Assembly (NCBI GenBank): GCA_009691305.1
Contig: SICS01000002.1
Coordinates: forward strand, 1-45,038
DNA: 45,038 bases
From: Candidatus Peribacteria bacterium
GTDB lineage: Bacteria > Patescibacteriota > Gracilibacteria > Peribacterales > Peribacteraceae
Direction of reading: 5' to 3'
Shown: piece by piece, positions 1 to 45,038 of the stretch
Layout of the letters: the number at the start of each line of letters is the position of its first letter
How positions within the stretch are numbered: the first letter of the stretch is position 1
Translations under genes and position numbers: made by a program
The notes under the pieces: model-generated
What the model was told of the DNA's origin: nothing
What the model saw: the letters and a program-made list of their open reading frames with translations, nothing else
Databases searched by the model: none

Positions 1-230
1 CTTCCACGAATATGCCCAATAGGCCGTCGGGCAGAAACGCTTGTCCCTGGATAACCAGGTGGGTGACCGCATCCCGTCACCACAGTGACGGGTGATTAAG
101 CCTCCCAATAAGACAATCAGAGAAGAAACGTTTAAGCCGCAAAACGTGCCATCGAGCTACGTGTCAAGTTACCGTGATGCACAGGCGCTGTCCAAGATTA
201 TTGCTGTTCAGAAGTGCCCAAAGTAATCCT

Positions 231-279
231 TGTCATCCCGAGTTTTTCGCTTCGGAGAAGCGAAAGTATCGAGGGGTCA
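231..279 (+). repeat. REP-like hairpin element, copy 1 (variant)
   Basis: TGTCATCCCGAG, then stem TTTCGCTTC / loop GGA / stem GAAGCGAAA, then GTATCGAGGGGTCA. Same architecture as the copies at 27.6, 31.1, 43.5, 43.6 and 44.8 kb. Lies just 3' of the convergent pgeF-like gene. Confidence 0.6.
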
Positions 280-288
280 TTAAGTCTC

Positions 289-1008
289 TCAACTTCTTTT
301 CAGCCCACCAACAAGCATGTTACTATGACCTGTTTTGACCATGTCACGGTCGCCCCCGCGGTAGGTCCAGTAGGTCTGCGGATTGCACCGCGTGCAGTCG
401 GGATGACGCTCGAAATGTTCAGGGGAAACTCCGAGTTCCAGAAATTGCGCTGTCGCAGCGCCTTGGAGATCAGCAAATTTTCCGTTGATGAATTCGGTCG
501 AGATATTTGGAAGCTCGCGTGCCGGGTCACTGAATTCCGCACACTGTTTACAGATCGACGGTCCCGCAGCGACGAGCGTCTCTCCCGGTGCGATGCCCCA
601 CTCCCCTTTCAGCACTGTGAAGAATTCTGGAATCGCCCCCGCGATCAGCCCTCTCCATCCCACATGCAAAACGCCACAGACATTCTGCGTCGGCGCAAAC
701 ATGACGAAATTCTGGCAGTCCGCCCACCGCGTGCAGAGGAGGAGATCAGGGGCATCGGTGAGCATTCCGTCTGCTTCTTGGGAGCGGTTGAGGTCCTGGG
801 AGCGGGCTGTCATCCTGAGCCCGTCGAAGGACGGCCCGCGTACGACCACCGTCCGCTTTCCATGCGCCTGATTCAATCCCGCAGCGTCTTTCATTCCAAG
901 AGTTTTCGCTGCAGCGGCGTCACTCCGAATGTCGTCCTCTTTTATGAAGATGCTGACGGCGATGCGGTCTGCAAAAGGCCGGAGGAAAAGAAAAGGAGAT
1001 TGGATCAT
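289..1008 (-). CDS. pgeF: YfiH/PgeF-family (DUF152, Cu-oxidase_4) purine nucleoside phosphorylase / peptidoglycan editing factor
   Basis: ORF 289..1107 minus contains the family motifs HVGWRG and C-terminal CTRCNPQTYWTYRGG. I start it at the internal ATG at 1008 (MIQSPF...) because the upstream part would overlap the divergent gene. Confidence 0.8.
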   Translation of the reverse strand: MIQSPFLFLRPFADRIAVSIFIKEDDIRSDAAAAKTLGMKDAAGLNQAHGKRTVVVRGPSFDGLRMTARSQDLNRSQEADGMLTDAPDLLLCTRWADCQNFVMFAPTQNVCGVLHVGWRGLIAGAIPEFFTVLKGEWGIAPGETLVAAGPSICKQCAEFSDPARELPNISTEFINGKFADLQGAATAQFLELGVSPEHFERHPDCTRCNPQTYWTYRGGDRDMVKTGHSNMLVGGLKRS

Positions 1009-1028
1009 TAAGTATACTATAGGTGTGT

Positions 1029-1649
1029 ATGGCGTTGAAGCAGAGCACATACTGGTCCAAGAAATATCCTGTGAAAACACAGGGGGTGCATCCGTTTGCA
1101 AAGGCAATGTTCAAACGCCTTCCGAAAAAGCCGGGCAAGCTGCTCGATTTGGGATGCGGATATGGTGACGATGCGCTGTATTTTGCACGTCGCGGATGGA
1201 ACGTAACGGGTCTGGATTTTTCTGCAGAGAGCATGCGCAGGCTGCGGAAGCGACTGGAGAAGAAAAATGTTGCAGTGGTTCCGGTGCAGCATGACATCAA
1301 AAAACGCCTGCCCTTCCCCGACAATTCATTTGATGCGCTCTTCGCCCATCTATCCGTGCATTACTTTGACGATACGACGACAGAGCGGATCTTTACAGAA
1401 ATGCGCCGTGTGCTGCGAAAAGGTGGGCTGCTATTTGTGAAATGTAAATCCGTCGATGATGCACTCTATGGGAAAGGAAAGCGGATAGGGTCAGATACGT
1501 ATAAATCGGATCACGTCCGACATTTTTTCAGTGCTGACTACATGCGGGAAAAACTTCGTCACTGTGAAATAAAAAATATCCGCAAATCTTCAGGGATCTA
1601 CGACACCCATAAATCCGCATTCGTCGAAGCTTTCGCAAAGAAAAATTGA
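1029..1649 (+). CDS. class I SAM-dependent methyltransferase
   Basis: SAM-binding motif I LLDLGCGYGDDALYFARRGWNVTGLDFS and overall Methyltransf_11/25-like layout. First ATG is at 1029 (the ORF track starts at GTG 1023). Confidence 0.8.
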   Translation: MALKQSTYWSKKYPVKTQGVHPFAKAMFKRLPKKPGKLLDLGCGYGDDALYFARRGWNVTGLDFSAESMRRLRKRLEKKNVAVVPVQHDIKKRLPFPDNSFDALFAHLSVHYFDDTTTERIFTEMRRVLRKGGLLFVKCKSVDDALYGKGKRIGSDTYKSDHVRHFFSADYMREKLRHCEIKNIRKSSGIYDTHKSAFVEAFAKKN

Positions 1650-2426
1650 CTATAACGTGTCCAATAGATGCGGAATTTGCCCAATCACATCGCGCGTCGT
1701 GTAGGCAAAGCCTTTCTCGTGCGCGAGGATCACGCCTGCGCGTTTGATCACCTTGCTCGCCATCACGCATGCCTCCGCCGGTTTGACGCCCTGTGCGACC
1801 AGTCCGCAGATGAGCCCGGCAAGTGCGTCTCCTGTTCCGCCAACCGTGAGCCCCGCGTTACCGCCTTTGGTACTCTTCACTTTTCCATCGGTTCCGGCCG
1901 TCTGGTCTATTTTTGCCTTGAGGTGGATCACGACGTCAGATGTTTTCGCAGCCTCGCCGATCTTCTTCGGATCAATGCCCATCCGTTCCAATTCACCCAG
2001 GTGCGGCGTCACGACAACAGTTTTTCCTTTCGCGGCAGTCAGTGTCCACGATTGTAGTGCAGTTGCATCGAGGATCATGGGGCAACGGGCAGAGGTGATG
2101 AGTTCTTGAATCAATTGTAGAGCGCCAGGCGTACGACTCAGCCCCGGACCGATGACCGCGCAGTCCACGGTCGCAAGTAATTCCAGTAGGGGCGGAAGAT
2201 CTTTCGCCCCTAATTCATTATCCAGAAACGGATGGACCTGAAAATTGAGGGATTGCATTCGCGCAACTTCCTGATGAATTGCGGGGAGTGCGAGGTAGAT
2301 CAGATCAACTCCGGACGCTTCTGCTGCGAGTGCGGAGAAGATAGGTGCACCGTGCTGATGCAGCGAGCCGCCGATGATGGCCACCTTTCCATTCTCGCCT
2401 TTGTGGGAATCAGAGGGTCGTTGCAT
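1650..2426 (-). CDS. nnrD: ADP-dependent NAD(P)H-hydrate dehydratase (YjeF C-terminal / carbohydrate kinase family)
   Basis: N-terminus HKGENGKVAIIGGS and C-terminal GGTGDALAGLI motif, typical of the YjeF_C family. 258 aa. Confidence 0.85.
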   Translation of the reverse strand: MQRPSDSHKGENGKVAIIGGSLHQHGAPIFSALAAEASGVDLIYLALPAIHQEVARMQSLNFQVHPFLDNELGAKDLPPLLELLATVDCAVIGPGLSRTPGALQLIQELITSARCPMILDATALQSWTLTAAKGKTVVVTPHLGELERMGIDPKKIGEAAKTSDVVIHLKAKIDQTAGTDGKVKSTKGGNAGLTVGGTGDALAGLICGLVAQGVKPAEACVMASKVIKRAGVILAHEKGFAYTTRDVIGQIPHLLDTL

Positions 2427-2519
2427 GGGTGAAGTCTACGCCTCCTCCAAACGCTTTCCCTTCTATACAGCCCTATTTCTGGACGAGGCGCGTTTGTGGT
2501 GATAGAAGTATCCATCCCC

Positions 2520-3911
2520 ATGTCCCTCGACCACCAATTGCACAATGGCGACACTCAAACGGAGCTTTCTCCTTCACGTTCACGGGAATCCAAACGTTCA
2601 CGGGGATCCAACGGCCACGTCAAAAGCCCATTGGAGACATACCTCAAAGAGATCGGTGAAGCGCCTCTGCTCACAGCCGGTGAAGAAAAGGAGTTGGGCC
2701 AGAAGATCAGGGCGGGTGATACGGAAGCCCGTGAACGCATGATCCGTTCGAATCTACGCCTTGTGGTGGGCATTGCGCATGGCTTTCTCGGCAAGGGTTT
2801 GGGATTGCAAGATCTTATCCAAGAAGGCGCACCCGGGTTGATGCGTGCCGTGCAAGGGTTCGACCCCGAATTCAACACGCGCTTTTCAACATATGCCACC
2901 TACTGGATCAAGCGGTCGATACGTCAAGCAATTGCCGATAAGGCAAGAAACATCCGACTTCCTTCCTACATGCCTTCAAAGCTGGCTCGTTGGAAAAAAT
3001 TGAGAGAGGAATTGAACGAGCTTTTCGGATACGAGCCGTCCTTCGACCAAATCGCCGATGAGTTTGGCCTCAAGAAGAACAGGATAAAGCAGCGGTCGCT
3101 CTTCAGGCAGGCTCTCATCAGTTCGAAGTCGACATGGCAGGATGGTGGTCCCAGCGGCGAGGCCCACATCGATGAAATGGTGCAGGATGAGAGAGAGGCA
3201 GCTGCTGAAGAGAAAATTATGGACGCCGAAAATATCGGTCTCATTTTGGAAATAATTGACCAATTGGATCCGCGCGAAGCCATGATCCTTCGCTTGCGCT
3301 ACGGACTGGCTGACGAGGAACCGAAAACACTCAAAGAAATTGGCGAGTCAGTTGGCCTCACCATGGAGCGTGTCCGCCGAATTCAAAGCGAAGCGATCGG
3401 GAAAATACAAAAAAAACTCCATCTATCTCCCGATAACAACGGCCAAGCCCTACAAGCGGAAGTGCGCATCTTTGCGCCCCCAACACCGAGCATGCTCATC
3501 CACGAGCATCAGGTGCTGCTCCGGCACCGCCTCCTTATCCTGACTCAGGTGAGCAAATTTCCTGGGCCAAAAAGAAAGCTCTTCCTTCGCTCAAAGGAAG
3601 TGAATCGGCAGCAATATTCACACCTGCAGTATTGCCGTGAGGCGATGAAGACCCTCTTGGAACCTGACCTGATGCAAAAATGGGAATTTGTTCTGGGGGT
3701 GTTACAGAATGTCCAGAGCATAGCCACAGACAAGATAAATATCTGCCTGCAGGGGCATGACATGAGCAAACAAAATTTTAATAAATACATGCTACGGATG
3801 GAGAACATCTCCTTTGCACACACCGTTGGAAAAATATCGGAGAAAGATCCGGCGAGGGCGTTCAAGGAAGTAGATTTTCTACAAAGTACAAAGCAGCCTA
3901 AGCGCGAGTGA
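2520..3911 (+). CDS. sigma-70 family RNA polymerase sigma factor (RpoD-like) with ~165-aa C-terminal extension
   Basis: Region 1.2/2 (YLKEIGEAPLLTAGEEKELGQKI, RMIRSNLRLVVGIAHGF, LQDLIQEG, FSTYATYWIKRSIRQAI). Region 4 (LDPREAMILRLRYGL, TLKEIGESVGLTMERVRRIQSEAIGKIQ). The frame stays open for a further ~165 codons with no recognisable domain. ATG at 2520; the track starts at GTG 2496. Confidence 0.85.
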   Translation: MSLDHQLHNGDTQTELSPSRSRESKRSRGSNGHVKSPLETYLKEIGEAPLLTAGEEKELGQKIRAGDTEARERMIRSNLRLVVGIAHGFLGKGLGLQDLIQEGAPGLMRAVQGFDPEFNTRFSTYATYWIKRSIRQAIADKARNIRLPSYMPSKLARWKKLREELNELFGYEPSFDQIADEFGLKKNRIKQRSLFRQALISSKSTWQDGGPSGEAHIDEMVQDEREAAAEEKIMDAENIGLILEIIDQLDPREAMILRLRYGLADEEPKTLKEIGESVGLTMERVRRIQSEAIGKIQKKLHLSPDNNGQALQAEVRIFAPPTPSMLIHEHQVLLRHRLLILTQVSKFPGPKRKLFLRSKEVNRQQYSHLQYCREAMKTLLEPDLMQKWEFVLGVLQNVQSIATDKINICLQGHDMSKQNFNKYMLRMENISFAHTVGKISEKDPARAFKEVDFLQSTKQPKRE

Positions 3912-5004
3912 AACGTTTGAATGCACCCGATACTTCAGCGGCGATGCGCTCCCGGAACCGCTCCGCCGAAAACTGTTTGGCATGTTCACGGATTCCGGTG
4001 GGGTCAAACTGTATGGTTGAGGACTTCTGCAGCGCCTGGATGAGCGACGGCACGGTCTGCTCGGCGAAGAAGAGGCCGGTCTTGCCGTCGATAACTGTAT
4101 CAAGCGTCCCGCCTTTGCCGTACGCAATCACGGGGGTGCCGCAAGCCTGCGCTTCTACCGGCACGAGACCGGCGTCCTCGTGCGTCGGGAAGAGGACGGC
4201 GCTGGCGGAGGCGTAGAGCAGGGGGAGTTCTTCATCCGTCACGCGTCCGCGGAAGGTCACGGTCGGGCCGGCCATCGCTTTCAATCTCCGCTCCTCCTGG
4301 CCTTTGCCGACGATCACGAGTGGCAACCGGAGCTCATTGGCGGCCGAGACCACGAGGTCGAACCGCTTGTACGGCACCAGCCGTCCCACGGCGAGCAGGG
4401 ATGACCGCTGCTTCGCGTCGACGAGCGCAGGCTTGAAGAAGCGGTCCTGCACCGGCGGCGGGATCACCGTTGATGTCCTCCCGTAGATGCGTTCGATGCG
4501 CCCCGCCGTCTCGCTCGAGTTCGCGATGAACGCGTCCACGCGCCTCGCCGTCGAGAGGTCCCACCGACGCAGGCGCATCAGTTCGCGCTTTACACGACGG
4601 CGCAGGATGTGCGGCACGTGGAAGTCATCCAGGTACTGGTTTTCCATCTCCCACGCGTAGCGCATCGGCGTGTGGCAGTAGCAGACGTGCACTGCGTTGC
4701 TCGGCGGGATGATCCCCTTCCCCACTGCATGGGATGAACTCACGATCACATCGAAGCCGTGGAAATCGATCCCCTCTATCGCGCGTGGCATGAGTGGCAG
4801 CAGCACCTGGTGCCGTCGAATCATTCGGTAGAAGCGTTGCAGTGGCGTCACGTGGATCAACCGGTCATCGAACAGTCCCGGCAGCTGCGGCTTCGCCACC
4901 GTTGTAAAGATGGGGCTCTCGGGCCAAAGCTGGTGCAGCTCCGCAAGCGCGCGCTCGGCTCCGCCTGCGGTCGTCAGCCAATCTGCAACGAGAGCCAATT
5001 TCAC
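3898..5004 (-). CDS. family 4 (GT-B) glycosyltransferase
   Basis: VKLALVADWLTTAGGAERAL N-terminus, and a C-terminal Glycos_transf_1 region (LVIVGKGQEE, EDAGLVPVEAQACGTPVIA). The 100 upstream codons of track ORF 3898..5301 look non-coding, so GTG 5004 is taken as the start. The 3' end overlaps the sigma gene by 14 nt (convergent). Confidence 0.85.
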   Translation of the reverse strand: MKLALVADWLTTAGGAERALAELHQLWPESPIFTTVAKPQLPGLFDDRLIHVTPLQRFYRMIRRHQVLLPLMPRAIEGIDFHGFDVIVSSSHAVGKGIIPPSNAVHVCYCHTPMRYAWEMENQYLDDFHVPHILRRRVKRELMRLRRWDLSTARRVDAFIANSSETAGRIERIYGRTSTVIPPPVQDRFFKPALVDAKQRSSLLAVGRLVPYKRFDLVVSAANELRLPLVIVGKGQEERRLKAMAGPTVTFRGRVTDEELPLLYASASAVLFPTHEDAGLVPVEAQACGTPVIAYGKGGTLDTVIDGKTGLFFAEQTVPSLIQALQKSSTIQFDPTGIREHAKQFSAERFRERIAAEVSGAFKRFTRA

Positions 5005-5023
5005 AATACAAGTATAGGGGAGC

Positions 5024-5062
5024 GGGCATACCTGCCCGCTGGGCAGGCAAGTATGCCTGCCC
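5024..5062. repeat. pair of GCAGGCA-N4-TGCCTGC type short hairpins in a divergent intergenic region
   Basis: GGGCATACCTGCCC (5024-5037) and GGGCAGGCAAGTATGCCTGCCC (5041-5062). The 18-mer core 5044-5061 recurs inverted at 43045-43062 and, with a different loop, at 39334-39351. Confidence 0.6.
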
Positions 5063-5104
5063 CCAGGAAACAATGCCTGCGCATATTTCCGTCGAGGCAT
5101 TAGA

Positions 5105-6064
5105 ATGCCCTCCGTGCTTAAACGTCTCACTCGCCCCCTCCCCCGCCAATTCAACCGCCCCGTCACCCAGGGGACGCGGATGTTCGTCGAGCGGCGGCAT
5201 AAGCGCGATCGCCAGCATTCCCGAGAGCGGTCACGCCGATGGGTCCGCCGGTGGAGGACGTTCCTGGTCGAACGGCTCGCTGCCTCCCGCCGCTGGTTCA
5301 AATACCTGCTCGCGCTCGCTGCCGTGCTTGTCGTGTGCCTCTTCCTCTTTTCACCGCTGCTCCAAATCCGCGAAGTCCGTGTCGTTCGTACCGAAGGCCG
5401 CGTAGACCTGCAGAAGGTGCTCGAGACGCTCTCGCCCCTCTATGGCCAGCACCTGCTGTTCCTCTCCACCCGCGACGTCACCGCGCGCGTGCGCCAGGTG
5501 GTGCCCGATGCGGTGAGCGTGAGTGTCACGAAGCAGTACCCGTCACAGGTATCGGTGCGCATCATGCTCGCGCCACTCGTCGCGCATGTGCGCATCGCAG
5601 CCGACGAAACATTACTCGCGTCGGGCAGTGGGTCGGTGGTGTCGTCCGGCGCGTCGGGTTCTGTCGTCATCAAAGCGGACAGCGAGTACCTCACCGGCAA
5701 CGGCCTCCTCGTCTCCGCCGACCGCCCGCCGACGGCGGAACCACTGCCCACCATCCGCGTCGTCGACTGGAGCGTGCGGCCCGTGCCTGGCACCGTGATC
5801 CTCCCCCCCGAATTTTTTGACCGGCTTCGCCGCGCCGAGAATGCGCTGACGCTGGAGTTCGGCCAACAGGTTGGCCTGCGCACCGTGTACCTTCGCGCGC
5901 GCGAATTCCACCTGGATACGCCCGCGATCAGTTTTTGGTTCGACATCCGCACGCCGCTCGAAGCCCAACTGCAGCGTCTGCGCACCTTCCTCAAAGCCGT
6001 AAAATTGCCCGAAGTGAAGGAGTACATCGATCTCCGGCTGACGGGGAGGGTTGTGTACCAATAA
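5105..6064 (+). CDS. ftsQ: cell division protein FtsQ/DivIB-like (POTRA domain)
   Basis: Arg-rich cytoplasmic N-terminus, one TM helix (YLLALAAVLVVCLFLF), then a POTRA-like segment IREVRVVRTEGRVDLQKVLETLSPLYGQHLLFLSTRDVTARVRQVVPDAVSVSVTKQYPSQVSVRI. Confidence 0.65.
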   Translation: MPSVLKRLTRPLPRQFNRPVTQGTRMFVERRHKRDRQHSRERSRRWVRRWRTFLVERLAASRRWFKYLLALAAVLVVCLFLFSPLLQIREVRVVRTEGRVDLQKVLETLSPLYGQHLLFLSTRDVTARVRQVVPDAVSVSVTKQYPSQVSVRIMLAPLVAHVRIAADETLLASGSGSVVSSGASGSVVIKADSEYLTGNGLLVSADRPPTAEPLPTIRVVDWSVRPVPGTVILPPEFFDRLRRAENALTLEFGQQVGLRTVYLRAREFHLDTPAISFWFDIRTPLEAQLQRLRTFLKAVKLPEVKEYIDLRLTGRVVYQ

Positions 6065-6076
6065 AACTCGGCAGTT

Positions 6077-6125
6077 AGGAGCGCGCGTTCGGCGCGCGTG
6101 ATCACGCAGGCCGAACGCCTGCTCC
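6077..6125 (+). repeat. 49-bp nested palindromic element, copy 1
   Basis: AGGAGCGCGCGTTCGGCGCGCGTGATCACGCAGGCCGAACGCCTGCTCC. Identical to 8340-8388. Outer arms GGAGC..GCGTTCGGC / GCCGAACGC..GCTCC surround the perfect palindrome GCGTGATCACGC. Confidence 0.85.
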
Positions 6126-6216
6126 CAATTTCTGCTGTATCAAGGGCACTCCGACGCTGGACAACCTTTCACTTTCTGGTCTTAATCGCTGCGATCCCTG
6201 CTACCATGCGCGCCGC

Positions 6217-7095
6217 ATGGAAAGCTTACCTCTTGTCCTGTCGGTCTTCCTGATGGGGCTGCTTCCGTTGTCGGTGGTGCCCACACCATCGCCATCGGCG
6301 GTCGCGTCGCTCTCGGTCGTCGCGCCGGCAATCATCGGCACGCAGGAATTCCCCGGCCAGCGCCTCGCCCGGTCCCTCTCCGCATCCGGCGTCGTGATCG
6401 TGGATCTCCAGAGCGGGCAGGAACTTTTCGCCCGGTACGCCGATACGCGGCGGTCGGTCGGGAGCCTCACCAAGCTCATGACGGCGGTGATCATTGCCGA
6501 GTCGCACGAGATGGATGAAGTCGTCACGGTCCCCAAAGGCATCGAGAAAACCGATGGCAGCACGATGCGCCTGCCGCCAGGTTCTCATTTCACCGTCGGC
6601 GACCTCCTCTCTGCCCTGCTCATCCCGTCGGCCAACGACGCTGCGGAGACGCTCGCTCGCTACCACAGCGGGTCGCGCGAAGCTTTCGTCAAAGAGATGA
6701 ATGAGCGTGCGGCGATGCTCGGGCTCCGCAATTCCTCCTTCGCTAACCCCAGTGGCCTCGATGACACTGTGCAGTGGTCGACCCCGCGTGACATCGCCTG
6801 GCTGGCCTCGTACGCGCTGCGCAACCCCGAGCTCCGCAGCCGGATGTCCACCGCGCATGCCACCATCAAGAGTGCCGAAGGCGATATTTTCACCCTCGAG
6901 CACACGCACGCTCTTCTCGGCAAAGACAGCATGGTCATCGCCGGCAAAACCGGCACCACCATCGCCGCCAAACAGTGCCTGTTCTCGCTCGTGACCGAAC
7001 ACGGGCGCGAGTACGTTGTCGTCCTGCTCGGGTCGCGTGAGCGCTACGCAGACATGCGTGCAGTGCTTCGGATCTTGGTCACGCTCTTCGCTTGA
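6217..7095 (+). CDS. D-alanyl-D-alanine carboxypeptidase (peptidase S11, PBP5/6 type)
   Basis: Signal peptide, then SxxK (SLTK in SVGSLTKLMTAVI), SxN (SAND) and KTG (KTGTT) motifs in canonical order. Confidence 0.85.
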   Translation: MESLPLVLSVFLMGLLPLSVVPTPSPSAVASLSVVAPAIIGTQEFPGQRLARSLSASGVVIVDLQSGQELFARYADTRRSVGSLTKLMTAVIIAESHEMDEVVTVPKGIEKTDGSTMRLPPGSHFTVGDLLSALLIPSANDAAETLARYHSGSREAFVKEMNERAAMLGLRNSSFANPSGLDDTVQWSTPRDIAWLASYALRNPELRSRMSTAHATIKSAEGDIFTLEHTHALLGKDSMVIAGKTGTTIAAKQCLFSLVTEHGREYVVVLLGSRERYADMRAVLRILVTLFA

Positions 7096-7100
7096 TTCCC

Positions 7101-8132
7101 ATGCGGACCCCCCTCATCCACTGGCTGTCGCTACGCGTGCGCATCCTGCTCGCCCTGCTGTTTGTCGTCAGCACGTTGCTGCCGCCGTACGTTCCCGTGT
7201 CCGCGGGTGCGATCGAAGATCTGGAATTGCCGTCGCAACAGTTCCTGTTCGTGGAGGAAGGCTTCCTCATGAAGACCTCGTCGCTCGGCGAGCAGGGCTC
7301 GCGCCTGGCGTTCGGCGAGGGCATCATGCACGTGGTGAAGGAAGGAGAATCGATCGAGAAGATCGCCGCGCACTACGGCATCACCGCGCAGACGATTCGC
7401 TGGGCCAATGGCCTCATCGGCACCAACACGCTCAAGCCGGGCCAGGAACTCCTCATCCTGCCGGTAGACGGCGTCATCCACACGGTGCGCCGTGGACAGA
7501 CACTCGGCCGCATCGCGCAGCTATACGACATCTCCGAGGCCGACATCGTTCGGCAAAATCGCATCCAGGGCGGCTTCATCCTGGCGGGACAACAGCTGGT
7601 CATCCCCGGCGGCAAGATGATCGGGAACACCACCATCGCGTCCGAAGGCTCGCTGCGGTTTGCCGACAGCCTGCCTACCAAAGACATCCGCCTCTCCATC
7701 AACCTTCCCAATAATGAGGGCCCGAGCATCGCCCCTATTGCGGGAGCACTCCTCTCGCAGACTCTGCTGCAGATGCCCTGCAAGGACTGTAAATTTACAC
7801 AGAAGTACGGTCCCGGGCACTACGCCGTCGACCTTCAGGAGAAGGGCGGTGGGCCTATCTATGCGGCTGAAGCCGGCATCGTGATTCGCGCCGACATGGG
7901 CTGGAACGGCGGCTACGGCAACGTGATCGAAATCGACCACGGCAACGGGCTCGTAACCCTCTACGCACATAACAAGATAATCAACGTGCGTGTGGGCGAT
8001 GCGGTCAGCCGTGGGCAGGGCATCGCCGAAATGGGCAACACCGGGCTCGTCCACGGTCCCACAGGCATCCACGTGCACTTCGAAGTCCGTGTGAACGGCG
8101 TAAAGAAGAACCCCGCGCTCTACCTGGAGTAG
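7101..8132 (+). CDS. LysM-domain M23 metallopeptidase
   Basis: Two LysM repeats (HVVKEGESIEKIAAHYGITAQTIRWANGL; HTVRRGQTLGRIAQLYDISEADIVRQN). M23 signature HYAVDL ... GYGNVIEIDHGNGLVTLYAHN ... GIHVHFEV. The track start TTG 7092 overlaps the dac stop; first ATG is at 7101. Confidence 0.88.
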   Translation: MRTPLIHWLSLRVRILLALLFVVSTLLPPYVPVSAGAIEDLELPSQQFLFVEEGFLMKTSSLGEQGSRLAFGEGIMHVVKEGESIEKIAAHYGITAQTIRWANGLIGTNTLKPGQELLILPVDGVIHTVRRGQTLGRIAQLYDISEADIVRQNRIQGGFILAGQQLVIPGGKMIGNTTIASEGSLRFADSLPTKDIRLSINLPNNEGPSIAPIAGALLSQTLLQMPCKDCKFTQKYGPGHYAVDLQEKGGGPIYAAEAGIVIRADMGWNGGYGNVIEIDHGNGLVTLYAHNKIINVRVGDAVSRGQGIAEMGNTGLVHGPTGIHVHFEVRVNGVKKNPALYLE

Positions 8133-8135
8133 TAT

Positions 8136-8164
8136 TTGCTATAAATACTGTTTTGTAGTATAAT
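8136..8164 (+). promoter_or_regulatory. near-consensus sigma-70 promoter (TTGCTA-N17-TATAAT)
   Basis: TTGCTA at 8136-8141, 17-nt spacer, TATAAT at 8159-8164. Located upstream of the small ORF, MBOAT and AlgJ-like genes. Confidence 0.5.
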
Positions 8165-8194
8165 ATTCACAGACACCAATATCCCAACACGCGT

Positions 8195-8329
8195 ATGGAT
8201 ACCGCCAATTTGCACCGGTCTTTCTGGGAACTCATCCGCGATCCCTACGTCCGGAGCGGGCTCTACCTGTGGCTGATGATCGCGGGGTTGTGCGTGCTGG
8301 TGGCGAATGGGTTGGGGACTGGAATCTGA
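8195..8329 (+). CDS. possible 44-aa single-TM membrane peptide preceding the MBOAT gene
   Basis: ATG 8195 to TGA 8327-8329: MDTANLHRSFWELIRDPYVRSGLYLWLMIAGLCVLVANGLGTGI. GC-rich codons like neighbouring genes and one hydrophobic helix. No clear SD; too short for the ORF track. Confidence 0.3.
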   Translation: MDTANLHRSFWELIRDPYVRSGLYLWLMIAGLCVLVANGLGTGI

Positions 8330-8339
8330 TAGAGCAATC

Positions 8340-8388
8340 AGGAGCGCGCGTTCGGCGCGCGTGATCACGCAGGCCGAACGCCTGCTCC
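8340..8388 (+). repeat. 49-bp nested palindromic element, copy 2
   Basis: 49/49 identical to 6077-6125, same orientation. Sits between the small ORF and the MBOAT gene. Confidence 0.85.
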
Positions 8389-8434
8389 TAAGCAATAGTT
8401 TGATATACTTCAGCTCTCGTGTTCGCACGGCCCT

Positions 8435-9796
8435 ATGCTTTTCGGTAGTGATATTTTCCTGCTCTGGTTCCTGCCGATCACACTCGCGTCATATTTCCTG
8501 TGTCCGGGGAAATACCGGAATCTTTTGTTGCTCATTGCGAGCTATCTTTTCTATGCATGGTGGGACGTCGCGTCGCTGGGGTTAATGATCGTCGCGACGG
8601 TGATCAATTACGTTGCTGGGATATTCATCAGCCGCGCGCGCGACACATCCTCGAAGTATTGGCTCCTCACGGCTGTCATCGTCATAGACGTACTGATCCT
8701 CTGCTTCTTCAAGTACGAGCGGATGCTCGCGACGACCATCAACGATGCCGCAGGCCACGGCCTGATCCCGATCTTGAATGTGATCCTCCCGATCGGCATT
8801 TCGTTCTATCTTTTTGAGGCGATCAGCTACTGCGTCGAGTGTGCACGGGGCGGGTCACGAGCCAAATCTTTCGTCGAATTCGCCTGCTACCTCAGCCTCT
8901 TTCCGCACGTGCTCGCCGGCCCGATCATCCGGTTTTCGCAAATCGACGACCAACTCCGCACGCGTAAGCACTCCTTCCTCCTGGGGGCCGAAGGTGGCTA
9001 CCGCTTCCTGCTCGGGCTCAGCAAAAAAATCCTGATCGCCGATTCCGTAGCGATGGTCGCCGACTCCGCGTTCGCCGCGACTCCCTCATCGTCGCTCCTC
9101 GCGTGGATGGGCATCGCCGCATACACGCTGCAGATCTACTTCGATTTCTCCGGCTACAGCGACATGGCGATCGGCCTCGGCCTGATGTTCGGGTTCCGGT
9201 TCCCCGAGAACTTCAATCTCCCCTACTTCTCCATCAGCATCACCGAGTTCTGGCGGCGGTGGCACATGACGCTCTCCTCCTGGTTCCGCGACTACGTCTA
9301 CATCGGCCTGGGCGGCAACCGTGGGGGCACGTTCCGCACGCTGCGGAACCTCTTCCTGACGATGCTCCTGGCGGGGTGGTGGCACGGCGCCAACTGGACC
9401 TTCGTCGTGTGGGGCGGGTACTACGGCGCGCTGCTCTGCATCGAGCGCCTGCTGCATCCCTCGGGCGTCCTGGAACGCCTGCCCACGGCCCTCCGTCGTC
9501 TCCTCACACTCTTCTTGGTGATGATGGGATGGGTGCTCTTCCGCAGCCAAACCTTCACGCAGGCGATGGCGTACTACGCGGCGCTCTTCTCGTTCACTCC
9601 TGGCAGTGTCCTCTCCCATCGGTTCGCACTGATCACGGTCGTTGTCGGCATCATCGCTGCATGTGTCGAGTACTACGTTCCGCAGAAGCCGCGATATTCC
9701 CTGTCCCTTGTTTTTCAATCCTGTGTCCTTTTCCTCCTCTGCCTCATCGTGATCTTCGGCGATAACGCGTCCCCCTTCATCTACTTTCAGTTCTGA
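8435..9796 (+). CDS. MBOAT-family membrane O-acyltransferase (AlgI/PatA/DltB-like)
   Basis: Polytopic membrane protein with the family region FWRRWHMTLSSWFRDYVYIGLGGNRGG ... WWHGANWTFVVWG, including the conserved His. Confidence 0.9.
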   Translation: MLFGSDIFLLWFLPITLASYFLCPGKYRNLLLLIASYLFYAWWDVASLGLMIVATVINYVAGIFISRARDTSSKYWLLTAVIVIDVLILCFFKYERMLATTINDAAGHGLIPILNVILPIGISFYLFEAISYCVECARGGSRAKSFVEFACYLSLFPHVLAGPIIRFSQIDDQLRTRKHSFLLGAEGGYRFLLGLSKKILIADSVAMVADSAFAATPSSSLLAWMGIAAYTLQIYFDFSGYSDMAIGLGLMFGFRFPENFNLPYFSISITEFWRRWHMTLSSWFRDYVYIGLGGNRGGTFRTLRNLFLTMLLAGWWHGANWTFVVWGGYYGALLCIERLLHPSGVLERLPTALRRLLTLFLVMMGWVLFRSQTFTQAMAYYAALFSFTPGSVLSHRFALITVVVGIIAACVEYYVPQKPRYSLSLVFQSCVLFLLCLIVIFGDNASPFIYFQF

Positions 9797-10953
9797 TGCC
9801 CTCCGCACCCAACAATCCCCGGCTTTACTGCGTAGTCCTCCTCAGCCTGCTCGGGGTGGTGGTGCTCGGTGATCGCATCGCTGCGCTCACGTTCCAACCG
9901 GGATCACTCTTCTTCCGCGGATGGGAGTATGTGAGCGGTGCGGGGCGGTACAACAACGCGCGTCGCAGCATCATCTACACACAGCGCGAGTACGGTGACC
10001 TTGGCAACATGCTGGGCGTCGATGCCTACAAGCAATGGCGGATGAATACGTACACGATGGACGATGAGGGCTACCGCAACGCACACGGCGCACGGAACCC
10101 CAAAGCGAAGGTCCTGCTCGTCGGCGATTCCTTCATCTCCGGCGTGGGCAATACCGATGACGATACGTTCGCGGTGCGACTCCAGGCGGCCCTCGGACGC
10201 CCCGTTGAGCCCTACGTGCCCGGCGATCTCTCGCTGCTGCTGCGTGAGAAGCGATTCCCCGAGAGCGTGAAAGGCTCTCTCCTGGTCTGGGGCAGGGTCG
10301 AGAGGAATCTGACGTCTGAGGATGGCGAGATGGCCAAGTGGCTGCGTGACTCCGTCTGTTTCGCTGAGACACCGCGGGAGAAGTCCATCAACGATGCCAA
10401 GACCTGGGTCAAACGTCTCATCGGCGGCCTCACCGAATATTTCCACATCTCGCCACTACGCCGCCTGGGCCAACACCTCTTCCAGGAGCTCCGCTTCGCC
10501 GTCACGGGAGGCCACGCATCCAGCGTCGTCGTCCCCGAGAACGGGTCCGACATACTCTTCTTCGCCAAAGATGTCGGCCTGCTCTCGCAATCTGCAGACG
10601 ACCGTCAGATGACGTCCGTCGCCGATGCCATCGCCCACGCGCGCGATTGCCTCGGCACGCTTGGCATATCACTCCTCGTCGTCACGATCCCCGATAAGTC
10701 GCACGTCTACGTTGCCGATGTTCCCGCGTCCCGCAAACCTGCCAAGCCCCTCTCCCCCGATCCGCTTGAGGTCCTCGAGAAGCTGCTGCGCGGCCGGAAG
10801 ATCGCGTCGGTCAATCTCACACCCGCGTTCATCCAGCAGGCCAAGAATGCCAAGCGTCTCTACTGGAACGACGACACGCATTGGAACCCCACGGGCATCA
10901 ACCTGGCGGCCGTGCATACCGCGAGTGCTATCAAGAAGCTGAAGTTGAAATAG
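9796..10953 (+). CDS. AlgJ/AlgX/PatB-like SGNH-fold acyltransferase (DHHW family)
   Basis: N-terminal TM anchor, GDS block (LLVGDSFISG) and DTHW block (WNDDTHWNPTG). The start overlaps the MBOAT stop (TGATG), suggesting translational coupling. Confidence 0.75.
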   Translation: MPSAPNNPRLYCVVLLSLLGVVVLGDRIAALTFQPGSLFFRGWEYVSGAGRYNNARRSIIYTQREYGDLGNMLGVDAYKQWRMNTYTMDDEGYRNAHGARNPKAKVLLVGDSFISGVGNTDDDTFAVRLQAALGRPVEPYVPGDLSLLLREKRFPESVKGSLLVWGRVERNLTSEDGEMAKWLRDSVCFAETPREKSINDAKTWVKRLIGGLTEYFHISPLRRLGQHLFQELRFAVTGGHASSVVVPENGSDILFFAKDVGLLSQSADDRQMTSVADAIAHARDCLGTLGISLLVVTIPDKSHVYVADVPASRKPAKPLSPDPLEVLEKLLRGRKIASVNLTPAFIQQAKNAKRLYWNDDTHWNPTGINLAAVHTASAIKKLKLK

Positions 10954-11069
10954 GGGAAAGAGGTTTGTCAGCTTCATGAAACGGTGATACGATACTTTGG
11001 CTCCTCGTCCAGTTGGGCGGAGGAGGCAAAGGTGACAGCTCTTTTTGCATCGCGCAGTTCATCTATCGC

Positions 11070-11145
11070 GGATCCGTAGCTCAATGGTTAGAGCGCTCCC
11101 CTGTCACGGGAGAGGTTGCGGGTTCGAGCCCCGTCGGATCCGCCA
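11070..11145 (+). tRNA. tRNA-Asp (anticodon GTC), CCA encoded
   Basis: Manual cloverleaf. Acceptor GGATCCG/CGGATCC, D arm GCTC..GAGC, anticodon arm CTCCC-CTGTCAC-GGGAG (GTC at positions 34-36), T arm GCGGG-TTCGAGC-CCCGT, discriminator G, then CCA. Confidence 0.92.
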
Positions 11146-11201
11146 GAATATTTAAACCACAACCAAGCTGCCAGAATTCCAAAACTTCCTCCGAGACCCC
11201 T

Positions 11202-11238
11202 CGTAGCTCCGCAGAGCGAAGTGGGGTCGGATCCGCCA
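11202..11238 (+). pseudogene. truncated tRNA-Asp-like fragment (D-arm-like segment plus exact 3' acceptor/CCA copy)
   Basis: CGTAGCTC (as in the tRNA D arm) followed by GTCGGATCCGCCA at 11226-11238. The latter is a 13/13 copy of tRNA positions 11133-11145. No anticodon arm. Confidence 0.55.
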
Positions 11239-11307
11239 TTGGTACACAGTTAGAATCTTACGATTGCATGAATTGCTTATTTTGCGGTATTTATTCAGAA
11301 TCGCGTC

Positions 11308-12225
11308 ATGCAAACGATACTGAATGATCCTGAGATTGATGCATTCTTGCAACGTTTTACAAACAAGGCGTTGTGGATTCAGTTTCTCGTTCTGATTCCA
11401 GTCACACTCTTTGTTCTCTTGGTTCTTTGGGTGGTTTCTCTGGCCACGGCATTGGGCATCGGTTTTCGGGATGGCTGCGTTAACGGTGGAGCTGCCTGCG
11501 CTATTCCTGTCACTCAACTTATTGAATTGATCCTTGTTCCGGCAACTTTCATTCTCCTCTTGGTTTCCGTTGTGAGCATTCTGAGGAAAAGAATTTTAGG
11601 ATATAAGTTATTCGCGATATGTATCGGCCTAACGATCGTACAAGCAATAATTCCGGGAAATTACGTCTTCCCCCTCCTTCAAGAAGTCAGCAGCCAATTC
11701 TTTCCATACTCACGATCAGAAACACCTTCTCCTGCCCGCGTGCTACTCTCTGAGGACAGGCGAGCTGCATTAGGTACCGATGTCAAAGAGTACAAGGATG
11801 AGAAAAGAAAATTTTCTATTGAATATCCCTCCAAATGGACAATGGTTCAAAACAACCCAGGTGGTCGTTCGTCTGCAGTCTATGCTGGCAATGTGTATCT
11901 CAATTTTTATCCTTCGGAAAACTCGTCATCAAATGCCTATAAGATTTTCCGTGGGTTTGATATCCAAATATATGACAATGAGACCCTTGCTGGATTTGCA
12001 AAAAATCTTTCCAAAGAATCGCCTGATATCCATATTACTCAAATAACCAGCATCAACGGATTTGCGGGCTTCCAGTATGACAACTCATTGGCAGATATGG
12101 TTGGTGAACAACAGATCCATACTCAGGTATTGCAGGTCGGAAATAAGGTATTTGAGATTCGGGCTGATCGGAATGAATCATTGGAGCTGCAACGGTATAT
12201 AGGAACTATTCAAAACCTTCCCTGA
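11308..12225 (+). CDS. hypothetical membrane protein (AT-richer than neighbouring genes)
   Basis: 305-aa ORF with several N-terminal hydrophobic helices and a soluble C-terminal domain. No family recognised. Composition is visibly AT-richer than neighbouring genes. Confidence 0.6.
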   Translation: MQTILNDPEIDAFLQRFTNKALWIQFLVLIPVTLFVLLVLWVVSLATALGIGFRDGCVNGGAACAIPVTQLIELILVPATFILLLVSVVSILRKRILGYKLFAICIGLTIVQAIIPGNYVFPLLQEVSSQFFPYSRSETPSPARVLLSEDRRAALGTDVKEYKDEKRKFSIEYPSKWTMVQNNPGGRSSAVYAGNVYLNFYPSENSSSNAYKIFRGFDIQIYDNETLAGFAKNLSKESPDIHITQITSINGFAGFQYDNSLADMVGEQQIHTQVLQVGNKVFEIRADRNESLELQRYIGTIQNLP

Positions 12226-12337
12226 ATCATTGTTGGGAGACAAGAATTTTAGTTTCTGGGTTATTTGTCTCAGATCGATCTTCACGAGTTCTAACAGCAT
12301 CCTTCCTGCCCGTCCGTAGGCGAGAGGAGGCGGGTCG

Positions 12338-13951
12338 ATGCCGCCATACATCTCAGGCATACTTCCAGCCATGACCATGAAGTCTCTGCGGCGCGACCGC
12401 TGGAAGGCCATTCCCCTCTTCGCGGTTTTTCTTGTTGTCGGGTTGTTGCTGTATGGCCATGGGCTCACAAACGCCTTCGTCACGCTGGATGACGATATGC
12501 TGATCACGCTCAACACGGTCGTCCACGAGCTCTCCCCCCACTCCATCGCACGCGCTTTTACGATGTACGACCCCGAGCTGTACATCCCGCTCACCCTCGT
12601 CGCCTATCAAATCTTGTACCACTTCTTCGGGTTGCTGCCCGAGGCGTATCACCTACTCAGTCTCCTCCTCCACGTTGCCAACGCGCTGTTGGTATTCCTT
12701 TTCATCCGCGAACTCTCGGGCCGGCGTGGGGTGGCACTGATGACTGCGCTGCTTTTCCTGGTGCATCCTCTTCATGTGGAAGCCGTGATGTGGGCCTCTG
12801 CGATCAAGGATGTGCTGTCCTCGTTTTTCCTCTTACTGTCGCTGTTTTTCTACATGCGCTTCCTCCGGAAAGGGTCGAAAAAATATCTCCGCTGGAGCAT
12901 GGAGGCGTTTGGTGTGGGGTTACTCTGCAAAGTCTCGATCATCATCCTGCCCATCCTCTTGCTGTTGATTGATGTACGGGAGAAGCGCCGTATCGGGGAG
13001 AAAAACCTGCAAGAGAAACTCCCCTACTTCGTCCTCGCGGTCGTCTTCGGCTTTATCGCGGTCGTCGGAAAACTCAGTGCTGTGTCGCAGATGAACATGT
13101 CCGATCTGGTCCTCGTGAGCGCGAAGGCGACGCTCTTCCAACTCACCAGCCTTGTCTGGCCCACGGATCTCTCCGTCCTCTATCCGTACCATGGCCCCAT
13201 CAGCCTCAGCTCCCCTCCCTTCCTCGTACCAGTGATTTTCTGCTTCGCACTGGGCTCTTTGGCGGTTGTACTCCGGAAGAAAATGCCGAATGTGCTCTTC
13301 TGTACGGGCTTTTTCGTCCTCGCGCTTTTCCCGAGCTTCTTCAACTATGCGAAGGTTGATATCTACATCACGTCCGACCGGTACGCGTACATCCCGTCGA
13401 TTGGCTTCTTCTTTCTCGCAGTGTCCGTCGCGTCCATCATCCTAAACCGACTGCACGTGTCGCACAGCGCCCGTCCCCTCCTCTCATTCATCCCCCTTTT
13501 CCTTCTTTCGGCAGTCACATTCGTTCAGGTCGAGGTGTGGAGGAACAGCGAGACGCTCTTCTCACACGCGATCCAGGTCTCTCCGCAAAGTTTCCTCGCA
13601 TACAACAATCGCGGCACGAATCGGCTGTTTGAAGGCCGCATTGATGGCGCGTTGGAGGACTTCAAGAAGGCCCTCCAGATCAACCCGGGCCACCGCGTCA
13701 TTTGGTCGAACCTCGGCGATGCGTACTTGAAGAAGCTGATGCTGCCAGAAGCAGAATCTGCCTATCGGGAAGCACTCAAAATCGAGCCGAACACCGTCGA
13801 AGCGCACGTCGGCCTCGGCAATATGTACAAGCACCTCGGACGCAAAGAAGATTCGTTAGCCGAGTACGGAATCGCGCTCTCCATCGATCAGGCCTACGTG
13901 ATCAAGAGGTTGAGTGAGGCGATCGAGCGTCAAAACGGCAGGGCTCCATGA
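12338..13951 (+). CDS. polytopic membrane protein with C-terminal TPR repeats (GT-C / PMT-TMTC-like glycosyltransferase candidate)
   Basis: About 10 predicted TM segments. First-loop acidic motif FVTLDDDMLI as in GT-C enzymes. C-terminal TPR repeats (AYNNRGTNRLFEGRIDGALEDFKKALQINPG, WSNLGDAYLKKLMLPEAESAYREALKIEPN, HVGLGNMYKHLGRKEDSLAEYGIALSID). Confidence 0.7.
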   Translation: MPPYISGILPAMTMKSLRRDRWKAIPLFAVFLVVGLLLYGHGLTNAFVTLDDDMLITLNTVVHELSPHSIARAFTMYDPELYIPLTLVAYQILYHFFGLLPEAYHLLSLLLHVANALLVFLFIRELSGRRGVALMTALLFLVHPLHVEAVMWASAIKDVLSSFFLLLSLFFYMRFLRKGSKKYLRWSMEAFGVGLLCKVSIIILPILLLLIDVREKRRIGEKNLQEKLPYFVLAVVFGFIAVVGKLSAVSQMNMSDLVLVSAKATLFQLTSLVWPTDLSVLYPYHGPISLSSPPFLVPVIFCFALGSLAVVLRKKMPNVLFCTGFFVLALFPSFFNYAKVDIYITSDRYAYIPSIGFFFLAVSVASIILNRLHVSHSARPLLSFIPLFLLSAVTFVQVEVWRNSETLFSHAIQVSPQSFLAYNNRGTNRLFEGRIDGALEDFKKALQINPGHRVIWSNLGDAYLKKLMLPEAESAYREALKIEPNTVEAHVGLGNMYKHLGRKEDSLAEYGIALSIDQAYVIKRLSEAIERQNGRAP

Positions 13952-14038
13952 TGGACGTCTGGAGGGTTTCATGGAGGCCTCCAAGATGTCTTGCGATGGA
14001 CTCCACCTTTGGTTGTGGAGGCCTTCACGGAGGCCTCC

Positions 14039-14692
14039 ATGGAGGATATGGTGGAGGCTATGACAGTCCCCTACCTCACAATCAGTGAAGCAGCAGAGAA
14101 GACAAGACGCTCCGAGAGCACGGTACGGAGGGTCATCCACAGTATCGCCAAAGAAAAACATCCCGATCGCGGATTATTGCAGCCGAGCATCGGTGAGGTG
14201 AAGGAGTTCAAGAAGAAAGGGGAAAACTTCACGTGGAAGATTGCCGAGGAAGTCCTGCTCCGGAATTTGCAGCGAGTCCAGGAGCAAGAGAAAAAAAAGA
14301 CCACTCCATTCTCTTCCAACGTCGACGTTGAAATCCTTGCCATGTTGAAGCACGAGCTGGAGCAGAAGAGTAAGCACATCGAAAAGCAGTGGGAGGTGAT
14401 CGCCTCCTTGAATGAGCGGTTGCGCGAAGGGAACATCCTGATGGGTACGTTGCAGAAGCGCCTGGCGATTCCGGAGGCCTCCACGCCGTCGGAATCGGTC
14501 CTGGAGGCCGTCACCCTGAAGCCCTCCCCGCCTGACCGGCGGGCAGGCGCGGAGGCCTCCGTGAAGCCCCCCAAGAAGGCCTCCAAAATGCCCTCCACTG
14601 GAGCCTCCAAGAAGGCCTCCATGGAGGCCTCCACGCACACGTCATCCAGCAAGAAGAAGAGGGGATTCTTCGCTTGGTTTAGCGGAAATTAG
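14039..14692 (+). CDS. hypothetical HTH (excisionase/MerR-like) plus coiled-coil protein with EAS/KKAS repeat tail
   Basis: YLTISEAAEKTRRSESTVRRVIHSI resembles an HTH_17-type motif. Central coiled-coil-like segment and Lys/Ser/Ala repeat tail. Start uncertain (TTG 13991, ATG 14039, 14048 or 14060). Confidence 0.55.
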   Translation: MEDMVEAMTVPYLTISEAAEKTRRSESTVRRVIHSIAKEKHPDRGLLQPSIGEVKEFKKKGENFTWKIAEEVLLRNLQRVQEQEKKKTTPFSSNVDVEILAMLKHELEQKSKHIEKQWEVIASLNERLREGNILMGTLQKRLAIPEASTPSESVLEAVTLKPSPPDRRAGAEASVKPPKKASKMPSTGASKKASMEASTHTSSSKKKRGFFAWFSGN

Positions 14693-16158
14693 AGGTTTGG
14701 GGTCTTGGTGTGCCAGTCCGTCGCCTGTTGGTACGCATGTGCCGCACGCAGGATGGTGCCTTCTTGCCATTGTGCCCCCATCAATTGGAGCCCTATTGGT
14801 AGCGCTGGAACGCCACTTTTTGTGTTCGAAAATCCGCAGGGAATCGAGAGCGCGGGGATGCCTGCCATCACTGCTCCATCCATGAATGCGTCCTCCAGAT
14901 ACATAGCCACCGGATCGTTCGCATGTGCCCCTACGGTGAAGGCCGGAGTGGGGGATACGGGTGCCAACACCACATCCACTTTTTTGAAGGCCTCCGTGAA
15001 GTCCTGCCCGATCAACGTCCGCACTTTCTGCGCTTGTCGGTAGTACGCGTCGTAGTAGCCGGCAGAGAGCGCGTAGGTGCCCACCATGATGCGGCGTTTC
15101 ACCTCCGGGCCGAAGCCTTCCCCGCGAACTTTCTCGTAGTGGTCGAGCAAATTCTCGGCGCCCGTTACGCCATGGCCATAACGGATGCCGTCGTAGCGGG
15201 ACATGTTCGAGCTCACTTCGCAGGGGCAAATCACGTAGTAGGTCGCCAGCGCGTACTTGGTGTGGGGCAGGGAAATATCGACGAGGATTGCACCGAGTTT
15301 TTCGTATTCTTTTGCAGCATCTCGGACAGCTTTTTCCACATCGGGACTCATGCCGTCGATGAAGTATTCGTGCGGGATCCCAATCTTCAATCCCTTCACG
15401 CTGACCTTCAGTTCGGAAACGTAATCTGGCACAGCCAGGTCTGATGTCGTCCCATCCAGAGGGTCCTTGCCGGCAATCGCCTGGAGGATGATCGCCATGT
15501 CCTCTGCGGTCTTCGCGATTGGGCCGATCGTATCGAGCGAGCTGGCCATGCTCATCACGCCGTAGCGGCTTGTGCGCCCGTAGGTCGGCCGCATGCCGGA
15601 GACGTTGCAGAAGCCTGCTGGTTGCCTGATAGAGCCTCCCGTATCCGTCCCCAGCGCGAAGATCCCTTCGGCTGCGGCAACGCCTGCGGCGGAGCCTCCT
15701 GACGAGCCTCCGGCGACGCGCGTCGTGTCCCAAGGATTGCGCGTCACGCCGTAGCACGAGGTCTCCGTGCTCGCGCCCATCGTGAACTCATCGGTGTTCG
15801 TCTTCGCGATGCTGATGGCCCCCGCCTTTTTCAGTCGCTTGGTCGTCGTGGAGTCGAATGGGGGAGTGTAGGTGGGATTCCGGAGGATGTTGCTGCAGCC
15901 GGTGGTCGGCACACCCTCTTCGCAGTAGACGTCTTTGGTAAGGTAGGGGATTCCCGAAAGGGGATTGGTGAAGCCGCCGGAGGAGTCCACTTTTTTCGCT
16001 TCTGTCAGGGCTTTTTCAAAATTTCTGCTGATGATCGCATTCAGCGATTTATCGACGGACTCGATGCGGTCGATGCATGCCTGCACCAGTTCCGCGGAAG
16101 AAATCTCCTTGTTGCGGAGCTTCTTGTGGGCCTGGGCAATAGTGAGAGAGGAAATCAT
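14689..16158 (-). CDS. gatA: Asp-tRNA(Asn)/Glu-tRNA(Gln) amidotransferase subunit A
   Basis: 489 aa. Amidase signature GGSSGGSAAGVAA, and N-terminus MISSLTIAQAHKKLRNKEISSAELVQACIDRI typical of GatA. Confidence 0.95.
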   Translation of the reverse strand: MISSLTIAQAHKKLRNKEISSAELVQACIDRIESVDKSLNAIISRNFEKALTEAKKVDSSGGFTNPLSGIPYLTKDVYCEEGVPTTGCSNILRNPTYTPPFDSTTTKRLKKAGAISIAKTNTDEFTMGASTETSCYGVTRNPWDTTRVAGGSSGGSAAGVAAAEGIFALGTDTGGSIRQPAGFCNVSGMRPTYGRTSRYGVMSMASSLDTIGPIAKTAEDMAIILQAIAGKDPLDGTTSDLAVPDYVSELKVSVKGLKIGIPHEYFIDGMSPDVEKAVRDAAKEYEKLGAILVDISLPHTKYALATYYVICPCEVSSNMSRYDGIRYGHGVTGAENLLDHYEKVRGEGFGPEVKRRIMVGTYALSAGYYDAYYRQAQKVRTLIGQDFTEAFKKVDVVLAPVSPTPAFTVGAHANDPVAMYLEDAFMDGAVMAGIPALSIPCGFSNTKSGVPALPIGLQLMGAQWQEGTILRAAHAYQQATDWHTKTPNL

Positions 16159-16197
16159 GGTTGCGGGCTCGGGCTCGGGCTGGGGCTGGGGTTCGGG
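16159..16197 (-). repeat. hexamer (CCCSAG-like) repeat filling the gatC-gatA spacer, in frame with both genes
   Basis: The minus strand reads TAA CCC GAA CCC CAG CCC CAG CCC GAG CCC GAG CCC GCA ACC ATG. That is stop, PEPQPQPEPEPAT, then the gatA Met. Confidence 0.9.
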
Positions 16198-16494
16198 TTA
16201 TCCGTGGGCGGATGGTGTGACGATTTGATGATCGGCTTTGGGGAGGGGACTGCACGCGAGCAGGTCATCCGGTGTCGCGCCGTCCGTGCGGATGGCATCC
16301 TCGCGGAAACTGTTCGACTGCCCCGTCACCTGTGCCGTCGGCATGACGTCTTTGGTGTCGACTTCGCCCAGCATGTCCACGTACTGCAGGATCGAGGTGA
16401 GTTCTTTGGCGAATTTCTCGACCTCAGCATCCGTGAGAGTGAGGCGTGCGAGCTTCGCGATGTGGCGTACCTGTGCGGAAGTAAGACTCGTCAT
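16198..16494 (-). CDS. gatC: Asp-tRNA(Asn)/Glu-tRNA(Gln) amidotransferase subunit C
   Basis: 98 aa. LTSAQVRHIAKLARLTLTDAEVEKFAKELTSILQYVDMLGEVDT is a typical GatC sequence. Immediately upstream of gatA. Confidence 0.9.
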   Translation of the reverse strand: MTSLTSAQVRHIAKLARLTLTDAEVEKFAKELTSILQYVDMLGEVDTKDVMPTAQVTGQSNSFREDAIRTDGATPDDLLACSPLPKADHQIVTPSAHG

Positions 16495-16514
16495 CCGTCG
16501 CAGGATAGGGGATC

Positions 16515-16904
16515 ATGCGGGGCATGCAACTCCAGAGATTGCGCGGCCGGAAGGTCTGCGACCGCCTCATACGGCACGGAAACGCCTGGAAAGGCCGCCA
16601 CATGCACGTTCGGTGGCTGGTTGGTGCTCCACGACATCCGGCGGCCAAAGACCGCGCAGCGGCCATTTATGTGGGAACCTTGGCCTCCACCAAGCTCGAT
16701 AAGTCTGCTGTGAAACGAAATAGAATGCGCCGTCGGTGCCGGGAGGCCCTCCGCTTGAGCCTCAAAGAACTTCCGGAGATTTCCCAGTCGCTCCAGTTGT
16801 TGATTGCCCCGCGCTCCTCTAGCCTGAGTGCCCCGTTTCCTGCGCTCCAGCAGGACATCCAGTCCTTCTTCTCACTCCATGCCAGAAGCACTCAAGCGCA
16901 ATAA
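16515..16904 (+). CDS. rnpA: ribonuclease P protein component
   Basis: Basic protein with the RNR motif region KSAVKRNRMRRRCREALR. Followed by yidC, as in the conserved rnpA-yidC arrangement. No rpmH seen upstream. Confidence 0.85.
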   Translation: MRGMQLQRLRGRKVCDRLIRHGNAWKGRHMHVRWLVGAPRHPAAKDRAAAIYVGTLASTKLDKSAVKRNRMRRRCREALRLSLKELPEISQSLQLLIAPRSSSLSAPFPALQQDIQSFFSLHARSTQAQ

Positions 16905-18270
16905 TCTTTTCCAGTTCGCCGTCCTCTTCATCACGCTGTACCTGGGCATGCAGTTGCTGTTCGGTGTGTTCTTCCCGTCGCAAAACCAGCCGCAACAGAC
17001 GGCGGGCCCGCGCCTGACTGCGAGCTCCAGTTTCATGATCGGGAACCACCCCATCGTCACGCTCGAAAACAGGCCGAGTGGCTCACAGTCTTTTGGCGTC
17101 GGTGGATGGGTGCAATCGAAGTGGTGCTCTGCTCAGAGGTTCTTTACGGGGATGCCCACTGCCCATGAATGCGCAGCGAAAGCGGTCGCCTACACTGGTA
17201 CGCCACTCACTCTGGAAAACCGCTGCCCACAGCCATCATTTGATGTCTTCACCGTGCAGGATGCCGGCGCGCCGGGAGAGAAGGTCACCCCCGTCACCTC
17301 CGCCGACCTCGCCGTTCCGTGCGACCCCATCGCCACATTCGGTCCCGGCGAGAGTATCCCCATCAGCCTCGCACCGTGGAAGTATTCGCTGTTCGAAAAA
17401 GTTGGCGTCTACGAAGTGCGCATCCCGGGCGCGGCCGTCGCCACATCTGGATCCGGCGCAGCAGTCGCCTCCGCGACCAGCGTGCGTTTCGCGATCGCCG
17501 AGCCGGGTATTTTCACGAAGGTTTTCCGCACGTTCATCTCCGCGCCGTTCCTCAACTTCCTCATCTTCATCGCATCGCACTCGCCCGGCTACAACCTGGG
17601 AATCGCCATCATTTTACTGACACTCGCGGTGAAAATTTTGCTCTTCTTCCCCACCCAGCACGCACTCGAAGGACAGAAGAAAATGCAGATGCTGCAGCCA
17701 AAAATTGCGGCCCTCAAATCCAAGTACGGTGACGATGCCAAGCGCATCCAGGAGGAGACCATGAAGCTCTGGAAGGAGCACAAGATCAACCCGTTCCAGA
17801 GTTGTCTGCCCATGGTCATCCAGTTTCCGGTTCTCATCGGGCTCTTCTACGTGATCCGCGACGGCAGCAACCTCGCGCTCTCGCACCACCTCATCTACGG
17901 GCCCTACCAAAATCTCTCGTGGCACTTCGGCACAAACTTCCTTGGCCTCGATCTCCTCACGCCCAATATTATTGTCATGCCTGCTCTTCTGGTCGCGATG
18001 CAGTTCTTCCAGATGAAGCTCACATTCAGCATCCAGAAGCGGAAAAAGGATAAGCAAGATGTCATTGATGTTGCCGCTGACGGTAAGCCTGTAAAAGAAG
18101 CCGCGTCGCCCGAAGACCTCCAGCAGAAGATGATGCTCTACGGATTACCGTTGATGATCGGATTCTTCGCACTCCAATTCCCCGCGGCTGTCGCGGTCTA
18201 CTGGGGCGTTTCTACACTCTTCGCTATTGGGCAGCAGGTGATTGTGAATCGAGAGCATTTGCGTGTGTAA
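16879..18270 (+). CDS. yidC: membrane protein insertase YidC
   Basis: Conserved core LLTLAVKILLFFPTQHALEGQKKMQMLQPKIAALKSKYGDDAKRIQEETMKLWKEHKINPFQSCLPMVIQFPVLIGLFYV. ATG 16879 chosen (MPEALKRNNLF...); it overlaps the rnpA end. Confidence 0.9.
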   Translation: MPEALKRNNLFQFAVLFITLYLGMQLLFGVFFPSQNQPQQTAGPRLTASSSFMIGNHPIVTLENRPSGSQSFGVGGWVQSKWCSAQRFFTGMPTAHECAAKAVAYTGTPLTLENRCPQPSFDVFTVQDAGAPGEKVTPVTSADLAVPCDPIATFGPGESIPISLAPWKYSLFEKVGVYEVRIPGAAVATSGSGAAVASATSVRFAIAEPGIFTKVFRTFISAPFLNFLIFIASHSPGYNLGIAIILLTLAVKILLFFPTQHALEGQKKMQMLQPKIAALKSKYGDDAKRIQEETMKLWKEHKINPFQSCLPMVIQFPVLIGLFYVIRDGSNLALSHHLIYGPYQNLSWHFGTNFLGLDLLTPNIIVMPALLVAMQFFQMKLTFSIQKRKKDKQDVIDVAADGKPVKEAASPEDLQQKMMLYGLPLMIGFFALQFPAAVAVYWGVSTLFAIGQQVIVNREHLRV

Positions 18271-18284
18271 AACCGGATTGCGGA

Positions 18285-18686
18285 TTACGAATTTCGGAAG
18301 CTTGGTCGGGCAGAAAGATATCGAATAAAGCCGCCAATCATACGCCCCAGTTTTTCTGTCAGCTCCTTGAGCTTTCGGAATGTTTCTTGATCAATGTATT
18401 GCTCATCTAGCGCATCATAAAGTTGTGCACGAACTTCGCCCGCAGATCGTTTTGCATATCCGAGAAATTGAATGAATTCAGGGTTTGTTTGTGCTTCAGC
18501 ACCTTCAGCTACGTTGTACATAATAGATCGTGCAGCACGTGTGATTTGATCAATGAATGTAAAATCTTTACGCACGTTTGGATGCCTGCAGATGGAACGC
18601 ACTTCGCGTACCAACAGCCTGGCTTCTTGCCAAATTTCCATGTCCTCGAACTTGTGAGAAGGCGTCATGAGCCCATTGTGAAGCAT
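18285..18686 (-). CDS. four-helix-bundle protein (23S rRNA intervening-sequence protein family, TIGR02436/PF05635; Avd-like)
   Basis: FEDMEIWQEARLLVREV ... QITRAARSIMYNVAEGAEAQTNPEFIQFLGYAKRSAGEVRAQLYDA matches the family pattern. The last codons (RPSFRNS) are encoded by the heptamer array. Alternative start at ATG 18668. Confidence 0.85.
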   Translation of the reverse strand: MLHNGLMTPSHKFEDMEIWQEARLLVREVRSICRHPNVRKDFTFIDQITRAARSIMYNVAEGAEAQTNPEFIQFLGYAKRSAGEVRAQLYDALDEQYIDQETFRKLKELTEKLGRMIGGFIRYLSARPSFRNS

Positions 18687-18764
18687 GAAATTTCATTGAA
18701 TAGTCTCTTAAAAAAGATTCTTGTCCGTGTGCCATATTCTTGGCTATCTGATGTGGTAAATTCA

Positions 18765-18786
18765 GTTCCACTACCCTGTGGAACAT
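18765..18786. promoter_or_regulatory. GTTCCAC-N6-GTGGAAC palindrome upstream of 4HB gene 1
   Basis: GTTCCACTACCCTGTGGAACAT, about 80 nt upstream of the 4HB start. Related 22-mers occur at 34899-34920 and 39199-39220. Confidence 0.55.
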
Positions 18787-18830
18787 CCCGCAATCCGCCA
18801 TCCGAAATCCGCAATCCGCAATTATTCCTT

Positions 18831-19901
18831 TTAGGCGACTGTCACCTCCTTGCATAGGTACACGTCCTGTATTGCGTTGAGGATCTCCACCCCCTCTTCC
18901 ATTGGCTTCTGGAAGGCCTTCCTACCCGAGATCAACCCTGCGCCGCCGGCGCGCTTGTTGATCACGGCGGTCATCACGGCCTGCTGCAGATCGTTGTCGC
19001 CGCTGGCCCCCCCACTGTTGATCATGCCGATGCGTCCCATGTAGCAGTTAGCCACCTGGTAGCGGCACAAATCGATGGGGTGGTCGCTGCTCAAATTCTC
19101 GTACATGCGCTTGTCTAATTTCCCGTACGAGCTGTCCCCGGTGTTGAGCGCTTTGAACCCGCCGTTCACCTCGGGAAGTTTCTGTTTGATGATGTCCGCC
19201 TCGAGCGTCACGCCCAAGTGGTTCGCCTGCCCCGTGAGGTCCGCGGCAAGGTGGTAATCGACCCCGTCTTTCTTGAATGCGGAGTTGCGGACGTAGCACC
19301 ACAAAACCGTGAAGAGCCCTAGCTGATGCGCCTTTGCGAATGCCTGCCCCACCTCCACAATCTGCCGTCCGGACTCGTTCGACCCGAAGTAAATCGTCGC
19401 GCCGACGCCCGCCGCGCCCATGTCCGCGGCTTGTTCGACGGTCGAAAACATTACCTGGTCGAACTTGTTCGGGTAGGTCATCAACTCGTTGTGGTTGAGC
19501 TTCACGATGAAGGGGATTTTCGATGCGTATTTCTTCGAAACAATGCCGAGCGCGCCCACCGTCGAGGCCACCGCATTGCATCCGCCCTTCACCGCGAGTT
19601 GCACCAAATTCTCCGGGTCAAAGTAGTCGGGATTTTTCGCAAATGACGCTCCAGCCGAGTGCTCAATCCCCTGGTCGACCGGCAAAATCGAGAGGTAGCC
19701 TGTGCCCTTTAAACGGCCGTGGTTGTAGAGCGACTTCAAATTGTCGATAACCTTTTTTGACCTGTCTGAAGCCGAAAAAACCTCTTCCACCGTTTTCATA
19801 CTGGGGAGATGGAGCTTCTCTTTGGCGATCGTTTTTGATGCGTGATTCAGGAGGCTGTCGGCTTTGTCTCCCAGGAGAGTGCGGATGTCGGCGTAGTTCA
19901 T
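18831..19901 (-). CDS. fbaB: class I fructose-bisphosphate aldolase (FbaB/DhnA family)
   Basis: Collinear with E. coli FbaB as I recall it: [97 protein letters not shown]. Start taken at MNYADIRT (19901). Confidence 0.93.
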
Positions 19902-20348
19902 GAAAAAAGGGGAATGCCTCCACAGTAGCATGTCACTTTCCCCTCGTCATTGGCCCTTACAGTGAATCTGCAATTCTCCTCAATCGGATGACAATGGAGT
20001 CCTCTCCTGGAAGGTCCACAATTTCAGCCTCTTCGCGCAGTGTGCTCCCGATCAGCGTGTGGTACAGCTGGCACCTGTTGGCGTTCGAATTCCGTTGCAA
20101 GATCGACGATTGCGTCATGCCCTCGCATGATGTCTTTTTTGTGGATTTCGCTGATAAGTCCGCGAACGACGTTTGCCTGATTTGCAGGAGAGAGTTGATC
20201 CATCCGCTTGATTGTATGCCGCTTCAAAATTTGACGCAATATCAAAATATTCTATTGTATTAATATGAAGAATTACTTACAATACAATCATCCTGAATGA
20301 AATTGGCATAGTTTTGCCAATCAGGATGTTCCTCAAGAGGAGGTACGT

Positions 20349-20531
20349 ATGAAACGAGAGCGAGGACGTTCTCCCGCACCCACAGCGGCACTCTGCAGGC
20401 TCGAGAAGGCAATTCTTCTCCTGCAGAATCGTGGAATTCCCGAGCAAGGCATTGATGCCTACATTCGGGGGCAAATTCTGCTCGACATCGCTCGCGCACG
20501 CGAGCGGCGTCAACAGCCGAGTCTCAATTGA
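20349..20531 (+). CDS. small hypothetical protein (60 aa)
   Basis: Strong SD (GAGGAGG) 5 nt before ATG 20349. Hairpin plus T-run terminator downstream and palindromes upstream. No family recognised. Confidence 0.35.
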   Translation: MKRERGRSPAPTAALCRLEKAILLLQNRGIPEQGIDAYIRGQILLDIARARERRQQPSLN

Positions 20532-20542
20532 CTCGGCAAAAA

Positions 20543-20585
20543 CCGGCAAGTACGCCTCAAAAAGGAAGCCTTGCCGGGCTTTTTG
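20543..20585. terminator. hairpin with flanking A/T runs (possible bidirectional terminator)
   Basis: AAAAACCGGCAAG ... CTTGCCGGGCTTTTT. Confidence 0.45.
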
Positions 20586-20703
20586 ACGTGAAAAGCCATT
20601 TTCTTTTCGGTTAGACCATGCGAAAATTCTCGGGAGTCTACCGATATTGGCCGTCAATGGGATGGCCGAGTTGGTGGATAAATCTCCTCATGGAGGACAC
20701 ATC

Positions 20704-20910
20704 ATGTTGGTGCTGACTCGAAAAGTCGGTGAGTCCATTGTTATCGCTGATGACATTGTAGTCACCATTCTCAGCGTCGAGGGTACCGGACGGGGGCAGC
20801 GCGTGCGCCTCGGCATCACTGCCCCACGGGCAGTCCCCGTCGACAGGGCAGAGGTCCATCGTCGGCGCAGGAATGCGCCGGTCGCCCCGCCAGCAAAAAG
20901 AACGTCCTAA
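20704..20910 (+). CDS. csrA: carbon storage regulator CsrA
   Basis: [47 protein letters not shown] matches the CsrA family. SD GGAGGA lies upstream of ATG 20704 (the track ORF starts earlier, at 20647). Confidence 0.88.
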
Positions 20911-20924
20911 AGGACGTCACAAAG

Positions 20925-20955
20925 AGGCCAGCACCGTGCTGGCCTTCTTTATTTT
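20925..20955 (+). terminator. rho-independent terminator after csrA
   Basis: AGGCCAGCAC / GTGCTGGCCT stem followed by TCTTTATTTT. Confidence 0.6.
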
Positions 20956-21007
20956 GAATCTCTTCTTATTCTTCTCAATCCTCTTTTTCCTCTCTATCCT
21001 TTGGTCC

Positions 21008-22462
21008 ATGTCCCTCTCCCTGTACAACACGCTTTCCAAAAAGGAAGAAGTCTTCGACTCCATTCAGGGGAAAAGTATAACAATGTATACCTGCGGACCC
21101 ACGGTCTACGGCCGGCCACATATCGGAAACTACTCGTCGTTCCTCATGGCCGACTTCTTGCGGCGATGGTTGGAGGTGAGCGGGTACGCAGTGAAGCATG
21201 TAAAGAACATCACCGACGTCGGGCACCTCCTTCATGATGCCGACCACGGTGACGACAAGATCCAGAAGGAGGCGGAGAAGGAGAAGATGCATCCGCTCGA
21301 GATCGCCAAGCGGTACACCGAGCACTATCTCGAGGATGAAAAGGCATTGAACATGCTCGAGCCGTTGGCGCGACCGCGTGCGAGCGAATATGTCCCGCAA
21401 ATGCTCACGATCATCAAGACGCTGCTGGAGAAGGGGAATGCCTACGAGACGGAAGACGGCATCTATTTCGCAGTGCTCACTTTTCCGCAGTACGGAGCCC
21501 TTTCTGGCAATACTTTGGCCAACCTGAATGCCGGTGCGCGCATTCATGTGGATGAGAACAAGAAGCACCCGGCCGATTTCGCGCTCTGGAAAAAATGCGT
21601 TGGCGACAATGGTCGCCATGTCCTGCGCTGGAAATTCTCAACAGGGGAGTTGAGCCACACCGAAGGGGAGGATGTGATGAGCGGGTTTCCTGGATGGCAC
21701 ATCGAATGCTCCGCGATGAGTTCCTCCCTCCTTGGGCAGCAGATTGATCTGCACACAGGCGGTGAAGATAATATTTTCCCGCATCACGAATGCGAAATCG
21801 CACAGAGTGAGGCGTCGACAGGGAAACAGTTCGTCCGTTTCTGGCTCCATAAAAGGAGGATCGATCTCGGTGAGGCGAAGATGTCAAAGAGTCTTGGCAA
21901 CGTTTTGACGGTCCCCGATATCGTCGCGAAGGGGTACTCGCCACTCGATCTTCGGTACTACCTACTCTCCGTGCACTACCGGACAAATTTGAAGTTCGCG
22001 TGGAAGGGGATAGATGACGCGCGCAAAGCGCGGACGAAAATCGTCGAGTGGATCGACGAGATCAAAAAGATGTCTGCGAAAGAGGGGACTGACCACCTCA
22101 AAGAGATCGCTGTGTTTATCGACGACTTCACAGCAGCTCTGAATGCAGATCTCAATACTCCTGCAGCCCTAGCTAAAATCTTTGATGTCATGTCGTGGTC
22201 TCGGAACCAATCGCTGTCGAAAAGTTCGCTCAGTGTCCTGCAGTTGTTCACCACACAGATCGAAAAAACATTCGGCTGCTTCAAACCCGGACCCGAGCCC
22301 GAGCCCGTGCCCGCGAACGTCCAACAGCTTGTCGACCAACGGAAGGCCGCCCGAGACGGGAAGGATTTTAAAGAATCCGACCGTCTGCGCGACGCCATCA
22401 AGGATGCAGGCTTCGACGTGAAGGACAGTGCCACCGGGCAGAGCGTCCGGAAGGCCTTTTGA
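21008..22462 (+). CDS. cysS: cysteine--tRNA ligase
   Basis: MYTCGPTVYGRPHIGN (HIGH), KMSKSLGN (KMSKS) and Zn-binding region GWHIECSAM. Start at MSLSLYNTL (21008); the upstream part of the track ORF is rejected. Confidence 0.95.
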   Translation: MSLSLYNTLSKKEEVFDSIQGKSITMYTCGPTVYGRPHIGNYSSFLMADFLRRWLEVSGYAVKHVKNITDVGHLLHDADHGDDKIQKEAEKEKMHPLEIAKRYTEHYLEDEKALNMLEPLARPRASEYVPQMLTIIKTLLEKGNAYETEDGIYFAVLTFPQYGALSGNTLANLNAGARIHVDENKKHPADFALWKKCVGDNGRHVLRWKFSTGELSHTEGEDVMSGFPGWHIECSAMSSSLLGQQIDLHTGGEDNIFPHHECEIAQSEASTGKQFVRFWLHKRRIDLGEAKMSKSLGNVLTVPDIVAKGYSPLDLRYYLLSVHYRTNLKFAWKGIDDARKARTKIVEWIDEIKKMSAKEGTDHLKEIAVFIDDFTAALNADLNTPAALAKIFDVMSWSRNQSLSKSSLSVLQLFTTQIEKTFGCFKPGPEPEPVPANVQQLVDQRKAARDGKDFKESDRLRDAIKDAGFDVKDSATGQSVRKAF

Positions 22463-23257
22463 GCCTTTTTGTACACTTTCCTTGGCACAGAGGGGCTAAA
22501 AGGGCCACTTTCGTCATTAAATCTTGTCGTTATTGTCACTTTGCACTAGGAAAATAAGTCCGCTTTCGCTTCTGACTGGCCTTAATGTCCTCATAACGTT
22601 CAACAGGGACGTTTTAGGGGTATTTCGGGGTAATTCTGTGAAGTTCAATAGACCTTTTGGTAACTGTATTTCACGTCCCTTGGGGCATAGCGAACCGAAA
22701 AACCCTTTTTGCAACAGCATTTGACCCCTGCATTCGAGGGTACCGACCCCACTTTCCTACCGGAAATTCTTTAGAGAAACGCTGTATAAACTCGTTATAC
22801 ATGCCGGAAATGGCTGCTCGATCTTTGGGGCCTGCGTAACAGAACCCCCTCCCGGGCGTTATCTGCACTGCCACCTCTTATGGGTCAGAGGCTTGATTCC
22901 TACGCGTTCTGTTCGGTAGGATCCCGCTGATCCGCACTCAATACGAAGTATGGGAGCGTGGTCGGCGCGTACGTGATCTTTTACATATCGGCCCCTGCCT
23001 CCCTCGGGATGACAGGTCTCATCACATCGCACTCCTTATATAGGCGTGATGGTCGTGCTTCGAAAAGGTTCCGGTTGTACTGAACCCCCATGGTGGGGGA
23101 TTTCTGCTGTTCACGAGAAGAGTGAACAACGTATCGGGTTTGTTTCATCTCTTTATATTTAAGGAGGAGGGTGCCCATTTATTGCGGCACCCGTTCCCAA
23201 CGCAATCACGGTGCGTGTTACAACTGGTTTTTTATTTCTTCTTTTACTTCCTTTCTT

Positions 23258-26200
23258 ATGGACATTTCTCGTTTTAAGAAAGTCCTCGCAGGTGTGTCGG
23301 CCACGGCGATCATGCTGACCCAGATGGGTACGGCGATCGCTGCGTACTCCGACGTTGCCTCCGGGGTCTGGTTCGAGGAAGCCGTCAACGCTTTCACAAG
23401 CGACGGTATCCTCGACAAGAGCCAACCTCGCTTCCGCGGCGGCGAAAACGCCAACCGCGCGGAGTACGTGAAGCTCCTCGTCATGCTGAACGGTGGTCTC
23501 CTCTCCACACCGCCAGCCGTAGCTAGCTTCGATGACGTTAAGTCGTCGGCCTGGTTCTACGCATACATGGAGGAAGCGGGCAAGGAACAGTGGGTCCGCG
23601 GCGACGGCAACTGCTACGGCAGCCATCCGTGCTACGCACGCCCAGGCGCAAACATTAACCGCGCCGAGGCTGCAGCCCTCATTGTCCGCGCCTTCGGCCT
23701 CGAGGCCACAGGCGCAGCTCCTCAATTCGTCGATAACCCGTCCGGCCAGTGGTACACCGAGTCTATCCAGACTGCGGCTGATCACTGCGTCCTCCAGGGC
23801 GACGATTCCACCGGCCGTGTTCGTCCCAGCGACAACATGAACCGCGCGGAAATGGTTGTCATGCTCTACCGCGTTGACCAGGGTCTCACCTACGGTACCG
23901 ATTGTGGTATGGGTGGTCCGTCTGCCAGCGCAGGTATCAGCGGCGCCAAGGCTACGAGTTCTTCCATGGTCGAAGTTGAGTTCAACACGTCTATGGACAA
24001 GATGTCCGCCGAGACCGCCAGTCACTACGCTGTGACCGGCGCAAGCCCGGCCGTTTCCGTTTCGTCCGCAAAGCTCGTCTCCAGCGACACGGTTGAGCTC
24101 ACGCTCTCCGGCCAGCTTTCCGGCGGCAACGAGTACACGGTGACCGCAACCGACGTAAAAGCGTCGGACGGCACGGTTTTCTCCGATTCCACGTCCTTTA
24201 ATGGCTACACGGCTCTTCCGACGAGCAACAGCACCCTTCAGGTTGCTCTCTCGTCCAAGAACCCCGTTGGCGACACCCTCCCGCAGGGAGCGGTTGGCGT
24301 CACGATGGCTTCCATGGATATCACCGCTTCTTGCGATGATGCCGCTGCCATCACTGACCTGACCATCCTTCACGAGGGCTTCGGTGCAAACACGGACATC
24401 GATGGCGTTTACGCCACGGTGAACGGCGCACGCATCAGCCGCAAGCGCACGATCGACAGCAAGGACCAGACGGCGACCGTCCACTTGAGCACTCCTTTGG
24501 AGATCGCTGCATGCAAGACCGTCACTGTCGACATCACTGCCGATTTCAGCTCCACGGCTATCACGTCGGCTGAGCACAACTTGGCCGTCGAACTTCCGTC
24601 GGACGTTTTGTCCAACGCGAAGCAGGTCACCGGTAACTTCCCCCTCCGCGGAAGCACGTTCAAAGTGGCAGCTGTCCGCAGCGGCCGCGTGAGCATTGCT
24701 TACCGCACCGTTTCCCCGACGGAAGTCGAAGTCGGGAACAAGGGTGTTGTCGTCGGCAAGTTCGAAGTGTCCACCGATTCTACGGAGGACCAGACGATCT
24801 ACTCGATGACCGTCGAGCAGAACGGCACCATCCACGATGGTGATATGTCCAACATGAAGATCCGCCGCAGCGACGGCACCGTCCTCAGCAACACTGTTGA
24901 GTCCACGGTTGGCGACTTCGCCACATTCGTCTTTGACCCGCCATTCACGATCCTGGAAGGCGACAAGATGAACATGGATATCATTGCAGATATCAATGGT
25001 GGTGCAGGCGACACGATCAAGATCCACTTTGAAGAGACGTCGGATATCTTTGCCGTCGGTTCCCTCTACGGGTACGGCGTCAACGGCCAGCTCTACGGTT
25101 CGCGCATTGCGCTCGCCACGGAGACGACCACCCTCCCGGCAACCGTTACGGTTGACGCTGGAGAGTTCACCGTCGAAATCGACGGTCCGACACAGCAGAG
25201 TTACACCCGCGATCAGAACGAGGCAGTCCTCGCAAACGTGATCTTCACCACTGGTGGTGAGCGTATCAACGTTCGCAAGCTGTTCGTTCTCGTCCAGGGC
25301 GCCACGTCTTCCGGCGGCACCTTGAACAGCAACGGTGGCACTTCATACGATGACATCAGCGAAGTCCTGGAGAACGTCCAGCTCCGCAACAAGGCAACTG
25401 GTCGCAGCATCGACGGCGTCCGTATCACGGATACTGGCGCATCCGGCCAGACCTCCTCAGTCGGTACGTACCAGATCTACCGTTTCGATGACTTCACGAT
25501 CAACGGTAAAGAGACCTACGAGATCCGCGTCGACTTCATCGACAACGGCACAGGTAACAACCCGAAGGGTGGCGACACCTTCCGCGTCCACATCTGTGGC
25601 GAGCCGACGGAGATCAGCAGCGTGGCGAACACCACGGGTTGCGCATTCGGCGGCCACTTGTCTTCGACCATCACCTCTTTCCAGATGCAGATTGAAGGGC
25701 TCTCGACTGGCGACAAAGTCAGCGATGTCCGCCCCCGCGGCACGATCACCGGTAACTCGCAGCGCATCGCCGACGCGAGCCTGACGATCGCCGTCCGCGC
25801 TACGGGCACGTCCGACACCGCTGTCAAGAACAGCAAGAACATCAACATGGTGCGATTTGAGACGCGCGCTGGTGAGGCAAAGGACATTCTTCTCACCAAG
25901 CTCATCTTCAACTCCGCTACCGGTGTAACCGTCCTCCAGAGCGGCCAGAACTACACTCTGTGGGTCGACACCGACGGCGATGGCAAAGTCGACACCGTCC
26001 TCCAGAAGGGCGTTACCTCCCAGGCGAGCAAGATCACCTTTAGTGAGCTCACGGGCGGCGGCTTCGTCATCCCGAAGGAGAAGACAGTCGTCTTCGAACT
26101 TCACTCTGATATCGCCGCCTCGTTGCCGAGCGATGAAATCCAGCTCAAGTTCTCCACCGCCGACACGTTCGTCGAGGCGGAGACTGTTGATCGCGGCAGC

Positions 26201-27544
26201 AGCCTTTCCGGCATCAAGCTGAACGGCACCTGCAGCGCCAGCTGTGATATCACCGTTACGACGGTGACGACGCAGGTCTGGACGCTCGTCAGCCAGGGTG
26301 ACCTCTACGTCACGCTGGACACGACTCCGGTCCGCAACAGACAGCTTCTCGGTGGGACCCTCGCGGATTCGATCTTCCGCTTGAACTTCCACTCTGAGAA
26401 CGAAGACATCGATGTCACGGACATCCAGCTCAACTCCTCTGGTACGTTGGCTGGCTCCGTTGACCGTCTTGAGCTCTACAAGGAAGGTGCAACGACGCCG
26501 TTCGGCTCCGCCACCATTGGTGGATGTGGATCTGACCGCACTCGTTCCCTCCAGGTCAACGTCGCTACGAGCTCCGGCTCCCGCGCCTTCTGTTTGAAGA
26601 TGCAGACCCGCCAGCTTGTCGTCTCCAAGGGCACGGACGTGAAAGTCCTCGTCAAGCCCCGCATGAAGACGGACGTTGACGGTGCAATTTCCGGTACTGG
26701 CGTCACCTTCTTCCTCGTCAGTGATTCCGCATCGGACAACTCCTCGGGTTCCGGCGCTATCCGCGCTCGTGGCGACCAGTCCAGCAACAGCCTCGGCCGC
26801 AACGATGGTGACAGCACCAACGAAGGTGAAGTCTTCATCGGCATCGCCACTGCTTCCACGAACGGAGGCAACGGCGCCGGCATCAACCGCAGCATTGTTG
26901 GTAGCAAGAACTTCACGGTGCTCAGCAAGATCCAGACGATCGCCAACGCCAACCCCGATGCAAACGGCACCAACGTGCCGACCGGAGTTGCGGACATCGG
27001 TCAGTTTAAGATCTCCGCTGCACCAAACGGCAACTCGAAGAACGGCTTGAACAAAGTCGTCCTCTCCGGCGTTGTGTTCAACGTCAACGCTACGAACGTC
27101 TTGCTCGACGGTTCCACCTTCAAGTTCTACAACAAGTCGAACTCCACGGTGACCCGCACATGCACGGCGTATAACCAGACGACTGGTGTCGCCATCGCGT
27201 CCACCACGACGTCAGGCTCGTTCGTCGTCTCCTGCACGTTCTTGAACAAGACGGCAGTGACGCTCGTGAACACCACGATCGACCAGGGTTCGGATCAGAC
27301 GTTCGTGCTCCAGGCCAACGTCACCAACCCGAAGGTCAGCAGCACGTCCACGTCCACGCTGCAGGTCCAGCTTGTCAACTTCGACTCGTCTGCACTCACC
27401 TCCTTCGGTACGGCCTCCACTTCGAGCCACTTCGAATGGGTTGATAGCGACAGTGCTACGGTTGCATCAGCTACGACCTCCTCCGTCTTCCGCTGGGTTG
27501 AGTACCCAGAGACAACGATCAAGTCCACGAGCTACCAGGGTTAA
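23258..27544 (+). CDS. S-layer-type surface protein: signal peptide, three SLH domains, Ig-like and beta-rich repeats (~1428 aa)
   Basis: Signal peptide MDISRFKKVLAGVSATAIMLTQMGTAIAA. Three SLH-like modules (YSDVASGVWFEEAVNAF...NRAEYVKLLV; FDDVKSSAWFYAYMEEA...NRAEAAALIVRAF; FVDNPSGQWYTESIQTA...NRAEMVVMLYRV). The rest is a long Thr/Ser/Gly/Val/Asn-rich sequence, nearly Cys-free. Confidence 0.85.
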   Translation: MDISRFKKVLAGVSATAIMLTQMGTAIAAYSDVASGVWFEEAVNAFTSDGILDKSQPRFRGGENANRAEYVKLLVMLNGGLLSTPPAVASFDDVKSSAWFYAYMEEAGKEQWVRGDGNCYGSHPCYARPGANINRAEAAALIVRAFGLEATGAAPQFVDNPSGQWYTESIQTAADHCVLQGDDSTGRVRPSDNMNRAEMVVMLYRVDQGLTYGTDCGMGGPSASAGISGAKATSSSMVEVEFNTSMDKMSAETASHYAVTGASPAVSVSSAKLVSSDTVELTLSGQLSGGNEYTVTATDVKASDGTVFSDSTSFNGYTALPTSNSTLQVALSSKNPVGDTLPQGAVGVTMASMDITASCDDAAAITDLTILHEGFGANTDIDGVYATVNGARISRKRTIDSKDQTATVHLSTPLEIAACKTVTVDITADFSSTAITSAEHNLAVELPSDVLSNAKQVTGNFPLRGSTFKVAAVRSGRVSIAYRTVSPTEVEVGNKGVVVGKFEVSTDSTEDQTIYSMTVEQNGTIHDGDMSNMKIRRSDGTVLSNTVESTVGDFATFVFDPPFTILEGDKMNMDIIADINGGAGDTIKIHFEETSDIFAVGSLYGYGVNGQLYGSRIALATETTTLPATVTVDAGEFTVEIDGPTQQSYTRDQNEAVLANVIFTTGGERINVRKLFVLVQGATSSGGTLNSNGGTSYDDISEVLENVQLRNKATGRSIDGVRITDTGASGQTSSVGTYQIYRFDDFTINGKETYEIRVDFIDNGTGNNPKGGDTFRVHICGEPTEISSVANTTGCAFGGHLSSTITSFQMQIEGLSTGDKVSDVRPRGTITGNSQRIADASLTIAVRATGTSDTAVKNSKNINMVRFETRAGEAKDILLTKLIFNSATGVTVLQSGQNYTLWVDTDGDGKVDTVLQKGVTSQASKITFSELTGGGFVIPKEKTVVFELHSDIAASLPSDEIQLKFSTADTFVEAETVDRGSSLSGIKLNGTCSASCDITVTTVTTQVWTLVSQGDLYVTLDTTPVRNRQLLGGTLADSIFRLNFHSENEDIDVTDIQLNSSGTLAGSVDRLELYKEGATTPFGSATIGGCGSDRTRSLQVNVATSSGSRAFCLKMQTRQLVVSKGTDVKVLVKPRMKTDVDGAISGTGVTFFLVSDSASDNSSGSGAIRARGDQSSNSLGRNDGDSTNEGEVFIGIATASTNGGNGAGINRSIVGSKNFTVLSKIQTIANANPDANGTNVPTGVADIGQFKISAAPNGNSKNGLNKVVLSGVVFNVNATNVLLDGSTFKFYNKSNSTVTRTCTAYNQTTGVAIASTTTSGSFVVSCTFLNKTAVTLVNTTIDQGSDQTFVLQANVTNPKVSSTSTSTLQVQLVNFDSSALTSFGTASTSSHFEWVDSDSATVASATTSSVFRWVEYPETTIKSTSYQG

Positions 27545-27587
27545 TACCCAGATCGTTTGTTCTCCTGACTTCGCATAGTCACCAATG

Positions 27588-27614
27588 GCCCCTCTCGAAA
27601 GAGAGGGGCTTTTT
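27588..27614 (+). terminator. rho-independent terminator of the S-layer gene
   Basis: GCCCCTCTC-GAAA-GAGAGGGGC followed by TTTTT. Confidence 0.8.
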
Positions 27615-27616
27615 GG

Positions 27617-27716
27617 TATCTCGATACGTTCGTGGCTCCGCCACGAACTACTCGATATGACAGGTGCTGTCATCCCGAGTAGCCCGCAGCGGAGCTGCGG
27701 GCGTAACGAGGGATCA
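27617..27716. repeat. REP-like elements, inverted doublet (copies 2 and 3; REPIN-like)
   Basis: Reverse copy at 27617-27662 and forward copy at 27668-27716 (TGTCATCCCGAGTAGC-CCGCAGC-GGA-GCTGCGG-GCGTAACGAGGGATCA), head to head. The FemAB-type gene stop (TCA 27714-27716 on plus) lies in the last 3 nt of the forward copy. Confidence 0.75.
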
Positions 27717-28712
27717 TCCCAGGAGTTTTCTCTTCATTCGAAGCAGAGTTTTTGTGACGGGACGCAGAATGATTTCCTGCTCCGGGGGATACGTGATGAC
27801 CGAGCCGCCGAACTTGGCTTTGAATTCGCTGACGCTGGCCCAGGGGTGTTTTTTTAGTGGAGACGGCGACGTCTCCGCTTGGGGGGCGATGCCGAACAGG
27901 TCGTAGGAGGTGCAGCCGTGGGATCGGCAATACTTTATGGCTTCCCACTGCAGTAAATACGGAGCCATGAGCTCCCTGTGGGCGTTGGAGGAGGCGCCAT
28001 AGTAATACGTGGCCTGCGTGCCCCAGACGACGCCCAGGAGCCCTGCCACATGCGTCTTTTGGGCGGTCATGGCCAGCATCAGGAAGCTGCCGGGCAAACC
28101 CCTCAGGAAGTGCTCGTAGAAGGCTGCCTTGTGGCCGCGGAAGCTGTCCCTGCGTGCCGTCTCTTCTCCTAGGCGGGCATAGGCCTCGGTGTCATCCGAT
28201 TGCTCGACATCGATACCATGTTTTTCGGCCAGCCGGATGTTATAGCGGCCCTTGGGTTTCATTTGGGCGAGCAGTGCCTCATCATTCAGTGTTAGATCAA
28301 GAATCCGAGTCGCTTCAGGCATGACGAATCGGCCTGAGTTGCGAATTTCGGATTTCGGATTTCGGAAAGGTAGATGTGGTGAAAAATGAATAGTGAGAGC
28401 GCCATTCTCTTTTGCATCTGCAATGATTCTTTCTATAAAATCCGTAATCCGTAATCCGTAATCCGTAATCATAAGCGGTCCGCGCGGTATCTCCCACGTA
28501 CTCAGTCCAAGACTCGTCCTATCAATCACCACGAGAGCGGAGGCCATGATCTGCTCAGCATCCATCTGCGCATAAATCCGCACCTCGCGCTGAAGAGCTT
28601 TCTGAAATTGGCTCCATTCCAGCGACTGCCACAATGAACCTTCGGGGTGCGTCTTGATCCACTGATCATAGGCATGCAAATCCTCCGGCGATGTAAGGCA
28701 ACGAATATCCAT
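27714..28712 (-). CDS. FemAB-family peptidoglycan interpeptide-bridge (aminoacyl-tRNA-dependent) transferase
   Basis: [81 protein letters not shown] are family hallmarks. Confidence 0.85.
28342..28470. repeat. inverted CGGATTN heptamer arrays inside the FemAB-type coding sequence, read through in frame
   Basis: Plus strand CGAATTT-CGGATTT-CGGATTT-CGGAAAG (28342-28369). Minus strand CGGATTA x3 plus CGGATTT (28438-28465). Translated as [11 protein letters not shown] and [10 protein letters not shown] in the track protein. Confidence 0.8.
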
Positions 28713-28735
28713 ACGTCGTAGAGTATACTCACCCT

Positions 28736-29338
28736 ATGCCCTACACCCTCCCTGCCCTTCCCTACGGCTTCGATGCCCTGGAGCCGCATATTGATGCGAA
28801 GACGATGGAAATTCACCACACCAAGCACCATCAGGCGTACGTGGATAAGGTGAACAAGGCGCTGGAGGGAACCGAGTGGGCGGAGAAGGGGATTGAAGAG
28901 GTCCTGCAGGCCCTGGATAAGCTCCCCGCCGACAAGAAGAAGCCGGTGCAGAACAATGGAGGCGGGCATTACAACCACAGTCTGTTCTGGAGCATCATGG
29001 CTCCGAATGCCGGGGGCAAGCCGTCCGGAGATCTCGCGAAGGCCATTGATGAGGCGTTCGGTTCCTTTGAGGAATTCCAGAAGAAGTTCGAAGAGACGGC
29101 GACCAACCAGTTCGGGTCCGGATGGGCGTGGTTATACGTCGATGATAAGAAGCTCTTCCTCAAAGGCTATCCCAACCAGGACTCCCCGATCATGGAGGGC
29201 AAGACGCCAATCTTCGGCGTCGATGTGTGGGAGCACGCGTACTACCTCAAGTATCAGAATAAGCGCCCCGATTACCTCAAAGCGTTCTGGAATGTCGTGA
29301 ATTGGAAAGAAGTTGAACGACGATTCGCGGAAGCCTGA
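28736..29338 (+). CDS. sodA: Fe/Mn-family superoxide dismutase
   Basis: [32 protein letters not shown] and [18 protein letters not shown] motifs. Metal specificity (Fe versus Mn) cannot be decided by eye. Confidence 0.93.
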
Positions 29339-29347
29339 ATCTACGAG

Positions 29348-29372
29348 CCACCCTGAGCTTGTCGAAGGGTGG
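29348..29372. repeat. short hairpin CCACCCTGAGCTTGTCGAAGGGTGG (possible terminator or REP variant)
   Basis: 6-bp stem CCACCC/GGGTGG just after the sod stop. The CACCCTGAG flank resembles the REP 5' flank CATCCCGAG. Confidence 0.35.
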
Positions 29373-29496
29373 AACATTGTGAATTGGGAGGAGGTCGCGC
29401 GTAGGGCGAAAGAGGCATGTTAAAGGCTCCAGGAAGCCAAAAAAACAGGATTCAGGAGTTTTCCTAGGCCTGTAATTTGAGTCCTGAAACCTTTTC

Positions 29497-31032
29497 CTAC
29501 TTTCCATTTCTATTCTTGTTTTTTCCGTTCGTGTGCAGCTGCCGTTCGATCGTCTCAAAAGCACTCTGCATGCGGCCGCCGTTTTTCTTTTCGAACTTCG
29601 TCATGCCGCCGCCCTTCCAGATCTTGTCGATGTTCACGCGGTAAAGGTTGTTGTACTTCTCCAGTTCGTTGGGTCCCGCCATCTTGAGCACGTCGAGCTC
29701 GGGCGCGAACATTTCGGAGTACCGGTCACGGCGGCGGATCAGTCGGGTCGTCCCGTCCGGCGCGATCATGATCATGGCGGCGCGGCGGATGGTGTTGAAG
29801 TTATTGGCCATCACCTGTGCGTAGCCGCCAACGTCCATCACCGCGAGGAGGTCGCCGGCACGCAACTTGGGCATGTCGATGTTCTGGACGATCAGGTCCC
29901 AACAGTCGCAGGTGTTGCCTGCGATGGTAACCGAGTGGATGCGCGGGAAATTTAACTTGGAGGCGGGCAGGACGTCGTAGCTCACGTCCGTCTGCACAAG
30001 CGCGTCGGGGATGAAGTTGTATGAGGAGCCGTCCGCGATCACCACGCGGTTCTTGGCACCCAGGCGCTTGCGAGAGATTGCCTTCATCAATCCGATGCCG
30101 GCGTTGAGGACGATGCTCTTCCCTGGTTCAAAAATCAGCTGTACGGGATGGTCGATGCCGTGGCGGTCCAGCAGGCTCTGGAAATACTTGGGGAAGTCGC
30201 GCATTTCCTCGATGGGGAACGCGTGCTGGTCGCCGATTGCTGCGGGGAATCCTCCGCCCAGGTCCAAGCGGCGGACGCGTACGCCGCGGTCTTGGCAGCG
30301 GCGGATGAGTTTGACGAAGGTGCGGGCGGCGGCTTTCAGTACTTTGGGGTGGTACACATAGCCGCCCATGAAGTGGAAACCCTGAAAGTCCACATATGGG
30401 CTTTGCACAGCCAAATCTACAGCTCGCTCAGCGTAGCCGATGGGGATACCGTACTTGTTCTTGCGCGTCGACCACGTGCCGATCTGCAGCATCGGGTTGA
30501 TGCGGATCATTGTGTCGATGTGCTTGCGCAGTTTCCTGGCGGTGTTGGCGATGTGCTCGATGTCCTCCAGCGAGTCGGCGGTGATCGCCTGGATGCCCAT
30601 CTTGGCGGCGAAGAAGAGATCCTGCTCGGTCTTGAAGAGGTTCGTGAACGTGAGCTGCTTCGGCTTGAAGTCCGCAAGCAGTCCAAGAATCAGTTCCCCG
30701 ACGCTGGAGCAGTCAAGGTCGAAACCTTCCTCGCGGACGATGCGGAGGATCTCCAGGTTGCTGGCGCATTTCACCGCGTATTGGAGGCTGATCTGGTTCC
30801 CGAACACCTTCTTAAAACGCCTGCAGCGGTTGCGGATTTCGCTCTCCACCATCACATACAGCGGCGTCCCATACTTATGCACGATGTCATCCACACGCAC
30901 GCCTTCTATCATCATCATTCCATCCTTGGTTTGTGTCAGGAAATTTCCCCAACGGTCACGCATGTACCGTGTGTTAACCGGCTGACCGGTGGTGTGGCGC
31001 TTCTTGAGAAGATCCAGTGGACGTTTACCCAT
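29497..31032 (-). CDS. PLP-dependent group IV (Orn/DAP/Arg) decarboxylase, probable arginine decarboxylase
   Basis: GTPLYVMVESEI, YAVKCASNLEILR (PLP Lys region), LDLGGGFP, EPGKSIV and GNTCDCWD motifs of the alanine-racemase-fold decarboxylases. The substrate is inferred only from the adjacent aguA/aguB genes. Confidence 0.8.
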   Translation of the reverse strand: MGKRPLDLLKKRHTTGQPVNTRYMRDRWGNFLTQTKDGMMMIEGVRVDDIVHKYGTPLYVMVESEIRNRCRRFKKVFGNQISLQYAVKCASNLEILRIVREEGFDLDCSSVGELILGLLADFKPKQLTFTNLFKTEQDLFFAAKMGIQAITADSLEDIEHIANTARKLRKHIDTMIRINPMLQIGTWSTRKNKYGIPIGYAERAVDLAVQSPYVDFQGFHFMGGYVYHPKVLKAAARTFVKLIRRCQDRGVRVRRLDLGGGFPAAIGDQHAFPIEEMRDFPKYFQSLLDRHGIDHPVQLIFEPGKSIVLNAGIGLMKAISRKRLGAKNRVVIADGSSYNFIPDALVQTDVSYDVLPASKLNFPRIHSVTIAGNTCDCWDLIVQNIDMPKLRAGDLLAVMDVGGYAQVMANNFNTIRRAAMIMIAPDGTTRLIRRRDRYSEMFAPELDVLKMAGPNELEKYNNLYRVNIDKIWKGGGMTKFEKKNGGRMQSAFETIERQLHTNGKNKNRNGK

Positions 31033-31086
31033 TTCTTGAAAAATGAAACAGAGCCGAAGTATAGACAGTCACGCTCGCGTGTAAAG

Positions 31087-31193
31087 TCCCTCGTTACGAA
31101 ATCTGCTCCGCAGCTTTCTACTCGGGATGACATTTCGACTTGAATGTCATTCCGAGTAGCTCGCGGGGGATCCGCGAGCGTAACGAGGAATCA
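31087..31193. repeat. REP-like elements, inverted doublet (copies 4 and 5; REPIN-like)
   Basis: Reverse copy at 31087-31132 and forward copy at 31145-31193 (TGTCATTCCGAGTAGC-TCGCGGG-GGA-TCCGCGA-GCGTAACGAGGAATCA). The stop of the DHS-like gene (31191-31193) is the terminal TCA of the forward copy. Confidence 0.75.
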
Positions 31194-32288
31194 CAAATCG
31201 AGAAGAACTGCGGCGATCCACGGGAACGCGACGGTGACATCAGACTGGATGATCTGGAAGTAGCTCTCCGTGGAGAGCTTGTCCCAGGTGATCTTCTCTT
31301 TGCCGCCTGCGCCGGAGTACGAGCCGTACGACATCGGCGACGAGCCGATCTCGATGAAACCCGCCCAGTCGCGGATTTTGCCGTGCAGCTGCAGATCGTG
31401 CTTGAGGGAGGGGACGATGCAGATGGGGAAGTCGGCGGCGATTCCTCCTCCTAATTGAAGAAACGCGATCGGCGCGTCTTTTGCTTCTTCCATGTACCAG
31501 TCGTACATCCAGGTGAAGTACTCGAGCCCTCCTTTCATGATGGTCGGATCGAGCAGCGGATCTTTGTTCTTCCGCCACTTTCCGCCGTAGGTGTAGCTCG
31601 CGAAGATATTGCCCATCGTGGAATCTTCAAAGCCCGGGATCACAATCGGGATGTTCTTTTCGTAGGCTGCGAGTGCCCAGCAATCATCCGGGTTCGCCAT
31701 CGGATCGGGCTTGATCAGTTTCTCCTTAAAGAGGCGACGGAAGTATTCGTGCGGAAAGTACCGCTCTCCTTTCTTTTGTGCCTCTTTCCACATCTTCAAA
31801 AGGTGAGGCTCCATGATGCGAACGCTTTCGTCTTCGGGCAGGAACGTGTCGGTAATGCGGCGCAGTCCCGTATCGCGCAGCTCGGCCTCCTGATCCGGCG
31901 TCAGTTCCGTGTAGCGGGGGATATAGGCGTAGTGCGAGTGGGCGACGTAGCGGTAATAGGACTCCTCGTGATTTGCGGCAGTGCACGATACGAGGTGCAC
32001 TTTGTTTTTCCGGATGAGCTCAGCGAGCGTCACACCAATCTGGAACGAACTCAGCGCTCCGGCAATCGTCACGACAAGCTTCCCTCCATTCTTCAGATGT
32101 TCCTTCAGCCACAGGGCCGACTGGAGCGTCGAGCCGCCGTTACAGTGGCGCAGTGTGCGCTCGGCAAACGCGGAGACAGGAGTTTTGCTCTTGTGGACGC
32201 CATCGGTTACCGTGCCCAGTTTCGACAAATCATTCTCCGGGATAATGAATTTTTTCAGGGCGGGGGAAAGCTGATCGAATTGTTTCAT
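31191..32288 (-). CDS. deoxyhypusine synthase-family protein (bacterial homospermidine synthase-like)
   Basis: DHS-family features (VVTIAGALSSFQIGVTLAELIRKNKVHLVSCTAANHEE, FLQLGGGIAADFPICIVP). Start taken at MKQFDQ (32288). Confidence 0.8.
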   Translation of the reverse strand: MKQFDQLSPALKKFIIPENDLSKLGTVTDGVHKSKTPVSAFAERTLRHCNGGSTLQSALWLKEHLKNGGKLVVTIAGALSSFQIGVTLAELIRKNKVHLVSCTAANHEESYYRYVAHSHYAYIPRYTELTPDQEAELRDTGLRRITDTFLPEDESVRIMEPHLLKMWKEAQKKGERYFPHEYFRRLFKEKLIKPDPMANPDDCWALAAYEKNIPIVIPGFEDSTMGNIFASYTYGGKWRKNKDPLLDPTIMKGGLEYFTWMYDWYMEEAKDAPIAFLQLGGGIAADFPICIVPSLKHDLQLHGKIRDWAGFIEIGSSPMSYGSYSGAGGKEKITWDKLSTESYFQIIQSDVTVAFPWIAAVLLDL

Positions 32289-32367
32289 AGGTAACAGGGG
32301 CGGATGAACAAATCGCATTCTAGGGAAATTCCCCACATGCTCCAGCAATTTTTGCTATGTTTCCCCT

Positions 32368-33231
32368 ATGTCCAAAAAAGTCACTATCGGCCTCGTACAG
32401 ATGTCCATGGAACATCATCCAGCCGGTAATCTGGAGTATGCCATCGAGATGGTCGCCAAAGCGGCGGACAAAGGCGCGCAGATCGTGTGTCTGCCTGAGC
32501 TCTTCCAGAGCCCGTACTTCTGCCAGAAGAAGGATGACAAAAGCGCATTCGATCTCGCAGAGCCAATCCCCGGCCCTGCAACTAAAGCGCTTTCCGAAGC
32601 GGCAAAGAAGCACAAGATCGTCCTCGTCGGTGGATCGATCTTCGAGAAGACAAAAGAGGGGACGTACTACAACACCACGCCGGTCTTCGATACCGACGGC
32701 TCGCTCCTCGGAACCTATAGGAAGACGCATATTCCCGAAGACATCCTCTATCACGAAAAACAGTACTTCAGTCCCGGCGATACCGGCATCAAGGTCTTCA
32801 AAACGAAATATGGGAAGATCTGCCCGCTGATCTGCTATGACCAGTGGTTTCCGGAAGCCGCGCGCCTCGCCACGCTCCAGGGTGCCGAGATCCTCATTTA
32901 CCCCACCGCGATCGGTGTCATCGATTCCGCAGTCGAAGAGAACATCACGGGAGACTGGGAGCAGATGTGGCGGAACGTGATGCTCGGGCATGCGGCGGCG
33001 AACAACGTCTACGTGTGCGGCCTCAATCGGGTGGGCACCGAAGGCGCCATCACCTTCTGGGGCGGCTCCTTTATAGCGGCGCCGAGCAGCGAGGTCCTCG
33101 CGAAGGCGGGTAATAAGGAGGAGATCATCCTGGCGGTATGTGATCTTGACCGGGTGAAGGCGATACAGGAGGCTTGGATGTTTTTGAAGAATAGGAGACC
33201 GGAGGTTTATGACGGACTTACGAAGCACTAA
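32368..33231 (+). CDS. aguB: N-carbamoylputrescine amidase (carbon-nitrogen hydrolase family)
   Basis: Nitrilase-superfamily Glu/Lys/Cys blocks (IVCLPELF, YRKTHIP, ICYDQWFPE). Adjacent to agmatine deiminase. Confidence 0.85.
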   Translation: MSKKVTIGLVQMSMEHHPAGNLEYAIEMVAKAADKGAQIVCLPELFQSPYFCQKKDDKSAFDLAEPIPGPATKALSEAAKKHKIVLVGGSIFEKTKEGTYYNTTPVFDTDGSLLGTYRKTHIPEDILYHEKQYFSPGDTGIKVFKTKYGKICPLICYDQWFPEAARLATLQGAEILIYPTAIGVIDSAVEENITGDWEQMWRNVMLGHAAANNVYVCGLNRVGTEGAITFWGGSFIAAPSSEVLAKAGNKEEIILAVCDLDRVKAIQEAWMFLKNRRPEVYDGLTKH

Positions 33232-33316
33232 GCACTAAACTCTAAGCCCTAAACAATATCTCAATTCCCAATGAAAAAAATTGTTTAGGATTTAGTACTT
33301 AGGATTTAGAATTTCG
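33221..33316. repeat. gene-less hairpin made of inverted heptamer arrays (CTAANNN units)
   Basis: Left arm CGAAGCA-CTAAGCA-CTAAACT-CTAAGCC-CTAAACA (33221-33255), 26-nt loop. Right arm on minus CGAAATT-CTAAATC-CTAAGTA-CTAAATC-CTAAACA (33282-33316). The aguB stop lies in the left arm. Confidence 0.8.
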
Positions 33317-33323
33317 CCTGACT

Positions 33324-34391
33324 ATGCCATCTTCACTCCAGCATCATCTCCGAATGCCAGCTGAATGGGAGCCCCACGCAGGCACCATCCTTACGTGGCC
33401 GCATAACGAGCGGCACTTTCCCGGCCTCTTCGACCAGGTTCCCGCCATTTGGGCGCGAATGATCAAAGAACTCGAAGTCGGCGAAGATGTGCATGTGATC
33501 ATCCACGATGAGGAGGCAGAGAAGTCCGCGAAAGCCGAGATGAAGAAGCTAAAGGTTCAGGGTGATCGGGTTCATCTCCATCGCATCCCGAATAACTTCG
33601 CGTGGGCGCGCGATCACGGGCCGATTGTCGTCAAAAACCGCGCGGGGGAACGCCTCTTCCTCGATTGGGGCTACAACGCGTGGGGCGGCCAATGGGAGTT
33701 TGCGCTTGATGATGCTGTGCCGACGCTCCTCGCGAAGGATCTCGGTCAACCGTCAGTCACACTGCCGATGATCCTCGAAGGCGGATCCATCGATGTGAAC
33801 GGACAGGGGACTCTCCTCACGACGGAAAACTGTCTCCTGAATCCCAACCGCAATCCGGGGCTCACCAAAGCGCAAATCGAGCAGCAACTGAAGGACAATC
33901 TCGGCGTTACGAATGTCCTCTGGCTCGGGGAGGGGATTATGGGCGATGACACGAGCGGACATGTGGACGACCTCACGCGGTTCGTGGATCCATGCACCGT
34001 CGTCACGATCATTCATGAGAATCCTGATGATCCTGATTACGAGCCGCTGCAGGAAAATCTGCGCCGATTGCAGACGATGAAAGATCAAGATGGTCAGGCA
34101 CTGGAGATCATCACCATCACGCAGCCGAAGCCCGTCCTCGTTCACGAACACAAACCGAGTAGCATGGCGGTCGTGCCGGACGAAGGCTTCCGCATTCCGG
34201 CGAGTTACGCCAACTTCTACATCGGCAACGAGTGTGTGCTGTTACCGGTCTGGGATGATCCGCAGGATGCGGCCGCGATCAAGACTCTACAGAAATGTTT
34301 TCCGAACCGTCGAATTGTGCCTATCGATAGTCGTGTGTTGACGTGGGGGTGGGGGTCGTTTCATTGTGCGACACAACAAATCCCCAAGTAG
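33324..34391 (+). CDS. aguA: agmatine deiminase
   Basis: MPAEWEPHAGTILTWPH N-terminus and C-terminal GSFHCATQQIP with the catalytic Cys, typical of the PAD_porph/agmatine deiminase family. Confidence 0.92.
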   Translation: MPSSLQHHLRMPAEWEPHAGTILTWPHNERHFPGLFDQVPAIWARMIKELEVGEDVHVIIHDEEAEKSAKAEMKKLKVQGDRVHLHRIPNNFAWARDHGPIVVKNRAGERLFLDWGYNAWGGQWEFALDDAVPTLLAKDLGQPSVTLPMILEGGSIDVNGQGTLLTTENCLLNPNRNPGLTKAQIEQQLKDNLGVTNVLWLGEGIMGDDTSGHVDDLTRFVDPCTVVTIIHENPDDPDYEPLQENLRRLQTMKDQDGQALEIITITQPKPVLVHEHKPSSMAVVPDEGFRIPASYANFYIGNECVLLPVWDDPQDAAAIKTLQKCFPNRRIVPIDSRVLTWGWGSFHCATQQIPK

Positions 34392-34420
34392 GGAAAAGAA
34401 ACCGGAAACCAGAAGCCAGG

Positions 34421-34801
34421 TTAGGTGAGGGGTTGAGGTTGAGGTGTGTAGTATTTTTGGATGATGGAATGGAAAATAAGTTTCAAACTTCGAGCTTCTT
34501 TCAGGAGCGATAGTCGCTCTTGCTCAAGAGCTGGTTCAAGTCTCATATCAAACATGTCTAACCAGAACATGGATTCCTTTGCCTCCTTCCGGGAAATTTT
34601 CAGATGGTATGCACAATCTTTCTTTGTGAACGCTTCGTTGGCCTCAATATAGTTAGCACCGACAGAACCTGATGATCGAAGGAGCTGTTTTGCGTCATCA
34701 GAGTAGGCAAGTTGCTTCGGCAATTGATGGAGCCACCGGCGGATGTTTTTGCCAAAGTCAGCAGTCCTTTCGGCCAGATCCTGTCTTTCAGCATTCGTCA
34801 T
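34421..34801 (-). CDS. four-helix-bundle protein (23S rRNA intervening-sequence protein family; Avd-like)
   Basis: QLLRSSGSVGANYIEANEAFTKKDCAYHLKISRKEAKESMFWLDMF matches the family pattern. The C-terminal TPQPQPLT is encoded by the flanking repeat array. Confidence 0.8.
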   Translation of the reverse strand: MTNAERQDLAERTADFGKNIRRWLHQLPKQLAYSDDAKQLLRSSGSVGANYIEANEAFTKKDCAYHLKISRKEAKESMFWLDMFDMRLEPALEQERLSLLKEARSLKLIFHSIIQKYYTPQPQPLT

Positions 34802-34898
34802 GCCATTACCATATGTGACTTACAGATGGCGGAAACGCAGTTAGAAATAGAAAAAATGATCGTGCCTAACTTTTTATCTAATGTAAGCCAAAAAATCA

Positions 34899-34920
34899 GT
34901 TCCACACCCCCATGGAACAT
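34899..34920. promoter_or_regulatory. palindrome GTTCCACACCCCCATGGAACAT upstream of 4HB gene 2
   Basis: Identical 22-mer at 39199-39220. About 100 nt upstream of the 4HB start. The adjacent block 34869-34890 is 19/22 identical (inverted) to 39228-39249. Confidence 0.6.
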
Positions 34921-34997
34921 ACCCCATACCTTGTACTTTACCCGGCTTCTAAGACCTGGATTCTCGTACCTTTTGCCGATTCTCGTCACAAATTCAT

Positions 34998-35025
34998 TTG
35001 ACCTCCACCCGGATCTCTTTACAAT
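34998..35025 (+). promoter_or_regulatory. candidate sigma-70 promoter for rpoB (TTGACC-N16-TACAAT)
   Basis: TTGACC at 34998-35003 and TACAAT at 35020-35025, about 110 nt upstream of the rpoB ORF. Confidence 0.4.
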
Positions 35026-35135
35026 CTCCCCGTTATCTCGCAGTGGCTTCGATTGTGTTGTGAGTGCTGCGTCCCGGTTCTGTCATGCGTCGTCATGCGA
35101 CGGTGCGTGGCCACTCCTTTTTCCCTCCTTATTGT

Positions 35136-38100
35136 ATGGCGAAGAAAGCGAAGAAGTCCCTCAAAAAATCCAAGCCCGCAAAAGCGGTGAAGAAGGTTGT
35201 CAAAAAGGTCGCCCCCAAAAAGGTAGTGCCGAAGGCCGCCATCAAGGCTGCAGCCCCCGCCGCACGGCCAGGATCGAAATTTCAATTAAAAAAAGGAGGG
35301 GGAAAGCCGGTGGAGCAGCAGGACATCCTGAGGCCGCTCAAGAAGTTGAACGTCCCGAAGAAGCCCTACCAGATGCATGTAGATGAAGAGGTGGTGCCGC
35401 ATGTGCACCCGCACGTGATTCCGCCCGCGGGACGCACGCCTGCGGTCTTCGCGCGGTTGCCGGACTTGCCACAGCCCAAGAAAATTGAAATGGGGCGCGT
35501 GTTGTTGGTTGAACAAGACGATCACTCGCACGTGCCATCACTCATTGAAATGCAGATCCTCAGCTACAAGTGGTTCCTGACCGAAGGCCTCAAGGAACTA
35601 CTGGAAGAGATCACGCCGATCACGGACTTCTCGGGCAAAAAGCTCGAGCTCCGCATCCTCGGCCACACCTTCGACGTTCCCAAGTACGACCCCGAGACCT
35701 GCAAGCGCCGCAACCTCAGCTACGAAGGTGCCATGAAGGGTTACGTCCAGCTGATCAACCGCGAAACGGGTGAAATCAAGGAGCAGGACGTATTCCTAGG
35801 CTCCATCCCGCTGATGACCGATTCCGGCACATTCGTCGTGGACGGCATCGAGCGCGTGGTCGTCCACCAATTGGTCCGCTCCCCGGGCGTGTTCTTTAGC
35901 AAGATGCCCGACCACCCCAAGTACCATGCCGCCAAGATCATCCCGAAGCGCGGCGTGTGGCTGGAAATCGAGACGGACCGCCGCGGCATCATCAGCTGCA
36001 AGATCGACCGCAAGCGCAAGATCCCCATCACGCAGCTGCTCCGCGTCTTCGGCTACGCCGGCGATGGCCAGATCCTCGACCTCTTTAAGGACATCACGAA
36101 CCCCGACCACGATTACATCCTCACGACCCTCGAGAAAGATCCGGTCCGCACGGTCGAAGAGGCGTACCAGAGCGTCTACCGCAAGATCCGCCCCGGTGAC
36201 CTTGCGACGCCCGAAAACGCCAAGCAGCTGATCGATTCCCTCTTCTTCGACTTCAAGAAGTACGACATGGGCTCCATCGCCCGCTACAAACTGAACCGCC
36301 GCTTCAACCTCAAGACGCCAAGCGACGAAGCACACCGCGTCTTCCAGGTCAGCGACTTCCTTGAGATCCTCCGCGAACTCGTCCGCCTCAACAACGGCGT
36401 CGGTGTGGCCGATGATATCGACCACCTCAGCAATCGCCGCGTCCGCTCCGTCGGCGAACTTGTGCAGAACAAGTATCGCGTGGGCCTCGTCCGCACCGAG
36501 CGCATTGTCAAGGATCGCATGACCGTGATGGACATCGAGACCGTCACCCCCACCCAGCTCATCAACTGTCGCCCGATCACGGCCGCGATGCGCGAATTCT
36601 TCGCGAGTTCGCAGCTCTCTCAGTTCATGGACCAGACGAACCCGCTGGCCGAACTCGCCCACAAGCGCCGCCTCTCGGCGATGGGTCCCGGAGGACTCTC
36701 CCGCGAGCGCGCGAGCTTCGACGTCCGCGACGTGCACACCAGCCACTACGGCCGTATCTGTCCGATCGCGACTCCTGAAGGTCCGAACATCGGTCTCGTC
36801 GTCCACTTGGCAGGGTTTGCCCGCGTGAACGAATACGGATTTCTCGAGACCCCGTATCGCGAGGTGAAACACACGATTCCGCTCGATCCCGACAGGCTTC
36901 TCGGCCGCATCCTGGACGTCACAGTAAAGGAGAGCCGCAAGGTGGTCGCCAAGGAAGGTGAGGTGATCGATAAGAAGGATTTGGCACGCAAAATCGTCTC
37001 GATCCTCAAGAAGGAAGGCGCCAAGGACATCGCCGTGCGCGCCTACATCACGAGCAAAGTCATCTACGTCGACGCCGAGCAGGAGCGCCACCTCACGATC
37101 GCCCAGGCTGAAACGCACACCAGCGAGTTCGACGAATTCATGACGACCCGCGTTTCCTCCCGCAAAGCAGGGGAGCCGCTGCTCGCCCATGTCCGCGACA
37201 TCACGCACGTCGACGTTTCGCCCCGCCAGATCCTCTCGATTTCCACCTCTCTCATCCCATTCCTGGAGCACGATGACAACACCCGCGCATCCATGGGCAC
37301 GAACATGCAACGCCAAGCCGTCCCGCTGATCAAGCCGCACTCGCCGCTCGTCGGCACCGGTATCGAAGGCCTCGCCGCCCGCGCATCGGGCCACGCGCTC
37401 CTTGCCGAAGAGGACGGTGAAGTTACCGCCGTCGATTCGCGCGAAGTCTCCGTCGTCTACAGCTCGGGAAAGAAGCGCACCCACAAGCTCCACACATTCG
37501 TTCGCAGCAACCAGGGCACGTGTTTCCACATGCGTCCTCGCGTGTTGCGCGGCCAGAAAGTCCGCCGTGGCGAACCGCTCGCTGATGGCGCGTCTGTTGA
37601 GGACGGCGAATTGGCACTCGGGCAGAACCTACTTGTCGCCTACATGTCGTGGGAAGGCTACAACTTCGAAGATGCTGTCATCATCAGCGACCGCGTCGTG
37701 GAGGAAGGGTTCTTCGACTCCGTCCATATCGAGTCCTACATCACAGACGTGCGCGATACCAAACTCGGACCAGAAATCGTCACGCGCGACATCCCGAACG
37801 TCGGCGAAGCAAAACTCAAGGATCTCGGCACCGACGGTGTCGTCCGCATTGGTGCGACCGTCCACGAAGGCGACATCCTGGTCGGCAAGATCACGCCGAA
37901 AGGGGAGACCGAACTCACCCCTGAGGAACGCCTTCTGCAAGCCATCTTCGGCGACAAGGCGAAGGATGTGAAAGATTCGTCCCTGCGTCTCCCCGGCGGT
38001 GCTGGCGGAAAGGTGGTCGACGTCCACATCTTCGACCGCGCGGAGGGCGACGAACTGCCTACGGGCGTCATCAAGCAGATCAAAGTCTTCGTCGCACAGA

Positions 38101-39065
38101 CCCGCAAGATCCAGGTGGGTGACAAGATGGCCGGCCGCCACGGGAACAAAGGCGTCGTGTCACGCGTCGTCCCGCGCGAGGACATGCCGTTCCTCGCGGA
38201 CGGCACACACGTCGATATCATCCTGAACCCGCTCGGTGTCACCTCCCGCATGAACATCGGACAGATCCTCGAGACCCACTTGGGTTGGGCATGCAAAGAG
38301 CTCGGCATCAAGATCGCGACGCCGCCGCTCAACGGGATCTCCCCCGAACAGATCGATGAATTCCTGAAGCAGGCAAAACTTCCCAAGTCCGGGAAGATCC
38401 AGCTCTTCGATGGTCGCACCGGCGAACCGTTCAAGTACGAGACGACCGTCGGGCAGGTGTACATGCTCAAACTTCTCCACCTTGTCGAAGATAAGATCCA
38501 CGCTCGCTCTGTCGGACCGTACTCGCTTGTCACCCAGCAGCCGCTCGGAGGCAAGGCGCAGCACGGAGGACAGCGCTTCGGGGAAATGGAAGTGTGGGCG
38601 CTCGAGGCCTACGGCGCCGCATACACGCTGCAGGAAATGCTCACGATCAAGTCCGATGACGTCATCGGCCGCAGCAAAGCGTACGAGGCGATCGTCAAGG
38701 GCGAACCGATCCGCCGTCCGTCCATTCCGGAATCCTTCAACGTCTTGGTGAAAGAACTCCAAGCGCTGGGTCTCAAAGTCGAACTGCTCAAGTTCAAGGA
38801 GGAAGTCGCTCCCGAGGAACGCGTGACGGTCGACGAAGGCGTCATCGAACCGGTCGAGCTCAGCTCCCGTATCGAGGCGGAAGAAGCCGCCGAAGGCGCG
38901 GTGCCCGAGGCCGACAAGATCGCCGAACTGGAGGAGATCAGCACCGAGCCCATCGAGGAAGTGATCGCCGGCATCGAAGAAGGCGCCGAGGTCGAAGCCT
39001 CCGGCGAAGGGGCCAAACAAGAAATGCAGGATGCCGCGAGTGAGGAAGCGCAGGAAGCGGCGTAA
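35136..39065 (+). CDS. rpoB: DNA-directed RNA polymerase subunit beta, with Lys-rich N-terminal and acidic C-terminal extensions
   Basis: Canonical RpoB blocks (SLIEMQILSYKWFL, RMNIGQILETHLGW, GGQRFGEMEVWALEAYGAAYTLQEMLTIKSDD). In-frame N-terminal MAKKAKKSLKKSKPAKAVKKVVKKVAPKK... and about 88 acidic C-terminal residues. Alternative core start at ATG 35490. Confidence 0.95.
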   Translation: MAKKAKKSLKKSKPAKAVKKVVKKVAPKKVVPKAAIKAAAPAARPGSKFQLKKGGGKPVEQQDILRPLKKLNVPKKPYQMHVDEEVVPHVHPHVIPPAGRTPAVFARLPDLPQPKKIEMGRVLLVEQDDHSHVPSLIEMQILSYKWFLTEGLKELLEEITPITDFSGKKLELRILGHTFDVPKYDPETCKRRNLSYEGAMKGYVQLINRETGEIKEQDVFLGSIPLMTDSGTFVVDGIERVVVHQLVRSPGVFFSKMPDHPKYHAAKIIPKRGVWLEIETDRRGIISCKIDRKRKIPITQLLRVFGYAGDGQILDLFKDITNPDHDYILTTLEKDPVRTVEEAYQSVYRKIRPGDLATPENAKQLIDSLFFDFKKYDMGSIARYKLNRRFNLKTPSDEAHRVFQVSDFLEILRELVRLNNGVGVADDIDHLSNRRVRSVGELVQNKYRVGLVRTERIVKDRMTVMDIETVTPTQLINCRPITAAMREFFASSQLSQFMDQTNPLAELAHKRRLSAMGPGGLSRERASFDVRDVHTSHYGRICPIATPEGPNIGLVVHLAGFARVNEYGFLETPYREVKHTIPLDPDRLLGRILDVTVKESRKVVAKEGEVIDKKDLARKIVSILKKEGAKDIAVRAYITSKVIYVDAEQERHLTIAQAETHTSEFDEFMTTRVSSRKAGEPLLAHVRDITHVDVSPRQILSISTSLIPFLEHDDNTRASMGTNMQRQAVPLIKPHSPLVGTGIEGLAARASGHALLAEEDGEVTAVDSREVSVVYSSGKKRTHKLHTFVRSNQGTCFHMRPRVLRGQKVRRGEPLADGASVEDGELALGQNLLVAYMSWEGYNFEDAVIISDRVVEEGFFDSVHIESYITDVRDTKLGPEIVTRDIPNVGEAKLKDLGTDGVVRIGATVHEGDILVGKITPKGETELTPEERLLQAIFGDKAKDVKDSSLRLPGGAGGKVVDVHIFDRAEGDELPTGVIKQIKVFVAQTRKIQVGDKMAGRHGNKGVVSRVVPREDMPFLADGTHVDIILNPLGVTSRMNIGQILETHLGWACKELGIKIATPPLNGISPEQIDEFLKQAKLPKSGKIQLFDGRTGEPFKYETTVGQVYMLKLLHLVEDKIHARSVGPYSLVTQQPLGGKAQHGGQRFGEMEVWALEAYGAAYTLQEMLTIKSDDVIGRSKAYEAIVKGEPIRRPSIPESFNVLVKELQALGLKVELLKFKEEVAPEERVTVDEGVIEPVELSSRIEAEEAAEGAVPEADKIAELEEISTEPIEEVIAGIEEGAEVEASGEGAKQEMQDAASEEAQEAA

Positions 39066-39075
39066 ACGGAATCTC

Positions 39076-39190
39076 TACCCCCTCCCCCAGCCCCTCCCCC
39101 TGAGGGGAGAGGGGAGTTGGGGTATCTCCACAATTCAACAAGCCCCTTTCTCCCGCGCACGGGGGAAAGGGGTTGGGGATAGGGGGTTTT
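39076..39190. repeat. CCCCNNN / GGGGNNN heptamer-type hairpins after rpoB
   Basis: TACCCCCTCCCCCAGCCCCTCCCCCTGAGGGGAGAGGGGAGTTGGGGTA (39076-39123) and CCCCTTTCTCCCGCGCACGGGGGAAAGGGGTTGGGGATAGGGGG (39143-39186). May also act as the rpoB terminator. Confidence 0.6.
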
Positions 39191-39196
39191 GAGTGG

Positions 39197-39260
39197 ATGT
39201 TCCACACCCCCATGGAACATCCGAACGTGGCTTACATAAGAGTAAAAGTCTCCATCTCAA
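39197..39260 (+). promoter_or_regulatory. cassette-type palindrome plus conserved leader block, oriented toward ssb
   Basis: ATGTTCCACACCCCCATGGAACAT (39197-39220) followed by TGGCTTACATAAGAGTAAAAGT (39228-39249). Both match the region upstream of 4HB gene 2. Confidence 0.55.
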
Positions 39261-39333
39261 AAAGTGATCTTCTCCGACCCCCCTCCCGCGATCAGCCGGG
39301 ACTTTTTACGATGATCGACCGCTCTTTCTCCTC

Positions 39334-39351
39334 GCAGGCAGGTATGCCTGC
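39334..39351. repeat. GCAGGCA-GGTA-TGCCTGC hairpin
   Basis: Member of the short hairpin family also seen at 5041-5062 and 43045-43062. Lies 27 nt upstream of the ssb start. Confidence 0.55.
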
Positions 39352-39377
39352 ACTTCTATTTCTTTCCCCCATTTCTT

Positions 39378-39779
39378 ATGAAATCGGTGAATACTGTCAC
39401 ACTTCTCGGGAACGTCTCGCGCGATCCCGAACTTAAATCCACCCCGACCGGGCAGACCGTCTGCACGTTCGGCCTTGCCACCAACCGCGTCTGGAAGGAC
39501 GCGAATGGCGAGAAGCAGACCCTTCCCGAGTTCCACAACGTTATCGCGTGGGCTGGGCTCGCCGATCTCTGCGGCAAGTACGTCAAAAAAGGGAAGCCCC
39601 TCTACGTGAAGGGCTACCTCAAGACCCACACCTGGGAAGACAACCAGAACAAGATGAAGCACTACATGACGGAGGTCGTCATGCAGGACCTGGTGCTCCT
39701 CGGTTCCAAGTCCGCCGCGAGCGATGCTGCGGAGGAAGTGGAGGACGAGGAAAAAGAGGAAGAGGCTGTCGCTGTGTGA
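39378..39779 (+). CDS. ssb: single-stranded DNA-binding protein
   Basis: OB-fold N-terminus MKSVNTVTLLGNVSRDPELKSTPTGQTVCTFGLATNRVWKD...EFHNVIAWAGLADLCGKYVKKGKPLYVKGYL. Acidic tail ends EEEAVAV rather than the usual DDDIPF-type tip. Confidence 0.92.
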   Translation: MKSVNTVTLLGNVSRDPELKSTPTGQTVCTFGLATNRVWKDANGEKQTLPEFHNVIAWAGLADLCGKYVKKGKPLYVKGYLKTHTWEDNQNKMKHYMTEVVMQDLVLLGSKSAASDAAEEVEDEEKEEEAVAV

Positions 39780-39794
39780 TCAGCTCTGGTAAAA

Positions 39795-39826
39795 AGCCGC
39801 GGGCAGTACTGCTCGTGGCTTTTTTA
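39795..39826 (+). terminator. rho-independent terminator after ssb
   Basis: AGCCGCGGGCAG-TAC-TGCTCGTGGCT (with G-U pairs) followed by TTTTTT. Confidence 0.6.
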
Positions 39827-39981
39827 CATTCATGAAAATTATTCCCCGAACCTTATTTAGGTTCTGCAGAAACTATTCTGCCACCTAAATCAATTAGCAT
39901 CCGTGCGTGCAACTCGTTGATTCCCTGTCCGACTGTTTCATCCAAAATTCTACAGCGTCATTTACGATTGGATCCGGGGCT

Positions 39982-40305
39982 TCATTGCGTCTCTCCATCT
40001 ACCGTCCCCTCAGAGTTCAATAATTCCTCAAGTGCGTTTCTGCATTGATTTGTTAGACCTATGCCAGCGAGAGGATCCTTGTAGAGATCCTCTATGGATA
40101 TCTTTTTTCTTTCCGCGACGTATTGTGCGTGCAGCGCCTCGGCAGTATTCCTCCTTGTGTCATTAAGAGGTAATGCGTCTGCCTTCGTGAGGAGGGCCGC
40201 AATTTTTGCGTGGTCTTCTCGAGACTTGGCATTAATCTCACGCAAAAGCCTGACTTCTGCCGCAAGCTCTTGCTCAGGCCGTATTTTTGGAGAAATCTCA
40301 GTCAT
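39982..40305 (-). CDS. hypothetical protein (107 aa, AT-richer)
   Basis: Clean ORF with helical, charged composition. TTGACA-type -35 and AT-rich -10-like sequence close to the ATG on the minus strand. No family recognised. Confidence 0.4.
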   Translation of the reverse strand: MTEISPKIRPEQELAAEVRLLREINAKSREDHAKIAALLTKADALPLNDTRRNTAEALHAQYVAERKKISIEDLYKDPLAGIGLTNQCRNALEELLNSEGTVDGETQ

Positions 40306-40391
40306 TGCCGCAGTATTATGCCATTTTTATGAATGTCAATTATTCACGTCATTTCCCCGCCTTTCCCCCTCTCCAAAAGGCTTTTTTCTCC

Positions 40392-40419
40392 TTGACCCCC
40401 CTCCCGCCCCGAGTAAAAT
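40392..40419 (+). promoter_or_regulatory. candidate rRNA promoter (TTGACC-N16-TAAAAT)
   Basis: TTGACC at 40392-40397 and TAAAAT at 40414-40419, about 310 nt upstream of the 23S 5' end. Followed by a leader hairpin ACCCGCAGGAAT...ATTCTGCGGGT. Confidence 0.4.
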
Positions 40420-40695
40420 CCCTTCGCTCTATGCAGCTTCCCGTCCACCCGCAGGAATAGTGTCGTTTTGACTACTAATTCTGCGGGTGTGCGTGAGCCA
40501 CCCGCTTTTTTTATCCCCTGATAATAAAGCAGCCTGACCGGTCGTTTGCTCGTCTGCTCGGGTGTGTGGTGCTCCTTCTTCCTCGCCGTGCTTCTTGTCA
40601 GCATCGGAAACCGTTTGTAGCGAAGACTTCTTCATCGCTACAGACACAATAAAAGAGAATCAATTCATTAGTATTTTGTGAACAAGACTGGAGTA

Positions 40696-40724
40696 GTACC
40701 CAGCTTGTAGCACATGAACAGTAT
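40696..40724 (+). other. 5' strand of the 23S processing stem (pairs with 44786-44814)
   Basis: GTACCCAGCTTGTAGCACATGAACAGTAT is complementary, apart from a few mismatches or G-U pairs, to ATACTGTTCGTGTGCTACAACTTGGGCAC downstream of the 23S. This is a typical RNase III stem arrangement. Confidence 0.7.
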
Positions 40725-41385
40725 TTTTTGAGAAATGTTACTCATCGCAACACATGGATGCCTCGACTCTGCATTCCGATGAAGGACGTGGCCAGCAACG
40801 ATATGCTTCGGTGAGCCGCTAGGCAGGCGTTACCAGCCGAAGATTTCCGAATGGGGAAACCCCACGAGAGTTCTGTCTCGTGATCCGCTCACGCGGAAGG
40901 TCACTCTGTGAACTGAAACATCTCAGTAACAGAGGAAAAGAAATTAAATTAAAGATTCCCCCAGTAGTGGCGAGCGAACAGGGATCAGCCCAAACCGCGT
41001 ACTTGTACGCGGGGTTGTAGGACCTCGATATGTGATTCCTTCCTTTATAGAAGAACGTCCCTGGAACGGGCGGCCATAGAGGGTGATAGCCCCGTAAGCG
41101 AAATAGAGGAAGACACTAGAGGAATCCTGAGTAGGGTCGGACACGTGAAATCCGGCCTGAATCCGGGTGGACCACCATCCAAGGCTAAACAGATGCAGAG
41201 ATCAATAGCGGATAGTACCGTGAGGGAAAGGTGAAAAGCACCCCGGAAGGGGGATGAAATAGTCTCTGAAATGTGTTGCGTCCAAGGAGTCGGAGCGGAC
41301 TTGTTCCGTCACGACGTTCCTTTTGCATAATGAGCCAACGAGTGTGTTCTCAGTGGCGTGGCTAAGGCAGTTTCCTAGCCGGAGC

Positions 41386-41417
<32 letters not shown>

Positions 41418-41812
41418 TCGCTGGGACACGACCCGAAACCGGGTGAGCTATCCATGAGCAGGTTGAAGCCCGCCGAAAGGCAGGTGGAGGACCGAACCAT
41501 AGCGTATCGCAAGACGTTGGGATGACTTGTGGATAGGAGTGAAAAGCTAATCGAACCCGGAGATAGCTGGTTCTCCTCGAAATGCCTTTAGGGGCAGCCT
41601 CGTCGGGCACGGCGGGGGGTAGAGCGACTGTTTGGATGCGGGAGTCACCTCGACTTACCAAATCCTGACAAACTCCGAATACCCGCCTTTAATGCCGACG
41701 GGAGTGAGACAGTGGCAGCGAATTGCCATTGTCGTAAGGGAAAGAGCCCTTACCATTCGCTAAGGTCCCAAATTATCGTTCAGTGGGAAAGGTGGTGTAT
41801 GTGCATCAACAA

Positions 41813-41843
<31 letters not shown>

Positions 41844-42177
41844 TAAAGAAAGCGTAACAGCTCACTGGTCGACGCACGTATGCGCCGAAAACTCAACGGG
41901 GCTAAACGATAAACCGAAGCGGTGGATCTCCTATGTCCTTCGGGACGTAGGTGGTGGTAGAGGAGCGTTCCGTTCAGCTGTGAAGCAGTGTTGTGAAGCA
42001 TTGTGGAGCGTACGGAAGCGAGACTGTTGGCATGAGTAACTACTAGGCAGGTGAAAACCCTGCCCGCCGAATCCCCAAGGTTTCCCACGCAACGGCAATC
42101 GGCGTGGGGTTAGTCGGTCCTAAGGTCAGGCCGAAAGGCGTAGCCGATGGATAACAGGTCAATATTCCTGTACTTCT

Positions 42178-42345
42178 CGGGAATCGATAAAAGGGCGGTC
42201 GTTGAGAGTTTTACGAGCCTCTGTCTCTACCATTTTGTACATATACATAGACGCAGGTCTTCGACCTGCGGATCGCGCGTCGAAGACGCGCGCTATGTGT
42301 CCAAGATGGTAGAGATATGTTCGCGAAAAAGGATACTTCCGTTCT
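42178..42345 (+). other. ~150-nt insertion / expansion segment in 23S domain III
   Basis: Between CCTGTAC and GTGACGGGATGGGAAG, E. coli and Bacillus have about 25-30 nt and this gene has about 175 nt. It contains stem 42224-42233/42306-42315 enclosing two hairpins (GCAGGTC-TTCG-GACCTGC and GCGCGTC-GAA-GACGCGC). Confidence 0.6.
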
Positions 42346-42801
42346 AGGAGCGGTGTGACGGGATGGGAAGATCGCAGCGTGCGCATTGACTGCACGTGTA
42401 ACACGTAAGACGTTGAGAGTGGTAGGGAAATCCGCCACTTGAGTCGAGCGTGGAATCCAAATGGCTCCCGCGAGGGGGTCGAGTGCGTACCTTTCCGTCT
42501 CCAAGAAAACCATCGCTCACAGAGTTCCGGGAAACCGTACCGCAAACCAACACCGGTGGGGTGGTCGAGTAGACCAAGGCGAACGGGAAAACTCGCGTTA
42601 AGGAACTCGGCAATGAAGCGTCCGTAACTTCGGGATAAGGACTACCAGTCTGTAGTGGATTGGTTGCAACAAAAGAGGTCAGGCGACTGTTTATCAAAAT
42701 CACAGGTCCCTGCTAAGCTGCAAAGCAATGTATAGGGGCTGATGCCTGCCCAGTGTCAGAAGGTCACGTAAGGGGGTTTACGCCTCCGAACTAAGCCCTG
42801 A

Positions 42802-42855
<54 letters not shown>

Positions 42856-43044
42856 GGTCGAATAACCCCGTACCAGTCGCGCTTCGGCGCTCCGGTACAG
42901 GGCATGCTTGCCCGAATGATCAGCAATGATCAGCACTGAGGAATTTTTTCTAGATTTTGATAGTAAGTCTCGCGGTCGAGACCCGCGATGCCCCAAGCGA
43001 AAGCAAAGGGCGATCTCATAATTATTTTTTTGTTGGCGCCGAGC

Positions 43045-43062
43045 GCAGGCATACTTGCCTGC
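43045..43062. repeat. GCAGGCA-TACT-TGCCTGC hairpin inside the intron
   Basis: Exact reverse complement of 5044-5061. Confidence 0.6.
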
Positions 43063-43494
43063 AAAGAGTTAAGGAATCTCTCTAAAAATTCTGATTACAG
43101 ACCGTATTGTGGATACCATTCACCCCACGTCGCTCGCTTCGGCGAGCTATGCGGGGCAAACAGTGTAAAACGTCGCCATATGCTGGAACATCCGAGTATC
43201 CCCTATGCCGTAAGGTACGGGGTGCGGACAATCAGCAGGAAAGAATTTCTTATTTTTCTTCCATTCATTATGACACGTACCAAAGAATCTCCGGCTCTCG
43301 ACGACAAGCAATTGCCGAAGGGAGTAGATGGATACAATCTCGCCTTGATTGAAGCGGCACCTGCTGCCATTTGGCAGTTAGGTTTTGCAGAGATATGCGG
43401 GAATTACCGTCAGGAAATTCAGGAGTGCGGTGCATTCAGTGAATCGGATAATAAGAACTGATCCTCAGAGACTTTACGCGATGCCCGCGACTTG

Positions 43495-43540
43495 TTCCTC
43501 GTTACGCTCGTGACTCTGTCACGAGCTACTCGGAATGACA
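43495..43540 (-). repeat. REP-like element copy 6, in the P8 loop of the intron
   Basis: Minus strand reads TGTCATTCCGAGTAGC-TCGTGAC-AGA-GTCACGA-GCGTAACGAGGAA. Flanked directly by the P8 stem CCGCGAC/GTCGCGG. Confidence 0.75.
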
Positions 43541-43621
43541 GTCGCGGAGATGATAAAGTCCGATCCCTGTGGCGACACAGGGCGCGCGAAATTGAAGCGC
43601 GGCTAAAAAACAATCGTTATG

Positions 43622-43667
43622 TCCCTCGATACGAAAATCGCTCGGCGATTTTCTACTCGGGATGACA
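43622..43667 (-). repeat. REP-like element copy 7, in the 3' peripheral region of the intron
   Basis: Minus strand reads TGTCATCCCGAGTAG-AAAATCGC-CGA-GCGATTTT-CGTATCGAGGGA. Confidence 0.7.
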
Positions 43668-43725
43668 TAGGTGTAAGTGCGCTCCTGCAAGGGAGATCTC
43701 GGTTCACCACCGAGAGGAACGCGCT

Positions 43726-43790
43726 GAATTGAAAATTGATAATTGAAAATGGGAAATTATTTTCCATTTACCATTTTTCATTTTTCATTC
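43726..43790. repeat. AT-rich inverted heptamer-array hairpin near the intron 3' end
   Basis: AATTGAA-AATTGAT-AATTGAA-AATGGGA-AATTATT facing, on the minus strand, AATGAAA-AATGAAA-AATGGTA-AATGGAA. Confidence 0.7.
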
Positions 43791-44361
43791 GCATGTTTAT
43801 GAAGTTCCGACCCGCACGAATGGTATAACGGTCTGATCACTGTCTCGACGCGAGGTCCGGTGAAATTTCAATCCTGGTGCAAATGCCAGGTAGACCACGG
43901 TAGGACGAAAAGACCCTATGAAGCTTTACTGTACGCTGACATTGTTTCGTTGATTTGCGTGCGCAGAATAGGTGGGAGGCTTTGAGGCTCTAGCTTCGGT
44001 TAGGGCGGAGCCAACTTTGAGATACCACCCTCGCGTTTCGCCGAAACTCACCCTGTCTCTGAAACAGAGCGGGGGACAGTGTTTGCCGGGCAGTTTAACT
44101 GGGGCGGTTGCCTCCTAAAGTGTAACGGAGGCGCGCAAAGGTCCACTAGCGCCGGATGGAAATCGGCGTTGTCGTGTAATCGCACAAGTGGGCCTGACTG
44201 TGAGACTTACAGGTCGAGCAGGGACGAAAGTCGGTGATAGTGATCCGGCAGCCGGACAACTTATACTTGTCCTTACCACGTGGGTGGGCTGTCGCTCAAC
44301 GGATAAAAGTTACTCTAGGGATAACAGGCTGATCGGTTCCAAGCGCCCACAGCGACGAACC

Positions 44362-44478
<117 letters not shown>

Positions 44479-44518
44479 TGGCCTCTATCCTCCGTGGTCA
44501 CTTAGAAACGTGAAGAAA

Positions 44519-44551
<33 letters not shown>

Positions 44552-44609
44552 AACCTCTGGTGTACCTGTTGTCGCGTCAGCGGCATTGCAGGGTAGCTAT
44601 GTTTGGACG

Positions 44610-44642
<33 letters not shown>

Positions 44643-44785
44643 CCTTCTGAGATTGCGTTTCTCCATCAGCCCGCCGGAAGACGACCGGCTAGATCGGCCA
44701 CAGATGTACGTGCGGCAACGCATTCAGTCGAGTGGTACGAACGGGCAATTGAACATTTTTCAACCTTAGCCTTTAACAGCTAGGG

Positions 44786-44814
44786 ATACTGTTCGTGTGC
44801 TACAACTTGGGCAC
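44786..44814 (+). other. 3' strand of the 23S processing stem
   Basis: Pairs with 40696-40724 (see that feature). Confidence 0.7.
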
Positions 44815-44830
44815 GCCAGGTTCTATACTA

Positions 44831-44878
44831 TGTCACCCCGAGTAGCTCGTGACGGAGTCACGAGCGTAACGAGGGGCA
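44831..44878 (+). repeat. REP-like element copy 8, in the 23S-5S spacer
   Basis: TGTCACCCCGAGTAGC-TCGTGAC-GGA-GTCACGA-GCGTAACGAGGGGCA. The stem is nearly identical to that of copy 6 but in the opposite orientation. Confidence 0.75.
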
Positions 44879-44908
44879 ATAATTGATTCTTCAAATCATG
44901 AGTGCAGT

Positions 44909-45027
44909 GTTCTGGTGCTTTTTGCGGCGGGGTCACACCTGATCCCATTCCGAACTCAGCAGTTAAGCCCGCCAGCGCCGATGGTAGCTTCCCAGAACGG
45001 GGCGCAAGAGTAGGTCAGCGCCAGAAC
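44909..45027 (+). rRNA. rrf: 5S rRNA
   Basis: Helix I GTTCTGGTGC / GCGCCAGAAC. Conserved CCTGATCCCATTCCGAACTCAG, GCGCCGATGGTAG and AGAGTAGG blocks. Flanked by a short processing stem ATGAGTGCA / TGCACTCAT. Confidence 0.93.
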
Positions 45028-45038
45028 TTTGCACTCAT

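Follow-up and report, generated by a model that had tools for sequence, protein, structure and literature searches.

The stretch of DNA analysed here, referred to as the window, comprises 45,038 nt of a Candidatus Peribacteria contig (SICS01000002.1) and carries a full-length 23S rRNA gene of the bacterial type (40731-44762, Rfam). In a global alignment with E. coli 23S rRNA, this gene is interrupted by one insertion of 946 nt (42856-43801), located after position 1950 of the 2903-nt E. coli annotation. The site corresponds to U1951 in standard numbering, which a manual comparison with m5U1939 and m5C1962 confirmed, and lies in helix 71 at the subunit interface. The upstream exon ends in ...TTGTCGGGT, its last base being U, the downstream exon begins with AAGTTCCGACC, and the boundaries of the insert, which runs from GGTCG to TTTATG, leave no room to slide. 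A first-pass annotation had already placed a 946-nt insert ending in G after U1951, and both the 23S alignment and the reading of the sequence agree with it. A separate IVS-like hairpin insertion of 127 nt is found in the same gene at 42196-42322.

Table 1. Features of the L1951 insert and its exon borders (window coordinates)
Feature	Position	Strand	Evidence or remark
5' exon strand of P1, UCGGGU	42850..42855	+	complementary to 42910-42915; duplex -9.8 kcal/mol
Intron, 946 nt, after 23S U1951	42856..43801	+	E. coli 23S alignment, sequence reading, homology to 16 other L1951 introns
UUCG-capped hairpin inserted in P1 loop	42866..42902	+	absent in 12/17 relatives
Internal guide, CUU (P10) and GCCCGA (P1)	42907..42915	+	CTTGCCCGA
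P2 hairpin, UGAUCA / GCAA loop / UGAUCA	42917..42932	+	6/6 pairs compensated; 99% paired, 16 sequences
Expanded P2.1 region	42933..43170	+	90-328 nt across the family
P3 5' strand	43171..43176	+	pairs with 43478-43483; RF00028 alignment agrees
P4	43181-43186 / 43232-43237	+	RF00028 alignment; invariant
P5	43191-43194 / 43225-43228	+	one covarying pair: G-C n=10, C-G n=6
P5a, GUAA tetraloop	43200-43222	+	within 43181..43237, RF00028 alignment
P6, GG/CC	43238-43239 / 43463-43464	+	encloses L6; whole P6 region 43238..43464
P6a	43247-43254 / 43450-43457	+	closes L6 insertion
63-codon ORF in L6	43270..43461	+	homologues in other introns of the family
P7 5' strand, GAGACTTTA (GAGACUUUA)	43468..43476	+	bulged A43469; pseudoknot with P3; R/S elements classical
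P3 3' strand	43478..43483	+	covariation
P8	43485-43492 / 43540-43547	+	folded in each copy
REP hairpin filling P8 loop	43495-43540, within P8 43485..43547	+	matches 31145-31190, 44831-44880
P7 3' strand, TAAAGTCC (UAAAGUCC), 3' of J8/7	43554..43561	+	pairs with 43468-43476
P9 (GCGA tetraloop, 43565-43582) and P9a	43565..43601	+	P9 100% paired, 4 covarying pairs; P9a 5/5 covary
REP hairpin between P9a and P9.1	43620..43667	+	same family as 27668-27712, 31088-31132, others
P9.1 (GCAA loop) and P9.2 (43697-43702 / 43710-43715)	43682..43715	+	P9.2 99% paired, 5 covarying pairs
Hairpin of two 7-nt repeat arrays, 3' tail	43727..43789	+	tandem-repeat finder and fold
Terminal G (omega G)	43801	+	invariant in 16/16 introns
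3' exon P10 bases AAG(U)	43802..43805	+	complementary to (G)CUU at 42906-42909
Ligated-exon junction (predicted)			TTCCTTGTCGGGT joined to AAGTTCCGACCCGC

The insert is one of at least 17 homologous L1951 introns that make up a family, all of them from Peribacteria/Peregrinibacteria (CPR) genomes. BLAST blocks are 75-94% identical to 11 of these introns, and the closest genome, L092 (23S 92-95% identical), carries a homologous intron at the same site. An Rfam scan of the whole window at the gathering threshold, which is curated at 50 bits for the group I model RF00028, did not find the intron. A permissive scan gave a match of 29.3 bits (E 2.8e-5) covering 43125-43582, which spans P2 to P9 and bridges a 215-nt insertion in P6. 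The model match proposed as a check on the group I reading is therefore significant, although its 29.3 bits remain below the gathering score. This low score results from the bloated state of the intron: the most compact homologue, L009 (404 nt), reaches 62.3 bits and passes the threshold, and the shortfall of the window copy is in keeping with two insertions, of 215 nt and 47 nt, that have to be bridged in the alignment.

Comparison of 16 members revealed that 49 base pairs, covering P2-P7, P9, P9a, P9.2 and the P3/P7 pseudoknot, are paired in 96.0% of cases, as opposed to 79.6% in shuffled alignments and 36-46% when the partners are slid. Both sides are altered in 24 of the 49 pairs (131 cells in total), and none of 500 shuffles matched the observed pairing and covariation values. 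P8 was excluded from this count because the MAFFT alignment was out of register there, and each copy was folded individually instead; P8 and P6a fold in every member despite differing sequences. The pairwise alignment with L156 is unreliable past P6. All family-invariant positions are retained in the window copy. Helices P3 to P9 with the P3/P7 pseudoknot are thus present and covary, and the model match, the homologous family and the compensatory changes in P2, P3, P5, P7, P9, P9a and P9.2 support the identification of the insert as a group I intron, as the first-pass annotation had read it.

The same data allow an exact placement of P3-P6, which had previously been left unplaced, by RF00028 alignment and covariation. 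P3 is 99% paired and alternates between CGUCGC/GCGAUG and CGUGGC/GCCACG, and the joining segments J4/5 and J5/4 (within 43181..43237) are A-rich. In every member with an L6 insertion, a P6a stem of differing sequence closes it. P7, P8, the GCGA-capped P9 and the UUCG and GUAA hairpins all lie where they had been proposed. P7 contains one compensated pair (A-U in 13 sequences, U-A in three), and no family member departs from G43470-C43560, the bulged A43469 or G43468-C43561. P7 is the guanosine-binding helix; its G-C binding pair, next to A43469, is assigned on the analogy of Tetrahymena P7. The intron therefore combines this putative binding pair with an invariant terminal G43801.

Both guide pairings are available at the level of sequence, namely UCGGGU/GCCCGA for P1, which places a U.G wobble pair, formed by the last U of the exon strand, at the 5' splice site, and CUU/AAG for P10. 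The guide string CTTGCCCG is invariant in 16/16 aligned introns. P1 and P10 lie beyond the reach of a covariation test, since exon and guide do not vary; the proposed guide, wobble and terminal G are conserved throughout the family. The guide had also been noted to lie about 50 nt into the intron, behind a hairpin. These coordinates hold, and the distance is explained by the hairpin having been inserted in L1: in relatives that lack it, L1 measures 11-15 nt, and splice site and guide are 11-15 nt apart. L156 also has the L1 hairpin, with a compensated C-G to A-U change.

All the extra length resides in peripheral loops (L1, P2.1, L6, L8 and the P9 periphery) and the core is free of insertions. 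The length of the intron is due to expansion at six peripheral positions: L1 contains the hairpin, P2.1 is enlarged, L6 has an insertion of 223 nt, one REP hairpin lies in L8 and a second one after P9a, and the 3' tail carries a heptamer hairpin. The P2.1 region has a conserved GUCUC-N4-UCGAGAC-N4' motif (42967-42990) together with a GCAGGCA hairpin (43045-43062) and a REP-like hairpin (43123-43156). L6 ranges from 16 to 298 nt across the family. The stretch of about 450 nt that had been described as lying between P1 and the core resolves into a P2.1 expansion of some 240 nt before P3 plus the separate insertion in the P6 loop. P8 is a hairpin of 15-19 nt in eight relatives and of 34-136 nt in others, an element similar to the post-P9a hairpin occupies the same place in L081, L092 and L148, and the 3'-tail heptamer hairpin is absent from compact relatives.

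The view that three repeat families have colonised the intron is borne out by copy counts, tandem repeats and folds, and the REP copies do occupy the P8 loop and the 3' periphery (43495-43540 and 43620-43667). In the 45-kb window, CTACTCGGGATGACA-type (REP) hairpins occur in eight copies where 0.09 would be expected, forming a dispersed, palindromic and over-represented family, and all of them fold as the same two-tier hairpin. GCAGGCA-N4-TGCCTGC hairpins are found in five copies (0.26 expected), those at 5022-5080 and 39334 included, and heptamer-array hairpins at several loci; all three families are also present in the window outside the intron. Like REP-type repeats, the REP copies are short palindromic hairpins that are dispersed in non-coding DNA and have conserved flanks. 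They differ from usual REP in that they lie in ribozyme peripheral loops and the 23S-5S spacer, and in that the inner 9-bp stem varies in sequence while its pairing is kept.

No homing endonuclease could be found in the intron. A Pfam search of the insert ORFs yielded no match, and a LAGLIDADG profile derived from related L6 ORFs, which matches a control intron at 1.7e-45, gave no match in any of the six frames of 19 family introns. The lack of an endonuclease, first noted for the window copy, thus extends to all 19 sampled family members, and the gene that would mark a mobile intron (LAGLIDADG, GIY-YIG, HNH or His-Cys box) is missing. A 157-codon ORF (42988-43461), suggested as an endonuclease candidate, has no Pfam match and runs through P2.1 and P3-P6. 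It does not hold as a unit: relatives conserve an open frame only over the final 63 codons (43270-43461), and the upstream part appears conserved only because the RNA is. Since neither the intron nor the sampled family has an endonuclease, the intron has most likely been passed on by vertical descent within Peribacteria, and not by active homing.

The 63-codon ORF in L6 represents a family of small proteins of 61-65 residues with the consensus P.G.DPF...YR..IQ.CGAF.EP. This orphan family is known from Peribacteria L1951 introns only, and a set of 1.8 billion representative proteins includes about nine of its members. Its pN/pS is 0.39-0.82 in frame and about 1.0-1.7 in shifted frames, and differences are distributed over the three codon positions as 262/220/402. 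The ORF is under purifying selection with a coding-type conservation, and is probably translated. Searches of the protein against Pfam, NCBIfam, PHROGs and PDB matched nothing, and an origin as a LAGLIDADG remnant is ruled out by nil profile similarity. Two structure prediction runs gave one helix and pLDDT values of 55.6 and 61.4, a quality insufficient for fold comparison. The ORF is located in L6 of four introns and in the P2.1 region of a fifth, which suggests that, like endonuclease genes, it may shift position inside the intron as a cassette. Other family members have unrelated open frames of 50-96 codons in the same L6 position; those of L042, L030, L081, L092, L148 and L217 have no detectable similarity to the window ORF or to each other. 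The Peribacteria L1951 lineage may conceivably have exchanged the usual endonuclease for other selfish or useful cargo, the orphan protein, but we regard this as rather unlikely.

Taken together, the insert is very probably a group I intron located after U1951, in helix 71 of a Peregrinibacteria (CPR) 23S gene, that is spliced out with ligation of the exons. In the proposed mechanism, the intron would be transcribed as part of the pre-23S rRNA, and the guide would pair with the last six exon bases to form P1, with the U.G wobble positioned at the splice site. The 5' splice site would be attacked by an external guanosine held in P7. G43801 would next occupy the same P7 pocket, the 3' exon being kept in place by the guide through P10, and exon ligation would restore helix 71. 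The intron is thus predicted to be self-splicing; the large L1, L6 and L8 insertions could slow its folding or make splicing dependent on proteins.

Three other explanations were weighed. The intron might be decaying or defective in splicing, and be either retained in (part of) the 23S rRNA or dependent on a host factor. The missing endonuclease, the periphery heavily invaded by repeats and the sub-threshold Rfam score are in line with decay, and the title of reference 28 in PMC11270868 reports an "unspliced group I intron" for Simkania (L1931). Against it, all family-invariant core positions are kept and the differences in helices are compensated, which points to continuing selection on the fold. 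Moreover, the insertions avoid the core entirely, and a 946-nt insert retained in helix 71 at the subunit interface should be harmful, so that decay appears improbable. The chance is smaller still that the insert is an IVS excised by RNase III without ligation, leaving a fragmented 23S rRNA. IVS elements are common in bacterial 23S genes, and the 127-nt IVS-like hairpin shows the type within this very gene. However, the insert contains a group I core that covaries and includes the P3/P7 pseudoknot, its ends form no terminal stem (the duplex between the first and last 60 nt has -11.1 kcal/mol, compared to -13.2 +/- 2.8 in shuffles), and the site is known for introns, not for IVS (PMC11270868). 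A chimera placing a foreign intron in the 23S gene can practically be dismissed: the sequence is probably metagenome-assembled and rRNA genes are prone to misassembly, but 42827-44118, both junctions included, is 100% identical in contigs of three other sequencing runs, making the assembly reproducible, L092 carries a homologue of the intron at this position and the insert holds the REP family of its own host genome.

Reading the insert as a spliced group I intron has consequences for annotation, as the 23S gene is then intact and the 946 nt are neither a fragmenting IVS nor an ORF-bearing spacer. Threshold-based Rfam scans under-count such CPR introns; here the core is standard, and the score falls below the threshold because host repeats and cargo fill six peripheral loops. 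That an intron lacking an endonuclease is kept at one site throughout a class-level clade bears on the persistence of introns after loss of the homing gene. A small, conserved orphan gene occupies the cargo position, and its function is open to direct test; should its product have a part in the maintenance, mobility or splicing of the intron, it would constitute a new class of intron-encoded factor.

The first-pass annotation had pointed out that rRNA insertions are frequent in CPR bacteria and that L1951 is a known group I site in Coxiella burnetii, and the literature agrees on both points (PMC11270868; PMC1995217, PMC4990558). Group I introns in CPR 23S genes, which Brown et al. (2015), cited in PMC11270868, were the first to note, are common and include position 1952, a site named 23IS8 by Tsurumaki et al. 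(2024) (PMC11270868). These introns share host group, gene, site and class with the present one, and their detection by Rfam is likewise often marginal. LAGLIDADG_1 genes are reported there as the predominant cargo at this site, whereas the Peribacteria family has none and some of its members carry the 61-65-aa orphan ORF instead.

The self-splicing Cbu.L1951 of Coxiella burnetii (720 nt) resembles the Peribacteria intron in its identical site, the exon ending in U and a TTGCCC guide core, but encodes an endonuclease, a 157-aa LAGLIDADG ORF (PMC1995217, PMC4990558), which the Peribacteria intron lacks. A genome search with the junction pattern AAATTCCTTGTCGGGTB gave at least 120 matches; most of those listed are mere A1952G substitutions or chance matches outside rRNA, and Coxiella burnetii is not among the matches listed. 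The comparison was therefore made through proxies for Cbu.L1951 such as L054, a Coxiella-like gammaproteobacterial L1951 intron of 743 nt with a 151-aa LAGLIDADG ORF, which matches RF00028 weakly and in a different placement. L054 and its like do not share the Peribacteria core strings: the 11 recovered non-Peribacteria L1951 introns lack the P, Q and R strings and have an S-like string near the 3' end. The missing strings suggest that two structural lineages share this site, and Coxiella-type and Peribacteria L1951 introns, compared through these proxies, appear to be distinct in this sense.

Structural relatives are found at other sites. The L1917, L1923 and L1931 introns of Thermotoga, Synechococcus C9 and Simkania, which have a LAGLIDADG gene in P6 (PMC1995217), share with the Peribacteria intron the P5'-J5/4-P4'-P6 string TGSGGACAATCAGCAGGRAA, the R/S elements and the use of L6 as a cargo site. 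They differ in site and guide, and in that their L6 cargo is an endonuclease. The same string occurs in metagenomic relatives at L1912/13, L1917, L1923, L1931, L2262, L2500 and L2604, and many of the metagenomic relatives at other 23S sites have 146-224-aa ORFs of the GFVDGEGCF type in L6. The kind of intron is already known, group I introns having been described at the same site in CPR bacteria and in Coxiella, and the intron of the window is a new member.

A complete bacterial 23S rRNA gene, followed by a 5S rRNA gene, was located in the window with Rfam (Table). Global alignment against an E. coli 23S sequence revealed one 946-nt insertion and several short ones. The large insertion follows position 1950 of the 2903-nt annotation, which is U1951 in standard numbering when counted from m5U1939 and m5C1962; site and length proposed in the first-pass annotation are thereby borne out. 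The insert starts with GGTCG, ends with TATG and is flanked by TTGTCGGGT upstream and AAGTTCCGACC downstream. Three contigs (L244, L245, L246) assembled from the separate public runs SRR12053440, SRR8561391 and SRR8561390 are 100% identical to positions 42827-44118, both junctions included, which excludes a one-off misassembly and indicates that the organism recurs across samples. The 23S exons are nearest (92-95%) to those of L092, a groundwater Candidatus Peregrinibacteria genome. Two further insertions lie near E. coli positions 300 and 1425; the latter, of 127 nt, forms an extended hairpin of high stability (about -65 kcal/mol including flanks) and resembles either an expansion segment or an intervening sequence of the RNase III type. 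Neither a 16S rRNA gene nor a tRNA was found upstream of the 23S gene within the window (39200-40730), and the rRNA operon here comprises 23S and 5S only, so that the 16S gene appears to be unlinked or more than 1.5 kb away.

The 946-nt insert is a group I intron whose core is intact and selected, and on sequence grounds it is predicted to splice. Rfam at curated thresholds reported no intron in the window; a permissive scan of the region gave a significant match to the group I intron model RF00028 (29.3 bits, E 2.8e-5), though below the gathering score of 50 bits. The alignment covers P2, P3, P4, P5, P6, the R element, P3', P8, the S element and P9, skipping 215 nt in P6 and 47 nt in P8. Relatives were sought, in one genome per species, as occurrences of the exon string with any base but A after it. 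Among the matches listed, most represent an A1952G substitution, at least 23 are insertions at the L1951 site, and 11 insertions start with GGTC, usually GGTCG, with CTTGCCCG downstream. In these 11 the motif lies 11-15 nt from the intron start, a distance that an inserted L1 hairpin raises to 42-60 nt. The 11 insertions measure 404-1294 nt, all occur in genomes labelled Peribacteria, Peribacteraceae or Peregrinibacteria, and each has four or five conserved blocks in common with the window insert (75-94% identity, BLAST). With 62.3 bits against RF00028, the most compact of them, the 404-nt L009, exceeds the gathering score. Seven more family members, L148, L156, L194, L217, L242, L247 and L248, came from a metagenome scan and from contig look-ups.

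Pairs of P2, P3, P4, P5, P6, P7, P9, P9a and P9.2 were set from the window copy and counted over a 16-sequence family alignment. Paired cells amount to 96.0%, compared with 79.6% in column shuffles and 36-46% when the 3' partners are slid by 1-3 columns, and 24 of 49 pairs (131 cells) are changed on both sides, a value reached by 0 of 500 shuffles. Nearly every pair of P2, P9a and P9.2 covaries, P3 alternates between CGUCGC/GCGAUG and CGUGGC/GCCACG, and P7, knotted with P3, carries a compensated A-U to U-A change, window copy included. P4 and P6 are invariant and hence uninformative either way, P8 and P6a are out of register in the alignment although every copy still folds to a stem of its own sequence, and for P1 and P10, whose exon and guide sequences do not vary, covariation is impossible. 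The P1 with U-G wobble and the P10 with AAG suggested previously pair exactly (UCGGGU/GCCCGA with the U.G at the end; CUU/AAG). Invariant features include the terminal G of the intron and, in P7, a G-C pair adjoining the bulged A, which we take to be the guanosine site by analogy with Tetrahymena. The alternative of an RNase III-type intervening sequence is opposed by the two ends of the insert, which do not pair into a stem, and the group I reading is supported jointly by the RF00028 match, the homology to the L009 family and the covariation.

Some conserved elements lie outside the counted helices. All 16 introns open with GGUC. The helix 71 strand of the 3' exon contains CGACC, the complement of GGUCG, and a conserved ACC in the P9.2 loop matches GGU in the same way. 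A P2.1 motif, GUCUC-N4-UCGAGAC-N4', is also conserved, with covariation between its two N4 blocks among family members (GCGG/CCGC, ACCG/CGGU, AUGA/UCAU, ACAC/GUGU). Its GUCUC and GAGAC could pair too, forming a possible pseudoknot.

Element lengths were taken between fixed anchors, and the core between L1, the P2-to-P3 segment, L6 and P8 is of constant length. The extra material of the window intron consists of the L1 hairpin, an enlarged P2.1, the L6 insertion and three repeat hairpins. The guide does lie about 50 nt into the intron behind a hairpin, as first noticed, because of the L1 insertion. P3-P6, not placed with confidence in the first-pass annotation, could be placed by the RF00028 alignment and the covarying pairs; the 240 nt of P2.1 ahead of them had made them hard to locate.

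Table. Coordinates of features in the window and, where applicable, element lengths in the window intron and its family
Feature	Position	Remark
23S rRNA gene	40731-44762
23S insertion	41023-41056	near E. coli 300
23S insertion	42196-42322	near E. coli 1425
Group I intron	42856-43801	after U1951
GGUC	42856-42859	intron start
L1		51 nt (family 11-60 nt)
UUCG hairpin in L1	42866-42902	common to L156, compensated change
Guide	42907-42915
P2-to-P3 segment		229 nt (family 90-328 nt)
P2.1 motif	42967-42990
RF00028 match	43125-43582
L6		223 nt (family 16-298 nt)
ATG of 63-codon ORF	43270
P8		66 nt (family 15-136 nt)
REP-like hairpin in L8	43495-43540	approximate
REP-like hairpin 3' of P9a	43620-43667	approximate
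ACC in P9.2 loop	43706-43708
Hairpin of two 7-nt repeat arrays	43727-43789	in intron
CGACC, helix 71 strand	43810-43812	3' exon
REP-like hairpin	44831-44880	approximate; 23S-5S spacer
5S rRNA gene	44911-45026
Other REP-like hairpins	231-275, 27620-27662, 27668-27712, 31088-31132, 31145-31190	approximate
Other heptamer-array hairpins	18788-18822, ~28345-28470, ~33223-33314, ~34397-34445

The 20-nt string TGSGGACAATCAGCAGGRAA (P5'-J5/4-P4'-P6) marks 23S group I introns at at least eight sites on metagenome contigs (L122-L241), namely L1912/13, L1917, L1923, L1931, L1951, L2262, L2500 and L2604; several contigs (e.g. L128, L156, L184, L200) have two such introns per gene. Where L6 measures 420-510 nt in the metagenomic introns that share the string at sites other than L1951, it codes for proteins of 146-224 aa, each with one LAGLIDADG motif of the GFVDGEGCF type. 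A profile built from these proteins matched the control, a gammaproteobacterial L1951 intron (L054), at 1.7e-45 and, in six frames, 0 of 19 Peribacteria-family introns. Pfam gave no match in the 157-aa ORF or the other ORFs of the insert, in agreement with the earlier failure to recognise an endonuclease.

In the L6 insertion of the window, one sense frame is open over 98% of the length. Six of seven other family insertions are open over 95-99% and that of L092 over only 58%, with shuffle p values per insert of 0.004-0.18. The window frame encodes, from its ATG, a 63-aa protein, whose relatives are the L6 ORF of L059, the C-terminus of P0003 (encoded on L242), P0004, P0005 and, from 1.84 billion representatives searched exhaustively with HMMER, P0007, P0009, P0010 and P0012; the remaining matches of that search were repetitive false positives only. 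Eight aligned members have the consensus P.G.DPF...YR..IQ.CGAF.EP in common. Among five members with DNA, third-position differences are in excess in 10 of 10 pairs (totals 262/220/402), and pN/pS is 0.39-0.82 in frame versus about 1.0-1.7 in two shifted frames; the protein-guided alignment flatters pN somewhat, and the signal persists in ungapped pairs. The 157-codon ORF was rejected as the gene in favour of the 63-codon one, since its upstream part shows no conservation at the protein level and the frame in which L6 is entered varies among members. The libraries searched gave no name for the 63-aa protein, and confidence was low in both structure predictions. The homologous ORF of L247 (236-430; product P0009, the closest to the window ORF at 44% identity in the eight-member alignment) is found upstream of P3, in the P2.1 region, instead of L6; within the intron, the small ORF thus acts like a cassette that can move. 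L6 of L247 (578-736) holds a second, unrelated acidic ORF of 52 codons (MSENPKERIEELEERL...). The L6 insertions of L042, L030, L081, L092, L148 and L217 (170-300 nt) have open frames of 50-96 codons, which in all but L092 take up almost the entire insertion in sense orientation; no similarity of these frames to each other or to the window ORF was detected. A more speculative and less likely reading is that the small protein is a new kind of intron cargo.

The proposed colonisation by three genomic repeat families stands, since all three recur elsewhere in the window. The REP-like palindromic hairpin CCCTCGTTACG-N9-CTCCG-N9'-CTACTCGGGATGACA has 8 copies (0.09 expected) and the GCAGGCA-N4-TGCCTGC hairpin 5 (0.26 expected), and heptamer-array hairpins occupy further loci. 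The REP-like element has an unusual two-tier design, with conserved outer flanks and CTCCG loop around an inner 9-bp stem whose sequence is particular to each copy but always paired. Its copies frequently form inverted pairs (27648/27668, 31118/31145), and further Peribacteria genomes (L081, L092, L148, L247) have it in their introns too. Both arms of the heptamer hairpins are tandem 7-nt units that differ per locus, for example ATTTCGG x3 opposite AATCCGT x4.6. They also occur in the introns of relatives (L012, L030, L092, L217) and appear to be characteristic of these Peregrinibacteria genome-wide; we know of no described family that matches them.

Group I introns at L1951 are already known, as the first-pass annotation had noted, and the window intron belongs among them. 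Coxiella burnetii has a 720-nt intron at this site with a 157-aa LAGLIDADG ORF (PMC1995217), which is self-splicing (PMC4990558). In a survey of CPR rRNA genes, 82% of 23S genes carried insertions, of which 45% fitted the group I model of Rfam, and position 1952 was listed as one of the sites with predominantly LAGLIDADG_1 genes (PMC11270868). Unlike these known introns, the window intron bears an orphan ORF and its whole family is without an endonuclease. By its core strings the family groups with L1917/L1923/L1931-type introns and not with the other L1951 introns recovered; TGSGGACAATCAGCAGGRAA is missing from those of Actinobacteria, Gammaproteobacteria, Omnitrophota and others, which suggests that two unrelated intron lineages occupy L1951.
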